Shown piece by piece: positions 1 through 64,000 of a DNA stretch of 64,000 nucleotides. Within the stretch, counting starts at the first letter, position 1. Each line of letters opens with the position of its first letter. Source of the DNA: Obrimoposthia wandeli (lineage: Eukaryota); the NCBI GenBank assembly GCA_977020255.1, contig CDROCS010002432.1, positions 62,001 through 126,000 on the forward strand, in the 5' to 3' direction. The notes beneath the pieces are model-generated. The model made no database searches. It was not told the DNA's origin and saw only the letters and a list, made by a program, of their open reading frames with translations. A program made the position numbers and the translations under genes.

Positions 1-379
1 AACAAGCTGTTGAAAAAAATAACTATATATCGACTATTAAAGTCGTAGGGGAATTATGTCGAGAGCAAGCATTATCTATATCGACTGACTTACAGCGGTT
101 GGTGTTAATAGCGATATATTTTTCGAAACCGATTAAAGAGGTTGTTCATGATTTACGCTAGATAAATGTGCATGGTGTCGCTTTTATCTTAGGCAACCGC
201 CGGTATTCTTTTAACTTTTATTACGTTTAGTGCAAAGCAATCAAATATTACTGTCTATAAATAATTAAACTTTTTGATAATATTTAATAAAATCAATATG
301 ATTTTGATAGTTGCTTTGATAGTTATTTGCAGATTTAAGTAGACAGCTGTTTCAATATCAATCATATTGCATTTTTTTA

Positions 380-2293
380 TTGTATAAATGGATTTTAGGA
401 ATAAAAATGAAGTTAATAACAGGATTTTTTGTCGTTGTTATATTTTTTGTCAGCTTTAGCGTTTTCTCACAAAGTACTACCGCTCAGATTGAACAAATTC
501 AGCAGTCGAGCAGCCAGCATAAACCAGAACAATTATTAGCATTACTCGGTGAACAACAGCTAGACGCTAGTAATCGTTTTCTAGTTCTAGACACCCTAAG
601 TGACTTCTACTATTCACTAGGTGACTTCAATCGAGCACTTTCATTCGCAGAGCAAGCCTTATATGTCGCTCAAAAACATAAGTTAGCGCTTGAAACGGGT
701 AAGGCACTGAAAAATATTGGCATAATGCACTACTCAACCGCTGATATAGACTCTGCAATTGTTTACTATAAACAGGCATTACCATACTTCCATGCCGATA
801 AAACGCCTATTTTAAGAGCTAATGTGCTAAATAATATTGCATTGGCTTATATAAAAAGTAGTGACATTATTGATGCGCTTGAGTACTTCAAAGAAGCTGA
901 GTTTTTATATCAAGAATATGGTACACGAATCGATGCTATCGATATTCAATATAACATTGCGCTGTTATATATTCGTTTAGACCATGCTAAAAATGCCATT
1001 GAAATGCTAAATGAAGTCATCGAAGAAAGGTTAGAAATTGATGATACCAGTGGACTATTTCTCGCATACTCGGATCTTGTTGTAGCACTAAAGCTGGACG
1101 AACAATTCGATGAAGCGTTAGCTCTTTCACATCGGGTGATAACGTATTACACAGAACAAAACGATTATTTCAACTTAAGCTCCGCGCTACATAATATTTC
1201 TGATCTCTACTTGAAAATATCCAAGCCTTTAGAAACAAAAAAATATGCATTAGAAGGAATGGCGTACGCTAAAAAATCTCAGAATAATAAAGCCGTAGTT
1301 GGCTTTTTTTACACCTTAGCTAAAGCTCAAATTGTACTCGGAGATTTGTCTGGCGCCATGCAGACGATTAAGCAAAGTAATGAGTTTATTAAAACGCTCA
1401 ATAATACCAAGCTTGAGAGTACAAATGATGGACTTTATTCGTTACTTTTGATGGCGAAAGGTGAGCCAGAACAAGCAATTGATCGCTATCAAAATTACCT
1501 TGTAGGTATCAAAAAAGCACATAGCGTCGCTTTTAATAATCAACTGGCTAAATTTGAAGCCAATCAATTAAAGCAAAAACTAGCGAACCTAGAGCATCAG
1601 GGCTCATTAAATTCATTACAAAAAGAGAATGAAAGTCGATTTAAAAATATGGTTTTTATTATTATCATTTTTGCATTCCTTGTCTTGTTTTTACTCTATA
1701 GGAGAGCGACAGATAAAAGTATTAAAAGACATTTAAAACAGAAGGTTAATGAAAGGACTATGGAGCTTGAGAATGTTAACAAAAAGCTGTTAGACCTTTC
1801 ATATTTTGACGGATTAACAAAACTTAAAAACCGTCGATGTTTTGATGAGGATATAACCTTGTTATGGGATAACAAAGAAAATCAAAACAATGCCTTCCAT
1901 ATTCTAGTCGCAGACATTGATTCTTTTAAGCAATATAACGACACCTACGGACATGTCGCTGGAGATAAAGCACTCACTAAAGTAGCGGAGGTGCTAAAAA
2001 ATAACATCAGAGAAAATGATGAAGTTTATAGATACGGCGGTGAAGAGTTTGCTATCATTTTTGACCATTGTGACGCTGAAATCGCAATAAATGCGTCAAA
2101 GCGTATTGTTGATAAAATTCAAAAAATTAATATCCCCCATGCATGCAGCGAATTTGAAGTACTTACGTTAAGTGCTGGCATTTCTACTTTCAATTTATCT
2201 AGCACTTTATCGATTGAAGACTTTATTAATCAAGCAGATAAAAAACTATATAAAGCTAAGGAAAGTGGCAAAAATCAACTCTGTTGGGCATAG
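380..2293 (+). CDS. TPR-repeat sensor diguanylate cyclase (GGDEF)
   Basis: N-terminal hydrophobic signal/TM, TPR-like helices (ALKNIGIMHY, VLNNIALAY), second TM (MVFIIIIFAFLVLFLLY), then D.LT.L.NRR, DIDSFKQYNDTYGHVAGD and RYGGEEF motifs. True start may be the ATG about 10 codons in. Confidence 0.92.
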   Translation: MYKWILGIKMKLITGFFVVVIFFVSFSVFSQSTTAQIEQIQQSSSQHKPEQLLALLGEQQLDASNRFLVLDTLSDFYYSLGDFNRALSFAEQALYVAQKHKLALETGKALKNIGIMHYSTADIDSAIVYYKQALPYFHADKTPILRANVLNNIALAYIKSSDIIDALEYFKEAEFLYQEYGTRIDAIDIQYNIALLYIRLDHAKNAIEMLNEVIEERLEIDDTSGLFLAYSDLVVALKLDEQFDEALALSHRVITYYTEQNDYFNLSSALHNISDLYLKISKPLETKKYALEGMAYAKKSQNNKAVVGFFYTLAKAQIVLGDLSGAMQTIKQSNEFIKTLNNTKLESTNDGLYSLLLMAKGEPEQAIDRYQNYLVGIKKAHSVAFNNQLAKFEANQLKQKLANLEHQGSLNSLQKENESRFKNMVFIIIIFAFLVLFLLYRRATDKSIKRHLKQKVNERTMELENVNKKLLDLSYFDGLTKLKNRRCFDEDITLLWDNKENQNNAFHILVADIDSFKQYNDTYGHVAGDKALTKVAEVLKNNIRENDEVYRYGGEEFAIIFDHCDAEIAINASKRIVDKIQKINIPHACSEFEVLTLSAGISTFNLSSTLSIEDFINQADKKLYKAKESGKNQLCWA

Positions 2294-2492
2294 CTTTATA
2301 GATGGTTTTATAGATAGCCCTTGTAGATAGTTTCTATAGTAAGTTCAATCAATGAGCCGAAGCTAAGTAGAATACTTAGCAATGTGCCTTGGATATTATC
2401 GCAAGGTACATCTGCTTACTTTTTATATCGTTATTTTCTCAGTCTTCACCGGATATCCGTGCTATCTGAACCAGATAGGGTCAAAACTATTT

Positions 2493-2518
2493 TGATCCTA
2501 CACCACAGCCCATTCGTA
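2493..2518 (+). promoter_or_regulatory. Putative ECF (sigmaE-ChrR type) promoter TGATC-N17-CGTA
   Basis: TGATC at 2493-2497 and CGTA at 2515-2518 upstream of the photolyase-related gene; same 17-nt spacing recurs at 2612-2637 and 4497-4522. Confidence 0.5.
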
Positions 2519-2611
2519 CAATACCTTCATTAAATCTTTCTAAACAAACCGTAAAAATGGCGTTTTTTATTGGAAGTGCAATTTTTATAATGTTGAAATA
2601 GCACAGAATTT

Positions 2612-2637
2612 TGGTCTACTTTCGGAGTTTTTTCGTT
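2612..2637 (+). promoter_or_regulatory. Second putative ECF-type promoter TGGTC-N17-CGTT
   Basis: TGGTC 2612-2616 and CGTT 2634-2637, 17-nt spacer, upstream of 2773. Confidence 0.35.
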
Positions 2638-2772
2638 AAGCGCTTGGATGATTTAATAAATAAAATATCGTCAGGTAGACGTTGTAAAATCAGTTTAACA
2701 TCGAAAAAATTAGCTAAGATTAAACAAGTTCAGATTAAAAAAATTCAGGCTAAATAAATGCAGGGTAAATAA

Positions 2773-4326
2773 ATGCAGGCAAAACATCTTAGACTTATTT
2801 TGGGCGATCAGCTAAATCCTCTGCACAGTTGGTTTGAGCAAATCGACAACGATGTGGTGTACATTATTGCTGAGCTGCATCAAGAAGCTAGCTATACCAA
2901 GCATCATAGCCAAAAAATAACGGCATTTTTTGCTGCGATGAATGACTTTGCCAAGCAGCTCGAAAATATGGGGCATCGCGTTTGTTATTTAACCTTAGAT
3001 GATACCGAAAAATATCGAAGTCTCACAGAACTGATAAAAGCATTAACTATAGATTATGCGAGTGAAAGCTTTATATTTCAGCGGCCCGATGAATATCGCT
3101 TACGCGTGCAGTTAAATGCTATGTCAGGGCTGTTAGATATACCGGTTTATGAAACTGACAGTGAGCATTTTTTATTGCCCTTTGATGAGCTAGCAGAGCA
3201 TTTTCAAGTGGCAACGCATGTTCGAATGGAAAACTTTTATCGTTATATGCGTAAACGTTTTACTATTTTAATGAATGGTGAAAAACCGGTTGGTGATGCA
3301 TGGAATTTCGATGCTAATAATCGACAATCTTTTAAAAAAGACGATCTTAAATTTATTCCTAAACCTTTGATATTCGACAACCCAGCTGAAAACTACCTGC
3401 TGCGCATAAACAAGCACAAAATTAAAACCATAGGGCGTGAATCAACCAATGTTGACTATGCTATTAATCGCCAACAGTCGTTGACACTATTGCAGTTCTT
3501 TTGTCAGCATCAGTTAGCTAACTTTGGTAATTTTCAAGATGCGATGACCTTAGCATCACCTTATGCATACAGCTTATATCATTCACGTCTTAGCTTTTCA
3601 TTAAATTGTAAAATGATCAGTCCAGCAGAAGTTATACAAGCAGCATTGCTTGCTTATGATGACGGTAATGGGAAAATCAGCCTTTCACAGGTTGAAGGCT
3701 TCATCAGACAAATTTTAGGCTGGCGTGAGTATGTTAGAGGTATGTATTGGGCGAATATGCCAAATTATAGTGAGCAAAATTTTTTAGCGGCTAAGCGTGA
3801 TTTACCTGATTTTTTTTGGAACGCTAAAACTCATATGCAGTGCTTAAAAAGCGCCATATCACAGTCACTTGAACATGCCTATGCCCACCATATTCAGCGA
3901 TTAATGATCACCGGTAACTTTGCTTTATTAGCTGGCATTGACCCTAAACAAGTCGACGAATGGTATCTAGGTATCTACATTGACGCGATCGAATGGGTTG
4001 AATTGCCAAACACTCGTAGCATGGCGCTGTTCGCTGACGGAGGATGGATTGCCACTAAACCTTATGCCGCCAGTGGTAACTACATTAATAAAATGAGCGA
4101 TTATTGCAAAAGCTGTCGCTATAACGTGAAAGAAAAAGTCGGTGCTAATGCCTGCCCGTTAAATAGTCTGTATTGGAATTTCATTGACCAGCATTATGAT
4201 AAGTTTTCTTCGAATCACCGAATGAGCTTTCCTCTTCGTAATTGGGATAAAATGGCACCAGCTCAAAAAGTCGAAATTAAAGCACATGCAGAAATGTTAC
4301 TCAGTAAGCTTAACTCAGGTTCATGA
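2773..4326 (+). CDS. Cryptochrome/photolyase-related protein (DPRP / FeS-cluster bacterial cryptochrome-photolyase type)
   Basis: LRLILGDQL N-terminus, RMENFYRYMRKR, WNFDANNR, YHSRLSFSLN, GFIRQILGWREY, YAHHIQRLM, KPYAASGNYINKMSDYC plus the C-x2-C...C pattern typical of the family. Confidence 0.9.
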   Translation: MQAKHLRLILGDQLNPLHSWFEQIDNDVVYIIAELHQEASYTKHHSQKITAFFAAMNDFAKQLENMGHRVCYLTLDDTEKYRSLTELIKALTIDYASESFIFQRPDEYRLRVQLNAMSGLLDIPVYETDSEHFLLPFDELAEHFQVATHVRMENFYRYMRKRFTILMNGEKPVGDAWNFDANNRQSFKKDDLKFIPKPLIFDNPAENYLLRINKHKIKTIGRESTNVDYAINRQQSLTLLQFFCQHQLANFGNFQDAMTLASPYAYSLYHSRLSFSLNCKMISPAEVIQAALLAYDDGNGKISLSQVEGFIRQILGWREYVRGMYWANMPNYSEQNFLAAKRDLPDFFWNAKTHMQCLKSAISQSLEHAYAHHIQRLMITGNFALLAGIDPKQVDEWYLGIYIDAIEWVELPNTRSMALFADGGWIATKPYAASGNYINKMSDYCKSCRYNVKEKVGANACPLNSLYWNFIDQHYDKFSSNHRMSFPLRNWDKMAPAQKVEIKAHAEMLLSKLNSGS

Positions 4327-4496
4327 ATACTTGCGGTTGAAATAATATCGACAGTCTTGAAACTTCTTGTGTTAGCCGTTTATTGATAACGGTATCTGAA
4401 ATAAATTATCGACGTTTTCGAATAAAAACATCACTAACTCCTGCCCCATTTTTACCGTGATATGGCCGCTTAGCATTGAAATATTCGTACTGAAAT

Positions 4497-4522
4497 TGGT
4501 CTTTATTTACTGAGTGTCCGTA
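4497..4522 (+). promoter_or_regulatory. Putative ECF-type promoter TGGTC-N17-CGTA
   Basis: TGGTC 4497-4501, CGTA 4519-4522, about 40 nt upstream of the 4560 start. Confidence 0.45.
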
Positions 4523-4559
4523 TAGCTACTTTGTTATTTATCAATTTTAGGGCGGCTTT

Positions 4560-4811
4560 ATGTCAAGGTCTGTGGATGAAAAATCAAGAATCATTGAAAT
4601 GGCTTGGGAAGACCGAACTCCTTTTGAAGCCATTGCGCATCAGTTTGCTATGCAAGAGCCTGATGTTATTAAATTTATGCGTAAGCAGTTAAAAGCCAAA
4701 AGCTTCAGGTTATGGCGAGCCAGGGTAAATGGTCGGGCGACCAAACATGTAAAACTTAGAAGTGATGAGGTCAGCCGAGGTTATTGTCCAACGCAATATA
4801 AACAGCGTTAA
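4560..4811 (+). CDS. TIGR03643/DUF2805 family small protein
   Basis: SRIIEMAWEDRTPFEAI...EVIKFMR..LK..SFRLWR.RV.GR.TKH signature. Confidence 0.85.
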   Translation: MSRSVDEKSRIIEMAWEDRTPFEAIAHQFAMQEPDVIKFMRKQLKAKSFRLWRARVNGRATKHVKLRSDEVSRGYCPTQYKQR

Positions 4812-4877
4812 TACTGAGCCATTACTTTGATGGTTTGTAATGACCTACTTATTCAATTTTTTATTAAATTTTTGTTT

Positions 4878-5125
4878 TATACCCAAACCACTTGAAGATG
4901 CAGTTTCAGAGCTAAGCTAGGAAATCAGATCAAGGCGCAGCACGAAGACAATGGTTATTCCCTTATCAAGTGCTGCAACGCTGAGCTGGTTTTCTTAAGG
5001 CGAGAAAGGGTCATCTCCGGCGTTATTGATTTCGACAATGGAACAACCATTCTCTTCAATCAATGCCTTGGTGCTAACCCTTTCTCGACTTGCTGAATCC
5101 CGCATTTTCAAGTGGCTTGGGTATA
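4878..5125. mobile_element. 248-bp MITE-like element with terminal inverted repeats and TATA ends (ERIC-like termini)
   Basis: Left TATACCCAAACCACTTGAAGATGC versus reverse complement of right end TATACCCAAGCCACTTGAAAATGC (22/24 identical); two internal 51-bp CAAGGCG...AACGC stem modules in opposite orientation (4931-4981, 5020-5070); no ORF. Confidence 0.8.
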
Positions 5126-5257
5126 TAAGGTATCGCTAGGTTTTTTTCTTGGCTTGCTTGAAGATTTTTGATGGTTTCTTAATAGCACTCATTGTGTGAA
5201 AGCGACGAGTATGAAGACAAATACGAGTGTAAATATAAGATATTTCAGTAAAGAAAA

Positions 5258-5285
5258 AAAACGGGCATCAAGTGATGCCCGTTTT
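5258..5285. terminator. Intrinsic (probably bidirectional) terminator downstream of putA
   Basis: Perfect hairpin AAAACGGGCATC-AAGT-GATGCCCGTTTT flanked by A and T runs. Confidence 0.8.
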
Positions 5286-5313
5286 ATTTAACTTTAGCTA
5301 CTAGCCTTAGAGA

Positions 5314-8300
5314 CTAATCTTCTTCAACCAAAGTCATCAATGACGTATTACCACCAGAAGCAGTAGTATCAATACTGATGGTTTTTTCAGTTAATAAACG
5401 CTGAATTAAACTATCAAAGTATTCTGAACTGATCACGGGAAGTATTGCACCTTCACGTTCGGCTAATTTTTCACTGATGTAATGTTTACGATCACAATGA
5501 CTATCAACCACAACGCCGGCTAAAGCAGGGTGCGATAACATTGTTGATAAATGGCGTAAACGTGCAACCTGGAAAACACCTTCATCAGCACCTGTCGACA
5601 AAAACTTATCTCTAAAGGCAATGGCTTCATCGTAGTACAAGTCAGACACTACACTTATGACGGTATTACCTGTTGCTAATGAGGTAACAATAGAAAGCAC
5701 CCAGAAGTGAAAGCTAACGGTGGCATCAGCAAAACAGATAATGTTACCGCGGTTTTCTAAATACAGAATATTCGATTCGCCTGTTGGACCCGGTAAAAAC
5801 GTGGGCTTTTTCAAACGTTTTTCAATATCAATTAACTGTGAACGAGCCGACGTTAAGGTGCGATTTAAATCGTCCGCCAAATCATCAACAATGCCGACAT
5901 GCGCAATTTTTGCGAGCAGCTGACGAACACAAGAAATACGTGTGTTTAACTCAGTTAAGCGCCAATTTTTTTCAGCAGCATTGGCTTTATCCATAAACAA
6001 AATTGATTCTTTGTCAGACTGGTCATCCCCGTCTAACGCTTCAACTTGTGAAGGGAGTAAATTAAATTGTTCGGCATCTGGTGTGGCTTTTTCTATCACT
6101 AAACGTGTTAAGTAGTTCGGGCCACCCGCTTTTGGTCCTGTGCCTGAAAGGCCACGGCCACCAAAAGGTTGTACGCCAACAATAGCGCCAATCATATTAC
6201 GGTTGATATAAACATTACCCGCGCGCGATAGCTTGGCTAAATCAAAGGCACGATGTTCAATACGGGTATGAATACCCATAGTTAAACCAAAACCTGTGCC
6301 ATTAATGTTATCAATAACGCTCTCTATTTCATTACCTTTAAAACGAACAACGTGTACACAAGGACCAAATACTTCCTGTTTTAACACACTAATATCGTTA
6401 ATTTCATATAGGCGAGGAGCAAAGAAAAAGTGTTCATTGTCAGCAACTTCATCAGAAATAGCACACTGGTATAATAATTTACCATGCGTTTGCATGTAGT
6501 CACTGTGGGCATTAAGTGCGTCTAATGCTTTTTGATCAATCACTGGGCCAATGTCAGTGCTTAGCTTTGCAGGATTACCAACATGTAATTCTGCTAAGGC
6601 ACCTTTAAGCATGGTGATCACGTCATCTGCTATATCTTCTTGCAAAAACAGGACACGTAATGCTGAACAACGTTGTCCTGCTGATTGAAAGCCAGAAGAA
6701 ATAACATCATCAACCACTTGCTCAGGCAAGGCGCTTGAGTCAACGATCATACAGTTTTGACCGCCAGTTTCTGCGATAAAGGGTACTTGATCGCCACCTC
6801 GGTCAGCCAATGTTTGTGAAATCACTGTACCGGTTTGTGTTGAACCGGTAAACATCACTGTTTGCACACGCTCGTCAGGCACAATAACACGGCCAACTTC
6901 GCTACCACGGGCAATAACGGCTTGTACTACGCCTTCAGGCAAGCCAACTGATTTCATTAAATCAATGGTGCGTAAAGCAATTAAACTGGTTTGCTCTGCA
7001 GGTTTTGCTAATACAGTATTACCAGTAGCAATTGCCGCCGCCACTTGGCCTAAAAATATCGCTAATGGGAAGTTCCATGGGCTAATACAAAGTACCACAC
7101 CACGCGCTTCTAAACGTTCATCGGCGGCAATGTCAATCGCTCGCTCTGCGTAATAGCGACAAAAATCAACCGCTTCTCTTACTTCATCAATGCCGTCTTG
7201 GGTAATTTTACCGGCTTCTTTAATACATAAAGCAATAAGCTCATCGGTATGGCGCTCTAAAATATCAGCCACGCGACATAATAGTGCGGCACGTTCAGTG
7301 ACCGGCGTTTTCGACCATGAAGCAAAAGTGGCTTGTGCGGTATCAATCATCGCCAACATATCTTCTTTGCTGTGGTGATGATGAAAGCCGATAATTTCAC
7401 TGTGATTTGCTGGGTTCTTAACCGCAACAGCGCCGTCTGGCACATCATTTTTATTTAATAGATTATCAACAAACCAGTTGTCTAATGAGGCTTTTAACGG
7501 CGTAATAACACTAATGTCGGTTAAATCTAAACCTTTAGAATTATCACGACCAAGACCTTTTGCATCATGGTATAACGCAATAGGTTTAATAATTTGATTA
7601 TTGTATTTATCTTTTAAGCGCTGCGTTTTTTCAACAGGATCTTCAAGTAAAGACTCAACCGGTTGAGACTCATCAACGATCGCATTAACAAAAGACGAGT
7701 TAGCGCCGTTCTCTAACAAACGACGTACTAAATAGGCTAATAAGTCTTCGTGATGGCCAACAGGTGCATAAATACGACATTGAATGTTTTCGCCCGATAC
7801 GATTTGATCGTATAAAGAGTCGCCCATGCCATGTAAACACTGAAACTCAAAGCCTTCCTTATCATCACCGGCCAATTCAACAATGGTAGCTGCTGTGTAA
7901 GCGTTATGCGTAGCAAACTGCGGATAAATAGTATCTCTGTATTCTAATAATTTATTGGCACAAGCGTGATAAGAAACATCGGTAGATGATTTACGCGTGA
8001 AAACAGGGAAGTGCTGATGACCATCTTTTTGGGCATTTTTGATTTCTGAATCCCAATAGGCGCCCTTAACTAAACGTACCATCATTTTTCGGTCAACACG
8101 TACCGTTAACTCTCGTAACCAATCAACCACAAAAATAGCGCGTTTTTGGTAAGCTTGTAGCGCAATACCAAAACCATCCCAGCCACTTAATTCGCTGTCA
8201 CTAAATACGGCTTCAATGATATCAAGTGAAATATCTAAACGTTCAGACTCTTCTGCATCAACCGTAAGGCCAATGTTATAGCTTTTTGCTTGTATACAAA

Positions 8301-9138
8301 GCGCTTTAAGTTTTGGCACAATTTCGGCCATAACACGTGCTTCATGAGTAAACTCGTAACGAGGGTGAATAGCTGAAAGTTTTACTGAAATACCAGGCAC
8401 TTTGCGTGGGTCATTTTTACCCGAAGCACGAGCAACTTTACCAATGGCTTCTATCGCCACTTGATAAGCTTTAAAGTAACGGTCAGCGTCGCCCATTGTA
8501 CGAGCACCTTCACCTAGCATATCGTATGAATACACATAACCTTGCTGTTCTTTGGTGGCGGCACGTTCAGTAGCGGCTTTAATGGTTTCGCCCATAACAA
8601 ACTGCTTACCCATAATTTTCATGGCGTAGTTCATTGATTTTCGAATAACCGGCTCACCTAAACGTCCGATAACTTTTTTCAATAAACCAAAGCCATCTTG
8701 TTTACGCTTGTCAGCATAATTAACCATAGTGCCGGTGATTAATAAGCCCCATGATGAGGCATTAACGAATAATGAATCACTACCACCTAAATGGGCGCTC
8801 CATTGGCCTTGCGAAATTTTGTCACGAATTAACGCATCTTGCGTATGTTTATCTGGTACGCGTAATAGCGCTTCCGCCAAACACATTAATACCACACCTT
8901 CTTCACTTGAAAGTGAGTATTCTTTTAATAAAGCATCTATTGCGCCGTTGCCTGCCTGGTCTTGACGAATTTGCAAAACCATTTTGCGCGCTCTTTCCCA
9001 AGCCCTACTTCTCGCACTAACATTAACCTCAGCTAAAGGGAGAATATGATCTACCGCTATATTTTCATCAATACGATAAAATTCACGTATTCTCTGACGA
9101 ATTGGGCAGTCTGTGATAAACGAACCGTTAAAAAGCAT
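5314..9138 (-). CDS. putA: Bifunctional proline dehydrogenase / P5C dehydrogenase PutA
   Basis: EGVVLMCLAEALLRVPD, SYDMLGEGA, RLVKGAYWD, YPQFATHNA, YLVRRLLENGANSSF, ISPWNFPLAIF, AETGGQN, SAGQRCSALR, PFGGRGLSGTGPKAGG. Confidence 0.97.
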   Translation of the reverse strand: MLFNGSFITDCPIRQRIREFYRIDENIAVDHILPLAEVNVSARSRAWERARKMVLQIRQDQAGNGAIDALLKEYSLSSEEGVVLMCLAEALLRVPDKHTQDALIRDKISQGQWSAHLGGSDSLFVNASSWGLLITGTMVNYADKRKQDGFGLLKKVIGRLGEPVIRKSMNYAMKIMGKQFVMGETIKAATERAATKEQQGYVYSYDMLGEGARTMGDADRYFKAYQVAIEAIGKVARASGKNDPRKVPGISVKLSAIHPRYEFTHEARVMAEIVPKLKALCIQAKSYNIGLTVDAEESERLDISLDIIEAVFSDSELSGWDGFGIALQAYQKRAIFVVDWLRELTVRVDRKMMVRLVKGAYWDSEIKNAQKDGHQHFPVFTRKSSTDVSYHACANKLLEYRDTIYPQFATHNAYTAATIVELAGDDKEGFEFQCLHGMGDSLYDQIVSGENIQCRIYAPVGHHEDLLAYLVRRLLENGANSSFVNAIVDESQPVESLLEDPVEKTQRLKDKYNNQIIKPIALYHDAKGLGRDNSKGLDLTDISVITPLKASLDNWFVDNLLNKNDVPDGAVAVKNPANHSEIIGFHHHHSKEDMLAMIDTAQATFASWSKTPVTERAALLCRVADILERHTDELIALCIKEAGKITQDGIDEVREAVDFCRYYAERAIDIAADERLEARGVVLCISPWNFPLAIFLGQVAAAIATGNTVLAKPAEQTSLIALRTIDLMKSVGLPEGVVQAVIARGSEVGRVIVPDERVQTVMFTGSTQTGTVISQTLADRGGDQVPFIAETGGQNCMIVDSSALPEQVVDDVISSGFQSAGQRCSALRVLFLQEDIADDVITMLKGALAELHVGNPAKLSTDIGPVIDQKALDALNAHSDYMQTHGKLLYQCAISDEVADNEHFFFAPRLYEINDISVLKQEVFGPCVHVVRFKGNEIESVIDNINGTGFGLTMGIHTRIEHRAFDLAKLSRAGNVYINRNMIGAIVGVQPFGGRGLSGTGPKAGGPNYLTRLVIEKATPDAEQFNLLPSQVEALDGDDQSDKESILFMDKANAAEKNWRLTELNTRISCVRQLLAKIAHVGIVDDLADDLNRTLTSARSQLIDIEKRLKKPTFLPGPTGESNILYLENRGNIICFADATVSFHFWVLSIVTSLATGNTVISVVSDLYYDEAIAFRDKFLSTGADEGVFQVARLRHLSTMLSHPALAGVVVDSHCDRKHYISEKLAEREGAILPVISSEYFDSLIQRLLTEKTISIDTTASGGNTSLMTLVEED

Positions 9139-9914
9139 GTGCTTTCCTCAAAATGGCTAAAAAGTAGCTTGGTACTAATTAGGGATAGTTGCAATAGAAT
9201 TAATTCGTGCATTCTAATGAAAACTTAGCCGGATATGCTAGCTAAATTTAGCTTTTTATCCATTTAAAATTTTGCCAAAGCACGATACGCCCGTAGAATA
9301 TTTTTTATATCGGATATTTAACATATATAAAACTGAATAAAAACAAGCAGAAACATGAATGTAAAGGCCAAAATATACTCGAAATAATTTTTATTGTTAG
9401 CCATTAATTCAGCTTATATATCGAATAATAGCTCTTATATTTTCAACGTTTAGGCATTTAAATTATCTTACTGTTTGCTTTTCAGCTTCACTCATTATCT
9501 AACGAGATAAAAAATAGCTCAGAAGCTGTAAAGTAGCACCTTTATATCATCTTATTACAGTAAAATTTTAAGCACTGAGCACGCTTTGTTTTAGTTGATT
9601 TATATCTTACTGATTTTAAATTTGAAAAATATAACTCGCCATTATTTTAGTCTTTTCTGTGTCATGTTTTTTGGATTTTTGGGTATATAAAGATTTAATT
9701 TGTTGAACATATTAAGGTAACCGGCAATGCGAATTTAGTCATGAGGCAGGTTGCAATGAATGATGACTATTTGCCGTAAATGGCTTTAAATAACCGCGCA
9801 ATTATTTTTTAAGGGAAAACCAAGTTGGTGGCTATTTTACTGGTGATGATTGTTAGTAATATAAACTATGTGATACTTTGCCATTTTGTATGTTGATTTT
9901 ATGGCAGAACAAAA

Positions 9915-10745
9915 TCAATAGTTACACTGATTAAATACTCCTTGCTCAATCAAGTATTTACGCCAGTGCTGCCAAAGCTCTTCTATTGCTGGTTTGCAGT
10001 AATCGTTTTGCTTAATTAGTACTTGTTTGGTCTTTGTAATGTCTTGTTCACTCAATAAGGTTTTAATAAACAAATGTTGGCCGTAATTTAAGTCTATTAG
10101 GCCTAAACGATAGTTTCGACGAATGATTAAGCCATAGCTTGTTTTGGGCTGCGCAAGCTCAGGCTGATGTTGGGCATTAAATGCCCGGTAATATTCTAGA
10201 ATCGGGTGTTTATGACAAAGAAGCTTACATACAGGAACTAAACTTAATTGTTTGTCAGGTGTATCAAGCTTTGCTTGTATTTGCTCATGGTCTAATGCGC
10301 TGTCGGGTATTTCTTGATCAAACAAGTGATTTAAATCAGCTTCGAAATCAGCTAGTTCAATCATAAAGTCAGGCCAGTCTTCTTTTACTTCCTGTTCGGC
10401 GTCGGGGCGTGTTTGCTGCAAAAAGTGACTAAAACCATCACCAAGGTTATTCAAACTATAATGCTTTGACGGATAGCTATGTAAATACTGCTGCACAAAC
10501 AGTTGGAAAATTTCATCGCCTAAAGCAAACTTTAAGGCACTAAATTGATTAGCCATACATTGTTGTAGCCGCATGACATAGCTGCGCTGATAGATACCCA
10601 AATGCGCTTTAGCCGACATTCTAGCTGATGAATTTATTTCCTTATTGATAAAATTTTGCTGTTGCTCTTGTAACCTCGAGCTTAATAATATTTGCTGCAT
10701 TTCCGCTTGTAGCACTGATAAATGACTGTTTAGTAGAAGCTTCAT
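9915..10745 (-). CDS. DUF2063 / HvfC-BufC-like MNIO partner protein
   Basis: LGIYQRSYVMRL...FSALKFALGDEIF...YLHSYPS.HYSLNNLG..FSHFL motif; start overlaps the DUF692 stop (ATGA). Confidence 0.85.
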   Translation of the reverse strand: MKLLLNSHLSVLQAEMQQILLSSRLQEQQQNFINKEINSSARMSAKAHLGIYQRSYVMRLQQCMANQFSALKFALGDEIFQLFVQQYLHSYPSKHYSLNNLGDGFSHFLQQTRPDAEQEVKEDWPDFMIELADFEADLNHLFDQEIPDSALDHEQIQAKLDTPDKQLSLVPVCKLLCHKHPILEYYRAFNAQHQPELAQPKTSYGLIIRRNYRLGLIDLNYGQHLFIKTLLSEQDITKTKQVLIKQNDYCKPAIEELWQHWRKYLIEQGVFNQCNY

Positions 10746-11764
10746 TTTTCTAGCTCACAAGCGTGAAAACGATTTTGCTCGCTAACAATAAAATCTAGTG
10801 GATTAGATAACGGGTACTGTTGAGTCACTGCTGGTTGAAACGGGCCTTTTTTTTGAAAAAAATCGTCGGGTAATTTAGCCATAAATTGTTTAGCTTTTAA
10901 CAGTTCTTGGTGATAAACCTCAAAGGTAGGGATATTTCCGTCCCACTCTAAGCTAGTCGCACAGCCATTGGTTAACTGCCAAGCTAAATTAAATAACGCC
11001 CATACGTCCTGAGTGACTGCACTGTCGTGAGTATCGACAATATGATCGCCACAATGCTGATGCCCCGCTAAATGCATTTGCACTATGGCGTGATGCGGCA
11101 AGCCTTTGATATAGGTAATAGGATCAAAGTCATTATTAAATGCCGATACGTAGACATTATTGACATCTAGCAGCATACCGCAGCCAGTGTCAGCGACTAA
11201 GGCACTAAAATACTCCCATTCAGGAATGGTTGACTGGGTAAAGCTTAAGTAAGAGCTAGGGTTTTCTAGTATTAAAGGTCGCTCTAAAATGTCTTGTACT
11301 TGCTTAACGCGAGAGCTTACATGTGCCAAAGACGCTTCAGTTAATGGTAAAGGCAATAAGTCGTGAGTATTTAAGCTCATCGCACCGGTCCAGCAAAGAT
11401 GATCACTGACCCATGCGGGTTTAATTTCGTCGATAAGTTGCTTAAGCTTGGCTAAATAGTCGAGATTTAGTGCATCTGTACTGCCAATAGATAAAGACAC
11501 GCCGTGCATAACAATGGGGTAGTGTTCTGCTATTTGTCGTAAAATATGGCGCGGTCTACCGCCAGAATCGATAAAATTTTCAGAAATAATTTCAAACCAG
11601 TCTACATCAGGTTTATTTTCTAAAATGGTATTAAAATGTTGGCTGCGTAAACCAAGGCCAAGACCTAGATTAGTTCCAATTTTGGCCTTAGTCTTCATTT
11701 CTGAATTTGTTACCTGTGCTGGTGACTGTGAGCATATATCAACAATGTTAGTCGTTTTCAACAT
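10742..11764 (-). CDS. DUF692 multinuclear non-heme iron oxidative enzyme (MNIO)
   Basis: GLGLRSQH, WFEIISENF, HGVSLSIG, WVSDHLCW, HDLLPLP, LENPSSY, LLDVNNVYVS, MHLAGH, DTHD, LEWD motifs. Confidence 0.93.
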   Translation of the reverse strand: MLKTTNIVDICSQSPAQVTNSEMKTKAKIGTNLGLGLGLRSQHFNTILENKPDVDWFEIISENFIDSGGRPRHILRQIAEHYPIVMHGVSLSIGSTDALNLDYLAKLKQLIDEIKPAWVSDHLCWTGAMSLNTHDLLPLPLTEASLAHVSSRVKQVQDILERPLILENPSSYLSFTQSTIPEWEYFSALVADTGCGMLLDVNNVYVSAFNNDFDPITYIKGLPHHAIVQMHLAGHQHCGDHIVDTHDSAVTQDVWALFNLAWQLTNGCATSLEWDGNIPTFEVYHQELLKAKQFMAKLPDDFFQKKGPFQPAVTQQYPLSNPLDFIVSEQNRFHACELEK

Positions 11765-11766
11765 GG

Positions 11767-12390
11767 CTATTTCTTGCTATCACAATCACATTCTTTCAAG
11801 GTGTCTTGTAACTCTTTTCGACTGCGCTCAACTAATGCTTGTGTGTTTTTTGCTGGGCTATTAAAGCCAAATGAACAAGACTTATCACCTGAACTACCAC
11901 ACGAGTCGTATTCTCCAAAGGTTTCTAACCAAGCTTGTGGCGGTCCTGCGGTAAAAGGCGCATCACCGACATTACGACGTGCTTTGTTCATGCGTTGTTC
12001 AAACAATTCTCGGGCAAGTAACCAAACACTTTTATTTTTATTAGCGCCAAGGGTACCAAAGCGCTCGGCTTGAATTGGTGTGGCACAGCTACCTTGCCAA
12101 GCGCAATCATTTGCTCCTGGCTTACATTGCTCTGCAGCATCGCCAAATAATCCGCAACCTCCTTGTCCTGCACAGTTATTCAATGTATGGCAAACATGCT
12201 TTTGCGTTGCACAATAACCCGTACCAGCACAATGATTACTACCGAAACGATCATGGCTTTTACAAGCGTTTAAGCCCATACATGCATGTAGCTCTAATGG
12301 TGTTTTTATATCAGCCGTGTCGCTTGTAGGAGCGTTTGCGGGTTGGCTGCCACAGCCATTACTTAAAGGTTTATCTTTTAATATCGACAT
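11767..12390 (-). CDS. Cys-rich repeat protein (15 Cys), candidate MNIO substrate; no signal peptide
   Basis: GAGGA RBS upstream; three N-x-C-A-x-x-G-x-C repeats and two H-x-C-x2-L-N-x-C repeats; stop lies 2 nt from the DUF692 start. Confidence 0.75.
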   Translation of the reverse strand: MSILKDKPLSNGCGSQPANAPTSDTADIKTPLELHACMGLNACKSHDRFGSNHCAGTGYCATQKHVCHTLNNCAGQGGCGLFGDAAEQCKPGANDCAWQGSCATPIQAERFGTLGANKNKSVWLLARELFEQRMNKARRNVGDAPFTAGPPQAWLETFGEYDSCGSSGDKSCSFGFNSPAKNTQALVERSRKELQDTLKECDCDSKK

Positions 12391-12418
12391 GTATTTATCC
12401 TCTAAAAGTTGGCTAGGT

Positions 12419-13819
12419 TTACGCCATTAATGGGCTTTTTGATTTTTCTAAAAAACCTTCTAGTGCAACATCAGGTAAATCTTTAATGCGCTGTTCAATA
12501 TAGGCTATGCCGCTATAGCCTCCTACGGCTTGATTGAATAGCTCGATAATTTGCGATTTAGGCGAAGATGCTTCATTAAATTGATACTCTTCATAGGTGG
12601 CTGTTGCTGTGTATTGCTTGCCGTCAGAACCGATATAAGTAAAACCTGTCATTTCGCCACATAACGAACTCAGGATCCACAGCATGGTTTTATGAATACC
12701 AAACATAAATATTTCAAATTGAGTGTGTTCATCAGCTCGATAACACGCTTGAGACATGATAAAAAGATAGCTGTAAACAGCATTTGTTAAAGTCGAGACC
12801 GCGGCGATAGCTGCAGGGTAGTCAGCAGTTTTGGCATTATCTGCAAAGTTATAAATAAAAAATTTATCTACTTCTATGCTTTTACCAAATACGGTTTTAA
12901 ATTCTTGTTTAATGGCGGCTAATTCGTCTTGTAATTGAGCAAATTTATAATAATGCGCTAATTCGTGATGCGAGCTGTCATCATCAGAGCCTTCACCAGC
13001 CCCTTCTCCTTGCTCAACAATAATAGCCAGTGCGGCAAGTGCGCTAGCTTGATCAACAACATGAATTAACCCACCGGCATCGGCTGCATTTTCATAAACG
13101 GGTTGATGGTTTTTATCGTAATAAATGGTGTCGATATTGTTTTGTGCGTAATACCCACGGTTAGGAACTAGCTGCGCACGGTCCGGGTGGTAATGTTTTT
13201 TATCACCATAATGTTGTTTAATACAGCGCTCTATACTTTTGTAGAACTCTCCTATGGTTAAATAAGGAATAGCTTTAACGTTTGCTAGCACTTTATCGAA
13301 AGGTTTAGGGCTTTCAATGAGTTTAAATGTTTCTAGCTGTTCGTGACTTAGTTTGGCGCGATTAATCGGAAAGGCTGGCTCATGACCCGCTAAATAAGCT
13401 GGCCATACGGTAGGAGATTTATTGACGAGCTCAGGATCACCAAACATAGCTTGCTTTACATTGGCCGCTAACGACATGTGCAACATTTCTTCAACCAGCA
13501 CGCTCATTACATTGGCACCGGCTTTATTCGCAAATACCATTATCTTGGAGGAATACTTTATCGATTGAGTCAGGGCTTGCTGTTCATTTAAGCCTTTAGC
13601 CAGCAGTATCTCTGTGAGCTTTGCTGCTATTGGTGCTTGTTTGGGGGTGCGATTAATCGAGTAGTAAGTTGATAAATAGGTGGGTAAAGTGGCAATCTCT
13701 ATTTCTATCGCTTGTTGCAAGGCTTGGTTTATATTTTCAGGCGTTATATCTGTCACGCCACTTTTCAAAAATTGAGTTTGCATTTGCGTGTCCTTGTTGT
13801 AAATGTTCATGATAAACAT
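12419..13819 (-). CDS. Ferritin-like domain protein (VioB C-terminal-like ferritin family)
   Basis: LQQAIEIEIATLPTYLSTYYSI, VEEMLHMSLAAN, TIGEFY, IVEQGEG and LAHYYKF motifs supply a diiron-type E/ExxH/E/H ligand set. Confidence 0.82.
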   Translation of the reverse strand: MFIMNIYNKDTQMQTQFLKSGVTDITPENINQALQQAIEIEIATLPTYLSTYYSINRTPKQAPIAAKLTEILLAKGLNEQQALTQSIKYSSKIMVFANKAGANVMSVLVEEMLHMSLAANVKQAMFGDPELVNKSPTVWPAYLAGHEPAFPINRAKLSHEQLETFKLIESPKPFDKVLANVKAIPYLTIGEFYKSIERCIKQHYGDKKHYHPDRAQLVPNRGYYAQNNIDTIYYDKNHQPVYENAADAGGLIHVVDQASALAALAIIVEQGEGAGEGSDDDSSHHELAHYYKFAQLQDELAAIKQEFKTVFGKSIEVDKFFIYNFADNAKTADYPAAIAAVSTLTNAVYSYLFIMSQACYRADEHTQFEIFMFGIHKTMLWILSSLCGEMTGFTYIGSDGKQYTATATYEEYQFNEASSPKSQIIELFNQAVGGYSGIAYIEQRIKDLPDVALEGFLEKSKSPLMA

Positions 13820-14729
13820 GCGGTTATTTAATTTTTACATCGATTTTATTTCTGCTCACTACAATTTTTATCTCTGCAACGTCTTTGGGCATGGCAACTA
13901 GATAATGTAACGGAGATAAATTAATTTTTACTGTAGGCGAACAAAAAACAGGCCAACACAAAACAATTTTATTGCATAACTTATGGTTTTAATTGTTTAT
14001 TAATGCCGACTCTCATAACGCCAATTTTTCTGACCAAACAATAGACATAAATAGCAGATAAAAATATTACGCGTTATTACACGAGGGGGAATTTGAATTG
14101 AATTGGAGCTGAAATCACAGATGACGGTTAAGAAAAGGTTAAGTAAATAAGTTGAGCCATATAAGATATATTCGATTGGCTTGAGGGGCCTATTGAATGA
14201 GGTTATCTCAGCGGGTATATACCAACTAACTTATCGATTTTTAGCTTTTTGATAGGTGTAATACGGTGTAATGGTTTCTTTTTGTATTCCTTATAGACTG
14301 ATACTGTAGAATTGTAATAGTGAAGCTGAACGTTGATTTTATATTTAGACTTAGGCTTAGACTTTTATATCTAGGTTGATGAATACTTACATTTAGCTTG
14401 ATGTTTAGTTTAATATTTAAGTCATGCTCACTCAGGCAGCTTAAAGTTTCACTCTTAAGGCAACATTGTCGCAATTAATTGTCGTTAGTTACTATCAAAA
14501 ATAATCGTGCCAGCTTATTACTTGATAAAATAAGGCTAAGTAAGGCAAAATAAAGTGTGAGTAACAGTAAAATTTTTTTAGTCGATTTAATTGATTTAGT
14601 TGATTTAGTTAAGATGAATGATTACCTCCGAAATGTAATTGGAGGCTTGCTAAACGTTTATCTCTTATATCAGTGGGTATTATCACTTTTAATAACGTTC
14701 GCTGCTCGTGATATCAATATTAAGGAAAA

Positions 14730-15752
14730 ATGATGGCCGCTTTAATTAATAACCAAACTCAACAACATTGCCTATTACAGTCACATCATAGTTTTGGCCG
14801 ACTTAAAAGTTCAGTAAATGCCTTTATTGCTGACGCGGTTGTTTCTAAAGTGCATGCTTTTATTGAATGGCATGGTCAGCATTGGATATTGCGCGATGTC
14901 AGTAGCAATGGCACTTGGCTTAATGGTAATAAATTAGCTGGCGATAAAGTGGCACAACTGAATGTTGGCGATATCATTAACTTTGCTAGTAAGTCAGGTT
15001 ATGCCTTTGAAGTGCATGACATAAATCCTCCTTGTGATTGCCTAATTCCTGTTGCGCATGAGAGTGAAGCGATTGAATTAGAAGATTTTCATTTATTGCC
15101 AAGTGAAAAGTCACACAAAAGAGTACTAAGTTACAGTAACCGTACCTATTCGTGGTGGCAAGAAACCCTTGATGACAATCTAAGTCAGTCAAGTATGGCG
15201 GCTGAATTAAATGATCAAGAATGCTTAGATATTGATGGCCTAACCTGGCAATTACAAATAAACCGCACCATTGCGGATACCCAATTGCTCAGACCGAGTG
15301 TTACCTCACTTGATGAATTAACTTTTTTGTTTCAAACCAGTTTAGATGAAGAAAGCACCCATGTAGTGATGCAAAGTGGTGAAGAGCATATTGATTTACT
15401 CACTCGCAGCCACCATTACCTGACTCTTTGTTTAGCGCGTCAACGGGCTAAAGATATACAAGCAGGTTTAGATGACAGTGAGCAAGGTTGGGTCTATGCT
15501 GAGCTACTAGCGAAGGATTTAGGCTTTGATGCTAGTCACTTAAATATTCAAATTTACCGTATGCGTAAACAATTTGTTGATGCTTTAAATAACAGCTGCG
15601 AATCCAGTAACATTATTGAGCGTAGCGCTGGAAAACTGCGTCTGGCGAGTAAGTTCTTTTGCATCACTAAGGGCGATAAAGTTGAGTGTGATACCCGTCA
15701 GTTTTCTCAGCAAGACCTTAGTAATAGCGCTAATCAATACACGAATCATTAA
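14730..15752 (+). CDS. FHA-domain protein with C-terminal winged-helix-like output
   Basis: FHA motifs FGR, VSKVHA, DVSSNGTWLNG; C-terminal GWV...LAKDLG...HLNIQIYRMRKQF...IIER..G.LR resembles OmpR-type/wHTH DNA-binding modules. Confidence 0.8.
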   Translation: MMAALINNQTQQHCLLQSHHSFGRLKSSVNAFIADAVVSKVHAFIEWHGQHWILRDVSSNGTWLNGNKLAGDKVAQLNVGDIINFASKSGYAFEVHDINPPCDCLIPVAHESEAIELEDFHLLPSEKSHKRVLSYSNRTYSWWQETLDDNLSQSSMAAELNDQECLDIDGLTWQLQINRTIADTQLLRPSVTSLDELTFLFQTSLDEESTHVVMQSGEEHIDLLTRSHHYLTLCLARQRAKDIQAGLDDSEQGWVYAELLAKDLGFDASHLNIQIYRMRKQFVDALNNSCESSNIIERSAGKLRLASKFFCITKGDKVECDTRQFSQQDLSNSANQYTNH

Positions 15753-16018
15753 ACAATTTATCGGTATTGTTAGTAAAGCCATGCAATGAATATTGTATGG
15801 CTTTTTTATTATTTATTGTAGATTATTTACTTTAGTTTCAGCACTGTAATCGCGTAATAAGCTTTACAGCCCGTCATTATTTTTTAGTCACTGTTTTCTA
15901 GTCATTATTGCTAAGAAATAAGCGCTAATAAGTAAAAGTCGACATCTTGCTATCATCATGTGATCATTGCTTTATAACAATAAAGCGCAATCAAGCATTG
16001 ACTTGATATGGTCAGACA

Positions 16019-18874
16019 GTGAAAAAAACAAAGCCCGTTAATCAGCCTAACCGCATCAATAACACTAATCACAGTGATGACGTAAGTCAGGACTGTGACA
16101 CTATTGCTATATCTGTAGCGGATACCTTGTGTGATCAGCAAACGTTGCTTTCTGATGATCAACAAGCTGAAAAGTTACAGCAAAGCAGTATGGCGCACTT
16201 TAAAATTATCGATATTTTAGGTAAGGGCGGTATGGGCGCGGTTTATAAAGCGAAAGATTTGGCGTTAGAGCGCTTTGTTGCCATTAAAATGCTCCGTATC
16301 AGTGATGCGAATCAACCTTTGATACTGGCTGAAGCTAAAACCATTTCTCAGCTTAACCACCCTAATATTGTCACGGTTTATGATATTGCCCGTGATGGCG
16401 ATGCTAATTTTATTGTGATGGAATGGGTTAATGGTCTGCCACTTGATCGTATGATCCCCCCGCAAGGTTTGGCGCTTAAGGTGGTTATTGATTATGCCAA
16501 GCAAATGGTAGCGGCTTTAGCATGTGCCCATCAACAACACATTATTCATCGTGATATTAAACCACAAAATATTATGGTTGATATTAATGGCCGCATTAAA
16601 GTGCTCGACTTTGGTATTGCTGCACTTATTGATCCAAATAAAGCAAAAATAACGCCTTCAGCAATACAAACGTCGTTTACTGACGATAATCTCGTTGCTG
16701 AAGACATTAAGCATCACACGCTACCAAGTCGCATTGAAGGCTCGCCACAATATATGTCGCCAGAGCAAGTGCTAGGACAAGCAAGTGATGCGCGCTCAGA
16801 TTTATTCTCCCTTGGTATTGTTTTGTATGAAATGCTAACGGGTGTTAAACCATTTTTGGGTTTGAATTTACCGCAAATTAGACAGGCTATCAGCCTTGGC
16901 GAATATACCTCTTTAGCCGAGGTTGCCGCTGAACGTAAAGCCGAAGCTAAGGCTGAGCATAAGGTAGAGAGTAAGGCAGGGCATAAGATAGAGAGAAAGG
17001 CCGAAGGTAATACGGAACAAAAATTAACATTGCCCGCTGAATTAATCGCCGTGGTTGATAAGTTATTACAAACAGAGCCATCAGCACGCTATCAAAATGC
17101 TACAGACTTAGCACAAGATATTGATGTTATTGATCGCGTGGTTAACCATAAAAAAAATTGGTGGCAACAACAACATTGGTTAATCAAAAGTTTACTAATT
17201 ATTCCTGTTATCGCTACATTAGCGTGGAGTACGCGCAGCATTCTATTCCCGCCTAGCACCCAAGAATTAATTGCTCGACAGTTAGTTGAAGCGAAGAAAA
17301 TTGCTTTTTTACCGTTCGAAAATATTAGTGGTGACCCGGTGCTACAAATATTCAGTGACGGTATCGCCACTATGCTCAGTAGCGATTTAGCGGAAGTGGG
17401 TTATCAGCAAGGTGATGGTAGCACTTGGGTATTACCCGCCAGTGAAATAAGACGCCTTGACGATCCTAGCGTCGCCGGTATTTATAATAAATATGGCGTA
17501 GATACCGTTATCACTGGCAGCATTCAACACATGGGCTCAACCCGCAGTTTGCACCTGAGTGTGGTCAATGGCGCCGATGGCCGACAGTTAAAGTCGCTGC
17601 AATTAACCTTAGATGCGGAAAATTTGTTTGCCGCGCAACGGGACATTCGCCAACAGGTAATCGAGTTACTCGGTTGGCAGATACCGGCAGCATTAAGCCA
17701 ACAATTTTCTGCGCAACAACCGGCTTTTGATGGCGCTTATAAACATTACCTACAAGGACAAGGCTATTTATATCGTTTTGATCATGGCGATAATATTAAT
17801 AAAGCGCTTGAATCGTTTCAGGCAGCGATTGATCTTGATCCTAGTTATGCTGATGCTTATGTGGGGTTGGCTGAGGCGCAGTTGCGTAGTTTTATTGAAA
17901 AAAAGGATATAACTTTGCTGGCTTCAATGGCAGAAACGGTTAAACAATTGACAAAAATCGATAGCAATCACCGGCTGTTAAGTTATTTACGGGCTGAGAT
18001 GAAACTTAATCAAGGTGATTATGTGCAAGCGGTAGAGTTATTCAGCCAGAGTATTGCTTTACAACCAAGGTTTTTAAAGGCTTATACTGGTCTATCGACT
18101 TCGTATGCAAAGCTAGGTGAATCGATTAGGGCCGAAGAAGTACTATTAAAGGCTTATGAGATAATGCCCAATCATTATACCGTGGTGGGAAATTTAGGTA
18201 TATTTCACTTCAACAATGGAGATTATCAACAGGCAATTGATTATTTCGAATTACTGGCACAGCAAGCGCCTAATAACTATATTGCGTATCTCAATATTAG
18301 TGCTTGCCACTACCTTTTAGGTAATATTGAGCATGCTATTCTAGCAGCAGAAAAATCACTTGTTATTCAACCGAATGCTGATGGTTTCGCTAACCTTGGT
18401 ACGTACTACTTTATTCTGAGAGATTTTGATAAAGCGGTAGAGGCTTATGAGCGGATGATCACCTTAAATAATAGTGATTATATCAATTGGGGAAATTTAG
18501 CCGATGCATATCGTTTTGCTAATAATCCTCAATATATTGATACATTTCAGCAAGCAATCGTACTTGCTGAGCAGGCGATTGAATTAAATTCAAATAATAA
18601 AAATGCCATCGCCTCGTTAGCATATTATTATGCCAATCTCGACAATGTTGAAAATACACATTATTACGCTGAAAAAATTAGTAAAAAAGATGCTGGTGCA
18701 GATAGTGTTTTAATCGCTGCCGCTTACGTACGTTTGGGTATGAACAAAGCGGCGCTGAAGTATCTTAAACTTGCTACTAGTAATAACTATTCCCTTGCTG
18801 AAATTGTGAATTCGCCCTTATTTGATAACTTAAAAAATAACGTTGAATTTCAGCAATTAAAAAGTCTAAAGTAA
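16019..18874 (+). CDS. Hanks-type Ser/Thr protein kinase with one TM segment and C-terminal TPR region
   Basis: LGKGGMGAVYKA, VAIK, HRDIKPQN, DFG, GSPQYMSPEQ, DLFSLG; TM WLIKSLLIIPVIATLAW; IAFLPFENISGD (TolB_N/FlgO-like) followed by TPR helices. Confidence 0.93.
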   Translation: MKKTKPVNQPNRINNTNHSDDVSQDCDTIAISVADTLCDQQTLLSDDQQAEKLQQSSMAHFKIIDILGKGGMGAVYKAKDLALERFVAIKMLRISDANQPLILAEAKTISQLNHPNIVTVYDIARDGDANFIVMEWVNGLPLDRMIPPQGLALKVVIDYAKQMVAALACAHQQHIIHRDIKPQNIMVDINGRIKVLDFGIAALIDPNKAKITPSAIQTSFTDDNLVAEDIKHHTLPSRIEGSPQYMSPEQVLGQASDARSDLFSLGIVLYEMLTGVKPFLGLNLPQIRQAISLGEYTSLAEVAAERKAEAKAEHKVESKAGHKIERKAEGNTEQKLTLPAELIAVVDKLLQTEPSARYQNATDLAQDIDVIDRVVNHKKNWWQQQHWLIKSLLIIPVIATLAWSTRSILFPPSTQELIARQLVEAKKIAFLPFENISGDPVLQIFSDGIATMLSSDLAEVGYQQGDGSTWVLPASEIRRLDDPSVAGIYNKYGVDTVITGSIQHMGSTRSLHLSVVNGADGRQLKSLQLTLDAENLFAAQRDIRQQVIELLGWQIPAALSQQFSAQQPAFDGAYKHYLQGQGYLYRFDHGDNINKALESFQAAIDLDPSYADAYVGLAEAQLRSFIEKKDITLLASMAETVKQLTKIDSNHRLLSYLRAEMKLNQGDYVQAVELFSQSIALQPRFLKAYTGLSTSYAKLGESIRAEEVLLKAYEIMPNHYTVVGNLGIFHFNNGDYQQAIDYFELLAQQAPNNYIAYLNISACHYLLGNIEHAILAAEKSLVIQPNADGFANLGTYYFILRDFDKAVEAYERMITLNNSDYINWGNLADAYRFANNPQYIDTFQQAIVLAEQAIELNSNNKNAIASLAYYYANLDNVENTHYYAEKISKKDAGADSVLIAAAYVRLGMNKAALKYLKLATSNNYSLAEIVNSPLFDNLKNNVEFQQLKSLK
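16951..17008 (+). repeat. Imperfect 24-bp tandem repeat inside the kinase gene
   Basis: GGCTGAGCATAAGGTAGAGAGTAA / GGCAGGGCATAAGATAGAGAGAAA / GGCCGAAGGT encoding KAEHKVES-KAGHKIER-KAEG. Confidence 0.6.
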
Positions 18875-19044
18875 CTTTAATTATGGCTATGTTCCCTTAA
18901 AGTGTTGTAAATTATTTTAAACCTTGTTTTTAAAGGATAATAGCGACTTGAGTTGTATTTAAAAAACTAATAAATACCTTTATTTATAAGGGATTAAGTA
19001 GTTTTCACTAAAGCCAGAAACAATTAATGCGAACATAGCCTTAA

Positions 19045-19530
19045 TTATATTTTTACTTTAACTTGAGGATCCCAAGCCACTGAAAACTTATCACCATTAA
19101 GTTTAAAGTGAATATTAATGATCACTGTATCGCTTTCGCTTGCGCCTTCGGTAGCTACAGCTTCATAGGTTACTTCTGCTTTACTTTCTTTTGATACTTG
19201 GTGTAAGTCAAAACGACTTTGCAGAATATCTTTCCATTTGAACTTTGCTTTGCTGTTATCAACATCACCATTGTTCCATGGTTGTAGCGAACAGGTGACG
19301 GTATCGCCATTGTTGATTTCAAACGGTGGCGTTATTTTATTTTTTCCAGCGCTGTCTGATGAATAGTAAAAATAACTCGCTTCTTGGTCGTCTTCAAGAT
19401 ACGTTACTTTTCGGCCTTTACCATTAAAGCTGTGTTGTAATGTGCTGTTATTAATGTCGTTAGCAAGCTTGCTAAAATCCATATTGACATAAAATGCTTG
19501 TTTGTCGCCGGTGGTTTGCTCAATAGTCAT
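19045..19530 (-). CDS. Hypothetical beta-rich protein ending in WDPQVKV (AidA/PixA- or DP-EP-like terminus)
   Basis: 161-aa ORF with AGGAAAAA upstream; C-terminal F...F..AWDPQV.V motif. Family assignment is tentative. Confidence 0.55.
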   Translation of the reverse strand: MTIEQTTGDKQAFYVNMDFSKLANDINNSTLQHSFNGKGRKVTYLEDDQEASYFYYSSDSAGKNKITPPFEINNGDTVTCSLQPWNNGDVDNSKAKFKWKDILQSRFDLHQVSKESKAEVTYEAVATEGASESDTVIINIHFKLNGDKFSVAWDPQVKVKI

Positions 19531-20082
19531 GCTGTTTTTCCTTTTTTCTTATTGGTATTAGGATTAATGATTAGGGGTGTTTATCTGCTCTGTGTTATTT
19601 CTCGCTATCATAAAGTGGTAACTATAAAGCACGATTAACCTTTAGTAAGCGGTATGGGCTTTTATCAGTAAAGTTCGCTAGTATTGACTTATAATATGAC
19701 GCTAAAATTTAGCTGTACTAGTTAAAATATACTAAAGCAAAGCTGTTTGTCGATATTTTAACGCGAATAGTGACATAAAATAAAACATTGATTGCGTATA
19801 TAGGTCGGAAGGGCTGCATAATGTCATGTGAACTATTGATTTAACTTTAACTTTAACTTTAAATTCTACTATTAATGATTTAGATGGAATGTTCAGTTTT
19901 CTGGCTTTCAAAAAAAATCTATGAATAGTACTGTTAGTACATGATCTTATTCGACAATGTTATTAATATTACACGATGGTAAAGTCTACTTTGTGCGATT
20001 GAGCGTCGAATGACAGGCTACGCTCTATACTAGTAAAAATAATCAATCACTGATTTTAAGCTGACTTAAATAACCTGTTGCA

Positions 20083-20131
20083 GCGTTACTTTTGCTCTCA
20101 ATAGCCCGCTATTGCTTAATCAATCGCCTTG
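20083..20131. repeat. Isolated GCGTT...GCCTTG palindromic module related to the internal arms of the 4878-5125 MITE
   Basis: GCGTTA...CAATAGCCCGCTATTG...AATCAATCGCCTTG parallels GCGTTA...CAATGGAACAACCATT...AATCAATGCCTTG at 5020-5070. Confidence 0.55.
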
Positions 20132-20164
20132 AACTTGAATATTTATACTCAGCTTTAATTGTTA

Positions 20165-20545
20165 TTACTTTTGAAAAAATGCACTGATTTTTTCTTTTAG
20201 TGTTAAACCCACCAGTATTATTTTTGATGGTTTTTTTCGTTTATTCATTAGCATACTGTCAGGATCGAATAATTCGATAGTAATAACATCTGTAATTTTT
20301 GGTGTGCTTATTTGTGCATATTCAGCTGTTTTTTTGGCATATTCGCTATCGGAAATTAAGGAAGCTGAACGGTCACTGCTTTTATCATTACTGACAAAGC
20401 CGTATGAAGTATCATGAACTTCTATATCATCGAAGTTGAAACCTGTTGGTAATTGATCAATGTTTGATGCACCAGATTTATAGTTTTCACGCATAATTTT
20501 CATGTAATCGATAAATGACCTTGGTACGCTCATTATGTTCTCCAC
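20165..20545 (-). CDS. Hypothetical protein (126 aa)
   Basis: Open frame with plausible RBS; no recognised motif. Confidence 0.55.
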   Translation of the reverse strand: MENIMSVPRSFIDYMKIMRENYKSGASNIDQLPTGFNFDDIEVHDTSYGFVSNDKSSDRSASLISDSEYAKKTAEYAQISTPKITDVITIELFDPDSMLMNKRKKPSKIILVGLTLKEKISAFFQK

Positions 20546-20869
20546 TTGGAATTCCCTTTAGTTAACCTATTGTTTTTTTAGGTTATAAAAAATAATTAAT
20601 AACACAGCGCTAGCTGTATAATTTAGGGCTTACAAGTAGATAGCTAGTCATCTTTATCTATTGTTAAGCGATACGTGTATCGTAGCTAAAAGATAGGGGT
20701 AATGACCATTACACGACATTACACATCGTACTTAGGTTATAACTTGAGGTTACTTTGATAAGGGAAGTATGGCTTTGAGTTAAGACTATCGAATTAGGTA
20801 ATTTGGGCATAGCATCAGTAGTTTTTTTATTTAAATGCTCTGTCTAGTGTGAAAAAAATATTAAATTGA

Positions 20870-21439
20870 GTGCTATATGTTGGAAATCCTATGAGTAAAG
20901 CCAAAGTTATAACAATTAGTGGTGCTTCAGGCGCTGGAAAAACAACGGTTGTAAAGCTGCTAGCTAAAAAGCTTCATTGTGATTTTTTACTATTTGACGA
21001 TTACGCCAATCAAGATAGCTATCCTGATGACATGAAAAAATGGCTAGCTGCAGGTGCGAATGTTTCTGCTATTAAAACACCGGGCTTTGTTAGTGCTTTA
21101 CAAGGGCTAATCTTAAATAGCAGCAGTGATTATATTTTTATTGAAGAGCCATTTGGTAAAGAGCGTAATGTTATAGCGCCATTTATTGATTACGTGGTGC
21201 TGTTGGATCAACCTTTAGATTTGTGTTTAATGCGCATCATTAAAAGGCATACAGAACATCAACACTCAAGTTCATTAAACTCGATTAGTTGTTTCCTAGA
21301 TAAATATGAAGATCACTTACGAGAGAGTTATATCGTCACAGTCAATCAAGTTCGAAACAACAGTGACTTAATTGTTAATGAAGTCTTATCAGCAAAAGCG
21401 ACCACTAACATGATCAGTGAATGGTTAAAAAGCCTTTGA
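20870..21439 (+). CDS. P-loop nucleoside/nucleotide kinase-like protein
   Basis: ITISGASGAGKTT Walker A, LLFDDY, FIEEPFG, LDQPLDLCLMR; likely start is ATG 20891. Confidence 0.8.
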   Translation: MLYVGNPMSKAKVITISGASGAGKTTVVKLLAKKLHCDFLLFDDYANQDSYPDDMKKWLAAGANVSAIKTPGFVSALQGLILNSSSDYIFIEEPFGKERNVIAPFIDYVVLLDQPLDLCLMRIIKRHTEHQHSSSLNSISCFLDKYEDHLRESYIVTVNQVRNNSDLIVNEVLSAKATTNMISEWLKSL

Positions 21440-21444
21440 GTTAC

Positions 21445-21540
21445 ACCCTAAAATTAAACAATATGACTAAGCGTTTGCTATTTTTTCTTTCGTGGCATAT
21501 TTTAGCAAATAATTATTAGCCTGTTCGCTGGGCATTGCAT
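21445..21540 (+). repeat. Degenerate attC-like repeat
   Basis: Aligns with the attC at 59352-59450 (TTAAACAA...ATTTTAGCAAATA.TT.T.GCCTGTT....GGGC.TT); lies directly after a stop codon and before the next RBS; core sites decayed. Confidence 0.45.
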
Positions 21541-21557
21541 TTTTTAGGGCACTTATT

Positions 21558-21842
21558 ATGAATTTAGATAAATCGACAAAACGTATCGCAAAGAAAGTCA
21601 AAAACGGCTTTCAAGGTTATCCTCAAATCACCTTAGCGTATTTTGGCGTATCAGAAGACTGTGCTACTGAGGTGGTGGTTGGCTTTATTTTAGAAGAAGG
21701 TGCCGCTAGCCAGGAAGAAAAATTCTCGAGTACAAGTGATGTGAGAAAAGATGAAACGATTCAAACCACGTTAGTCAAAATTATCGAACGAGCAGAGGCT
21801 AAAACAGTGAACGAAGTTGCGGGTGTAACTTTGATCAAATAG
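21558..21842 (+). CDS. Conserved hypothetical protein (94 aa)
   Basis: AGGG RBS; MNLDKS.KRIAKKVK.GFQGYPQI N-terminus resembles small conserved marine gammaproteobacterial proteins. Confidence 0.7.
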   Translation: MNLDKSTKRIAKKVKNGFQGYPQITLAYFGVSEDCATEVVVGFILEEGAASQEEKFSSTSDVRKDETIQTTLVKIIERAEAKTVNEVAGVTLIK

Positions 21843-21983
21843 TTTAAAACGAGACACACGCTTAGCTATTACTACAGAAATGTAAGCGAATAGTGCGTGC
21901 TATGAGATGTCGAGTGACCGTGACGCGCAAGAGATATGTGTTTATATAGTATCTTCAAGCGCCATGTAATCGACATTTAACCA

Positions 21984-23258
21984 TTAACTACTACTTTCGC
22001 TGTACTCTATGTGGCAAGCCTGATTTCTGCCATTAAGCTTGGCTTGATAAAGTGCTTGATCAGCAATGCTCATCATACGTTTTATTGTCGCGTCACCGCG
22101 AGTGAATATAACGGTAGAGCCTATACTGCAAGTGATGTTAATGCGCTTATCCGCAGAGATAATAACGCTACTAACATTGACTAATATACGCTCAACGACC
22201 TTTTGCAATTCTACCTCTGATATGTTTTGCAAAATAATCGCGAACTCTTCGCCGCCAATACGTGCATGAAAGTCGCCTTTGTGACGTAAAGCTAAATTAA
22301 CAGCATCAACCACCGCTTTGAGACATTCGTCGCCCATGTCATGTCCGTAGGTGTCGTTAACATTTTTAAAATAGTCCAGATCATAAACTAAAAGGGCAAG
22401 TGGCCAATGGTCCGTTGAGTTATCTGAAAAAATGACTTGGCTAAACTCTTGAAAATGTCGACGATTAGCAATTGAGGTTAATGAGTCGGTTCGTGCAAGA
22501 TTGTTTAAAACAATCGTTCGCTCGGTCACCTTTTGCTCTAATTCAATTGATAAGTTACTCGCACGCTTTAAGGTAATGAACATACATAATAAACCGATCA
22601 CTGAAAAGGCGATAAAAATAACATAAGCATATTGAACGGTAATAGCTAAATCAACATTATCGGAACTGATTGGGATACTGACATCAACCGCGCCACGAAC
22701 ATCACCTACTTGCCAGTCATGTTTAGGGCTGTCAGGATGATTATTGTGGCAACTAATGCAACTTTTCTCCATAAAAATGGCTTTGGCATGTCGCAACACA
22801 TTGGAGTTTCCTAGCATTTCTACACGCTCAAATACAGGGTTTGCAGCGCTAATGTTCTCTAAAGCCGCTGTTTGAAAGTCATCTTGCGGACCGCCATTAT
22901 GGCGTCGACTCATAAAAGGAAAGCTGCTAAAGGTGTGGATCACCAAGCCCATGTCACGATCTGATATTGCCTCGCCCAACTCTATGGCAAATGTTGCTGG
23001 GTTGGGTATTGCAAAGGGCTCTTTTTTGTACTCTGCCCGCACGCTAATATCAGGATGGCTACGTAAAGCACTGACAGCATTGTCACTGTACGAAATTCTT
23101 GCTTGATTAATGGTAGAAACTAAAACACTTGCTGTACGCGAGGCGAGAGCTATTGAGGCCGAGTATTGTAATTTTTTGATCGCGATAAGTGAAATCATAG
23201 CCATGATCATGAAGAGTAAGGTAAAGGCGGTAACGGCTTTTGTATGGGAAATTTTCAT
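21984..23258 (-). CDS. Diguanylate cyclase with DUF3365 (Tll0287-like) c-type heme sensor domain
   Basis: Two TM segments flanking a periplasmic domain with CISCH and WQVGDVRGAVDV; DSLTSIANRR, DLDYFKNVNDTYGH, RIGGEEF. Confidence 0.88.
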   Translation of the reverse strand: MKISHTKAVTAFTLLFMIMAMISLIAIKKLQYSASIALASRTASVLVSTINQARISYSDNAVSALRSHPDISVRAEYKKEPFAIPNPATFAIELGEAISDRDMGLVIHTFSSFPFMSRRHNGGPQDDFQTAALENISAANPVFERVEMLGNSNVLRHAKAIFMEKSCISCHNNHPDSPKHDWQVGDVRGAVDVSIPISSDNVDLAITVQYAYVIFIAFSVIGLLCMFITLKRASNLSIELEQKVTERTIVLNNLARTDSLTSIANRRHFQEFSQVIFSDNSTDHWPLALLVYDLDYFKNVNDTYGHDMGDECLKAVVDAVNLALRHKGDFHARIGGEEFAIILQNISEVELQKVVERILVNVSSVIISADKRINITCSIGSTVIFTRGDATIKRMMSIADQALYQAKLNGRNQACHIEYSESSS

Positions 23259-23983
23259 TAGTTACAGGCTGTTAAATCAGTTAGGAAAAGTTAGCTTTAT
23301 TAATAACAAAGCGCAGAGGGTAAATTTTTTAGTTATAACACGCAAGCTTAGCTTAATTATTTTTCATAATCGTTATTTTGGGCTATTTCTCATCATGATC
23401 ACTGTTAAGCATTTCAAAACGTTTATTTAAGGAAAGTGGAGAAATAAATACGCGTATGAATCCGCATTATAGCCAATAGATTCATTTATTGCACAGCCTA
23501 GTGTGCTGCGCTTGATAACCGTAATAAAGGCTTTCCTTCACCATGTTTGTACTCGGCTGCTCTGGCAAGGCGTCGTTAGCTTCTATCTCAGCATTTAAGT
23601 GATGAGATTATGCCAACCCTATGAAATAAATGATTATTTTAGAAGTCTCTAATTATCCAACACCTGCGTTGCTTCAATTTTACTCGCACGCTATCACTCG
23701 GCAACATGCATTGTACTACTGGCTACATCCATGTACGCGCTTGGTTATTGAAGGTTTATTCACGTTAAAAATAGCCGCCTAATTTAATCTTAGTCGGGGT
23801 TAATTCCCCGCAGCTTGCGGCGAAAAGTAGTTAGGTCACGATTAATTAATATACTTACCTTCGCGAAGCGAATTTCGCTTAGGCGAAATCATGGGGCGAG
23901 GTTTTTAATTGTGATTGGTATAATCAACGGGTTACTTCTAGAGGCTTAGCACCTAATATGTTACTATTTTATCCTCTTATTTT

Positions 23984-25669
23984 GTGACACATTATCATTG
24001 TACTGCTATGCCAAACCACGCTACCTGTTTTACCTTGTTTCTCCAAGATGTTGATAATATTTCATTGCCAGAAAAGTTTACTTTTCCCTTTTATTATCAA
24101 CCTCAACCGCTTGCTGTCGCTGCGAGCAAAGCATTACAAAAAAAATTAGCGTTACAGCCACAAGTTTATCAAAACGAAGGTGTTTCGGGTAAAATGTTTG
24201 GTGTATTAGTGGTGCAAAATAGCGAACAACAGATAGGATATTTAGCGGCTTACTCAGGACAGCTTGAAGGTGATACTAGTGGTATTAAATTTGTTCCCGC
24301 TGTATCGGATATGCAATTGAATGACGGCGATTTTTTAGCTGAAAATCGTATTATCAACAACATTAATGCTGAAATTAAGCAGTTAGAACATAGTTCTGAG
24401 CTAAGTGTTGCCACGCAAGCAACGGATGAAGCAAGCGCAACTTATCAGCGAGAATTGTTAGCGCAGCAGAGCTTGATTGTCGCCGGTCGTCAGCAAAGAA
24501 AATTGCAAAGGCTTGAGGCTACTGATGTGTTAGCTGAAAATGATTTTGACCAGTTGAAAGCAAAATTAGCCGGACAAAGTATTGAAGAGAAAAAGCAATT
24601 GCAAGCGCTAAAAAAACATTGGCAAGATAAGTTAACTTTATTACAACAAGCTTTAGCGGAAATTACTGATGCGATAGATAAGCTAAAAAAGCAACGTAAA
24701 GCGCGCTCTAAAGACTTACAGAAAAAACTTTTTGCCCAGTATCAGTTTCTCAATGCTGATGGGGCAGCTAAAGACCTTAATGCCATTTTTGCTGAGTTAC
24801 CTGAACATACGCCACCTGCGGGTGCTGGTGATTGTGCCGCTCCTAAATTATTGCAATATGCTTATCAACAAGACTTAACACCAGTGGCAATGGCTGAGTT
24901 TTGGTGGGGTGCTGCGCCAAAGTCTGCCATTAGGCATCATAAAAATTATTACCCTTCTTGCTACAGTAAGTGCCAACCTATTTTGGGACATATGCTTAAA
25001 GGCTTAAATGTTGAAGATAATCCGCTGCTGATTAACCCAGCTGTAGGTAAAGATTTAGCCATTGTTTATCAAGACCCTGACATGTTGGTGGTGAATAAGC
25101 CGGCGGAGTTTTTGTCAGTGCCAGGTAAAAATATTGAAGATTCGGTTTATATGCGGATAAAAACGCAATTTCCGCAAGCTTCTGGACCGCTTATCGTGCA
25201 TCGTTTAGACATGTCGACATCAGGCTTGTTGATTATCGCGTTAAATAAACGAGCACATAAAGCCCTGCAGAAACAGTTTATTGAACGCACCATCGAGAAA
25301 CGCTATGTCGCACTCGTTGCAGGCAATGTGATTGCTGACAGTGGCAGTATTGAGTTACCACTGATATTAGATTTTGATGATAAGCCTCGACAAAAAGTGT
25401 GTTATCAGCACGGTAAGCATGCGTTAACGACCTGGCAGGTACTTGAGCGAAAAAACGCTACCACACGCCTACATTTGTTCCCTAAAACTGGACGCACACA
25501 CCAATTAAGAGTGCATTGCGCGCACCCATTGGGCTTAAATATGCCAATCGTGGGTGATGATCATTATGGCTTTAAGGCTGAACGCTTACATCTTCACGCG
25601 GAGTATTTGTCGTTACATCATCCGATTAACCATGAGAAGTTAGTGTTTGAAGTTGCTGCGGACTTTTAA
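23984..25669 (+). CDS. RluA-family pseudouridine synthase, long form with coiled-coil N-terminal region
   Basis: FTFPFYYQP, GKMFGVLVV, PPAGAGDCAAPKLLQYA, NKPAEFLSVPG, HRLDMSTSG catalytic motif, TGRTHQLRVH. Confidence 0.92.
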   Translation: MTHYHCTAMPNHATCFTLFLQDVDNISLPEKFTFPFYYQPQPLAVAASKALQKKLALQPQVYQNEGVSGKMFGVLVVQNSEQQIGYLAAYSGQLEGDTSGIKFVPAVSDMQLNDGDFLAENRIINNINAEIKQLEHSSELSVATQATDEASATYQRELLAQQSLIVAGRQQRKLQRLEATDVLAENDFDQLKAKLAGQSIEEKKQLQALKKHWQDKLTLLQQALAEITDAIDKLKKQRKARSKDLQKKLFAQYQFLNADGAAKDLNAIFAELPEHTPPAGAGDCAAPKLLQYAYQQDLTPVAMAEFWWGAAPKSAIRHHKNYYPSCYSKCQPILGHMLKGLNVEDNPLLINPAVGKDLAIVYQDPDMLVVNKPAEFLSVPGKNIEDSVYMRIKTQFPQASGPLIVHRLDMSTSGLLIIALNKRAHKALQKQFIERTIEKRYVALVAGNVIADSGSIELPLILDFDDKPRQKVCYQHGKHALTTWQVLERKNATTRLHLFPKTGRTHQLRVHCAHPLGLNMPIVGDDHYGFKAERLHLHAEYLSLHHPINHEKLVFEVAADF

Positions 25670-25900
25670 TGTTCTGGTTTTAATAGCTAGGTTTACTAGC
25701 TAATGAAATTAATATTTATTACCTGCTAGCGTTAAAATCTAAGGTCTTTGAAACTCAAGCCTTTAAGGTGTAAATTTTTGAGCTTAAGACCAGTCAGCCA
25801 TTACTGATTAAAAGTAATGGCTGTCAGACAAAGATAAATCATTTAAATAGCATATTATAAAGTGATTAATCACTTACCTTTTATCTTTTTTATAATAATG

Positions 25901-26401
25901 CTATAGCTTTCTACCAAGCCTTTTTTCTACTTGTTTCTTTTCCCAGTCTGCGCCAAAAAAACTATAAACTTCAAATACACTCAACCCGTGAGAAATAACA
26001 CCAATACCCCAGCCAAAGGCTGCCCACCAGGCCCAATAATATCCTGGGCTGATTAAAAAGTTTAGTAGAAATAAGCCTAAAATCACCACAGCATAATTAA
26101 TCAGGTGACTATAAAAACCTTTAATATCTCGTACGTGTTCAATCACACGATTTTCTTCTTCGCTATACTTAGTTTCAGGACTTTCTTTATATTCATTTTC
26201 ATGGCTTTCACTGCTCATATCTTTCTCCATTAGCAATTCATCAAGTTCAACTTCAAAAACAGCGGCAAGAGATTTTAGCGATTCTAAACCTGCTTTTTGG
26301 CCTCGTTCAATGCGTTGAATAGTTCTGATACTCAAACCACTAAACTGCGCTAATTGCTCCTGAGACCATGCTCGTTTAAGTCTTAATTTTCGAACGATCA
26401 T
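25901..26401 (-). CDS. XRE-family HTH regulator with C-terminal 2TM domain
   Basis: RKLRLKRAWSQEQLAQFSGLSIRTIQRIE HTH; KGFYSHLINY...WAWWAAFGWGIGVISH 2TM signature. Confidence 0.88.
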   Translation of the reverse strand: MIVRKLRLKRAWSQEQLAQFSGLSIRTIQRIERGQKAGLESLKSLAAVFEVELDELLMEKDMSSESHENEYKESPETKYSEEENRVIEHVRDIKGFYSHLINYAVVILGLFLLNFLISPGYYWAWWAAFGWGIGVISHGLSVFEVYSFFGADWEKKQVEKRLGRKL

Positions 26402-26983
26402 TTAAACTCCCTTTGTTTCTGTTCGTGATGAATTATTCATTACTGGATATTATTTTGCTACGACATTTACCTGACACTTTACTGACAGTTATTAAAATTC
26501 AATAGCTTATGAACTATGCCCTTGAGCATACCATAAAGTTTTTATTTTTTTTCATTAATACTTCGAATATAAAACAGTCAATGGCCAATCTGTTAAGTTT
26601 GCGATTTTGTTGTATTGAGGAAAAATATTTCATTGCTAAGCATTCGATTGAGCCATCGCTGGCTATTAGGATTAAGAGCAACGTCGTAGTAAAGTCTTTT
26701 GCTAATACAAGTGATTAAAAATTTAATGGAATTGACATAAACAGTAACTGAGTTTGATTTTTAACTTACGCTTTGAGTCTGTTTTTTATAGGTTAGGGTA
26801 GCTTAATTATAACGCGTGATAGCCATTAATATTGGTTGTTAACTATAGATGCTAAGGTCAATATCTTATAACGGTGAAAAGAGTGCTCTAGAGAAAAAGT
26901 GTCTTGGCAGAGTGTCGCATAGTTCAAGGTGTACGTTTTAACGTTGCTTTACTAACGCTACTTTTATTGACGTTGTACATACA

Positions 26984-28600
26984 TTAACGTTGTACATAGA
27001 ATGCAACTTGGCCTCGCCCAGTTTCTTTTACGTGGTAAAGCATTTTATCAACATTGAGCATCAATTCGTGTAGTTCAGCCCCATCTTCAGGGCCAACAGC
27101 AATACCAATACTTGCACCAACTGCGCATGTGCTATCTTGTGAAATATAAATATCTTGCTCTAACTCTTTAAGCATAGTGATAGCTTGATCATTTACTGCT
27201 GCTTTGTCGAAAGTATTTATTTGTTGAGCGACGATAAATTCATCACCGCCTAGACGAATGCATATGTCAGTTTCTTGATTGAAACGATGTTTAAGCCGAC
27301 GGGCTGTTTCCAGTAGTACCTTATCGCCCGCTTCGTGGCCATAGGTGTCATTGATTGGTTTGAATTTATCTAAATCAATCATCATTAGTACAAGATATTG
27401 ATGGTGTTTAATGCAATCTCGAAGGGCTCTTGTTAAGTGTTCTTCGCCGGAGCGACGATTCAGTAAACCCGTCAGAGGGTCATGGTCTGCTTCAAAGCGA
27501 GTTTTAAACTCTCGTTCGGCGCGCTCAGTAACATCATGTAAAATTACTTCAACTAAACTCCCTTCTATTTTGCGATGAACTCTGCGTTGATCCGCTAATT
27601 TTGCAAATAGGCAATGTAACCAGATGGTTTTATTGCCTACTCGGCATTCAATATCTAAAGTGTTTTGCGTATGTTTTTTTTCTGCTCGAATATCGATAAG
27701 CAGTTCTTGTAATCTATCTACGTCGTTTACTAGTGAAGGAAAGTGTAACGTTGCTAATTTTTCTGCATCAGTGGCAGTAAAGTAATGCTTAAATGCGGGG
27801 TTAAAGGTGGTGATCATGTTTTGTTCATCTAATAAGCAAATGCCGGCGCTAGCCTGTTCGAAGATTAATCTAAACTTACTTTCTAATTTTTGAGTTTTAC
27901 GGCGTAACGCCCTTTCATTGCTAATGGTTATGCGCAACTCCTGCATCAGAGAGTTTATCCCTTGTGTTAGCTTGCCAATTTCATCTTGCTTTCCCTGTTC
28001 AATCGTTAGCATTTTCATGGTTTCTGGCACGCTAGGATCAATAGTTGTAAAGCTGTCAGTTAATTTTTGAATGGGCCTTGTTAGCTTTCTGTGGACGACA
28101 AGTGAGACAAAAAAAGCAATAATAATGGAGTGGGTTAGCATTAAACCTACTTCTTTTTTGAGTGACATTTTTGCCTGCTGTTGAATAAAATTATCGTCTG
28201 GATAAAGCGTGAGAATACCGACTGTTATATTGCTAATAAAAGGGTGGAGCAATTTAACAGCAATACCCTCTCTTTTTTTATTAACCATACCGCTAGAAAT
28301 AAACTGTTCTATTTCGCCATCACTATTTACTACTTCCAGGCTCGCGCCTTGCACTAAGTCATTACTCAACAGTCCGTTCACCACCTCTTGCCCTAGTTTA
28401 CGATCATTAAGGTGGGCGGATATTGCCCCGGTTTTTGCCATGGTTTCAGTTAACTGTTGAACGAGTAAATAATTGGTATGTTTCTTTTCTTTAAGACCAG
28501 AATAATACGATAACGTTGAGGACAGTAAAGAAACTACCACCGCGACAATAGCAATAGAAAGGGCAACACGAATATAGAGCTTGTGACTAAAGTTTATCAA
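26984..28600 (-). CDS. HAMP-PAS diguanylate cyclase
   Basis: Two TM segments, HAMP-like LTRPIQKL...DEIGKL, PAS IFEQASAGICLLD, DPLTGLLNRR, DLDKFKPINDTYGH, RLGGDEF. Confidence 0.9.
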   Translation of the reverse strand: MINFSHKLYIRVALSIAIVAVVVSLLSSTLSYYSGLKEKKHTNYLLVQQLTETMAKTGAISAHLNDRKLGQEVVNGLLSNDLVQGASLEVVNSDGEIEQFISSGMVNKKREGIAVKLLHPFISNITVGILTLYPDDNFIQQQAKMSLKKEVGLMLTHSIIIAFFVSLVVHRKLTRPIQKLTDSFTTIDPSVPETMKMLTIEQGKQDEIGKLTQGINSLMQELRITISNERALRRKTQKLESKFRLIFEQASAGICLLDEQNMITTFNPAFKHYFTATDAEKLATLHFPSLVNDVDRLQELLIDIRAEKKHTQNTLDIECRVGNKTIWLHCLFAKLADQRRVHRKIEGSLVEVILHDVTERAEREFKTRFEADHDPLTGLLNRRSGEEHLTRALRDCIKHHQYLVLMMIDLDKFKPINDTYGHEAGDKVLLETARRLKHRFNQETDICIRLGGDEFIVAQQINTFDKAAVNDQAITMLKELEQDIYISQDSTCAVGASIGIAVGPEDGAELHELMLNVDKMLYHVKETGRGQVAFYVQR

Positions 28601-28601
28601 A

Positions 28602-28721
28602 TTAATATATCGCTTTTACAGCAATAGTAAGTAACGGTAGAGGTCGTAGGTAAAAGGCATAGATATTACTGATAACAGAGATCATCAATAAAGTTATGGC
28701 AATAATATTTTGATACAACAT
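28602..28721 (-). CDS. Small hydrophobic ORF (39 aa) absent from the ORF track
   Basis: MLYQNIIAITLLMISVISNIYAFYLRPLPLLTIAVKAIY; GAGGG 5 nt before ATG; stop 1 nt before the TTG start of the GGDEF gene. Confidence 0.4.
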   Translation of the reverse strand: MLYQNIIAITLLMISVISNIYAFYLRPLPLLTIAVKAIY

Positions 28722-29037
28722 GTTAGCCCTCATTTTTATTGATTTAGATAATAAAAAGATAGCACAGTTTGAGAATTAACCAACTCAGCTTAACGTTAGC
28801 TCCACCGTAATTTAGTATAATTATAATGCTTTAAAAAACCTCAGTCACTTTCACTTATGATTCGCGCTATACCAATAATTTTTTAGCACTCATTTACCGT
28901 TTATCTACGCCTCGATTTGTTTAAGGAAGAGCTCTTACTCGAGCACTAAAAAATTATTCTACTATACCATCGCATTAATTAATTTCTGCTCGAGAAGGTT
29001 TATAAATATGTTTATTATAGTTTTGGCGATTAAAAAT

Positions 29038-29838
29038 TTACCTATGCTCAGGATCATCTTTAGGCAGGTATTTGTAGCCATTAAACATTGCCGAAACAAT
29101 GGCGCTACGCTCTCGCCTTTCTGCAACAATTACCCCAATAATATGTAAAGGAATAAGTAATAAAAGACAGTAAAATGCATAAACGTGAGCGGTAATAAAA
29201 GGTTTTCTGATCTCTCTCATTGCCTTATAAGCCTCTGCATCTATATTTTCTTTTGAGTAGGGCTGTATCGAGGCTAAATTGTCTTTATCAATGGCAATGC
29301 TTTCTGCGAAATATCTCCCCAGTGGTGGATAGTAAATATCAGTACCCGCGATAACAAGGCCTGAAATCATTTGAACCGACATGGTACTCAACAGTGCTAA
29401 AATCATTAATTTACCTGCCGGATTATGACCTTTGTGAGCTATTTGTTTTTTTTCTCTACACTCCGCTAATTCGGTTTTAAAACCTTTATTGAAAGGCAGC
29501 GTTTTTTGCCACTTTTCGTATCCTTTACCGGTAAAACCAATAATAATGCGAAAAATTAAATTTGCTGCAAATACATAACCCACCAACACATGTATGGTTT
29601 TTAGCAAGATTTTTCCATCGGTACTGAGGCCAAAAAGTTTACCGTTAAATATCACTAAGCCTATGGCGAGAAGTAATAAAATGGCGGTAACATTTAGCCA
29701 ATGAAATAGTCTGATGTTACGACTCCAGACAAAAACTTGTTCTCTTTTAGTATCCATATCAGTCTCGGTTATTTGGGTATGGGTTAATTGGTTTTTAGTG
29801 ATTAAAAGTAAGCAGGTTCTAGCTTGGCTATTAGCCAT
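29038..29838 (-). CDS. Cytochrome b/b6 domain membrane protein (Ni/Fe-hydrogenase cytochrome b-like fold)
   Basis: VWSRNIRLFHW, HVLVGY, GHNPAG, H...HIIG heme-ligating histidines in four TM helices. Confidence 0.85.
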   Translation of the reverse strand: MANSQARTCLLLITKNQLTHTQITETDMDTKREQVFVWSRNIRLFHWLNVTAILLLLAIGLVIFNGKLFGLSTDGKILLKTIHVLVGYVFAANLIFRIIIGFTGKGYEKWQKTLPFNKGFKTELAECREKKQIAHKGHNPAGKLMILALLSTMSVQMISGLVIAGTDIYYPPLGRYFAESIAIDKDNLASIQPYSKENIDAEAYKAMREIRKPFITAHVYAFYCLLLLIPLHIIGVIVAERRERSAIVSAMFNGYKYLPKDDPEHR

Positions 29839-30129
29839 AGTTTTAAATTTTTAATTAGGTACAGGCGTTAGTAACCCCTTTGCCGTTCAGTAAGTCGTTC
29901 AGTAAACGGTTTAGTATTTTTACCTGGGCTAGTACTTAGTATTATGAACGAATTGAGTACTTTAAGTTTTTTAGTTAATTCTAGAACCATTCGATTTTGC
30001 TGCTTTATTATCAGTGATATTATAGGCAAGAACATTAGACATACGTCGACATTTAAACAATTTATGCTTATTTATCTCTAGGGTACATATGTCTATTGAT
30101 TTTTTAAGCTTTTGATTTAAAGAGGTTTT

Positions 30130-30633
30130 ATGAAAGATAAAGTAATAGCATCAATTTTGATTATTATAATGCTGTTGAATTTTTTTGATGTGCTCACCGA
30201 TATATCGTTAGGTGTTCCTTTCTGGCATGTTTTTTCTGAAAGTTTAATTGTGATTGTGTCTGGTTTTGGTGCGCTGTTATTAATTAGAGACATTCATATC
30301 CGCACATTAAATACCGTTAAGTTAACGCAAGAGTTAGCTTTTTCAGATGATAAGTTACGCCATATTTCAGCCGAAATGAAAAGTGCTCGTGATGAATATC
30401 GTAGTGTGATTCAGCAACAGTTTGAGCAATGGAAATTAACCCCTAGCGAGCAAGCGGTTGCCATGTTGTTACTTAAAGGACTTAGTTTGAAGGAAGTTAG
30501 TGCGGTTAGAAATACCAAAGAAAAAACGGTGAGACAACAAGCCTCTGTTATATACAGTAAGGCAAATATAGAAGGGCGACATGAGCTAGCTGCCTGGTTT
30601 TTAGGTGATTTTATAGGTGACGTTATAGGTTAG
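30130..30633 (+). CDS. Membrane-anchored LuxR-type transcriptional regulator
   Basis: Two N-terminal TM helices; LTPSEQAVAMLLLKGLSLKEVSAVRNTKEKTVRQQASVIYSK HTH. Confidence 0.87.
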   Translation: MKDKVIASILIIIMLLNFFDVLTDISLGVPFWHVFSESLIVIVSGFGALLLIRDIHIRTLNTVKLTQELAFSDDKLRHISAEMKSARDEYRSVIQQQFEQWKLTPSEQAVAMLLLKGLSLKEVSAVRNTKEKTVRQQASVIYSKANIEGRHELAAWFLGDFIGDVIG

Positions 30634-30975
30634 TGCGGATGCAATCACCATCATCCCCATGATGTGCCTTTCGCGCGGTGCATTATAAAATGCTAGATGG
30701 CGATAAACACTCGCTTTATCACCACGAGCTTTATGAGCGCTATCAAGTAGTCGACAACTGAGTTCTGGCTTCCCATATGTTGTAAGGCTGCAGCTTAGCG
30801 AAAGCTTAGCTCAACTCAGTTAACGTTAGCTGAACTCAAGTAACGTTCAGCTTTTCTTCTTTCTCTTCGACTTCACTTCACGCCTGTTTAATTTACCTAA
30901 CTTCAGCTTCATGTCTGTTCAATCTTTATGTTCCAACTTTTAGCTAGAATATTGTTTTTAGCGTTTTGCTTAATA

Positions 30976-33900
30976 TTAAAAACGTATTTCTTTTAACAGC
31001 ATAGCGGCATCATCAAAATCATAGACTTCAACCTTAGCCATAATATCTTTCAGTTGTTGGTTGTATGTTTGCTGTTGAGTCATGGTCAGCAAAGCATTAA
31101 TAGTATCAATAGCAGCAACATCATAGTTATCGACATCAATAGCTAGTTGAGCTATCAGCGCTTTACAGGCGGAAAGATCAAAGCTAACAACGTTAGAGGA
31201 CTCTTGTGGTACAAGTTGCTTTAATGACATTTGAATGCGGCTTAGCTCATCCTGACATTGTGCTAAAAGTGAAGGCTGTACAGTTTGTTTTATGGCATCA
31301 CTCTCTAATAGTTGGCATAGTTCATAAAGCTTTGTTGCGCCAATATTTCCGGTAACTCCCTTTAAGGTATGGGCTAACTGTTCGATTGCGGCAAAGTCAT
31401 TGTCTGCTAATGCTATTTCCATTGGTGAGATAGCATGTTGATAATTATCTTTAAACTTCATCAGCAAGCGTAAGTAAAGTGGCTGATTATTTTGTGCTAT
31501 TGCTAAGCCCGCTTTACTATCTATACCGTCAATTTCAGGGATGTTTATTGTGTCAGTTTTTACTCGAGGGGGGGCTTTTTTAGCCTTGTTTAGATAACTT
31601 GGAATGACCCACTGCGCTAATTTAGTAAATAATTCACCGGTGTTTATTGGCTTGCCGATATGTTCATTCATGCCTGACTCAAGCGCTTTTTCGCGATCGC
31701 CTGCCATAACATTTGCGGTCATTGCGATGATAGGCAACTCTATAAATCTAGGGTCTTGACGAATTTCTCTGGTCGCTATATAGCCATCTTTAACGGGCAT
31801 TTGACAGTCCATTAATACGCCATCAAAGCGCTGATTATTAAGTTGGTCTATCGCTTCCTGGCCATTATTGGCGACAACCACTTCAATACCGTGATGATTT
31901 AACAACTCAGTAGCAAGTTCTTGATTTATTTCGTTATCTTCAACTAGCAATATTTTTGCGCCCTGGAGTGCCTTTATCGCTGATTGTTCTTCTAATGGCG
32001 CTTTTCTATGTTTAACGCTGCGCAGGTTTTCTTGCCCTAAAGTAACCAACAAACTGTCGAGTAGATTAGATGAGGTTATTGGCTTGCAAGTCACAAAATA
32101 GTGTTGGTCTTCGCTTAATGAGCGTGTTGGGACTTCTTGTCGGTTAGATAATATGTGTAATATCGGTAAAGTGATCCCGGCATTTCGTATTGAATTTATA
32201 TCAGCACAACTTTTATCATTGCTACATTTAACTAAATCAAAGACTAAAGCGTCAAATATACCTTCTTGTTGAACTAGTTTTGGTAGCGCTTGTGCCACTG
32301 AACTGTAGGTTTCGATGATAAAGCCAAAGGATGTTAACATGCGCTGCAAAATTGGTTTATAGCTTTCGTTGTCGGCAATTAAAGCGAGTTTTAATCCTTT
32401 AATCGAAGACAAGTAAGGTCGTTTAGATTCAATTTGTGCTGATGACTGGCTTTGATAATTAATGGTAAAGTGAAATTGGCTGCCGTTATTTTCTTCGCTT
32501 TCTAACCATATTTTACCACCGAGTAATTCAACTAAGTTTTTACATATCGCTAAGCCTAAACCTGTACCGCCATATTTTCTGGTGGTTGACGCATCAGCCT
32601 GACTGAACGATTGAAATAGTTTCTCTTGCTGCAACGTACTCATACCAATACCCGTATCGCAAATAGAAAACTTTAAGGTTACGTTGTCATCTTGTTTGTT
32701 GAGGCATGAAATATGAACTTTTATTTCCCCATTATCAGTAAACTTTGCTGCGTTGCTACCTAAGTTAGTTAAAATTTGACTAAGGCGTAAAGGATCACCG
32801 ATAAGATCGATAGGTACGTCTTTTTCAACATCAAAAATAAGCTCTGTCTGTTTCTCATTAAGCTTATCCACCAACATATTACTGAGGTTGTCGAGAATAT
32901 CATCTAAGCAAAATGGAATAGATTCGATATCGAGCTTGTTGGCTTCAATTTTTGAAAAATCTAAAATATCATTCACAATACCCAGTAAAGATTCTGCGGC
33001 ACGATTAACTTTCACAATGTAATTTCGTTGCTGTGGTGATAAATCTGACTTTAACGCTAAGGCTGACATACCAATGATGGCATTCATCGGTGTGCGAATT
33101 TCATGTGACATATTCGCTAAAAAGTTAGATTTAGCGGTAACGGCATCTTCTGCTAAAGACTTTGCGTGGGCCAATGTTTGCTCAGCCATTTTTTGCTCGC
33201 TAATATCAACAAAAGTTCCTAATAAGCCACCAATGCTACCATCTGATTTTTCGAAACTTTTTACCCAGTACATCGTCGAATGTATTACTCCATCCCCGTA
33301 GGTCAATGGTATTTCTTTTCGCACCATGCCTCTTGAGTTCAGTATTTCAGTATCTTCTATTTGATAGGCTTTTCTATCGGCAACGGGTAAGTATTCAAGA
33401 TCGAGTACGGTTTTACCAATCACATTTTCTCTTTTAACATTGAAGGTATCTTCATAAGATTTATTAACATTAATAAAGCGCGAGTCAGGGCCTTTAACAA
33501 ATATGGGATATGGAATAGTGTCGGCCAATGCTTGTTGAAATAGCACTTGTTCAGCCAATATAGTGTCATTTAGCTTACGTTCAGTAATGTCGCGAACAAT
33601 GGCAACAATAAAGCGATCATTATGAATATCAATTGAATTAACGGTTACTTCTGCTGAGAATTCATCGCCATTTTTACGTTTACCAATAAGCTCCAACAAT
33701 TGCTTTTCAGGGTTAGGCTGATGCAGCAAGTTCTCAAAGACATGTAAATACTCTTCCTCAGGTAATAATCGCTCTATTTTTTCCCCAATAAGTTCTGCTT
33801 TCTCATAACCAAACATACTCAGCACTTGCGAGTTAACAATGCTATGTTCTCGGTGTTTGTCTAACATCAAAATAGCATCCGGGGCTGACTCCATTAAAGC

Positions 33901-36591
33901 GGCAAATTGCGCTTTCGCGGCATTCTTTTGGGTTACATCGATTAAGGTTAAGCGTACTTCGATTAACTTCTCATCGTCGTTGTAAACAGGGAGTGCTGAA
34001 AGCAAGGTGTCTATTATTTTTGTTTCGCTAATTTTTACCGGAATTTCACATTCGAGTAAGTGCGACTTATCTTGAAATATTTTGTGAACATAATGGGCAG
34101 GGGCAACAAAGTCTTGCCAGTTGAGTGTCACGAAAACTTCACGTGGTCGCTTAAACATTTGCGCAAAGGCACAATTGTGTTTAATAAACTGACCTTGGCA
34201 ATTTAGCGTAGCGTACGCCACGGGAGCATGTTCATATAGCTCCCACATGGCTCGCTCACGTTGATGAAGTTCAAAGGTGCGTTGCTCAACAATTTTTTGT
34301 AACTCTTCTTTTGTACGGCGCATATATTTTGTTGAGCGCTGGCCAACGGTGACGGTAAAAATATTAGAGGTTAATGTCAGTAATAACGTAACGAAGGAAA
34401 TCAACATCAGCATATTTCGTAGCGCGTTAACATCTTGCAGGGCTTCGTCGACATCTATTTCGGTGGCAATACCAAAGCCGTGTTTATTGTCCCATACCCA
34501 AGCACCGTAAACGTTAACGCCACGATAGTCGTTGTAACCAATAACATTAGTGGTCACTTTATTTTCTGTTATCAAACTGATGTTGTCTGAGCGGGCGATA
34601 TTCATTAAATGGTTTGCCATAAAGGTATACGGCAGTTGTTGTTCATCAATAATAGCGTCAGTGTGTTTGGTCAGATCGATTAATGGATTTTTAAGCGTGA
34701 TAAGCTGATTGTTCTTACCGTATTTTTTAAAGTGAGTTAGTGTCGACAGTTTTGCTTCAAAGCGGCTTTTAGACAACATTTGCCCTAAATCATTGACCAA
34801 ATAACTTTCGCCAGAAGCGCCGACTCGGCTCTGTTGCATAAGCGCTGATATTTGACCGCTAGGTTGAATTCTTGACGCTAAAGCGGCAATAACTTGTTTG
34901 TCAGCATTCATTATTGGCGTGACGATAAACATGCTGTATTGATCAATGCTGTTAGTGGTGTTAACAAATGACGGATTAATATCTGACTTTATCGGTGAAA
35001 CAAAGCGCGTTTCGCCGGCGAATACTGCCGCTAAAACCTCTGGCTTTTGTTGCGCAATTAAGTTTACTTCGCCTAAGTTTTCATTATGACTTGAACCCAC
35101 ATTTATATTGTCTCTGTTGATGACAAAAAAGCCTTGGCCTTCAAAACTGCTTTGTCGACAATACTGCCGAACTTCCTGTAAAGGTGAAGAGGTTATTAGT
35201 GCATTTTGTAATGCAGGAACTTGTAGTAAGTTATTGACCAGTTTAATCATTTTTTCGTCAGTGCTGACTTGTTTTAACAGTTTTTCTTGATCATTTATCC
35301 AATCATTCAGTCTTGTTTTTGTTGCTTCTATAGCAAACTCAAGATTCTTTTTCATGCTAGCTTGTGTGCTTTTTTCGTTATCTTGTAAGGTCAGGTAAAT
35401 AACACTAAAAATAATGGCAATATTTAATATTGAAATTGAATGCACAATAAATGGAAAGCGTCTTGATGACATAAATGAGGACAAACGCTGTTGGGTGATT
35501 AATTTGGGCAGTAATAGGGTGATGGTTATTAATAGAAATGATATCAATACCATAGATATTATTAATGAGATGCTGCTGTCACTAGTAAGACGTTCGTCTG
35601 CAAAATGTGCTAACGCATCCTCAAGTAAGATGTTTTCAGGTAAAAATGGAGTGTCTAACATATTCAGTTGATGATAAATTTCGCTTATTTTTTCCATACG
35701 CGTACGGGCAATTGAGCCGATAGGAATGAAGTTGGGCAGAATGATTTTATCAATCTCATCAGCTTCAAATGCTAAATGCGCGCTAGACTTACCCTGAGCA
35801 TTATATTTTTCTTCAATAAGACGAATAATTTCTGCTTTATGGTTCAAAGCATACTGCCAGCCTTTGATGGTTGCTTGACGAATAGCTTGTACGCGTTGAG
35901 GGTTGTTTTTAACTTCTGATTCGCTAGTAAATAAATTATCACCGTAGAAATCAACGCCATAATCTCTTGGGTCGATAATAAATATATCGGTATTTTCTTG
36001 CTTGAATTTGAAGGGCTCGTCGGTGTTATAAATTAAAATAGCGTCGGTTTCACCTTTGACTAGTGCCGAGAATGGATAACTTTGTTTTAGCCAATTAAAG
36101 GCTGATGGTTGCTGCTCTGTTTGGGTTAGCATGGCAATAATAGGGGCGTAATTTTCTAACTTCGCGTCTGCCGTAATACGCTTGCCAATCAGATCAAAAG
36201 GACTGGAAATATTAGAAGATCGTAATGTTGCCAGTGTCGCCGGAGAATGCTGGAATATTTGCGCAACAATAACGACGGGTTTGCCTTTATCTTTGGCCAT
36301 TAATAAACTGGAGTTGCTAATACCGTAATCAGCACTACCATCGATAACATAGTCTTCAATAACCCCCTGATTATTAAATTCTCTTAGCTCGACATCTAAA
36401 CCTAATGCTTGATAAAACCCTTGTTCTTTCGCCGCATAATAACCTGCAAATTGAAACTGATGCAGCCAATTAAGTTGAATTGATACTTTTTCAAGTTCTT
36501 GTGTTTGCGCTGATGTTTGAGAACTTATAATAAAAACTAGTGTGCAACATACAGCGATTAGACCTTGTCTAATACAGCGAAAATTTAACAT
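30976..36591 (-). CDS. Hybrid sensor histidine kinase (NMT1/THI5-like binding domain, Cache, PAS x3, HisKA, HATPase, REC, HPt)
   Basis: QLNWLHQFQFAGYYAAKEQGFY; FLANMSHEIRTPMNAIIG; GDPLRLSQILTNL; DTGIG; YGGTGLGL; LLVEDN...LMDCQMP; AHTLKG. Confidence 0.93.
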   Translation of the reverse strand: MLNFRCIRQGLIAVCCTLVFIISSQTSAQTQELEKVSIQLNWLHQFQFAGYYAAKEQGFYQALGLDVELREFNNQGVIEDYVIDGSADYGISNSSLLMAKDKGKPVVIVAQIFQHSPATLATLRSSNISSPFDLIGKRITADAKLENYAPIIAMLTQTEQQPSAFNWLKQSYPFSALVKGETDAILIYNTDEPFKFKQENTDIFIIDPRDYGVDFYGDNLFTSESEVKNNPQRVQAIRQATIKGWQYALNHKAEIIRLIEEKYNAQGKSSAHLAFEADEIDKIILPNFIPIGSIARTRMEKISEIYHQLNMLDTPFLPENILLEDALAHFADERLTSDSSISLIISMVLISFLLITITLLLPKLITQQRLSSFMSSRRFPFIVHSISILNIAIIFSVIYLTLQDNEKSTQASMKKNLEFAIEATKTRLNDWINDQEKLLKQVSTDEKMIKLVNNLLQVPALQNALITSSPLQEVRQYCRQSSFEGQGFFVINRDNINVGSSHNENLGEVNLIAQQKPEVLAAVFAGETRFVSPIKSDINPSFVNTTNSIDQYSMFIVTPIMNADKQVIAALASRIQPSGQISALMQQSRVGASGESYLVNDLGQMLSKSRFEAKLSTLTHFKKYGKNNQLITLKNPLIDLTKHTDAIIDEQQLPYTFMANHLMNIARSDNISLITENKVTTNVIGYNDYRGVNVYGAWVWDNKHGFGIATEIDVDEALQDVNALRNMLMLISFVTLLLTLTSNIFTVTVGQRSTKYMRRTKEELQKIVEQRTFELHQRERAMWELYEHAPVAYATLNCQGQFIKHNCAFAQMFKRPREVFVTLNWQDFVAPAHYVHKIFQDKSHLLECEIPVKISETKIIDTLLSALPVYNDDEKLIEVRLTLIDVTQKNAAKAQFAALMESAPDAILMLDKHREHSIVNSQVLSMFGYEKAELIGEKIERLLPEEEYLHVFENLLHQPNPEKQLLELIGKRKNGDEFSAEVTVNSIDIHNDRFIVAIVRDITERKLNDTILAEQVLFQQALADTIPYPIFVKGPDSRFINVNKSYEDTFNVKRENVIGKTVLDLEYLPVADRKAYQIEDTEILNSRGMVRKEIPLTYGDGVIHSTMYWVKSFEKSDGSIGGLLGTFVDISEQKMAEQTLAHAKSLAEDAVTAKSNFLANMSHEIRTPMNAIIGMSALALKSDLSPQQRNYIVKVNRAAESLLGIVNDILDFSKIEANKLDIESIPFCLDDILDNLSNMLVDKLNEKQTELIFDVEKDVPIDLIGDPLRLSQILTNLGSNAAKFTDNGEIKVHISCLNKQDDNVTLKFSICDTGIGMSTLQQEKLFQSFSQADASTTRKYGGTGLGLAICKNLVELLGGKIWLESEENNGSQFHFTINYQSQSSAQIESKRPYLSSIKGLKLALIADNESYKPILQRMLTSFGFIIETYSSVAQALPKLVQQEGIFDALVFDLVKCSNDKSCADINSIRNAGITLPILHILSNRQEVPTRSLSEDQHYFVTCKPITSSNLLDSLLVTLGQENLRSVKHRKAPLEEQSAIKALQGAKILLVEDNEINQELATELLNHHGIEVVVANNGQEAIDQLNNQRFDGVLMDCQMPVKDGYIATREIRQDPRFIELPIIAMTANVMAGDREKALESGMNEHIGKPINTGELFTKLAQWVIPSYLNKAKKAPPRVKTDTINIPEIDGIDSKAGLAIAQNNQPLYLRLLMKFKDNYQHAISPMEIALADNDFAAIEQLAHTLKGVTGNIGATKLYELCQLLESDAIKQTVQPSLLAQCQDELSRIQMSLKQLVPQESSNVVSFDLSACKALIAQLAIDVDNYDVAAIDTINALLTMTQQQTYNQQLKDIMAKVEVYDFDDAAMLLKEIRF

Positions 36592-36949
36592 ATTATTCGG
36601 CTACCCGATGGTGAATTGTCATACAGAGAATTGCGCTTTGATACTTAGTATCTCACTTAAATTATTAAGAAAACAATCAACTGACTCAATTTTGTGTTAT
36701 TTCTCGTGCGCACTCAGGCTGATAGTAGCCTTTATCGTATATTTACGTTCAGCTGTATGCCATTATTGCTGTTTGAAGTCATCAGTGCTTGTTGCCATTA
36801 TGACTGACGTATAAAAAAGTGCATAGCCAGCAAAATATGATTGTCCGTAATTACAATGCTTACTTTAGCAATGTTTACTCTAGCAATGATCAAGCTAACC
36901 ATATTTAACCTAATAGTATTCAACCTAATAAGGTTCAACAGAGAGTTTT

Positions 36950-37681
36950 ATGAAAAAAATAGATTTTAGTTTCCCCGCTCTAATTATTGCATTTGTTTGT
37001 GTTTTAATTGCCGCATTAATGGTATTTGGCTCGTCGCTTGGTTTATGGGAGCCTATTGTCGGTTTCGTTGCTAGTCGCAATTATAATAACTTACTCGGTT
37101 ATATTTCAGTTGCTGCGGGGACATTTGCGTTAATCGTTAATTTGTATAATAAACAGTCTAAAACACATACTAAGTCTATCGTTGCTGTAGCACTAGGTTT
37201 GGTGGTATTAACGCCGACGATCGCTAGCTTGATAAAAGCGCCTGTTCGCTATCCTCCTATTCACGATATAACCACTGATACTCAAGCGCCACCACAGTTT
37301 AGTTTTTTGACTGACGAACGAGCGGGGGCAAAAAACACATTAGTTTACGGTGGTGAAGAGATTGCAGAGCAGCAGTTGGCGGCATTTCCTGACATTAAAC
37401 CTATAACATCAAAATTGAGCGCTGAACAAGCCTATCTCAAGAGTTTAAAGGTTGCTCAAACGATGGCATGGGAAATTGTCTACCAAGACCCAAAAACATT
37501 ACATTTTGAAGCAACAGCGAGAACACCATTCTTTAATTTTGCCGATGATGTTGTTGTTCAAGTGTTAAGTCAAGAAACGGCAAGTATTATTCATATTCGC
37601 AGTGTCTCGCGCATTGGTCGTGGTGATGGCGGTGTTAACGCACAGCGTATTCGAGACTTTACCAAAGCGTTTACAAAATAA
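36950..37681 (+). CDS. DUF1499 family membrane-anchored protein
   Basis: PPIHDITTD, FNFADDVVV, IRSVSRIGRGDGGVNAQRI. Confidence 0.85.
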   Translation: MKKIDFSFPALIIAFVCVLIAALMVFGSSLGLWEPIVGFVASRNYNNLLGYISVAAGTFALIVNLYNKQSKTHTKSIVAVALGLVVLTPTIASLIKAPVRYPPIHDITTDTQAPPQFSFLTDERAGAKNTLVYGGEEIAEQQLAAFPDIKPITSKLSAEQAYLKSLKVAQTMAWEIVYQDPKTLHFEATARTPFFNFADDVVVQVLSQETASIIHIRSVSRIGRGDGGVNAQRIRDFTKAFTK

Positions 37682-37806
37682 GTTGTTGTAATAGGCCTGA
37701 TACTTTAGAAAGTAGTAACTGTAACCGTAACCAATTGAAAATTGGCTTTGAGGTAAGTCGCTCATAGCACGACACAGGCTATAAAAATAAGGCGATCAGT
37801 ACGGCA

Positions 37807-37833
37807 CTAAAACGCTGGTTACTAGCGTTTTAG
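37807..37833. terminator. Hairpin between convergent genes, probable terminator
   Basis: CTAAAACGCT-GGTTACT-AGCGTTTTAG. Confidence 0.55.
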
Positions 37834-37895
37834 CCGTGGTGTTTTTTTAAATCACATCATGTGTCGTACTTTTAGTTTTATCGCTAGTGCGTAAA

Positions 37896-38714
37896 CTACT
37901 GCTTATTGCGATCAGACCATTGCTTTATAATATCAGCGAGTTGGTTCACGCCATCAGTTAAAGCTGCAGGACCCGGCTGGAGAATATCGGTCGAATTTAT
38001 TTCAAAAATATCGCCATTTTTGATAGCCGGAATTTCTTGCCAGCCAGCTCTTGATATCACCTTTTCTTGATCAAACTTACGCCCACACCAAGACGCTATG
38101 TAAATATCAGGTTGCTTGGCAATAACCTCACTGGCGTCTGCTACGATACGATTTTTTGCCAATGACTGTGTTGAAAACTCACCATAACAGTCGATGCCAC
38201 CTGCAATTTCTATCAGTTCACTAACCCAGCCAATACCGGTAATAATAGGATCGAACCATTCTTCAAAATAAACCTTTGGGCGTGTTGGTAGTTTATCTGC
38301 TTCTTCTTTAATACGCGTTAAGTTACTTTGTAAGTCAGCGACTAATTTCAGACCTTTTTCCGGCTGACCAATTAAGCCTGATAAGGTACGTATCATTTGA
38401 AGCGTTTCGCTAATGCTACGATGATTAAAGCAGTGTACTTGTATGCCCTCTTTGATTAAATCGGCGACGATATCCGCCTGCATGTCTGAAAACGCTAAGA
38501 CTAAGTCAGGCTTTAACTCTAGAATCTTTTCGGTTCGGGCGGTGATATAAGCACTGACTTTGGTTTTTTCTTTACGTGCCCGTTTCGGACGCATGGTATA
38601 AGCAGAAATACCAATAATGCGATGATCTTCCTCCATCAGATATAATGCTTCGGTAGTTTCTTCGGTTAAACAGATAATTCGCTCAGGCCATTTTGGTTCA
38701 GGGATTGTTTGCAT
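37896..38714 (-). CDS. Cobalamin-binding substrate-binding protein (BtuF-like), no obvious signal peptide
   Basis: PERIICLTEETTEALY, ILELKPDLVL, PKVYFEEWFDP, PDIYIASWCG, ILQPGPA; located in the cob island. Confidence 0.75.
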   Translation of the reverse strand: MQTIPEPKWPERIICLTEETTEALYLMEEDHRIIGISAYTMRPKRARKEKTKVSAYITARTEKILELKPDLVLAFSDMQADIVADLIKEGIQVHCFNHRSISETLQMIRTLSGLIGQPEKGLKLVADLQSNLTRIKEEADKLPTRPKVYFEEWFDPIITGIGWVSELIEIAGGIDCYGEFSTQSLAKNRIVADASEVIAKQPDIYIASWCGRKFDQEKVISRAGWQEIPAIKNGDIFEINSTDILQPGPAALTDGVNQLADIIKQWSDRNKQ

Positions 38715-38987
38715 GTGGTTCCTTGCTGACGCGTTATATTTAGTAGATTATTTTTACTTTATCAAAAGAGCCGACGTTATGATCACTTTAAGTGAAACAT
38801 TTTTTAGCTCAGCTTTTTAGCTTCGGCATTTTTGCTTAAGCATTTTTCATCAGGCAGCTATTAGCAGAAGTTCAGGTTATTTAGCTAACTTGCTAAACTT
38901 ATTTGCTAGACTGTAGCCAATATCGATGCCAACACTAATCATAGAATCACCAACACCATACATAAAGTCGTCAAAAGGAAGATAAGT

Positions 38988-39689
38988 TTGTCAGTAGCTA
39001 ATATTTATTTATTACGTCACGGAGCGTTAGTACAAAGTGGTATTTTATGCGGCCGTACTGATATTGCCTTATCGGATCAAGGTGAGCAACAGCTTATCGA
39101 GGCGACGAAAAACTTGCCTAAAATTTCACAATGTTATAGTTCGCCGCTGATTCGTTGCCGACAATTTGCCCAGCAGTATGGCCAACAACACGGACTTTGC
39201 GTGCAGGTTTTAGATGAGTTACAAGAAATGAACTTTGGTGATTGGGACGGAAAAAGCTATCAAACACTTTGGCAGCCAGAGCTTCAAGTAACGCCTCAAT
39301 CAGCACAGCAGCGAGCTCAACCGACAAAAGAAAAATTAACCACCTTAGGCGATTTTTGGCAAAACCCTTGGCAATGTCAACCTCCCAACGGCGAGACCAT
39401 GATTGACTTTACGCAACGAGTCGACCATTTTTGGCAAAACTTGTTGGCAGAGCTTATACAAGCTGAGCAAGAACAGAAGCAGAACGAAAACCAGAGCAGC
39501 CAACAACAAGAGAATATCTTAGTGGTCAGCCATGGCGGCGTTATTCGTTATATTTTAGCTAAAGTGTTGGGCTTGCCTTTACCTGGGGTAAATCACATGG
39601 CCAATATAGATGTACCTTATGGCGCGCTAATTCATCTGCAAGTGATTGTTGATGACAGCGGAAAAGCTTGGCCTAAGTTGATGCTATAG
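38988..39689 (+). CDS. cobC: Histidine phosphatase, probable alpha-ribazole(-cobalamin) phosphatase CobC
   Basis: YLLRHG, SSPLIRC, LQEMNFGDWDG, PPNGE, VVSHGGVIR; directly upstream of cobTSU. Confidence 0.75.
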   Translation: MSVANIYLLRHGALVQSGILCGRTDIALSDQGEQQLIEATKNLPKISQCYSSPLIRCRQFAQQYGQQHGLCVQVLDELQEMNFGDWDGKSYQTLWQPELQVTPQSAQQRAQPTKEKLTTLGDFWQNPWQCQPPNGETMIDFTQRVDHFWQNLLAELIQAEQEQKQNENQSSQQQENILVVSHGGVIRYILAKVLGLPLPGVNHMANIDVPYGALIHLQVIVDDSGKAWPKLML

Positions 39690-39919
39690 CTACAAGCTTT
39701 TTAGTCCTTTAGTACGACTAAGTCTTCAGCGAAATAATTGTCGATTTTTTCAAATGTTCAGGCAGGGCGGTATATTGCGATGATTTTTATCTGAAGTTAT
39801 GAGGAACTTTATGCTTTTAACCGTGCAGCAGGTTAAAAATAACGCTTGCTATTTCGTCCTAGCTGTCGATAATCGCGCCATTATTTAAATAATGTCATAT
39901 TCAATTTTACTGACTTTTA

Positions 39920-40072
39920 TGCTTTAGGCATCATTGATAATGTAAAACTGGGAATGTGGTGAAAGTCCACAACTGTACCCGCAACTGTAAACAGAGTGAT
40001 ATAGCGCTAAGTTTTTATTAAAGCTTAAGTTGGCAATATTCAATGACTGTAAGTCAGGATACCAGGGGAAAT
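39920..40072 (+). ncRNA. Cobalamin riboswitch upstream of cobT
   Basis: AACTGGGAATGTGGTGAAAGTCCACAACTGTACCCGCAACTGTAA ... AAGTCAGGATACC core motifs. Confidence 0.85.
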
Positions 40073-40275
40073 ATGAGCATTAATGACCACGTCGAGCGGG
40101 TTACTCGAACATTGGAATTTTTATCTTGTCATTGTTTACTGGCTCATTTTGAGTCGTTTTTTAAGTAACTCACTTTGACTAGCGCACTTTTGATTCGCTC
40201 ATTAGTGACACAAGATATTCTCCCCTAAGTGTAAACCGTATCGATGTTCATCTTATTATATCAACCAACTTAGCG

Positions 40276-41367
40276 TTGGCTTGGTACTATTTAGGTAGCA
40301 AAATGTTTGATATTAAAGCGGTTAGTTGTGAGCACTCAGAAAAAATTCAAGCGGTTATCGATGGTAAAACTAAGCCCTTAGGCGCGTTAGGTGCCCTTGA
40401 ACCCTTAGCTAAGCAAATCGCAAAAATTCAATTAACCGCTAGTGCTTTTGAAGCCCCGAAACATCAGCAGAATAAATTACAGCTTAGAGCTCCTCATTTA
40501 ACTATTTTTGCTGGCGACCACGGTGTGGCCCGTGAAGGTATTTCTATTGCGCCCAGTGAAGTGACTAGCCAAATGGTGGCTAACTTTGCCAATGGCGGCG
40601 CAGCCATTAATGTTTTTAGTCAGCAATTAGGCTGGCAACTCAATATTGTTGATACGGGCATATTACTGCCAGTTTTATCAGCAAAGGTTAAAAATCAGCG
40701 TTTAGGCGATATTACTCAACCTATTAATCAACAAGCGGCGATGACGCAAGCACAAGTTGAACAAGGTTTTATTTATGCTAAACAGCATATTGCTGAACTG
40801 AACACTAGCGGTTGTAACATTATTGCTTTTGGTGAAATGGGTATTGGCAACACGACGATAGCGGCCGCAATTATGGCGGCGTTAATGGCGATTCCAGCCA
40901 GTGAAGCGGTTGGTCGCGGCACAGGTGTTTCAGATGAAATTGTACTGAAAAAACAGCAAGTGGTAGAGCAAGCGTTAGCTCTTCATCATGAAAGTCTCAA
41001 CGATGCTGAGTCTATTTTACGTTGCTTAGGCGGCTTTGAAATCGTGCAAATTACGGCTGCCATGTTAGCGGCTGCAGAAAATGGCATGCTGATTATTGTT
41101 GATGGCTTTATTTGTACCGCCGCCGCAATGTTAGCGATTGAGTTTAATGCCAAGGCGAAAGATTACATGATATTCGCTCATTGTTCAGGTGAGCAAGGTC
41201 ACGAGAAAATGTTGGCTTGGCTTGATGTTAAGCCGTTATTAAACTTAGGTTTACGTTTAGGTGAAGGCACAGGCGCTGCGTTGGCCTTGCCGATTATACA
41301 AGCCGCCGTGGCTTTTTATAATGATATGGCCAGCTTTGCGGATGCTGAGGTAACCGATGTCACCTAA
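40276..41367 (+). CDS. cobT: Nicotinate-nucleotide--dimethylbenzimidazole phosphoribosyltransferase
   Basis: KTKPLGALGALE, FAGDHGVAREG, GGAAINV, GEMGIGNTT, GRGTG, GGFEI, LGLRLGEGTGA; likely start ATG 40303. Confidence 0.95.
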   Translation: MAWYYLGSKMFDIKAVSCEHSEKIQAVIDGKTKPLGALGALEPLAKQIAKIQLTASAFEAPKHQQNKLQLRAPHLTIFAGDHGVAREGISIAPSEVTSQMVANFANGGAAINVFSQQLGWQLNIVDTGILLPVLSAKVKNQRLGDITQPINQQAAMTQAQVEQGFIYAKQHIAELNTSGCNIIAFGEMGIGNTTIAAAIMAALMAIPASEAVGRGTGVSDEIVLKKQQVVEQALALHHESLNDAESILRCLGGFEIVQITAAMLAAAENGMLIIVDGFICTAAAMLAIEFNAKAKDYMIFAHCSGEQGHEKMLAWLDVKPLLNLGLRLGEGTGAALALPIIQAAVAFYNDMASFADAEVTDVT

Positions 41368-42229
41368 GCCTGACGAACAGCACGTTAAGGTGTCTAGGTG
41401 GAAACAGTTGGCTGAACAATGGCAGTTGTTGTTATTAGCCATAAGCTTTTTTACCCGAATTCCGGTCAATATTAGGGCTGAAGTCAGCGGTAAAGTGTTA
41501 AATGAGGCAAGTCGATATTTTGCTTTAGTTGGTGTGTTTATTGGTGTTGGCTCGGCATTAGCTTTTTATCTTGCCGCCAGTATTATGCCTGTCGAACTTG
41601 CTTTATTAATTGCCATGTCGACCAGTGTCCTCTTAACCGGTGCTTTTCATGAAGACGGTTGGGCCGATGTGTGGGATGGTTTTGGCGGCGGTTGGACCGT
41701 TGAGAAAAAACTTAACATTATGAAAGATAGCCGTTTAGGGACGTATGGCGCAGCGGCCTTATTTTTTATTTTAATGATCAAGTACCAAGCACTATTTGCG
41801 CTAATTCAGCAAAATATAACCCATAATACGGCTTTGTTAAACGAGAGCATGCTAAGCGAGAGCTTGAGCGTGCTGTCGATACTCGTTTTAGGCCATGGTT
41901 TAAGCCGAGTGCTGGCAACCAGTTTAATTGCTGATATGCCTTATGTTAGTGAAGATGCGACATCAAAAGTAAAACCCTTAGCGCAAACACTATCAACGAA
42001 CAGCTATTTAACTTTGCTTGCTACGGGAGCATTGATACTGATGTTCAGTTTGTCTTTTAGTGTGGTGTGGAAACTCGTGCTGATTTTGCTGCTGACACGT
42101 TGGTGTTTAAAGCGTTGGTTTACCCAACAATTAGGCGGTTATACCGGTGATTGTTTAGGGGCTGCGCAGCAGTTGTCAGAAGTGATTATTTATATCTCGC
42201 TGTTATCACTTTCTTCGGTGAGTGTATGA
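41357..42229 (+). CDS. cobS: Adenosylcobinamide-GDP ribazoletransferase (cobalamin synthase)
   Basis: FFTRIP, LTGAFHEDGWADVWDG, MKDSRLGTYG, GGYTGDCLGA. Confidence 0.95.
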   Translation: MSPKPDEQHVKVSRWKQLAEQWQLLLLAISFFTRIPVNIRAEVSGKVLNEASRYFALVGVFIGVGSALAFYLAASIMPVELALLIAMSTSVLLTGAFHEDGWADVWDGFGGGWTVEKKLNIMKDSRLGTYGAAALFFILMIKYQALFALIQQNITHNTALLNESMLSESLSVLSILVLGHGLSRVLATSLIADMPYVSEDATSKVKPLAQTLSTNSYLTLLATGALILMFSLSFSVVWKLVLILLLTRWCLKRWFTQQLGGYTGDCLGAAQQLSEVIIYISLLSLSSVSV

Positions 42230-42306
42230 GTAAAGCCATAATGAGCGAGCCTATGATGAGCAAGCTATTGATAAGTAAAATGAACGATGAGATTAATTCG
42301 CTATGA
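42226..42306 (+). other. 26-codon linker mini-ORF overlapping both the cobS stop and the cobU start
   Basis: ATG 42226 overlaps cobS TGA (ATGA); frame reads [26 protein letters not shown] and its TGA (42304-42306) overlaps the cobU ATG; built from imperfect 15-nt repeats. Confidence 0.4.
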
Positions 42307-42992
42307 ATAAAGTACAGCTAATTATTGGCGGAGCTCGCTCGGGTAAAAGTTCGTTAGCAGAGCAATATGCTAAGTCGTCTAATTTGCCAGTAACTTATAT
42401 TGCTACTGCACAAGCATTCGACGCTGAAATGGAGCAAAGGATCAGTCAACATCAAGCTGGCCGACCTCAACATTGGGCTTTGATAGAGTCGCCTTTATTA
42501 CTAGCTCAGGCTATTGAGTCAGCCATAGCGTCCTCAAGCAGTGACCAAGGTATTTGCATATTAGTTGATTGTTTAACCTTGTGGCTGAGCAATAGTTTGT
42601 GCAAGCCAAGTGACGCTTTAGCGGATAACGGCCCTCAGTCAGACACTGATACAGGCACTCAGCCAGAAACGTATGCCGTTAACCTTGATTATTGGCAGCA
42701 AGAAAAAAAGCAATTACTTGCGCTACTAAGCCGTATTTCGCAACAAGCATGTAACGATAATAATAGTGACGTTGGGCGTGTTGAGATTATATTGGTCAGT
42801 AACGAAGTCGGTCACGGTATAGTGCCGATGGGCGAATTATCTCGACAATTTGTTGATCAAGCTGGCTGGTTACACCAAGCCATTGCTAGCATTGCCGATA
42901 ATGTCGAATTTGTGATGGCAGGCTTACCGTTAACATTAAAATCAACTGCAAAAAGTTGTACTCAAGACATTTATACAAAGGGTAAATTGTGA
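42303..42992 (+). CDS. cobU: Bifunctional adenosylcobinamide kinase / phosphate guanylyltransferase
   Basis: [46 protein letters not shown]. Confidence 0.95.
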
Positions 42993-44482
42993 AAACATTA
43001 ATGGTGCAGGGCACTACTTCTGATGCAGGAAAAAGCACCTTAGTTGCGGGCTTATGCCGTGTATTAGTTAACGCAGGCTTTAACGTAGCGCCATTCAAAC
43101 CACAAAACATGGCGCTAAACAGTGCGGTAACTAAAGATGGCGGCGAAATTGGTCGCGCGCAAGCTTTGCAAGCGATTGCGGCAAAAGTTGAAGCACGAGT
43201 TGATTTTAATCCTATTTTGTTAAAACCTAATAGCGACACTGGCGCGCAAGTTATTGTCCATGGTAAAGCAATATCTAATATGGAAGCCGGCAAGTATCAC
43301 GACTACAAAAAAGTGGCGATGCAAGCGGTGCTGGAATCGCATCACCGTTTAGCCAACGATCACGACGTACTGCTCGTTGAAGGGGCCGGTAGCCCAGCTG
43401 AAATTAATCTTCGTGCTCATGATCTTGCCAATATGGGCTATGCCGAAGCCGTCGACTGCCCCGTTATTTTAGTGGCTGACATTGACCGTGGTGGTGTATT
43501 TGCTCACTTAGTTGGCACGCTAGCGCTACTTTCTGAGTCAGAGCAAGCAAGAGTGAAAGGTTTTATTATCAACCGTTTTCGCGGTGATATTAAATTACTT
43601 GAATCGGGCTTAGATTGGCTTGAAGAACGCACAGGCAAGCCAGTACTAGGTGTGTTGCCGTATTTACATGACTTAGCGTTAGACGCAGAAGATGCGGTCG
43701 CGCTTGATAACAAAGTCACGCAAGCGAAAGTGAAAATTTTTGTGCCGCTACTGCCACACATGAGCAACCATACCGATTTTGACCCATTGCGTTTACAGCC
43801 TAATATTGATTTGCAATACATCCGTATAGGTCAGTCGTTACAAGGCGCTGATTTAATTATTATTCCCGGCAGTAAAAATGTTACCTCTGATTTAACCTTT
43901 TTAAAGCAACAAGGTTGGCAACAAGAAATTGAACAGCACCTGCGCTATGGCGGTAAAGTGATGGGCATTTGTGGTGGCTATCAAATGTTAGGTAAACAGA
44001 TATTTGATCCTGAACATATTGAATCACATGTTGAGCAAGTATCAGGTTTAGGCTTGTTAGATTTCACCACCACGCTAACGCAAAACAAAACCTTAAGCCA
44101 AGTAACGGCGAACATGACGTTAAATGGTGAAACATGTCAGTTAACCGGCTATGAAATTCACTGTGGTGTCTCCACTGGCCCAGCGTTAACTCAACCATTA
44201 CTGCATATTGAAAGTGATGGTTCGGGTGTAAATCAGCCGATAGCAGACGGCTGTATCTCAGATGATAAGCAAATTATTGCCACCTACTTACATGGCTTTT
44301 TTGATTGCCCCGAGCCAACGCAAATGGTGCTGAATTGGTTAGGCATTAAAGGCTTACAAACGCCAGTAATTGACATTAACCAGCATCGAGAAATTCAACT
44401 TGAGCGTTTAGCTGATGTTTGTAATGAGCATTTAGCGATGGATAAAATTCAGCAGATTATTGCTCAGGGTAAAGAAACTTAG
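42989..44482 (+). CDS. cobQ: Cobyric acid synthase
   Basis: [63 protein letters not shown]. Confidence 0.96.
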
Positions 44483-44629
44483 CATTGATACTATTTCATT
44501 AAATTGTTTGCAGTAGTAACGCATAAGGGCTATTGAAGCTGTTTTTATAACTTAATATCTTATAGATATAATGTAACTCAGCTAACAAATATCAACATGA
44601 AAAGAATCTAAACTAGCGACAGTAATTAA

Positions 44630-44780
44630 CAATGTTAGTTACTGTTTCTGCAACTACAGCAATAACACCTGTTTGAGGAAGTATAAACCGTGACAGCTCA
44701 CGAAATTTCTACACTGCCCCCGCAACGGTGAAGCACGTTATTTTGTTATAGCGTCGTCAGTCCGAGCACTTGAACTTACT
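44630..44780 (+). ncRNA. Cobalamin riboswitch (variant) upstream of btuB
   Basis: GAGGAAGTATAAA...TTTCTACACTGCCCCCGCAACGGTGA ... AGTCCGAGCAC; extra CGTGA-CAGC-TCACG hairpin within the stem; 5' boundary approximate. Confidence 0.78.
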
Positions 44781-44843
44781 TAATTACACCACGTATAAAC
44801 GTGGTAATACATATGATGCGGTGGGCATCATTAATGAGGTCAT

Positions 44844-46683
44844 ATGAACATTAAGCAAAATAACTTTTTCAAAAAATCATTATTATCATTAGCGGTTGCT
44901 GGTGCAATGTCGACATCTTTTATTGCTTCAGCAAATACTGAAAGCACAATGGAAGATATCGAAGTATTAACGGTAACTGCAACCCGCTCAAGCTTGAATA
45001 TTGATGATGCTTTGACCAGTCAAGTCGTGATCACTCGTGCTGATATCGAATTAGCCAATCCAATTTCAATACTAGATTTATTATCATCAGTACCAAGTAT
45101 TGATATCGCATCTAATGGTGGTAAAGGGCAATCTAGCTCAGTTTTTATGCGTGGAACAAGCTCTGATCATACCTTAGTCTTGGTTGATGGAGTCCGTGTA
45201 AGCTCTGCAACATCTGGTGGTACAAGCTTTAGTACGATTTCTCCTGAAATGATTGAGCGTATCGAAATAGTGCAAGGTCCACGTGCAGCATTGTGGGGCT
45301 CAGACGCTATTGGCGGTGTTATACAGATATTTACCCGTCAATTAGCCGACGGTGAATTATTTGCTGGTGCAAGTTTTGGTAGCGACAGCTATAAAAAATA
45401 TAAAGCGGGCGCAGGTATTAGTCACGGTGACGGTCAAACCACTATTACTGTAAGTAAAGAACAAAGTGATGGTTATGATGTTAAGGAAGGCACTGAAACT
45501 GATGATGATGGTTACGACTTTACCTCTATTGCCATTCGCGGTCAGCAAAAAATTACCGATGACTTTTCAGCTGAATGGTTACTATCAAGTGATAGCGGCG
45601 ATAACGAATTTGATGGATTCTATAACGGTTCAGATATCAAAAACCATGCATGGTTAGTGCGTGCTAATTATCAAAGTGATTTCAATGGTGTTAAAAACAT
45701 CACAGCTTTCTCAATTGGACAAAATCGCGATAGCGCTGATAGCTTGAAAGATGGTGCATCTCAAGGTGTTTTTGAAACCCGTCGTAATCAATACTCATTG
45801 ATCAATAACAGCCAGTTTTCAGATGACTTACAATTAAATTTAGGTGTCGATCATTACCAAGATGATGTCTCTAAAAGTGATACAACTTATGCTATTGAAG
45901 AACGTGATACGACAGGTGTTTTTGCTCACACACTTTATACACAAGATGCCTGGACATATGAAGCAACACTAAGACATGACAATGTTGAAGACATAGAATC
46001 AGAAAATACTTATAACTTAGGAATAGGTTATAAATTTAGCGATGATAGCCGTATTGTTTTTAATCATGGAACGGGCTTCAAAGCACCTACGTTTAACGAT
46101 TTATACTACCCTTTTGGTGGTAATGAACTGTTAGTTTCTGAATTTTCTAAGTCATCTGAAGTATTCTTTGAAACTAAGCTTGATGACATCAATGTCAGCT
46201 GGAATTTTTACCATTCAAATGTTGATAATTTAATTGTTTGGGATGGCAGTAAATCTGACAACATTGAAGAAGCTGAAATTAATGGTCTTGAATTTGCTCT
46301 AAATTTTGAAAAGCTTGGTGGTGTTCATGATTTTAATATGTCATATACTGATGCTGAAGATCTACAGAAAAAAGAGCAACTTATTCGTCGTGCTAAAGAG
46401 AAGTTTAATTACAAATACACCACCACGATAAATGATGCTGATATTTATGTACAATACCAATTTGTCGGTAAGATTAACGGATTAGAAATATCGGCAGTGT
46501 TTAAGATGAGTGAACAAAGTTTATCGTTGTAATTGATCAGTTAGGGAGTTAAACTATGCAATCTCTAAAAACTTTAGCCTTTCTTCTCGAGTGACTAATT
46601 TGCTAGACAAAGAATATCAAACAGCTAACACTTATAATGCTCAAGAACGTGCATTTTATTTTGGTATTACTTACCAAAACTAA
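44844..46683 (+). pseudogene. btuB: TonB-dependent vitamin B12 receptor with reading-frame break near 46470-46550 (real or sequencing artefact)
   Basis: Signal peptide, TonB-box-like EVLTVTATR, plug (VFMRG...TLVLVDG, IERIEIVQGP.AALWGSDAIGGVI), GFKAPTFNDLY; ORF stops at 46532 but the terminal barrel strands ISKNFSLSSRVTNLLDKEYQTANTYNAQERAFYFGITYQN continue in another frame at 46561-46683. Confidence 0.8.
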
Positions 46684-46798
46684 TACTCGAACTGAGAGTA
46701 ATTGACTGATTTAAAGCAAAAGGCACCTGACGAGGTTATCTCTGCCTTTTTATATTAGCGTATGATGAATCCCCAAGATACTATGCCTATAAATAGGC

Positions 46799-47848
46799 CT
46801 ATGTTAATTCGCTGCAAGCCTGACGACAGGCACTCTCCAATCGCTTAAGATTTTCTTCTATGCTTATACCAAATCTTAAGGTGTCCTGTTCATCTGAAAG
46901 GCGGCAGTAAACCCCTTGCTGACACAATAAATGGTAGAGTTTTTTTGCACTATCAGTTTGATGAAAACTCAAGGTGAGGAATAAATCACAGCCATTAATA
47001 TCAAGCACTAAAGCTTGAGGAAATACTTCATTAAGCATTTTTTCTTGTGCTTTTCTCAATGTTTTCAAGCGTGAATTCTGCTCTTTTTGCCAGTTGATAT
47101 CAGCTAAAGCTCGCTCAGCAATAATTTGCGCTGGACCATTTACTTGCCACGGACCTAATAGTGCTTTAAATTTTTGACACCAATAGCCGTCTGCTACTAG
47201 AAAGCCAATACGAATCCCCGCTAAGCCAAAAAATTTACCAAATGAGCGTAGCACAATAACGTGATTATCTTCGACTTGGCTGCCATAGGACTGACTACTT
47301 GGCATAACATCAATAAAGGCTTCATCAAGTACGAGTAAACCCTGTAGTTGTTTTAACTTTTCATGATATTGAACGATGATTTCTCGGTCAAAAAACGTTC
47401 CTGTAGGATTATTCGGGTTAATGATCACGACGACACTGTTTGCTGATAACTGATTTATATCAGGTAGTGACGCTTGATAAAAATGTAATGTGTAACCAGC
47501 GACTTTCCAAGCATGGGCATGCTCTTTATAGCCTCGTTCAGGTAAGTAGACATTTTTGGCGTGAATATTTTTTTGCCGATATAGCTCAGGTAAGGCTTTA
47601 ATAATTGCCTGACTGCCGTTAGTAACCACAAGCTCTGAGCATTGATAGTACTGTTTTGCAGCCGTGATCAGTTCAGGGTTTCGTTGTGGTAATTGTTGCC
47701 ATGCGCTTAACGGGATATCAGGAATTGGATAGCTTATTGGCGCAATACCGGTTGATAGGTCTAACCAATCACTTGTGGGGATTTTATATTGTTCGGCAAT
47801 TTGTTGTAGCTGCCCGCCATGAATTAAGGCCATTTTTTTCCTAGTCAT
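46799..47848 (-). CDS. cobD: Threonine-phosphate decarboxylase (CobD; CobC in aerobic-pathway nomenclature)
   Basis: HGG, WLDLSTGIAP, NGSQAII, NPNNPTG, LDEAFID, LRSFGKFFGLAGIRIGF PLP motif. Confidence 0.9.
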   Translation of the reverse strand: MTRKKMALIHGGQLQQIAEQYKIPTSDWLDLSTGIAPISYPIPDIPLSAWQQLPQRNPELITAAKQYYQCSELVVTNGSQAIIKALPELYRQKNIHAKNVYLPERGYKEHAHAWKVAGYTLHFYQASLPDINQLSANSVVVIINPNNPTGTFFDREIIVQYHEKLKQLQGLLVLDEAFIDVMPSSQSYGSQVEDNHVIVLRSFGKFFGLAGIRIGFLVADGYWCQKFKALLGPWQVNGPAQIIAERALADINWQKEQNSRLKTLRKAQEKMLNEVFPQALVLDINGCDLFLTLSFHQTDSAKKLYHLLCQQGVYCRLSDEQDTLRFGISIEENLKRLESACRQACSELT

Positions 47849-47872
47849 AAAATATTGTCAGTGGGCTTGGTA

Positions 47873-48925
47873 TTAAATGAACGTTCCATAGATATTAGCG
47901 ATTAATTGCCAGATAAAAACCCAGGTCACTAACAGTAAACTCGCACGATTAACAACATGTAAACTCAGAGGAATATCAGCAATGCTAACAACACGTCCTG
48001 CGCCTAAAGTAACCGAATGAACAACGCTGCCATGATATTGAGCGCTGCCGCCTAATTTTATTGCCATAACGGTTGCGCCAGCGGCCATTACCCAGCCACC
48101 ATTATGACTCTTATATTGCTTGCCTTGGTTATAGGCATTACGAAGTGCCTTGGTAAAAAGGCGATGCGGTAGACCTTGTAGTGCATAGAGCAGCGCACAA
48201 CATTTTCCTGAAATGAAGCCGAGTAAATCGTCGAGACGAGCACTGGCATAACCAAAATTAATAAAGCGAGTGTTTTTATAGCCCCACATTGCATCTAAGG
48301 TATTGGCAAGGCGATGTAAAATTACCAGAGGTGCTCCACCAATAAGGTAGTAAACAAGTGATGCGATAACAGCGTCATGGCCGTTTTCTAACATGGATTC
48401 AACCGTGGCTCTCGACATTTCTTGCTCGGTAAGTTCAGCGGTTTCTCTACTGACAATATAACCGGTGAAGTGGCGAGCGTTATCAAGGTCGCCAGACTTT
48501 AATGGTCGGTAAATCTGCATGGCATGTTGATATAAACTATTCAGCCCGATTGCTAAATAAAGTACCGTGGCATCGGCCACTATTTGCCCATACCAAGTTA
48601 ACTGCTCAATGAGGAAATAATAAAGTACCGGTAATGGCAGTACCAATAAGCACCAAGCCATAGCGCCGAGTAGTTTTGCTTTTAATGCAGAATTAACTTT
48701 TGTTGATGCTTTGTCTATTGTAGGCGGATTAAGTTTTGCTGCCAGTTTGTTGGCTAACCAGCCAAAGCCAACCAAGTAATGAAAACGTTTTGCTTCACCT
48801 AAGATTTTATCCATCAATAGCGCGATGAACAGCGTTAATACCACACTAAACTCCGGCAGTATCGCTGTAGCTTGTTGAAATATACTGTGTTGAAATATAT
48901 TGTGCTGAAAAATATGCTCAAACAA
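47873..48925 (-). CDS. cbiB: Adenosylcobinamide-phosphate synthase
   Basis: IVSRET, RATVESMLEN..DAV, LANTLDAMWGYKN, FGYASARLDDLL, SHNGGW; N-terminus has three imperfect 15-nt repeats (IFQHN IFQHS IFQQ). Confidence 0.92.
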   Translation of the reverse strand: MFEHIFQHNIFQHSIFQQATAILPEFSVVLTLFIALLMDKILGEAKRFHYLVGFGWLANKLAAKLNPPTIDKASTKVNSALKAKLLGAMAWCLLVLPLPVLYYFLIEQLTWYGQIVADATVLYLAIGLNSLYQHAMQIYRPLKSGDLDNARHFTGYIVSRETAELTEQEMSRATVESMLENGHDAVIASLVYYLIGGAPLVILHRLANTLDAMWGYKNTRFINFGYASARLDDLLGFISGKCCALLYALQGLPHRLFTKALRNAYNQGKQYKSHNGGWVMAAGATVMAIKLGGSAQYHGSVVHSVTLGAGRVVSIADIPLSLHVVNRASLLLVTWVFIWQLIANIYGTFI

Positions 48926-49042
48926 TGTTGCTACTGCCTTAATACTTTCGGGTTAGAAAACTAAATTACCTTTAAAATACTTATCGAAAGCGCCTAACTA
49001 AACAGTTTACCTAAAGCGCTTTAGCTAAGCTGTTTATGTTGA

Positions 49043-49627
49043 TTACTGTTCAACTAATTGAAATTGATTATCCTGATGGTGATAATTCAAGCTTAATAAG
49101 CAACCATTGTCGAAGAGTTGATAAGCATTGCCGGTTGAATTTTCACCTAACCTTGCTAATAAGCAACGCAGTGCTTCGCCATGAAAAATCACCAGTAAAT
49201 TTTTACTTTTCTGGCTCAGTGCTAGCGCCTTTAATGCTTGATAGATGCGTTCGCCGCATAGCATTGCGCTTTCACCATCAACAGGTTTTAGGTCGGTAAA
49301 TTGGTGTAATATTTCATGATAATTTTTATCATTATTAATATCATTAACATGCATACCTTGCCAGTGACCTAAATCTCTTTCGTCCAAGCTATCTAAACTC
49401 ATAACGGGAGCATTTAATTTTTGCTGACATATCGCCGCGCTTGCAATTGCTCGTCCTAGTGAGGAAGAAACAATAAGGTCTATTTTTTTACTGACAAGTT
49501 GCAAAGCAACATTTTCTGATTGTTGTTTACCTAAAGCGGTTAGTTCACTGTCTAATTGCCCCTGAAAACGTTGCACTTTATTCCATTGGGTTTGTCCGTG
49601 ACGAGCTAAATATAGCGTTGTTTTCAT
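49043..49627 (-). CDS. Histidine phosphatase family protein (second phosphatase of the cob island)
   Basis: YLARHGQTQWN, QGQLDSELT, SSSLGRA, LDERDLGHWQG, DGES, HG. Confidence 0.88.
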   Translation of the reverse strand: MKTTLYLARHGQTQWNKVQRFQGQLDSELTALGKQQSENVALQLVSKKIDLIVSSSLGRAIASAAICQQKLNAPVMSLDSLDERDLGHWQGMHVNDINNDKNYHEILHQFTDLKPVDGESAMLCGERIYQALKALALSQKSKNLLVIFHGEALRCLLARLGENSTGNAYQLFDNGCLLSLNYHHQDNQFQLVEQ

Positions 49628-49811
49628 TTCTTAGCTCTATGCTGTAGCGGTTAAAATATGATAATTGGCTGGGGAGAATAACTAAATCACTAACTTGATT
49701 CAATGCAATTGTTTTTTCTGCGCATTATTGCGCTGATAAGCATCCCGTAGAGGCAGGTAAAAGGGTGTTATTTGTTGAATAACCGTTGAGCATGGCGTAA
49801 TATCATCGCAG

Positions 49812-50038
49812 ATTTAGGTGTCTTGAGTTACTGGGTTAATTGGGTGAAATTTATCTGTTTAACACCGATAACAAAGATGAAACGTGAAACTGGTGAAATA
49901 CCAGTACTGCCCCCGCAACGGTAACTGTGAGCAGCAACAAAACCACTGTATTAATCCACTACTTTATTTAACAAAATAGTGACGATATGGGAAGGTGTTG
50001 CAAGTGCGATGAACAGGAGTCCGGAGACCGGCCTAAAG
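49812..50038 (+). ncRNA. Cobalamin riboswitch upstream of btuM-cobB-cobN operon
   Basis: TTTAGGTG...GTGAAACTGGTGAAATACCAGTACTGCCCCCGCAACGGTAA...CCACTG...TGGGAAGG...AGTCCGGAGACCGGCCTAAA, with closing P1 pairing. Confidence 0.92.
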
Positions 50039-50176
50039 CTATCACTCGACAACTGCGGTGGGCGGTAATTCAGAGAATAGTATATGGTCTGAATTGTTTT
50101 TTACGATCGCATGATGTATTAAAGCGCACTTTTAACGCTGCCATTATTCATTACACGATTAAACCGTATACCAACT

Positions 50177-50833
50177 TTGATTTCTTACACCGTTAATATT
50201 CTATCTATATTAGGCAACGGGATCGTTATGAAATCAGACCAAAAAAAATTACCCATCAACTTGTTTATTGCCGTGTTGGCAATATTAAGCTTTCTTATGT
50301 TAGCTACGCGTACACACCATTTTTCTAGCTTTAACCATTTGCCCAGCGCATCAATTGCTATTTTCTTTCTAGCAGGCATGTATTTACGAAATATTAAAGC
50401 CTTTTGGTTTTTTTACATTTTGACGTTAACAATAGATCTCGCGTCATCTTATTATCGTGGTCAATTTGGTGATTGTATTACCACGTCATATCCCGCGTTA
50501 GTCTTAAGCTACGGCGTTATGTTCACGGTGGGCTATTATACTCGCCCTAACTGGCAACAAAGCGATTGGCATATCAATATTATTAAGGTGGCATTAGCGC
50601 TATTTATTGCTAGTTCAATTGCTTTCTTTATTTCAAATGGTAGCTATTACGCACTATCAGGTAAGTTTCCTGAGTTGTCTTGGGCCGAATACGCCACCCG
50701 TGTTGATAAATATTTCTTTAAGTCTATTTCTAATCCTATTTTTTATGTTACCTCCGCGATGGTTATTGATTTTACCATCAGCCGCTTCTTTGTAGATAAA
50801 ACCATAGATACCAAGGCTAATAACTCGCTTTAA
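50177..50833 (+). CDS. btuM: BtuM-type cobalamin S-component transporter
   Basis: LMLATRTHHF...LPSASIAIFFLAG, C.T..Y, F.ISNGSYYALSG.F match the solitary ECF S-component BtuM pattern; riboswitch-controlled; likely start ATG 50228. Confidence 0.8.
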   Translation: MISYTVNILSILGNGIVMKSDQKKLPINLFIAVLAILSFLMLATRTHHFSSFNHLPSASIAIFFLAGMYLRNIKAFWFFYILTLTIDLASSYYRGQFGDCITTSYPALVLSYGVMFTVGYYTRPNWQQSDWHINIIKVALALFIASSIAFFISNGSYYALSGKFPELSWAEYATRVDKYFFKSISNPIFYVTSAMVIDFTISRFFVDKTIDTKANNSL

Positions 50834-50875
50834 TTTTTAGCTTGTTAACCATAGTTTAATTAGAAGGATAGCTTA

Positions 50876-52309
50876 ATGGCTTCTGCAAAAAAGCAAACGT
50901 CAGCAGTTTCAAGCACTGCATTTAAAAATAAGTCTGAACATAAGCAGGGCAGTGGTGTTATGTGTTCAGCATTTATTATTGCTGCACCGCATTCGGGCTC
51001 AGGTAAAACAACGGTAACAGCGGCATTAGCCCGTTATCATCGCAATCAAGGGCGCAAAGTTACCGTGTTTAAAGTCGGGCCTGACTTTATTGACCCCATG
51101 ATTTTACGCCAAGCTAGTGGCGAGTTGGTTTATCAATTAGATTTGTGGCTTGTTGGTGAACAAGGCTGCCAAGAGCTACTTTACCGTGCGGCACAAGAGT
51201 CTGATCTTATTCTGATTGAAGGCGTCATGGGCTTGTTTGATGGCAACCCGAGTAGTGCAGACCTAGCGGAATACTTTAACATTCCAGTGCTAGGGGTTAT
51301 TGATGCCAAGGCAATGGCACAAACCTTTGCTGCGGTAACGTTTGGTTTAGCCAATTTTAGAAAAAACTTACCTTTTGCTGGCGTCATTGCTAATCGTGTT
51401 AATAGTGAGCGCCATATTGAGTTGATCAGTGAAGGCTTTCCAGAAGAGTTTCGCTTTTACGGCCGTCTGCCAAAAGATGAAACGATTACCTTACCTGCAC
51501 GTCATTTAGGCTTAGTGCTGGCGCAAGAGTTATCCGATATTGATGCTCAGCTTGATCAAGCGGCAAGTCATATTGCCAATACCGGATTGACTGAGTTACC
51601 TGAGCAAGTAGAATTTTTTGCCTGTAATACCAATAATACTGAAACTGAAACTAAAATTGCAGCTGAGAACAAGCAAGCATTGCTTGGCACGCGCATTATT
51701 ATCGTACGAGACAGCGCTTTTAGCTTTATCTATGCCGCTAACATTGCCTTTTTAGAGCAAGCCGGCGCCGAGCTAGTGTATTGTTCAGCACTGAATGATG
51801 CCCATTTACCAGATGGCGATATTTTATATATTCCCGGTGGTTATCCTGAGCTATACATTGAACAGTTAATGGCGAATGTGACTTTTCTTGATGACATTAA
51901 AGGCTTTGCTGCGAGCAATAAGCCTATTATTGCTGAGTGCGGCGGTATGATGTATTTACTTGAGCAACTTACCGATATGTCAGGGCAAGAATTTTCGATG
52001 CTAGGTTTATTGCCTGGTAAGGCGATTATGCAGAAAAAAGTTGCGGCTATTGGCTCGCAGTGGGTTAATTTAACGGGTTTTGGTGAAAGTGCTAACAACA
52101 CTGACAACATCATGCGCGGACATAGTTTTCATTATTCTGCTGCTGAAATTGCGTTAGCGCCTAACGCTCAAACGACACATCATCCGAGTGAGCGGGCTGG
52201 CGAATTTGTTTACCAGCACAACAACATTCTTGCGTCTTACATGCATTGGTATTTACCGAGTAATCCGAGTTTAACCTTACGCATTTTTGATAAAACGCGT
52301 TGTTTTTAA
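50876..52309 (+). CDS. cobB: Cobyrinate / hydrogenobyrinate a,c-diamide synthase
   Basis: AAPHSGSGKTT, FKVGPDFIDP, IEGVMGLFDG, RHLGL, YIPGGYPE, AECGGMMYL, GHSFHYS, SYMH. Confidence 0.93.
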   Translation: MASAKKQTSAVSSTAFKNKSEHKQGSGVMCSAFIIAAPHSGSGKTTVTAALARYHRNQGRKVTVFKVGPDFIDPMILRQASGELVYQLDLWLVGEQGCQELLYRAAQESDLILIEGVMGLFDGNPSSADLAEYFNIPVLGVIDAKAMAQTFAAVTFGLANFRKNLPFAGVIANRVNSERHIELISEGFPEEFRFYGRLPKDETITLPARHLGLVLAQELSDIDAQLDQAASHIANTGLTELPEQVEFFACNTNNTETETKIAAENKQALLGTRIIIVRDSAFSFIYAANIAFLEQAGAELVYCSALNDAHLPDGDILYIPGGYPELYIEQLMANVTFLDDIKGFAASNKPIIAECGGMMYLLEQLTDMSGQEFSMLGLLPGKAIMQKKVAAIGSQWVNLTGFGESANNTDNIMRGHSFHYSAAEIALAPNAQTTHHPSERAGEFVYQHNNILASYMHWYLPSNPSLTLRIFDKTRCF

Positions 52310-52336
52310 TTCGCCCTGCAAATTTTATCTAGCACC

Positions 52337-52370
52337 GCTTGGTTAATGATATTTTATTAACCAAGCTTTT
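52337..52370 (+). terminator. Intrinsic terminator-like hairpin between cobB and the cobN-like gene
   Basis: GCTTGGTTAAT-GATATTTT-ATTAACCAAGC followed by TTTT. Confidence 0.6.
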
Positions 52371-52382
52371 AGCCCCCGTTTT

Positions 52383-55300
52383 ATGAGAGTTTTCATGACA
52401 AGTTTTATGTCTAGCAAATCAGCTAACAAACCTTTAATCAACACATCAAAAAGAGCATCTATTTGTAATGCTTATCTTGCTATCACGTTATTTTTTGTTG
52501 TTTTTATTCATAGTTTCACCGTTAATGCTGCAGAGCTTAAGGTGTTGGCATTAGTGTCAGACCGTTCTGCCGCGAGTATGGTCGCAGGAGCACATCAGTT
52601 TTTAGCCATGCAGAAAGAAACTGCGAAAACCGATATTACTATTCGCAGTGTTAGTCAACTAAACCAATTAACCAATAGCCAGATACAGCAATTAATAAAT
52701 CAACATCAAGCATTAGTTGTTGCCGGGGTTTTTGGTGAATCTGTCGAGCGCTTACTGACCTTAAAATACCAGTCGCAACAAACAAGGCTTATGCTGAATA
52801 CCGATAGGCGCTTAATGGCTTTACACCATGATAAACAAGGTGGTCGTACTGCAGATTTGCCTAAGGAACAATTATTAAGCCTGATGACGGCACTTGATAA
52901 AAATGATTACCTGTCGGCATTGATTGATAAGCAGCAACAGTGGCCACAATTTTCTTATTGGCTACAAGCGCGCGCTTATTGGCAAAACCGAGGTAAAGAA
53001 AATTTAGGTCATTTGTTCGAGTGGTTGCAACAAATATCAAAGGCTCAGCTTAGTAATCGCCATAGCAATGACAATAGCGATAGCAACCATAGCTTATTAG
53101 CACAAGCGCCAAAAATTTTACCACTACAACCAATACGTTTTTATTGGCAAGAACAACTGATCAGCAAAGCGGCTTTAATCGATAATATTGCTAACAACAC
53201 AGCTAAGCCCGTAGTTTTTATTATTGATCATGATACTGGCGATCAACCCGGACAATGGCAACTGCACCAGCAGTTATGTCAAATACAATGGCAATGTGTC
53301 TCTGTACTTGCCGGTTGGGGAAAAGCTAGCGAGCAAGCAATTGAAACTATTCGACAGTTAAAAGCCACACAACCATTGGCAATCATTGCCTTGCAAGACT
53401 TTGTTATTGGTGGTGGCGAGGGGCGCGAAGCGGTAACTGAAAAGTTTAATGCGTTAAATATTCCTGTGTTTAAAGGTATTCGAGTGACAGAGCTTAGTGC
53501 CTTAGAGTACCAACTTTCACCCACAGGTTTACCCAGCGACAGTGTGCATTATCGTGTTGCAATGCCTGAATTGCAGGGTATTTCTCAGCCACATGTTCTA
53601 GCACTAGCTTCAAGCGCTAAGTTAGATTTATTAACAGGGGCTAGTTTATCTATCAGCCAAGTGTTAACCGCAGAAGTTGAGCGTTTACAAGCTCGTGTAG
53701 CTGCTTGGTTAGCACTGAAAACAACGGCAAATGCTGATAAAAAAGTGGCGATTGTTTATTATAATCATCCTCCTGGGCGTCATAATATTGGTGCCGATAA
53801 TTTGGATGTGCAGCAGTCGTTGTGGCAAATACTACTAGCCTTAAAAGCACAAGGTTATGATCTTGGTCCTGAGGCTGACTTGCCTGACTCTGCTGAACAA
53901 TTACTTGATATTTTACAACTGAAAGCGGTTAATTTACCGCAAGATGCTGGCGCACTAAATAAAATGTCGCCGCTGATTAATACGATGTCAGCAAGTGAAT
54001 ATCAAGGCTATTTTGATACCTTGCCTAGCACGGTTAAAGCTGAAATGATCGAAGGGCCATTAGGGTATTTGCATGCACAAGTTAACGATTATCTTTTTGC
54101 CAACGGAAAAAACGAGTTAGAAAAGTTAGCCGCTGTTGAGCGTAGCGCAGTATTAAAAGCTTTACGCGAAAATGTAGAAAGCACATCGGTTGATTTACAC
54201 CATGCACTTGATGGTATTCGACACAAAGGCCGTGCCCGAGCCTTAGATTTATTAGCGCAACTAACGGATACATACCAAGCGTTAATTACCGCAAGACTGG
54301 AAAATAATGAACCGACAGCGGCGCAATGGCAAGTCGCTGAGGAACTTAAAAATGCCCTAATTGCTATGCAAATTGAAGGTATTCGTGGTTGGGGTAAAGT
54401 GCCAGGAAAAACCATGGTATGGAACAACAAAATACTGCTACCGGGTGTGCAATTCGGTAATGTGTTTTTAGGGCCACAGCCACCGCGAGGTTGGGAGTTA
54501 AATGAAGAGCTTTTACACGCCAATATGACCTTCCCACCACCGCATCAATATTTGGCCTTTTATTATCATTTACGTGATGTTTTTAAAGCGAATGCCATTG
54601 TGCATTTAGGTCGTCATTCAACGTATGAGTTTTTACCAAAACGTGCCGTAGGCTTATCAGCAAGCGATTATCCTTCATTAATTATCGACAGTATTCCTAG
54701 CATTTATCCATACATTGTTGACGGTGTTGGTGAGGGCATTCAAGCGAAACGTCGCGGTATTGCCGTGATGTTAGACCATTTAACACCGCCTTTAGCAACC
54801 ACTGAGCTTTACGACGGCTTGTTGCAATTACGCCAGTTAATTGAAAGCGCAGAAGCCGCGTCGAATCAAAACACCAAGAAAAAAGCCATCAAGGCGTTGC
54901 GTCATAAAATTCAAGTGCTGAACTTAACCGATGAACTTGTTGCCAGCATGGATGAAGAATTACAAGTACGCGGTATCGGTTTTGGTGAAGTCGATGATGA
55001 CTTTTTATTGCATGAAGTCGGGCATTACCTGACCAAACTGCAAGAAGACTTTATGCCGTTAGGTTTGCATGTTTATGGCAAAGACTGGCAAGCAGACGCC
55101 ATCGAGACCATGATGATCTCCATTGAAAAAGGCGAATTAAATTTTGATGATCACCAGAGGGATGAAATTAAACAGAACCTGATTAAATCACCAAAAAGTG
55201 AAATGTCAGCGTTTTTAAATGCTTTAAATGGTGGTTTTGTTGCGCCAGGTAAAGGTAATGATCCCATTCGTACCCCTGACGCTTTGCCAACAGGTCGAAA

Positions 55301-57005
55301 CTTTTATGCTTTAGATGGCAGTTTAATTCCTTCACAGCTCGGCTTTGCTACTGGCCAGCACTTAGCCAGCAAGGCAAGAGCAGAAAATCCTATAGTGGAT
55401 AAAACTCACAAAGAAGCGGTTATTTTATGGGCTTCTGACGCGGTGCGTGATGAAGGTGCCATGATTGCGTTTGGTATGGATATGCTCGGGGTGAAACCGG
55501 TGTGGAATCGTCGCGGTATTTTAAAGTCTCTACAGTTAGTTGCACTTGATGATGAACGCGCCAAACGTCGCGATATTGTTTTTACCACTTCAGGACTATT
55601 TAGAGATTTATATGCTCAGCAGCTAGCTTGGCTTGACCGCTCAGTATTGCTAGCGCTTGCGGCAAGTAAACAGGTGATAGAGCGCGATCATCCTGCATTA
55701 ATAATGGCACTAAACTCAGCGTTACAGCCCGTAGAACACATGTTAGCGCAACAAAAACATGAGTTTAATGACAGCTTAGCTAACAATATGGTTGCCAGTA
55801 ATTGGCTGCGTGAAGCCCAAGCGTTATTACGAGCGAACAGCAACATCAGCCCCGAATTATTAGGCCGCCAAGCAAGTTATCGTATTTTTGGTACTGCTCC
55901 TGGTGCTTATGGCGCGGGTATTAATCGTTTAGCTGAGCGCTCGGGCGCATGGCAAGAACGCAAACAATTAGGTGAAGCTTATATCAAACGTATGAGCCAT
56001 GCTTACGGCGTGCCTAATGAAAATGTTGCTATGGGCAGTAATGTGCAAGCACTTTTTCGTCAGCAACTTGCTCATGTCAATAGCACGTATTTAGGGCGTG
56101 CGAGTAACCTGTACGGCTTAATTGATAATAACGATGCCTATGATTATCTTGGTGGCTTGAATTTAGCGATAGAAACTATTGCCGGTAAACAACCCGACAG
56201 CTTTGTTATTTCACATGCTAACAATCAGCAATTGTCTATTGACCCATTACAAACGGCATTATTGTCAGAGCTACGAGGACGGTTTTTAAATCGTCAATGG
56301 ATTCAACCGTTAATGAAACAAGGCTATGCGGGCGCAAGAACCATGGGCAGCGAGTTCATCGAAAACTTGTGGGGTTGGCAGGCGACCAGCCCAGAGATTA
56401 TTAAATCTTGGGTTTGGGAAGATTTAAAAGCGATTTATATTGATGACAGCTTAGCAATCGGATTAGATGAGTTTTTACAAGCAGAGCATAATGTGCACGT
56501 ACAAAGTAATATTTTAGCGGTAATGTTAGTGGCAATCGAAAAAGGCTTTTGGCAAGCATCACAACAAACACAAACTGAGCTTGCAGAGAAGTTTGCCAAA
56601 AATATTGTCGACAATGGTATTCCAGGCAGTGGTCATACTCATGCTAACCATCCAATTTATGACTTTATAAAACCCATGTTATCAGCGACGCTGAAGCGTC
56701 AGTTAGCTGAAGTATTAGCCGCGGCAAATCATACGCCTGAAGGCGATGTTGGTAGTGGTGTACAACATATTCAGGAAATTAGTACTGAGCTTGAACAACA
56801 GCGCAATGAATTAGTAAAACCTGAGGCAAAGCAAGCATCAAGCGATAAAACGGCTGAGCCACAAAACAGCGACTCACAAGAGAATACGAATGAGCAGGCT
56901 GTTGAGAAAAACCATTTATTATTGGGCTTAATTGTTTTGATATTACTGCTAATTTTAGCTGGCTATATGCGTGCTCGTCGTCAATTACCAACAATGGATC
57001 ATTAA
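52383..57005 (+). CDS. CobN/magnesium-chelatase H family protein with signal peptide and C-terminal membrane anchor
   Basis: IVYYNHPPGRHNIGA..LDV, GNVFLGPQPPRG, HLGRHSTYEFLP, YPYIVDGVGEGIQAKRRG, LPTGRNFY; N-terminal h-region ending TVNA|A; C-terminal LLLGLIVLILLLILAGY-MRARR. Confidence 0.88.
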   Translation: MRVFMTSFMSSKSANKPLINTSKRASICNAYLAITLFFVVFIHSFTVNAAELKVLALVSDRSAASMVAGAHQFLAMQKETAKTDITIRSVSQLNQLTNSQIQQLINQHQALVVAGVFGESVERLLTLKYQSQQTRLMLNTDRRLMALHHDKQGGRTADLPKEQLLSLMTALDKNDYLSALIDKQQQWPQFSYWLQARAYWQNRGKENLGHLFEWLQQISKAQLSNRHSNDNSDSNHSLLAQAPKILPLQPIRFYWQEQLISKAALIDNIANNTAKPVVFIIDHDTGDQPGQWQLHQQLCQIQWQCVSVLAGWGKASEQAIETIRQLKATQPLAIIALQDFVIGGGEGREAVTEKFNALNIPVFKGIRVTELSALEYQLSPTGLPSDSVHYRVAMPELQGISQPHVLALASSAKLDLLTGASLSISQVLTAEVERLQARVAAWLALKTTANADKKVAIVYYNHPPGRHNIGADNLDVQQSLWQILLALKAQGYDLGPEADLPDSAEQLLDILQLKAVNLPQDAGALNKMSPLINTMSASEYQGYFDTLPSTVKAEMIEGPLGYLHAQVNDYLFANGKNELEKLAAVERSAVLKALRENVESTSVDLHHALDGIRHKGRARALDLLAQLTDTYQALITARLENNEPTAAQWQVAEELKNALIAMQIEGIRGWGKVPGKTMVWNNKILLPGVQFGNVFLGPQPPRGWELNEELLHANMTFPPPHQYLAFYYHLRDVFKANAIVHLGRHSTYEFLPKRAVGLSASDYPSLIIDSIPSIYPYIVDGVGEGIQAKRRGIAVMLDHLTPPLATTELYDGLLQLRQLIESAEAASNQNTKKKAIKALRHKIQVLNLTDELVASMDEELQVRGIGFGEVDDDFLLHEVGHYLTKLQEDFMPLGLHVYGKDWQADAIETMMISIEKGELNFDDHQRDEIKQNLIKSPKSEMSAFLNALNGGFVAPGKGNDPIRTPDALPTGRNFYALDGSLIPSQLGFATGQHLASKARAENPIVDKTHKEAVILWASDAVRDEGAMIAFGMDMLGVKPVWNRRGILKSLQLVALDDERAKRRDIVFTTSGLFRDLYAQQLAWLDRSVLLALAASKQVIERDHPALIMALNSALQPVEHMLAQQKHEFNDSLANNMVASNWLREAQALLRANSNISPELLGRQASYRIFGTAPGAYGAGINRLAERSGAWQERKQLGEAYIKRMSHAYGVPNENVAMGSNVQALFRQQLAHVNSTYLGRASNLYGLIDNNDAYDYLGGLNLAIETIAGKQPDSFVISHANNQQLSIDPLQTALLSELRGRFLNRQWIQPLMKQGYAGARTMGSEFIENLWGWQATSPEIIKSWVWEDLKAIYIDDSLAIGLDEFLQAEHNVHVQSNILAVMLVAIEKGFWQASQQTQTELAEKFAKNIVDNGIPGSGHTHANHPIYDFIKPMLSATLKRQLAEVLAAANHTPEGDVGSGVQHIQEISTELEQQRNELVKPEAKQASSDKTAEPQNSDSQENTNEQAVEKNHLLLGLIVLILLLILAGYMRARRQLPTMDH

Positions 57006-57513
57006 TATGTTATATGGCTTTTCTTTAGAATTAATGCATTTAATTACCTCGTGGTTACTACAACCGGTCGTGTGGGGCTTATTGTTTTTTACCGCATTAG
57101 CAGTTTATGAATTTGGCTTAGCCATTGGCGAGCGTTTTTCTGTTATTCCAGCGTTAGTGGCGGCAAAGCAAAAGCGTCAGTTAATCGAACAAGGTAAAAA
57201 GCGCATTGAACGCGCTGACTTTATTACTCGCATTGCGCCAATGCTGGGGTTAATGGGTACTTTGATCCCTCTAGGCCCAGGATTATCAGCCTTGGGGACG
57301 GGCGATATCAGTATTTTAACCACCGCAATGACAGTGGCTTTTGACACCACCATCATCGGCTTACTTGCCGGTGTAATGGGCTTTGTATTGGGACGTATGC
57401 GCAGACGTTGGTATGATAATGCCATGCAACGTTTAGACGAAGACGAAAGTGCCAGCCTAGCTGCGCTACATATAGCGCCAAGTGAAGAACTCGCGCTAAC
57501 AAAAGGTGCTTAA
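56971..57513 (+). CDS. MotA/TolQ/ExbB proton-channel family protein
   Basis: RIAPMLGLMGTLIPLG...AMTVAFDTTIIGL; likely start ATG 57007. Confidence 0.88.
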   Translation: MLVVNYQQWIINMLYGFSLELMHLITSWLLQPVVWGLLFFTALAVYEFGLAIGERFSVIPALVAAKQKRQLIEQGKKRIERADFITRIAPMLGLMGTLIPLGPGLSALGTGDISILTTAMTVAFDTTIIGLLAGVMGFVLGRMRRRWYDNAMQRLDEDESASLAALHIAPSEELALTKGA

Positions 57514-57516
57514 ACA

Positions 57517-57846
57517 ATGAGTGATGCATGGCGTAGCAGCCAATTTGATAGCCAAGAACAAGAGCCGTTAGGGCCATTGGCTAATTTAATTGATATTATG
57601 TTGGTTTTTGCTTGTGGCTTAATCGCCGCCTTAGTGGCGCTGAGTCCTGAATTAGAACAACATTTTCAGATAAATAAAGCCGAGAGTGCAGCGCAAATTC
57701 AACCGGTAAATTCCGTTGGTAAAGAGTTAAGTACAGCACCAGAGGCACTAAAAAATAAACTGCAAAGCCAAGAAGGTTATCAGTCGATGGGGCAAGTGTA
57801 CCGTGATCCTGAAACAGGCAAGTTGATCCTTATTAGCAATGAGTGA
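57517..57846 (+). CDS. DUF2149 (ExbD/TolR-like) protein
   Basis: PLGPLANLIDIMLVFACGL TM with ExbD-like Asp; C-terminal MGQVYRDPETGKLILI. Confidence 0.85.
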   Translation: MSDAWRSSQFDSQEQEPLGPLANLIDIMLVFACGLIAALVALSPELEQHFQINKAESAAQIQPVNSVGKELSTAPEALKNKLQSQEGYQSMGQVYRDPETGKLILISNE

Positions 57847-57883
57847 TCGACAAAAAAATAGTAAATACATGAATCGTTAGCAA

Positions 57884-58537
57884 GTGAGAAATATGATGAG
57901 TAATACAGAAGAAGCAAAACAGAAAGAAAAAGCATTAGCAGCAGCGAAAGAACAAAAGCATATTGAACGCCAGAAAAAGATTAAAGCCAGTGTTGACGAA
58001 CGCGTAGCGCAAGCCACGGAAGAACGCGGCGTGCTAGTGGTTATTACGGGTAATGGTAAGGGTAAAAGTACCTCAGGTTTTGGCACGGTATTGCGCGCTA
58101 TTGGTCATGGCCAAAAGGCCGGAATTGTGCAATTTATCAAAGGTTCGAAATGGGAATGCGGCGAAATGAACATTTTAAAGCAATTTCCTATTCAGCATCA
58201 TGTCATGGGCACAGGCTTTACGTGGGAAACCCAAAGTACAGAAACTGATATTGCCGCAGCGAAAGTGGCATGGCAAAAAAGTAAAGAAATGCTCAGTGAT
58301 GAAAGCCTAGATATTGTTTTACTCGACGAAATGACCTACATGGTTAAATACGGCTACATTGAGTTAGATGAAATTATCGAGGTGCTAAATAATCGCCCTA
58401 AGATGCAACATGTATTGATCACCGGTCGCGCGTGTCATCGTCGATTAATTGAGTTAGCAGATACTGTGTCTGAAGTTCAACCGATTAAACATGCCTTTAA
58501 AGCTGGCGTAAAAGCACAGAAAGGTTTGGATTGGTAA
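57884..58537 (+). CDS. cobO: Cob(I)yrinic acid a,c-diamide adenosyltransferase (CobO/BtuR)
   Basis: VITGNGKGKSTSGFG, VQFIKG, MGTGFTWETQ, VLLDE, ITGR, KHAF.AG.KAQKGLDW. Confidence 0.95.
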   Translation: MRNMMSNTEEAKQKEKALAAAKEQKHIERQKKIKASVDERVAQATEERGVLVVITGNGKGKSTSGFGTVLRAIGHGQKAGIVQFIKGSKWECGEMNILKQFPIQHHVMGTGFTWETQSTETDIAAAKVAWQKSKEMLSDESLDIVLLDEMTYMVKYGYIELDEIIEVLNNRPKMQHVLITGRACHRRLIELADTVSEVQPIKHAFKAGVKAQKGLDW

Positions 58538-58923
58538 TTGTGTTTATAGGATGTATGAAACAGCATGGATGCTCATAGTTAAATTAATCAAGCCTATAAA
58601 TAATTAGCATACTTTTTTGCTGCCCTTTGATTTTTAATATGAGTAAGAAAAAGAGCTTATCTAGTTATCCTTATTTATTTTGTTACGCAATTAATTGCAC
58701 TGTGTGTTAATACAGTCTTGAGCGGTATCCTGCTTTCATCCAATAAAAAGGAAATATTCTCGTTTATGTCTTTAGCATAACGAAATGTTTTATTAGTAAC
58801 TTATTGTAGATAGTAGATAAACAAGGTATGTTTTGATTATTTTAAAATATGAAAGAAGGATTTTTTCCTTGTTTAAATAAGGATTTTTTCTTCATAATAA
58901 GCTGTTATATGCAAAGGAGATGT

Positions 58924-59346
58924 ATGAGTAATATTCTAAGTTGGCTGTTAGCCGTTGTCGCGACAATTTTATTTTTAATGATTTCAGCTGAGCCATCAAT
59001 ATATATTGATTTACCAACTATTCTTTTTATTATTCCTTTTGTTTACGGATTATCATTTGTAATTCATGGTTCAAAAAAAACGTTATCTTCTATAAGTAAT
59101 ATTAAGTATTTGTTTATATCTATTGATAGTATAAATGAAGAGTTGTCAGCAGTTTATTTAGATCAAATCAAGTTAACGATTATTACTTCATTTATAGGAC
59201 TATCCGCAGGATTAATGGCGTTATTAGCTAATTATGAAAATCCAAATTCTATTGCTCCAGCTTTAGCGGTATTAATGCCTTTTATATTATATCCATCACT
59301 TATTATTGGTTTAGTATATTATCCTTTGTATAAAAAAATGGCGTAG
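58924..59346 (+). CDS. Integron-type cassette gene: AT-rich membrane protein (MotA-N-like)
   Basis: AAGGAG RBS before ATG 58924 (ORF track opens at 58849); YIDLPTILFI and three to four TM segments; flanked by GTTATATGC (58904) and an attC. Confidence 0.75.
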   Translation: MSNILSWLLAVVATILFLMISAEPSIYIDLPTILFIIPFVYGLSFVIHGSKKTLSSISNIKYLFISIDSINEELSAVYLDQIKLTIITSFIGLSAGLMALLANYENPNSIAPALAVLMPFILYPSLIIGLVYYPLYKKMA

Positions 59347-59351
59347 TTTGC

Positions 59352-59450
59352 ATATAACAAGCTGTTAAACAAGGACAAAAAAGAGTTGGTTTTGCTCCTT
59401 CCTCGCTAATTTTAACCAACTATTTTTTGCCTGTTAACAGGGCGTTGAGG
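59352..59450 (+). repeat. attC integron cassette recombination site
   Basis: Imperfect palindrome AACAAGCTGTTAAACAAGGACAAAAAAGAGTTGGT ... ACCAACTATTTTTTGCCTGTTAACAGGGCGTT with unpaired extra bases; starts 5 nt after the stop codon; R'' GCATATAAC is the exact complement of GTTATATGC in front of the gene. Confidence 0.85.
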
Positions 59451-60081
59451 CTGTAGAATTTCTCCAAAAAAGGCGTTTTCACGTCTTTTTCTATATCTGA
59501 CTTAATTGTTTGTTTTTTAACCTTGAACTGCGTTTTCGTCTGTGATCTAATAGATATTATTCACCGACAGAAAAATATCATGGCGAACTATAAACCTGAT
59601 TTATCTTGTCAAAGTAAGTTCATTCCCATCGATTTCACACAGCAAATAATCCCGGGTACGTTTGAATATGCGCTTGCGCATATTGTTGAAAATCACCTTG
59701 ATTTATCAGGCTTTGAACAGTGGTATCAAAACGATAAAGGCGGCGCAGCCGCCTATTCGCCATCAGTGATGTTAAAGATTATCCTGTTTGGTTATTCTCG
59801 TGGTTTTATCAGCAGTCGCCGCATTGCCAATGCCTGTGAAACCAACATTACTTTCATGAGTTTATCGGGCGATGTTCAGCCGCACTACACCTCTATTGCA
59901 GCCTTTGTTACGCGAATGAAAGACCAAATTGAGCCGCTATTCACCCAAGTATTAATGATATGTGATAAGGAAGGACTCATTGGCCGTCACATGTTTGCCA
60001 TCGATGGTTGCAAGATAAAATCCAATGCGAGTAAAGAATATAGTGGGACATTTGACGAGTTAACTCGCAAAGAAGAGAAGA
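59447..60081 (+). mobile_element. 5' fragment of an IS1182-family element (transposase truncated after about 167 codons)
   Basis: From ATG 59580: QIIPGTFE...GGAAAYSP.VMLKIILFGYSRG..SSRRIA.AC..NITF..LSGD..PH.TSIA.F...AIDGCKIKSNAS (DUF772/IS1182 pattern); frame runs into the AGTTTTATCAGGCCACCC repeats; left end inferred at GAGGCTGTAG. Confidence 0.82.
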
Positions 60082-61226
60082 AGTTTTATCAGGCCACCCA
60101 AGTTTTATCAGGCCACCCAGTTTTATCAGGCCACCCATAATAACCTGCTTGTATTTTAATCAGTAAACTACACTTAATGAACCTTACTTAGCGAAGTGTA
60201 GAGACTGTTATGCCAAAGCCCCGTTCACAACAAATTAGTTTGTCAGATACGCCGTATTACCATATTCAAAGCCGCACTGTACGAAAAGCATTCTTATGTG
60301 GTGTCGATAAAGCAACCGGAGTTTTATCAGGCGAGTTTTATCGGATAATAACCGAATATTTTAATCAGTAAACTTTAATGAACCTTTACTTAGTGAAGTG
60401 TAGACTGTTATGCCAAACGTACAACAAATTTGTCAGATACGCCGTATTACCATATTCAAAGCAGCACGAGTTTCGCACCAATAACTTATATTTCCAGTAA
60501 ACTACACTTAATGAACCTTACTTAGTATTTTTATCAGGCCACCCATAATAAGCTGCTCATATTTCAATCAATAAACTACACTTAATGAACCTTACTTAGC
60601 GAAGTGTAGAGACTGTTATGCCAAAGCCCCGTTCACAACAAATCAGTTTGTCAGATACGCCGTATTACCATATTCAAAGCCGCACTGTACGAAAAGCATT
60701 CTTATGTGGTGTCGATAAAGCAACAGGCATGAATTATGAGCACAGGCGCGATTGGATAGAAGCGCGAATTTTTGAATTATCTCAAGCGTTTGCCATTGAT
60801 ATTTGTGCTTATGCCGTCATGCATAAAGTTTTATCAGGCCACCCATAATAACCTGCTAAAGTTTTATCAGGCCACCCATAATGACCTGCTCATATTTTAA
60901 TCAGTAAACTAAACTTAATGAACCTTGCTTAGCGAAGTGTAGAGACTGTTATGCCAAAGCCCCGTTCACAACAAATTAGTTTGTCAGATACGCCGTATTA
61001 CCATATTCAAAGCCGCACTGTACGAAAAGCATTCTTATGTGGTGTCGATAAAGCAACCGGCATGAATTATGAGCACAGACGCGATTGGATAGAAGCGCGA
61101 ATTTTCAAATTATCTCAAACGTTTGCCATCGATATTTGTGCTTATGCCGTCATGCATAATCACTTGCATCTCGTGCTGCATGTTGACACAGCGCAAGTGA
61201 ATAATTGGTCTACGCTAGAGGTACTT
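60082..61226 (+). repeat. Head-to-tail array of nine 3'-truncated copies of the left end of the RAYT/Y1 element
   Basis: Units start AGTTTTATCAGGCCACCCA (or decayed versions) at 60082, 60101, 60119, 60320, 60334, 60469, ~60527, 60827, 60860; four of the starts in the array plus the intact copy have ATG exactly 91 nt downstream (60210, 60618, 60951, 61318). Confidence 0.9.
60618..60848 (+). pseudogene. Truncated RAYT/Y1 transposase copy
   Basis: Near-identical to the first 70 codons of 61318-62298, ends in the next repeat start. Confidence 0.85.
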
Positions 61227-61274
61227 AGTTTTATCAGGCCACCCATAATAATCTGCTCATATTTTAATCAGTAA
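60951..61274 (+). pseudogene. Truncated RAYT/Y1 transposase copy
   Basis: Near-identical to the first 92 codons of 61318-62298, interrupted at 61227. Confidence 0.85.
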
Positions 61275-61317
61275 ACTACACTTAATGAACCTTACTTAGC
61301 GAAGTGCAGAGACTGTT

Positions 61318-62298
61318 ATGCCAAAGCCCCGTTCACAACAAATCAGTTTGTCAGATACGCAGTATTACCATATTCAAAGCCGCACTGTACGAAAAGCATT
61401 CTTATGTGGTGTCGATAAAGCAACCGGCATGAATTATGAGCACAGGCGCGATTGGATAGAAGCGCGAATTTTCGAATTATCTCAAACGTTTGCCATTGAT
61501 ATTTGTGCTTATGCCGTCATGCATAATCACTTGCATCTCGTGCTGCATGTTGACACAGCACAAGTCAATAGCTGGTCTACGCTAGAGGTACTTACGCGCT
61601 GGCATCAACTGTACAAAGGCACCCATCTGACCAGGCAATACCTACAGCAACAGACGCTTAATGAATACGAAAGGGAAATGGTGGAAGATACTTCAAACAT
61701 TTATAAACAACGTTTAATCGATATCAGTTGGTTTATGCGCTCCCTGAATGAGCCGATAGCTCGACAAGCAAACAAAGAGGATGAGTGTAAAGGGCACTTT
61801 TGGGAAGGGCGCTTTCAATCACAAGCTTTGCTCGATGAAGGTGCGCTATTGTCGTGTATGGCTTATGTCGATTTAAATCCTGTCCGCGCTGCTATTGCCC
61901 CTACACCAGAGCAATCAGATTTCACCAGTATACAACTCCGCATCAAGGCCGCTATTAAAGGGGCACAGCCCAAGGCGTTACTGCCTTTTATTGGTAATGA
62001 ACAGCAAGATAGAGCAACGGGTATCCGTTTCAGCCTACAAGATTACCTAATACTGGTAGATGAAACAGGGCGAATACTCAGAGACGACAAACGTGGGGCG
62101 ATTACTCCTGAAACCACTGCGATACTCACGAGGTTACATATCAGTAATGAAAGCTGGCTAAAACTGACGACGAATTTCGAAGGTATCTTCACAGGCGCCG
62201 TGGGTAGTGCAGAGCATTTGTGTGCATTTACAGAGCATGTAGGGTTGCATCGAACACACGGTCTAACAAACGCTAAAGCTTGTTTAAATAGCGCGTAA
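61318..62298 (+). CDS. RAYT-like / IS200-related Y1 HUH transposase, long marine gammaproteobacterial type
   Basis: YYHIQSRTVRKAFLCG, FAIDICAYAVMHNHLHLVL (HUH), SWFMR.LNE.IAR.AN.ED.C.GHFWEGRF.SQ.LLDE, CMAYVDLNPVRA. Confidence 0.92.
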   Translation: MPKPRSQQISLSDTQYYHIQSRTVRKAFLCGVDKATGMNYEHRRDWIEARIFELSQTFAIDICAYAVMHNHLHLVLHVDTAQVNSWSTLEVLTRWHQLYKGTHLTRQYLQQQTLNEYEREMVEDTSNIYKQRLIDISWFMRSLNEPIARQANKEDECKGHFWEGRFQSQALLDEGALLSCMAYVDLNPVRAAIAPTPEQSDFTSIQLRIKAAIKGAQPKALLPFIGNEQQDRATGIRFSLQDYLILVDETGRILRDDKRGAITPETTAILTRLHISNESWLKLTTNFEGIFTGAVGSAEHLCAFTEHVGLHRTHGLTNAKACLNSA

Positions 62299-62411
62299 CT
62301 CTATTTTTAACCCAGGTTATATTTATGTTTCCTTGATGGGGGCAAGATTAATGCCGCTATAATTCAGTGGGATGAAGGAATATCGCTCAAAAATTACCAT
62401 TTAGTGTCAAT

Positions 62412-62535
62412 TATTATGGGTGGCATAGTTTCCTGTTCCAATAGGTAACTGTTCATTACTCCATCGTTATAGCTTGTATTTATTATGGGTGGCATAATTT
62501 CCTGGGCATAGTTTCCTGTTTCATAGTTTCCTGTT
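62412..62535. repeat. Right-end repeats of the Y1 element
   Basis: TATTATGGGTGGC at 62412 and 62481 is the reverse complement of GCCACCCATAATA in the left end; CATA(G/A)TTTCCTG occurs at 62424, 62493, 62507 and 62522. Confidence 0.8.
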
Positions 62536-62635
62536 CTCAAGTAAGGTGCTAAGTATGTGAGGAATATATCAAATTGTGCTTAGGTCTTTAATTTACCTAT
62601 AAATCATTTTATTACATGAGAAAGGTTGTATATTT

Positions 62636-63328
62636 GTGAATTTTTTTAAACATTTATTTGCTATTGTTGCGCTGATGGCAAGCCTGAACAGCGCTGCTGA
62701 AACAATCACCTTGGCTGTTGAGAATAGCTGGCCACCTTTTGCTGATAAGGATGGTAATGGAATTTCCAAAGAAATCATTCAAGCAGCGTATAACTCAGTA
62801 AATATGCGTGTTGAATTCATTGTTGTGCCATATGCTAGGGCATTAAGAATGGTTGAACAAGGGCAAGTGGATGGTGCCTTCAATGTGGCAAAACAAAAAA
62901 GCACGTTGGAAAAGTTTCACTTTGGAGAGGTGCCTATTTTCCAAACCAGCGCCTCTTTTTACTACCACATTGACTCAGCGATGAACTTTACCTCTAACAA
63001 TGAAATACTTAAAGACACCTCTGTTGGCGTTATTATTGGCTACGAATATGGTGATAATTACGAAAAAAATAAACACCGATTTAAAGAAGTCAAAGTCGCT
63101 AATCAAGCACAACTATTTCAGCTCTTGAAAAAGAAGAGAATCGATGTGGCAATTATGTTTGATGAAGTTGTTAAAAGTAAGTTAGATAATATGCAACTCG
63201 ATTTCGATGACATCAGAAAAGGCAGTATCAACCACGAAAGCTATATTCATGTCGCCTTTAGTCGGGCAAAAGATACGGCTAAAGCTATGCGCTTACTCGA
63301 TAAAGGCTTACGTAATATTAAACAATGA
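62636..63328 (+). CDS. Polar amino-acid-type periplasmic substrate-binding protein (SBP family 3-like)
   Basis: Signal peptide ending SAAA; ENSWPPF, GISKEII, VPYARALRMV..GQVDG, VGVIIGYEYG, L.KKRIDVAI. Confidence 0.85.
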   Translation: MNFFKHLFAIVALMASLNSAAETITLAVENSWPPFADKDGNGISKEIIQAAYNSVNMRVEFIVVPYARALRMVEQGQVDGAFNVAKQKSTLEKFHFGEVPIFQTSASFYYHIDSAMNFTSNNEILKDTSVGVIIGYEYGDNYEKNKHRFKEVKVANQAQLFQLLKKKRIDVAIMFDEVVKSKLDNMQLDFDDIRKGSINHESYIHVAFSRAKDTAKAMRLLDKGLRNIKQ

Positions 63329-63750
63329 ACCTTAAGTTTAGTGATGTTTTTCTTGTTTGAGCTAATGTAATTGATTTTCTGCTCTGATTAAATTGTGTGG
63401 CATAATAGGTTTTATTTAATGTGGGTGTCTTTTTTAGTTTAGTTATTGTTCAATTACTTTAGATTTTACAGTGACTAACGTTGATATTTTATTTTTGAAT
63501 GTGGCACATGTATTCGACGAAGAAATAGAAGAGCCTTCAAATTACATGTAAAATTTTGTCGATTAAAATGGCTTGAATAATTGGTATCATGGCAATGAAA
63601 ATTACTATCGATGGATTGCTAAAAAGTTTGTATACGAGGTGTTGATACCGGTTATACAACCTCAAGATGAATTGTAAAAGTATTAAGATATTCTAGCTTG
63701 GTACCTATCATTACAGGAAAATACCAAGCTCACTTAAAAGTTATAAATTT

Positions 63751-64000
63751 TTATTCTGGCGTTGATAACACTATGTCGGCCAATAAACTGTCTTGCTGGC
63801 AAAGCAACTTATACAGATGTAATTGATTTTCTGCTCTGACTAAATTGTGTGTAGCGTAGTCGGTTTTAAAGTATTTATCGCCGTTTAAAAAGTCAGTTAA
63901 AAATCGAATGGCTAGCATATAAGGCATTAATTTTACGCCTAGCAATAAACTTTTTTGTTCGGCTCTTGTTAAGCTGCCATTAAAACCCGCAATATAGCCA
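63751..64000 (-). CDS. C-terminal part of an aminoglycoside-phosphotransferase / N-acetylhexosamine kinase-like protein (runs off the window)
   Basis: GYIAGFNGSLTRAEQKSLLLGVKLMPYMLAIRFLTDFLNGDKYFKTDY..HNLVRA.NQ; frame open to the window edge. Confidence 0.75.
   Translation of the reverse strand, partial: GYIAGFNGSLTRAEQKSLLLGVKLMPYMLAIRFLTDFLNGDKYFKTDYATHNLVRAENQLHLYKLLCQQDSLLADIVLSTPE

Follow-up and report, generated by a model that had tools for sequence, protein, structure and literature searches.

Organization of the locus

The window, meaning the whole stretch of 64,000 nucleotides analysed here, contains four co-directional ORFs on the minus strand at positions 9915-13819 (ORF listing of the window). 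From the first gene to the last, they are spaced by 28 nt and 2 nt and then overlap by 4 nt. The ORF list agrees exactly with the four coupled genes, including the ATGA overlap, that had been described from the letters of this DNA (hereafter, the sequence-only reading). The features are as follows:

13820-14100, minus strand: operon leader and likely promoter region, with a block shared with locus L001
12419-13819, minus strand: ferritin-like protein (PF12902; VioB/RebD C-terminal type), 466-aa ORF, probable start at Met13 (13783)
11767-12390, minus strand: signal-less Cys-rich protein of the 'adjamnio-I' family, presumed MNIO substrate, 207 aa
10742-11764, minus strand: MNIO (DUF692) of the bufferin-maturase (BufB) type, 340 aa
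9915-10745, minus strand: DUF2063/HvfC-type partner of the MNIO, 276 aa, its start overlapping the MNIO stop by 4 nt

Pfam searches upheld the domain calls of the sequence-only reading, with 353 bits for DUF692 (PF05114), 57 bits for DUF2063 (PF09836, cut-off 27.2) and 131 bits for the ferritin-like protein (PF12902, cut-off 22.3). As had also been noted, no DoxX gene or sigma/anti-sigma pair is present within ~10 kb of the four genes, and no transporter/exporter or protease gene was found in the same interval. The MNIO scored 351.9 bits with the MNIO_BufB model (NF050167, cut-off 310), and the HvfB, ApyH, MbnB and ChrH models each stayed below their own cut-off. Because MNIO homologues align only from ~residue 32, the start of this ORF and the 2-nt gap are less certain. 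The DUF2063 partner reached 40 bits with the HvfC model NF050145 over residues 42-248, below the cut-off of 142.

The region upstream of the first gene (13820-14100) is likely the promoter region of the operon. A block at ~14040-14100 is common to the window and to the Cognaticolwellia mytili locus (L001), and no Rfam family reaches threshold in 13820-14100. Marine metatranscriptome contigs, ~93% identical to the window, extend over positions 9926-14025 except for a hole at ~12890-13220, and neither flank of the operon is covered by any of them; the transcription evidence is limited to these contigs from a relative.

The ferritin-like protein resembles a redox enzyme

The first gene of the operon does have an ORF of 466 aa, as initially reported, but translation more likely starts at Met13, giving a predicted product of ~454 aa, because an AAGGA motif lies 7 nt upstream of this codon and homologues align from there. 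The AF2 model (pLDDT 85.6) has a four-helix-bundle core plus extra domains. Foldseek matched it to residues 594-999 of RebD (E 2e-9) and to residues 576-980 of VioB (E 6e-8), in line with the VioB C-terminal-type likeness proposed earlier. The fold is shared with PDB 3hl1 (CC_0557; Z 24 over 256 residues) and with the C-terminal halves of VioB, RebD and StaD, whereas the N-terminal half of VioB/RebD is missing from the window protein. An imine-dimer synthase of the VioB/RebD/StaD type (~1000 aa) was rejected, since the TIGR04492 model gave 17.9 bits against a cut-off of 1250 and only the C-terminal half was matched by fold. No established function was found for the PF12902 domain in any member, including 3hl1.

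Matches to Dps, bacterioferritin and Mn catalase folds were also obtained, with Z ~10 over ~145 residues, a value within the common range for helical bundles. A ferritin/Dps iron-storage subunit, which is cage-forming and has ~160-180 aa and a ferroxidase site, is ruled against by the length of the product, its extra domains and the Z of only ~10. A comparison of 34 forms, split and fused, found no variation at E41, Y48, E111, H114, E169, E272 or H289, and E / ExxH / E / E / H constitutes a predicted dinuclear-metal-type ligand set. In other proteins, PF12902 is fused to CDGSH and 4Fe-4S domains. On account of its length with extra domains, the kept ligand set and these fusions to Fe-S electron-transfer domains, the protein resembles a redox enzyme more than a ferritin cage.

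The Cys-rich protein has a bufferin-2-like core

The 207-aa protein holds 15 Cys, 11 of them invariant. Four regions can be distinguished: at the N-terminus, a short stretch bearing an N-G-C-G motif; a linker rich in Pro/Ser/Thr; a bufferin-2-like core with three C..C..C repeats, from Cys37 to Cys102; and, at residues 122-136, a conserved helix, after which comes a C164/C172 motif. Invariant positions include Trp123, Trp154 and several further aromatic or Gly residues, and the number of N-terminal N-G-C-G-S repeats and the Cys-rich tails vary among homologues. A Pfam search gave no match, and 539 homologues were found across phyla, with 57-85% identity among the 120 matches listed. Family members have 189-276 aa and 12-21 Cys. 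The absence of a signal peptide, claimed from the window protein, extends to the family: a hydrophobic N-terminal stretch was absent from this protein and from the 120 homologues (12-residue Kyte-Doolittle means over the first 45 aa do not exceed 1.5).

The BufA2 model (NF050166) matched 49 of 53 family members, all below threshold (best E 3.5e-6), and by these profile matches the Cys core is a distant relative of BufA2. The AF2 model of the 207-aa protein has a pLDDT of 56.7 overall, with confident helices at 122-136 and 179-202. Its Cys core is modelled at low confidence, so the model gives no structural support to a metal site.

Relation to known MNIO systems

Three of the four genes correspond to a set that has been listed before. 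'Adjamnio-I' is a putative family of MNIO precursors (Cluster_I of Fig. 1d in Antoine et al. 2025, Microb Genom; PMC12452194), described in silico only, whose members have no signal peptide, 8-21 Cys and 122-293 aa, with genes that immediately precede those for an MNIO and a partner (PMC12452194). The window protein, signal-less and encoded 2 nt upstream of the MNIO ORF, belongs to the same family: the Cluster_I column (sheet Fig1D, PMC12452194) includes six homologues ~67-79% identical to it (WP_101093527, WP_126667678, WP_202286518, WP_013661250, WP_199476609 and WP_232359700). The first two fall into a single cluster at 90% identity; its representative and the window protein are ~79% identical. 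Window-type loci add a ferritin-like gene, often fused, which neither the text of PMC12452194 nor its available supplements mention. It appears that the trio of Cys-rich protein, MNIO and partner is already known as adjamnio-I and that only the link to a ferritin-like protein is unreported; of the candidate new system put forward in the sequence-only reading, this link is the part that would be new. Partners of adjamnio-I were assigned to 'PME-type 2', i.e. without the Pfam DUF2063 signature (PMC12452194), whereas all 21 family partners tested here match PF09836.14 (best E 8e-21; NGO1945_C was matched by 2/21) and are consequently not clearly 'type 2'. The Pfam version or threshold applied in that study is the probable reason for this discrepancy.

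A further point of comparison is the Buf2 system of Caulobacter vibrioides (BufA2-BufB2-BufC2), in which the MNIO and the DUF2063 protein convert four central Cys into thiooxazoles that bind copper, bufferins guarding against copper by chelation (PMC11626156). The window has the same bufA-bufB-bufC layout, with a BufB-type MNIO and a DUF2063 gene directly downstream of the Cys-rich gene, and common Cys motifs of the C-x-G-x-N-x-C / G-x-G-x-C type. However, the BufA2 core has 61 residues and 6 Cys and is exported, with a Sec signal, in contrast to the longer, signal-less window protein with its 15 Cys, and bufferin clusters lack a ferritin-like protein. The window precursor also fails the BufA2 / Buf_6/12Cys signature (20.4 bits against a cut-off of 60), and as its similarity to BufA2 is far under the cut-off, its chemistry may differ from thiooxazole formation.

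Oxazolins and bulbicupramide are MNIO products with EGKCG repeats (PMC11252979, PMC12538549). There, as may be the case here, an MNIO and a DUF2063 protein modify many Cys of a repeat-bearing protein, and the product may stay cell-associated; likewise, no protease is encoded nearby. Unlike the window protein, they consist of unstructured EGKCG arrays, carry a leader or signal and lack a ferritin-like partner.

Conservation of gene order, fusions and an exported sister clade

A relative of the Cys-rich protein is encoded in 295 species genomes. Eighty loci were fetched from Gamma- and Alphaproteobacteria, Bacteroidota, Acidobacteriota and Actinomycetota (counted as five phyla). The order ferritin-like, Cys-rich, MNIO, DUF2063 on one strand was found in 80/80 loci wherever the contig extends, with matches to the ferritin-like protein in 78, the Cys-rich protein in 80, the MNIO in 80 and the DUF2063 protein in 77. 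In locus L086 the order is permuted to Cys-rich, MNIO, DUF2063, ferritin-like. No other flanking gene in the 80 loci is conserved beyond genus level, and the neighbourhoods have no metal-responsive regulator, efflux pump or chaperone in common. Median identity over the 80 loci was 65% for the Cys-rich protein, 64% for the MNIO, 47% for the ferritin-like protein and 41% for the partner. Conservation of the Cys-rich protein at the level of the MNIO, above that of the ferritin-like protein and the partner, fits a folded functional module and not a disposable peptide.

The ferritin-like and Cys-rich proteins are also found as a single polypeptide. When the Cys-rich domain was clustered at 50% identity, 29 of the best 150 representatives proved to be such fusions, always with the ferritin-like domain at the N-terminus and the Cys-rich domain at the C-terminus; the co-occurrence and fusions that the sequence-only reading proposed to survey are both borne out. 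Arenicella sp. and Lysobacter brunescens are cultured isolates carrying a fusion. In the three fusion loci examined, MNIO and DUF2063 genes lie directly downstream (3/3). On a tree of the Cys-rich domain, well-supported FastTree branches force at least six fusion or fission events, and parsimony gives 15. The fusions lack the N-terminal N-G-C-G segment, so if this segment is a recognition leader, recognition differs in fused forms.

A sister clade (support 98) contains all the members with a twin-arginine signal or lipobox and zero fusions. The sole long context available for this clade (P0380) includes MNIO and DUF2063 genes and lacks a ferritin-like gene, and two further short contigs show no ferritin-like gene upstream; the comparison between the two clades thus draws on one long and two short contexts. 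The ferritin-like gene would thus be dispensable for maturing the shared Cys core. Since this clade combines the Cys domain with an MNIO and a DUF2063 protein, the MNIO appears to be tied to the Cys domain and not to the ferritin-like protein, and we infer that the 207-aa protein is the MNIO substrate. Fusion and synteny together argue for a functional linkage, but they fit 'subunit of' and 'substrate of' the ferritin-like protein alike.

A putative cytoplasmic metalloprotein with its own maturation machinery

We consider it somewhat probable, from these comparisons of genes and genomes, that the four genes form a self-contained module encoding a cytoplasmic two-part metalloprotein together with its own maturation machinery. 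The DUF2063/HvfC-type protein would present the signal-less Cys-rich protein to the BufB-family MNIO, which would oxidise a subset of the eight universally conserved Cys, most likely to 5-thiooxazole-type heterocycles by analogy with bufferins. Neither exported nor cut into a peptide, the matured Cys-rich module would be an obligate partner of the PF12902 ferritin-like protein, as a separate subunit in the window and as the C-terminal domain of the same polypeptide in many other bacteria, and would supply this enzyme with a soft-metal (probably copper) or redox site. We infer the kind of modification, the binding of metal, a physical complex and a physiological role for the module; for this role, metal or oxidative stress handling would be our guess. 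The cytoplasmic MNIO pathway with a second iron protein and a Cys-repeat scaffold that had been suggested from the window gains strong comparative support from synteny, fusions, the permuted order and the lack of signal peptides, while its 'iron store' option is disfavoured by the size of the ferritin-like protein, its ligand set and the Fe-S fusions.

The ferritin-like protein could instead be a second tailoring oxidase that acts on the Cys-rich substrate before or after the MNIO to give a doubly modified cytoplasmic product, which we regard as unlikely. The fusions would then be enzyme-substrate fusions, as known for borosin-type self-modifying RiPP enzymes. In favour of this reading, two oxidative coupling enzymes, RebD and VioB, are among the PF12902 relatives through their C-terminal halves, a catalytic site would be expected to show such an invariant ligand set, and the four genes are always together with no other candidate substrate nearby; the invariant Trp123, Trp154 and other aromatic or Gly positions could be the targets. 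Nevertheless, the Cys-rich protein is the best conserved of the four over ~145 residues, including the helix and the C-terminal motif, which is more typical of a folded partner. Moreover, no protease or exporter is encoded to free a product, and the exported sister clade manages without a ferritin-like gene in the contexts recovered.

A cytoplasmic metal-buffering or storage island, in which the modified Cys-rich protein sequesters copper or another soft metal while the ferritin-like protein detoxifies iron or peroxide in parallel, in the manner of Dps or ferritin, and no specific complex forms, seems less probable still. Bufferins do protect against copper by chelation, in the periplasm (PMC11626156), and the variable N-G-C-G-S repeat number and Cys-rich tails recall metal-capacity modules. 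On the other hand, repeated covalent fusion in a constant domain order is unexpected for parallel actors. The resemblance of the bundle to Dps, bacterioferritin and Mn catalase is at a Z common for helical bundles, the ferritin-like protein is too long and too elaborate for a cage subunit, and the regulators, pumps or chaperones of metal homeostasis sought near the loci are not conserved there. Finally, the idea that the Cys-rich protein is no MNIO substrate and holds Zn or Fe-S through unmodified thiolates as an electron-transfer partner, the MNIO and its partner modifying the ferritin-like protein or an unlinked target, would suit the CDGSH and 4Fe-4S domains that occupy the position of the Cys-rich domain in other PF12902 proteins and the low-confidence model expected for a metal-dependent fold, but is very improbable given the bufferin-precursor position of the gene, the BufA2-like Cys motifs and an exported sister clade pairing the same Cys domain with MNIO and DUF2063 and no ferritin-like gene.

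Returning to the two-part metalloprotein, invariant synteny and recurrent fusion point to a ferritin-like enzyme with a metal-binding part built by Cys-oxidising chemistry. This chemistry is so far known from exported copper-binding peptides and would here serve a cytoplasmic enzyme. More tentatively, MNIO chemistry may build a protein-derived metal or redox cofactor domain, the Cys-derived heterocycles, alone or with copper or iron, supplying the dinuclear centre of a PF12902 ferritin-like oxidase with electrons or metal. If true, cytoplasmic metalloenzymes of this kind, two-component or fused, would be a class not recognised before, and the PF12902 domain would gain a first function.

The operon combines a ferritin-like protein with a candidate MNIO modification system

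Listing of open reading frames and family scans bore out the earlier description of four linked, co-directional genes on the minus strand.

Features of the operon and of the genes upstream of it
12419-13819, minus strand: ferritin-like gene (466-aa ORF; PF12902, 131 bits)
11767-12390, minus strand: Cys-rich gene (207-aa ORF; no Pfam family)
10742-11764, minus strand: MNIO gene (340-aa ORF; PF05114, 353 bits)
9915-10745, minus strand: DUF2063 partner gene (276-aa ORF; PF09836, 57 bits)
14730-18874, divergent from the operon: FHA-domain protein and TPR-containing Ser/Thr kinase

Spacers of 28 nt and 2 nt lie between the first three genes, and the MNIO and partner genes share 4 nt. In the ferritin-like ORF, the first ATG is at 13819. 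Since an AAGGA box is found 7 nt ahead of Met13 (13783), and since the closest locus, among homologues of 453-461 aa, aligns from Met13 onward, 13783 is a likelier start and the first ATG is probably not the true one. The MNIO scored 351.9 bits with the NCBIfam MNIO_BufB model, exceeding its cut-off of 310, and stayed under the cut-offs of the HvfB, ApyH, MbnB and ChrH models in the same scan. The 207-aa protein gave a sub-threshold match to the bufferin precursor BufA2 (residues 50-77, 20 bits for a cut-off of 60). As already read from the sequence, there is no DoxX gene and no sigma/anti-sigma pair; neither these nor a transporter or protease gene occurs within about 10 kb of the quartet.

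The quartet is conserved across five phyla

Relatives were sought in one genome per species; 295 genomes encode one, and 80 loci were fetched and searched by tblastn, with the window's four proteins as queries. All 80 loci have the order ferritin-like, Cys-rich, MNIO, DUF2063 on a single strand, with gaps only at contig ends (matches in 78, 80, 80 and 77 loci, respectively) and median intergenic distances of 33, 31 and 5 nt. The carriers belong to Gammaproteobacteria (Cognaticolwellia, Marinomonas, Alteromonas, Halioglobus), Alphaproteobacteria (one Erythrobacter MAG), Bacteroidota (many genera), Acidobacteriota (Pyrinomonadaceae, Holophagae) and Actinomycetota (Acidimicrobiia). Leaving out the two closest loci, median identities to the window proteins were 65% (Cys-rich protein), 64% (MNIO), 47% (ferritin-like protein) and 41% (partner). 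No extra genes recurred around the quartet in the 80 loci beyond genus-level synteny, seen in Mucilaginibacter and Kordia, nor was any regulator or transporter conserved nearby that could give a clue to its role.

In L086, a more divergent locus, the order is permuted to Cys-rich, MNIO, DUF2063, ferritin-like. This locus also has two YcaO-domain genes immediately upstream, in the same orientation (L086:1-3175). YcaO enzymes are makers of thioamides and azolines, and these two genes might add further backbone chemistry in that lineage.

All 21 partner proteins tested, from 21 loci, matched PF09836 (PF09836.14). The partners of this family, catalogued as adjamnio-I, were labelled "PME-type 2", i.e., without the DUF2063 signature, by Antoine et al. 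2025 (PMC12452194), who also proposed that DUF2063-signature partners accompany precursors with a signal peptide. With the current Pfam model, a signal-less family thus has DUF2063-signature partners, which fit neither the published label nor the rule; the association between signal peptide and partner type reported there may depend on which Pfam version was applied.

Flanking regions and expression

The operon is followed downstream by a PutA gene, and the divergent FHA and kinase genes lie upstream. Neither gene adjoins the quartet in any of the 80 other loci. As synteny around the quartet is elsewhere limited to the genus level, we place these two genes outside the module, to which they are probably unrelated. 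Between the operon end and putA, a 775-nt AT-rich stretch (9139-9914, ~32% GC) contains no ORF of at least 60 aa. A 910-nt intergenic region (13820-14729) separates the operon from the FHA gene and may be an operator or leader. It contains a block, ~14040-14100, that is also conserved in the Cognaticolwellia mytili locus and that comprises a hairpin with a T-run after it (14083-14070). An Rfam scan of 9100-14800 found no family near threshold, hence no known riboswitch in the long leader. A scan for promoter and terminator consensus sites was uninformative, with sites fewer than, or no more than, in shuffled sequence.

In one marine metatranscriptome, contigs sharing ~93% identity with the operon span 9926-14025, leaving a hole at ~12890-13220 and neither flank covered. 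They fit a relative's operon being transcribed together with a ~200-nt leader, with DNA carry-over possible; as contigs of a relative, they cannot prove a single transcript. One contig from a DNA run (X2) seems to link 9642 to 13816, skipping 4,173 nt, nearly exactly the operon. A mobile cassette was rejected, as the shorter side of this contig is only 21 nt and the operon has neither direct nor inverted repeats at its flanks; the join is probably a chance AT-rich match, a strain without the operon being possible.

The Cys-rich protein belongs to a signal-less family with a probably exported sister clade

A large-database search with the 207-aa protein gave 539 homologues, the best 120 of which share 57-85% identity with it and come from Gammaproteobacteria, Bacteroidota and Acidobacteriota. 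Alignments showed an N-terminus that varies and holds one or several N-G-C-G-S-like units, then a Pro/Ser/Thr/Ala-rich linker and a core of ~145 residues with 55 invariant positions. These include Cys37, 43, 54, 60, 67, 73, 79, 96, 102, 164 and 172, as well as the helix at 122-136. Family members are 189-276 aa long and contain 12-21 Cys. Among four homologues (P0045, P0037, P0041, P0275), the number of N-terminal (S/N)-x-C-G-(S/G) units varied from 1 to ~6, and some of them carry long C-terminal G-N-S-C-G-S-K repeat tails. The variable units and tails look like a tunable metal-binding capacity. The AF2 model of the Cys-rich protein (pLDDT 56.7) left the Cys core unresolved, with sequence relatives as its only fold matches.

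The sequence-only reading had described this candidate substrate as lacking a signal peptide, and a hydrophobicity scan extended this to the family: no member examined has a hydrophobic N-terminal stretch (top 12-residue Kyte-Doolittle mean of 1.5). Six homologue accessions are listed under Cluster_I in the Fig1D sheet of the supplementary table to Antoine et al. 2025 (PMC12452194). The trio of Cys-rich protein, MNIO and partner is thus already catalogued, though uncharacterised. The word "ferritin" is absent from the text of that paper and from the supplementary material examined, and no paper linking PF12902 or ferritin-like proteins with MNIO/DUF692 was found in the literature searched. Within that literature, both the obligate ferritin-like partner and the fusions seem to be unreported.

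More distantly related proteins of 155-180 aa have a twin-arginine motif followed by a lipobox (P0352, P0360, P0368, P0380, P0385, P0405, P0411) and are therefore probably Tat-exported lipoproteins; the UniProt entries of two call them twin-arginine signal proteins. They form one clade in the FastTree phylogeny (support of 98) with no fusion inside, and none reached the BufA2 cut-off. Among genomic contexts for six members, one was long and informative, two were short and partly informative, and three were too short. The long one (P0380) contains Cys-rich, MNIO and DUF2063 genes without a ferritin-like gene. Of the short contigs, two have no ferritin-like gene upstream and three no adjacent MNIO gene. 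The absence of the ferritin-like gene from the exported clade, as opposed to its presence in the signal-less clades, is suggestive, the sampling being thin.

Repeated fusion of the ferritin-like and Cys-rich domains

A search of the Cys-rich family profile against 1.84 billion representative proteins gave 388 matches. Among the best 150 of these, 29 are fusions with a ferritin-like domain, always with the ferritin-like domain N-terminal and the Cys-rich domain C-terminal; Pfam confirmed the 10 tested. Two cultured isolates, Arenicella sp. 4NH20-0111 and Lysobacter brunescens, encode fusions, and MNIO then DUF2063 genes lie directly downstream of the fused gene in all three fusion loci examined. 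A further independent fusion was found in AlphaFold DB, in a cluster bearing the annotation iminophenyl-pyruvate dimer synthase domain protein; its Cys-rich part spans residues 248-435. Few columns could be used for the FastTree phylogeny of the Cys-rich domain, which is therefore poorly resolved; fused forms are scattered over it in several places, and well-supported branches alone force at least six fusion/fission changes (15 by parsimony). The fusions start at the conserved Cys-rich core, without the N-terminal N-G-C-G segment, and the shortest also lack the C164/C172 motif. The minimal shared module therefore comprises eight Cys and the helix. None of the fused Cys-rich domains tested reached the BufA2 cut-off.

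The ferritin-like protein as a putative dimetal enzyme

The AF2 model of the ferritin-like protein (pLDDT 85.6) matched best a Caulobacter ferritin-like protein (PDB 3hl1, Z of 24 over 256 residues), followed by Dps, bacterioferritin, rubrerythrin and Mn-catalase bundles (Z ~10). Further matches are to the C-terminal halves of RebD and VioB, consistent with the VioB-type likeness seen before any search. PDB sequence searches with this protein and with a profile of the partner gave nothing meaningful, 3hl1 being found by fold search only. E41, Y48, E111-x-x-H114, E169, E272 and H289 are invariant across nine split and 25 fused, otherwise widely diverged forms. The protein looks like a dimetal enzyme. 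Fusions of PF12902 to CDGSH, 4Fe-4S and LodA_C domains are also present in the ESM Atlas. Overall, the comparison points to redox enzymology rather than iron storage.

A possible role in maturing a cytoplasmic enzyme

Comparative genomics supports well the initial idea of a cytoplasmic MNIO pathway with a second iron protein. The MNIO is tied to the Cys-rich domain, because exported and cytoplasmic clades both have it. Synteny, the permuted order and repeated fusion tie the ferritin-like protein specifically to the signal-less clades.

In Buf2, the four Cys at the centre are converted to thiooxazoles, and a disulfide joins the outer pair (PMC11626156). By analogy, the MNIO and its partner would oxidise conserved Cys of the Cys-rich module to thiooxazole-type heterocycles. 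The matured module would remain cytoplasmic and belong to the ferritin-like dimetal enzyme as one of its subunits or domains, where it would most plausibly provide a metal-binding or redox site. This is the most economical reading. Its main rival would make the ferritin-like protein a second tailoring enzyme with the Cys-rich module as its target; fusion and synteny fit both alike. Less likely are a loose "metal stress island" and a Cys-rich protein that is not an MNIO substrate. The quartet is placed among MNIO/DUF2063 Cys-modification systems, with a fair chance of serving the MNIO-dependent maturation of an enzyme.

MNIO enzymes are among the fastest-growing families in peptide natural-product biosynthesis and, to our knowledge, almost all their known substrates are short peptides or exported proteins. 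Here, a signal-less, highly conserved Cys-rich module is genetically bound to a ferritin-like protein, as neighbour or fused, in hundreds of species of five phyla. The system also qualifies the published rule tying DUF2063-signature partners to signal-peptide precursors. Tractable hosts such as Marinomonas mediterranea and Shewanella isolates carry the quartet. If true, the proposed role would bring the maturation of a cytoplasmic enzyme within the reach of MNIO chemistry and offer a way into the function of PF12902, a domain whose structure is solved (3hl1) and that is present in VioB and RebD.

What the first reader, a model, noticed from the sequence alone, without database searches (positions are those of the whole stretch)
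60082..62298. Stacked array of ten Y1/RAYT-element starts with one fixed 5' end and variable 3' truncations
Seen: units begin at the same sequence AGTTTTATCAGGCCACCCA at 60082, 60101, 60119, 60320, 60334, 60469, ~60527, 60827, 60860 and 61227, with lengths of about 19, 18, 201, 14, 135, 58, 300, 33 and 367 bp before the final intact copy. The missing 3' parts do not appear downstream, so this is not simple nested insertion. The well-preserved copies differ by substitutions (ATTAGT/ATCAGT, ACAGGC/ACCGGC, CACAGG/CACAGA, TTTGAA/TTCAAA/TTCGAA), which suggests independent donor alleles rather than one locus repeated. Established: HUH transposases act on single-stranded ends and IS91-type elements show one-ended transposition with a fixed origin and variable termination. 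Inference: this RAYT-like enzyme repeatedly adds variable-length copies at its own left end, producing a polar, growing array.
Basis: partly seen in the sequence, partly recalled or inferred. Interest (0 to 1): 0.8.

Follow-up and report, generated by a model that had tools for sequence, protein, structure and literature searches.

The report
End-anchored stacks at a TIRYT transposon
The stack of truncated left ends is real and is one example of a habit shared by a whole family of RAYT-like (TIRYT) transposons, whose two ends keep growing outward by partial copies that all begin at one fixed point, probably the transposase's nick site.

Summary
Ten same-direction units start at one sequence between 60082 and 61227. 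They interrupt an IS1182 fragment and precede an intact 326-aa gene.

The gene encodes a RAYT-class Y1 HUH enzyme of the TIRYT type. H71, H73 and Y183 are invariant, the best fold match is E. coli TnpA_REP (4ER8), and the ends are 14-bp inverted repeats without hairpins.

The right end carries a mirror-image stack, with a fixed 3' end and variable 5' truncation.

The pattern is family-wide. In 71 public loci from about 15 genera, extra copies start 11-15 nt outside a conserved CACCC box (60 observed, about 7 expected). Downstream the mirror image holds.

At the orthologous locus in metagenomes from at least six studies, the protein is identical. The right terminus nevertheless has five alleles with 0-6 extra terminal units, and at least seven different left flanks abut exactly the same left-end start. 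An assembly artefact is therefore very unlikely.

Best explanation: the transposase nicks at a fixed distance from the box, and the nicked end is rejoined to a variable 3'-OH. This gives end-anchored duplications and flank fusions.

The IS91 analogy holds only loosely. "Independent donor alleles" cannot be decided, because the copies form a star-like polytomy. Other first-reader notes on this assembly report similar micro-duplications.

The parts
59352..60080 (+). 5' part of an IS1182-family element (transposase residues 1-167 from 59580), cut off at 60080 by the array. The 3' part is absent from the whole assembly.
   Evidence: Pfam DUF772 and NCBIfam IS1182 matches. 79% identical copies on C253. 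Contigs of runs X20 and X1 continue with intact IS1182 sequence after 60080. The continuation is not found in G000.
60081..60118 (+). Two very short left-end units of 18-19 nt. Each stops right after the CACCC box and each is preceded by the same extra A.
   Evidence: family D5.
60119..60319 (+). Left-end unit of 201 nt: left end, promoter region and the first 37 codons. It is 97.0% identical to the resident copy.
60320..60526 (+). Three degenerate left-end units of 14, 135 and 58 nt. They are indel-rich and all three have lost the CACCC box. No independent support exists for this stretch.
   Evidence: Zero contig coverage in four runs.
60527..60826 (+). Left-end unit of 300 nt, 97.3% identical to the resident copy.
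60827..60859 (+). Left-end unit of 33 nt. It can also be read as a 33-nt tandem duplication across the next unit's start.
60860..61226 (+). Left-end unit of 367 nt, 96.2% identical to the resident copy. It still encodes the HUH motif but not the catalytic tyrosine.
61227..62437 (+). Resident full-length element, running from the left-end start (13 nt before the CACCC box at 61240) to its right-end terminus.
   Evidence: (inverted repeats I7-I10).
61318..62298 (+). Intact 326-aa Y1 HUH transposase gene of the RAYT/TIRYT class, with H71-L-H73 and Y183.
62438..62536 (+). Right-end stack: three pieces of about 69, 15 and 15 nt that all end at the same right terminus and are truncated on their 5' side.
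   Evidence: (family D7). Family-wide mirror pattern.

Best explanation
The element is a TIRYT-type transposon: a RAYT-class Y1 HUH enzyme flanked by inverted repeats rather than hairpins. Each end has a conserved box, CACCC on the top strand at the left and its complement at the right. The element's boundary lies 12-13 nt outside that box. I infer that the enzyme binds the box and nicks the box-carrying strand at that fixed distance. It then holds the 5' end covalently on Y183 and leaves a 3'-OH on the flank. Normally this leads to transposition. Often the held 5' end is instead rejoined to a wrong 3'-OH. If the flank 3'-OH was first extended by a polymerase into the element, the result is a local duplication that begins exactly at the nick and has variable length. 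It often stops at or just behind the protein-bound box, and sometimes carries one or two untemplated bases at its variable end. If the 3'-OH lies further upstream, for example after resection or on a neighbouring copy, the result is a fusion or deletion anchored at the same point. When the upstream DNA is another copy of the element, this leaves a 3'-truncated copy. Repeated over time at both ends, this builds the outward onion-skin stacks seen here. Shown: the fixed boundary, the symmetry, the family-wide occurrence, recent in-situ growth, and flank replacement exactly at the boundary. Inferred: the nick, its strand and the extend/rejoin chemistry.
For: Fixed start and variable stop in the window. 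Mirror stack at the right end. In 71 public loci, extra upstream copies start 11-15 nt before the box (60 observed, about 7 expected). Downstream copies end 10-16 nt after the complementary box. Anchors shifted by 25-60 nt give 4-7 matches against 79, although the anchor itself was chosen as the best of 9 positions. Units mostly abut with 0-2 nt between them. At the orthologous locus (cob operon ... element ... APH) the protein is identical in contigs from at least six studies. Yet the right terminus has five alleles with 0, 1, 3, 4 or 6 extra terminal units before an unchanged flank. The left end there has 0, 20-nt or 49-nt units, and at least seven different flanks abut the same start. In L168 a truncated element of a different subfamily is fused to that start, which excludes both homologous recombination and local copying for that junction. 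Locus-specific prefixes and fillers repeat within a stack: the AAGC prefix and a composite block duplicated across several junctions in L073, and the A filler in L160. Two further left-end junctions are seen in an estuary metagenome, and more in L172/L173. Enzyme class. HUH enzymes form a 5'-phosphotyrosine link and leave a 3'-OH; this is established for IS608, ISDra2 and TnpA_REP (PMC3333891, PMC3479197, PMC5027513).
Against: No biochemical or read-level evidence for a nick exists. The long units of the window are no closer to the resident copy than to the copy on another contig, and the trees are polytomies. Their local or foreign origin is therefore open. The indel-rich units 60320-60526 lie between clean units, which a simple oldest-outside order does not explain. 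Runs of equal-length short units, such as 8 nt x6 in L165, can also grow by ordinary slippage once two copies exist. Among paralogues of one genome the outermost 3-4 nt of the left end vary, so the exact cleavage position is uncertain by a few bases.
Confidence: 0.6

Rival explanations
1. Nested self-insertion followed by homologous deletion. New full copies insert in the same orientation into the resident copy, and RecA-type recombination between the duplicated remainders removes one of them. This leaves only the short outer piece of the older copy on one side.
For: It accounts for missing 3' remainders and for left pieces on the left and right pieces on the right. Long units look like independent lineages, with star-like distances. 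L073 and L007 have long outer pieces on both sides.
Against: It needs a full insertion plus a deletion for every unit. Strains with identical transposase and 99.6% identical flanks differ by up to six terminal units of 8-22 nt. Insertion would have to hit the outermost 5-30 nt again and again with no sequence specificity. No inverted nested copy was seen in about 100 loci. The heterologous fusion in L168 cannot be resolved by homologous recombination. Fillers and locus-specific prefixes repeated within a stack are not expected.
Confidence: 0.17
2. Transposase-independent or only binding-dependent replication errors. Slippage, template switching or unequal crossing-over occurs at a fork stalled by protein bound to the box, with no catalytic nick.
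For: Arrays of equal-length units (12 nt x8 in L083, 8 nt x6 in L165) and a higher-order repeat in L073 are typical of slippage or unequal exchange. Many units end at or just after the box, as a roadblock would give.
Against: Slippage needs microhomology and gives no fixed boundary. Here the boundary is fixed to a few bases at a set distance from the box on both sides. Untemplated fillers are not a slippage feature. Flank replacement exactly at the boundary is hard to obtain without a break there.
Confidence: 0.12
3. The short subterminal repeats are functional: extra binding sites or promoter copies kept by selection.
For: Many transposons (Mu, Tn7, Ac) have subterminal repeated binding sites. 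Longer units carry the promoter region and start codon.
Against: Many units are too short to contain the box (5-13 nt). Number, length and spacing differ between near-identical strains. Units decay.
Confidence: 0.04
4. Assembly artefact: a single copy was expanded by a long-read assembler, and the indel-rich part is unpolished noise.
For: The contig is a bacterial passenger in a 1.35-Gb assembly. No raw reads were available. Units 60320-60526 are indel-rich and unsupported by any of four runs.
Against: Each long unit has its own substitutions. The same architecture is present in Illumina and complete genomes of many genera, and in metagenomes from at least six studies.
Confidence: 0.04

Closest known systems
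TIRYT / TIRtron elements (Di Nocera et al. 2013, PMC3733652), which correspond to TnpA_REP subclass 2.1 of Quentin et al. 2018 (PMC6006769)
   Same: A RAYT-like Y1 HUH protein that is much longer than TnpA_REP and has an extra C-terminal domain. It is flanked by terminal inverted repeats instead of REP hairpins and occurs at low to moderate copy number. Those authors noted that the inverted repeats sometimes occur as dimers or groups.
   Different: The published motif for the repeats is GGGGWSAS. Here the box is GGGTG followed by G or T, then C (complement CACCC). No Pfam helix-turn-helix match was found in the C-terminal part. End-anchored truncated stacks, their fixed distance from the box and their population hypervariability are not described in either paper. 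Those two are the only papers in the searchable library that use the term.
E. coli TnpA_REP (RAYT) with REP/BIME clusters (PMC3333891, PMC3479197)
   Same: It is the best structural match (4ER8, E 2e-4, TM 0.65 on the target). It shares the HUH and single-tyrosine chemistry. The gene is bracketed by inverted copies of its recognition sequence, and these sequences occur in clusters near the gene.
   Different: REPs are hairpins with a GTAG tag and hundreds of copies. Here there are no significant hairpins, only tens of copies in the whole assembly, several full gene copies per genome, and stacks that include parts of the gene itself.
IS200/IS605 family (IS608, ISDra2), peel-and-paste single-strand transposition (PMC5027513)
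   Same: Same catalytic fold. No target duplication was seen. The chemistry leaves a 5'-linked end and a free 3'-OH.
   Different: IS200/IS605 ends are subterminal hairpins without inverted repeats, both cleaved on the same strand, and insertion is next to a specific 4-5 nt target. None of this is seen here.
IS91/ISCR one-ended transposition and rolling-circle plasmid initiation (PMC13181058 for IS91; otherwise my own knowledge)
   Same: A fixed nick at one end with a variable other junction, and a 3'-OH at the nick that can prime synthesis.
   Different: IS91 enzymes are Y2 and about 400 aa long. Their variable junction lies beyond the element, so flanking DNA is carried along, not inside it. 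They do not give symmetric stacks at both ends.

Membership tests
TIRYT / TnpA_REP subclass 2.1 | HUH motif and a single catalytic tyrosine in a RAYT-like fold | tested here: met
   H71, H73 and Y183 are invariant in 24 sequences. Model pLDDT is 86 and the best PDB match is 4ER8. The NCBIfam RAYT model matches residues 139-198 at 39 bits, below its cut-off of 80.
TIRYT / TnpA_REP subclass 2.1 | Gene flanked by terminal inverted repeats rather than REP hairpins | tested here: met
   14-15-bp perfect inverted repeats at 61238-61252 and 62410-62424. Folding of both ends is no better than shuffles.
TIRYT / TnpA_REP subclass 2.1 | Extra C-terminal domain with helix-turn-helix similarity | tested here: inconclusive
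   A helical extension at residues 200-326 is present, but there is no Pfam match even at E 10.
TIRYT / TnpA_REP subclass 2.1 | Repeat motif GGGGWSAS | tested here: not met
   The box here is GGGTG plus GC or TC. It is related but does not fit the published consensus, which applied to 'the majority' of examples only.
Canonical RAYT-REPIN system | Flanking GTAG-tagged REP hairpins present in very many copies, with a single vertically inherited gene | tested here: not met
   No hairpins. 34 hits to the end motif in the whole 1.35-Gb assembly. At least 6 gene copies in one Colwellia genome.
IS200/IS605 | Subterminal hairpins at both ends, no inverted repeats, specific target tetra- or pentanucleotide at the left end | tested here: not met
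   seven different left flanks with no common motif. Pfam Y1_Tnp scores 22.3 bits, just under the cut-off of 23.
IS91 / ISCR | Y2 HUH transposase, and a variable junction beyond the terminator end | tested here: not met
   The enzyme has a single conserved tyrosine and a RAYT fold. The truncations lie inside the element.

The most novel reading that the evidence does not exclude
TIRYT ends are natural, self-recording nick sites. The covalent 5' end made by the HUH enzyme is frequently resolved by polymerase-extended or foreign 3'-OH ends. Each end thus becomes a hypermutable locus that both lengthens itself and exchanges the neighbouring host DNA, a form of flank or gene capture at a fixed point. 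This would be a mode of HUH-driven genome plasticity distinct from peel-and-paste and from rolling-circle transposition.
Probability: 0.35. Interest if true: 0.8.

Novelty: new variant of a known kind. Interest (0 to 1): 0.66.

Why it matters
How RAYT-class enzymes act in living cells is still unknown. Only in-vitro cleavage and rejoining of REP DNA by the E. coli enzyme has been shown, and TIRYT enzymes have not been studied at all. The stacks are natural footprints that place the working boundary of the enzyme to within a few bases. They indicate the strand (opposite strands at the two ends) and show that the reaction is frequent enough to differ among strains with identical transposase. This gives a direct, cheap assay: amplicon sequencing of one end. 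It also gives sharp predictions for biochemistry. Practically, these ends are hypervariable markers in marine Gammaproteobacteria, a source of assembly breaks, and possibly hot spots for turnover of neighbouring genes.

Tried and rejected
- **Read-level check.** No run holds raw reads of the source.
- **Junction-spanning ORFs.** Exact look-up of the chimeric 107-aa and 76-aa ORFs in public assemblies found nothing.
- **Rest of IS1182.** It was not found downstream or anywhere in the assembly, so no target duplication could be read at this locus. Four single insertions in one Colwellia genome show no target duplication and no common target motif.
- **Donor assignment by substitutions.** Distances are star-like. 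Maximum-likelihood trees of the window units with related copies, and of six copies in genome G001, are unresolved polytomies. Neither local nor foreign origin of the long units can be claimed.
- **Hairpin ends.** Not supported.
- **Sequence match to solved structures.** None. The relationship to TnpA_REP is seen only at fold level.
- **C-terminal helix-turn-helix by Pfam.** Not found.
- **Automatic catalogue of fragments.** It undercounts stacks whose units differ from the resident 7-mer; it found only 3 of 9 units in the window. I used it only for the shifted-anchor control and the spacing distribution.

Full report
**What is there.**
The window is a Colwellia-like bacterial contig (C2432) inside a 1.35-Gb, 6912-contig assembly. 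Between 60082 and 61227 ten units begin with the same sequence. Three more are degenerate. The unit lengths are 19, 18, 201, 14, 135, 58, 300, 33 and 367 nt, followed by a full copy.

The long units are 96-97% identical to the full copy. The full copy carries an intact 326-aa gene at 61318-62298. The array cuts an IS1182-family element at 60080. Contigs of two public runs continue with intact IS1182 after that base, but the remainder is nowhere in this assembly.

On the right, three pieces of about 69, 15 and 15 nt follow the resident copy. All end at the same terminus and are truncated on their 5' side. This is the mirror image of the left side, as another first-reader note on this window says.

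**What the gene is.**
Pfam Y1_Tnp and the NCBIfam RAYT model match only in part and below their cut-offs, and no solved structure matches by sequence. In an alignment of 24 relatives from 12 or more genera, H71, H73 and Y183 are invariant. An AlphaFold model (pLDDT 86) finds E. coli TnpA_REP bound to a REP hairpin (4ER8) as its best match. The IS200/IS605 transposases follow.

The ends are 14-15-bp perfect inverted repeats and fold no better than shuffled sequence. A long RAYT-like protein flanked by inverted repeats instead of hairpins is what Di Nocera et al. called a TIRYT/TIRtron (PMC3733652). Quentin et al. placed it in TnpA_REP subclass 2.1 (PMC6006769). The published repeat motif does not fit exactly, and the C-terminal helix-turn-helix could not be confirmed.

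**The stack is a family trait.**
Other loci of this assembly show the same pattern:
- C882 has three left-end starts.
- C1760 has three left and two right ends.
- C253 has four left starts of 12, 5 and 38 nt plus the full copy, and doubled right termini.
- Two miniature left-plus-right elements exist on C985 and C5962.

Of 71 public loci of this family, 34 have extra copies of the 5' region by BLAST. The genera include Colwellia, Shewanella, Psychromonas, Marinomonas, Paraglaciecola, Vibrio, Pseudoalteromonas, Agarivorans and others, and some are complete genomes. By eye nearly every locus has at least a short doubled terminus.

An unoptimised test gave a sharp result. The downstream member of each exact repeat of 9 nt or more upstream of the gene starts 11-15 nt before a CACCC-like box in 60 cases, against about 7 expected. 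Downstream of the gene, the upstream member ends 10-16 nt after the complementary box, with a peak of 18 at 12 nt against about 1 expected. Anchors shifted by 25-60 nt give 4-7 matches against 79. That anchor was chosen as the best of nine positions, so the contrast is somewhat inflated. Units mostly abut the next start with 0-2 nt between them.

**The stacks grow in place, and recently.**
The window's locus is orthologous to a metagenomic locus: cob operon, variable stretch, element, one variable gene, then APH, two-component genes and acyl-CoA dehydrogenase. There one 326-aa protein (P0002) is found unchanged in contigs from at least six studies. Right flanks are up to 99.6% identical. Yet the right terminus has five alleles:
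- no extra unit;
- one unit (a filler base plus 12 nt);
- three units (22 nt, a two-base filler plus 14 nt, and a filler base plus 12 nt);
- four units (22, 22, and two of a filler base plus 12 nt);
- six units of 8 nt.

All of these end at the same terminus, in front of a flank that is unchanged in four of the five alleles and carries a small deletion in the one-unit allele.

On the left, the same element has no unit, a 20-nt unit or a 49-nt unit. At least seven unrelated left flanks abut exactly the same start, 13 nt before the box. In one contig (L168) the sequence fused to that start is a truncated element of a different subfamily, 290 nt plus 36 nt. For that junction neither homologous recombination nor local copying of the downstream element can be the cause.

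Further junctions of the same kind appear in an estuary metagenome and in two more contigs.

**Mechanism.**
The facts call for a break at a fixed distance from the box, on opposite strands at the two ends, joined to a partner whose position varies. HUH enzymes make exactly such a break, with a covalent 5' end and a free 3'-OH; this is established for IS608, ISDra2 and TnpA_REP. I therefore propose two outcomes:
- **Nick, extend, rejoin.** This gives the short units. It explains the fixed start, the variable length and the frequent stop at or just after the bound box (16-31 nt in about 40% of abutting units). It also explains the one or two extra bases at the variable end and the repetition of locus-specific prefixes within a stack.
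- **Nick, then rejoin to an upstream 3'-OH.** This gives the anchored fusions and deletions. It would explain the truncated IS1182, the shorter IS1182 remnant at the orthologous locus, the seven left flanks and the heterologous fusion.

Long truncated copies could arise by either route. Ordinary slippage or unequal exchange probably amplifies units once two exist (L083, L165, L073). All steps after 'fixed boundary' are inference.

**What remains open.**
- Whether the long units in the window came from the resident copy or from other copies cannot be decided. Of 23 variable sites, all but two are private to one unit. The units are as close to the C882 copy as to the resident. Trees are polytomies, in the window and in a Colwellia genome with six copies.
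- The indel-rich units 60320-60526 sit between clean units. All three have lost the box, while 31 nt of the third are identical to the consensus. Neither age nor my model explains this, and noise in the assembly is not excluded.
- Raw reads of the source were not available.

**Novelty.**
The element class is known but barely studied. Only two papers in the searchable library use the term, and neither describes end-anchored truncated stacks, the fixed distance from the box or the population hypervariability. Other first-reader notes on this assembly mention RAYT-like genes with symmetric ends and micro-duplications. They agree with what I tested independently. I rate this a new variant of a known kind, of clear interest to people working on HUH transposases and REP/RAYT biology.

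Noticed in passing
window 62636-63440: A 230-aa periplasmic-binding-protein-like gene lies between the right-end stack and two degenerate right-end-like boxes at 63385-63440. At the orthologous locus in L169/L170 a 170-aa N_methyl-domain gene sits there instead, followed by a left-end plus 5' gene fragment of another TIRYT subfamily. The host DNA next to both ends of the element therefore turns over between strains.
   Followed up: partly
window 60210-60371, 60618-60848, 60951-61274: Each long left-end unit keeps the upstream region and start codon. This gives ORFs of 53, 76 and 107 aa that encode N-terminal transposase fragments with foreign tails. The 107-aa one retains the HUH motif but lacks the tyrosine, so such fragments could act as inhibitors of the full enzyme.
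   Followed up: no
window 61360-61362 (residue 15): The resident gene has Q at a position where P is found in 19 of 24 relatives (motif DTPYYH). The stack units and the C882 copy keep P, so the only full copy at this locus may itself be drifting.
   Followed up: partly
L045 (G000:C985) about 1480-1560 and L038 (G000:C5962) about 1495-1600: Miniature elements made of a left end joined to a right end (about 45 and 90 nt), which would fold as a REP-like hairpin in single-stranded DNA. They too carry doubled termini.
   Followed up: partly
L073 1131-1373 (Colwellia sp. KU-HH00111): A 123-nt composite block, made of a miniature element plus two left-end pieces, is itself duplicated in tandem. It is followed by a 991-nt truncated copy, three short units and the full copy, with a 125-nt right-end duplicate on the other side.
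   Followed up: partly
whole assembly G000: The window's contig is bacterial (Colwellia-like) within a 1.35-Gb assembly. Contig C253 (over 4.6 Mb) and many others carry diverged copies of the same transposon family, so several marine bacteria are co-assembled with the main organism.
   Followed up: no
L169 7636-7750, 8206-8295, 9829-9886: Three short pieces resembling the left terminus of the IS1182-family element are scattered in the variable stretch upstream of the orthologous TIRYT copy. The piece abutting the left end is 95% identical to the window, while the backbone is about 82% identical.
   Followed up: no
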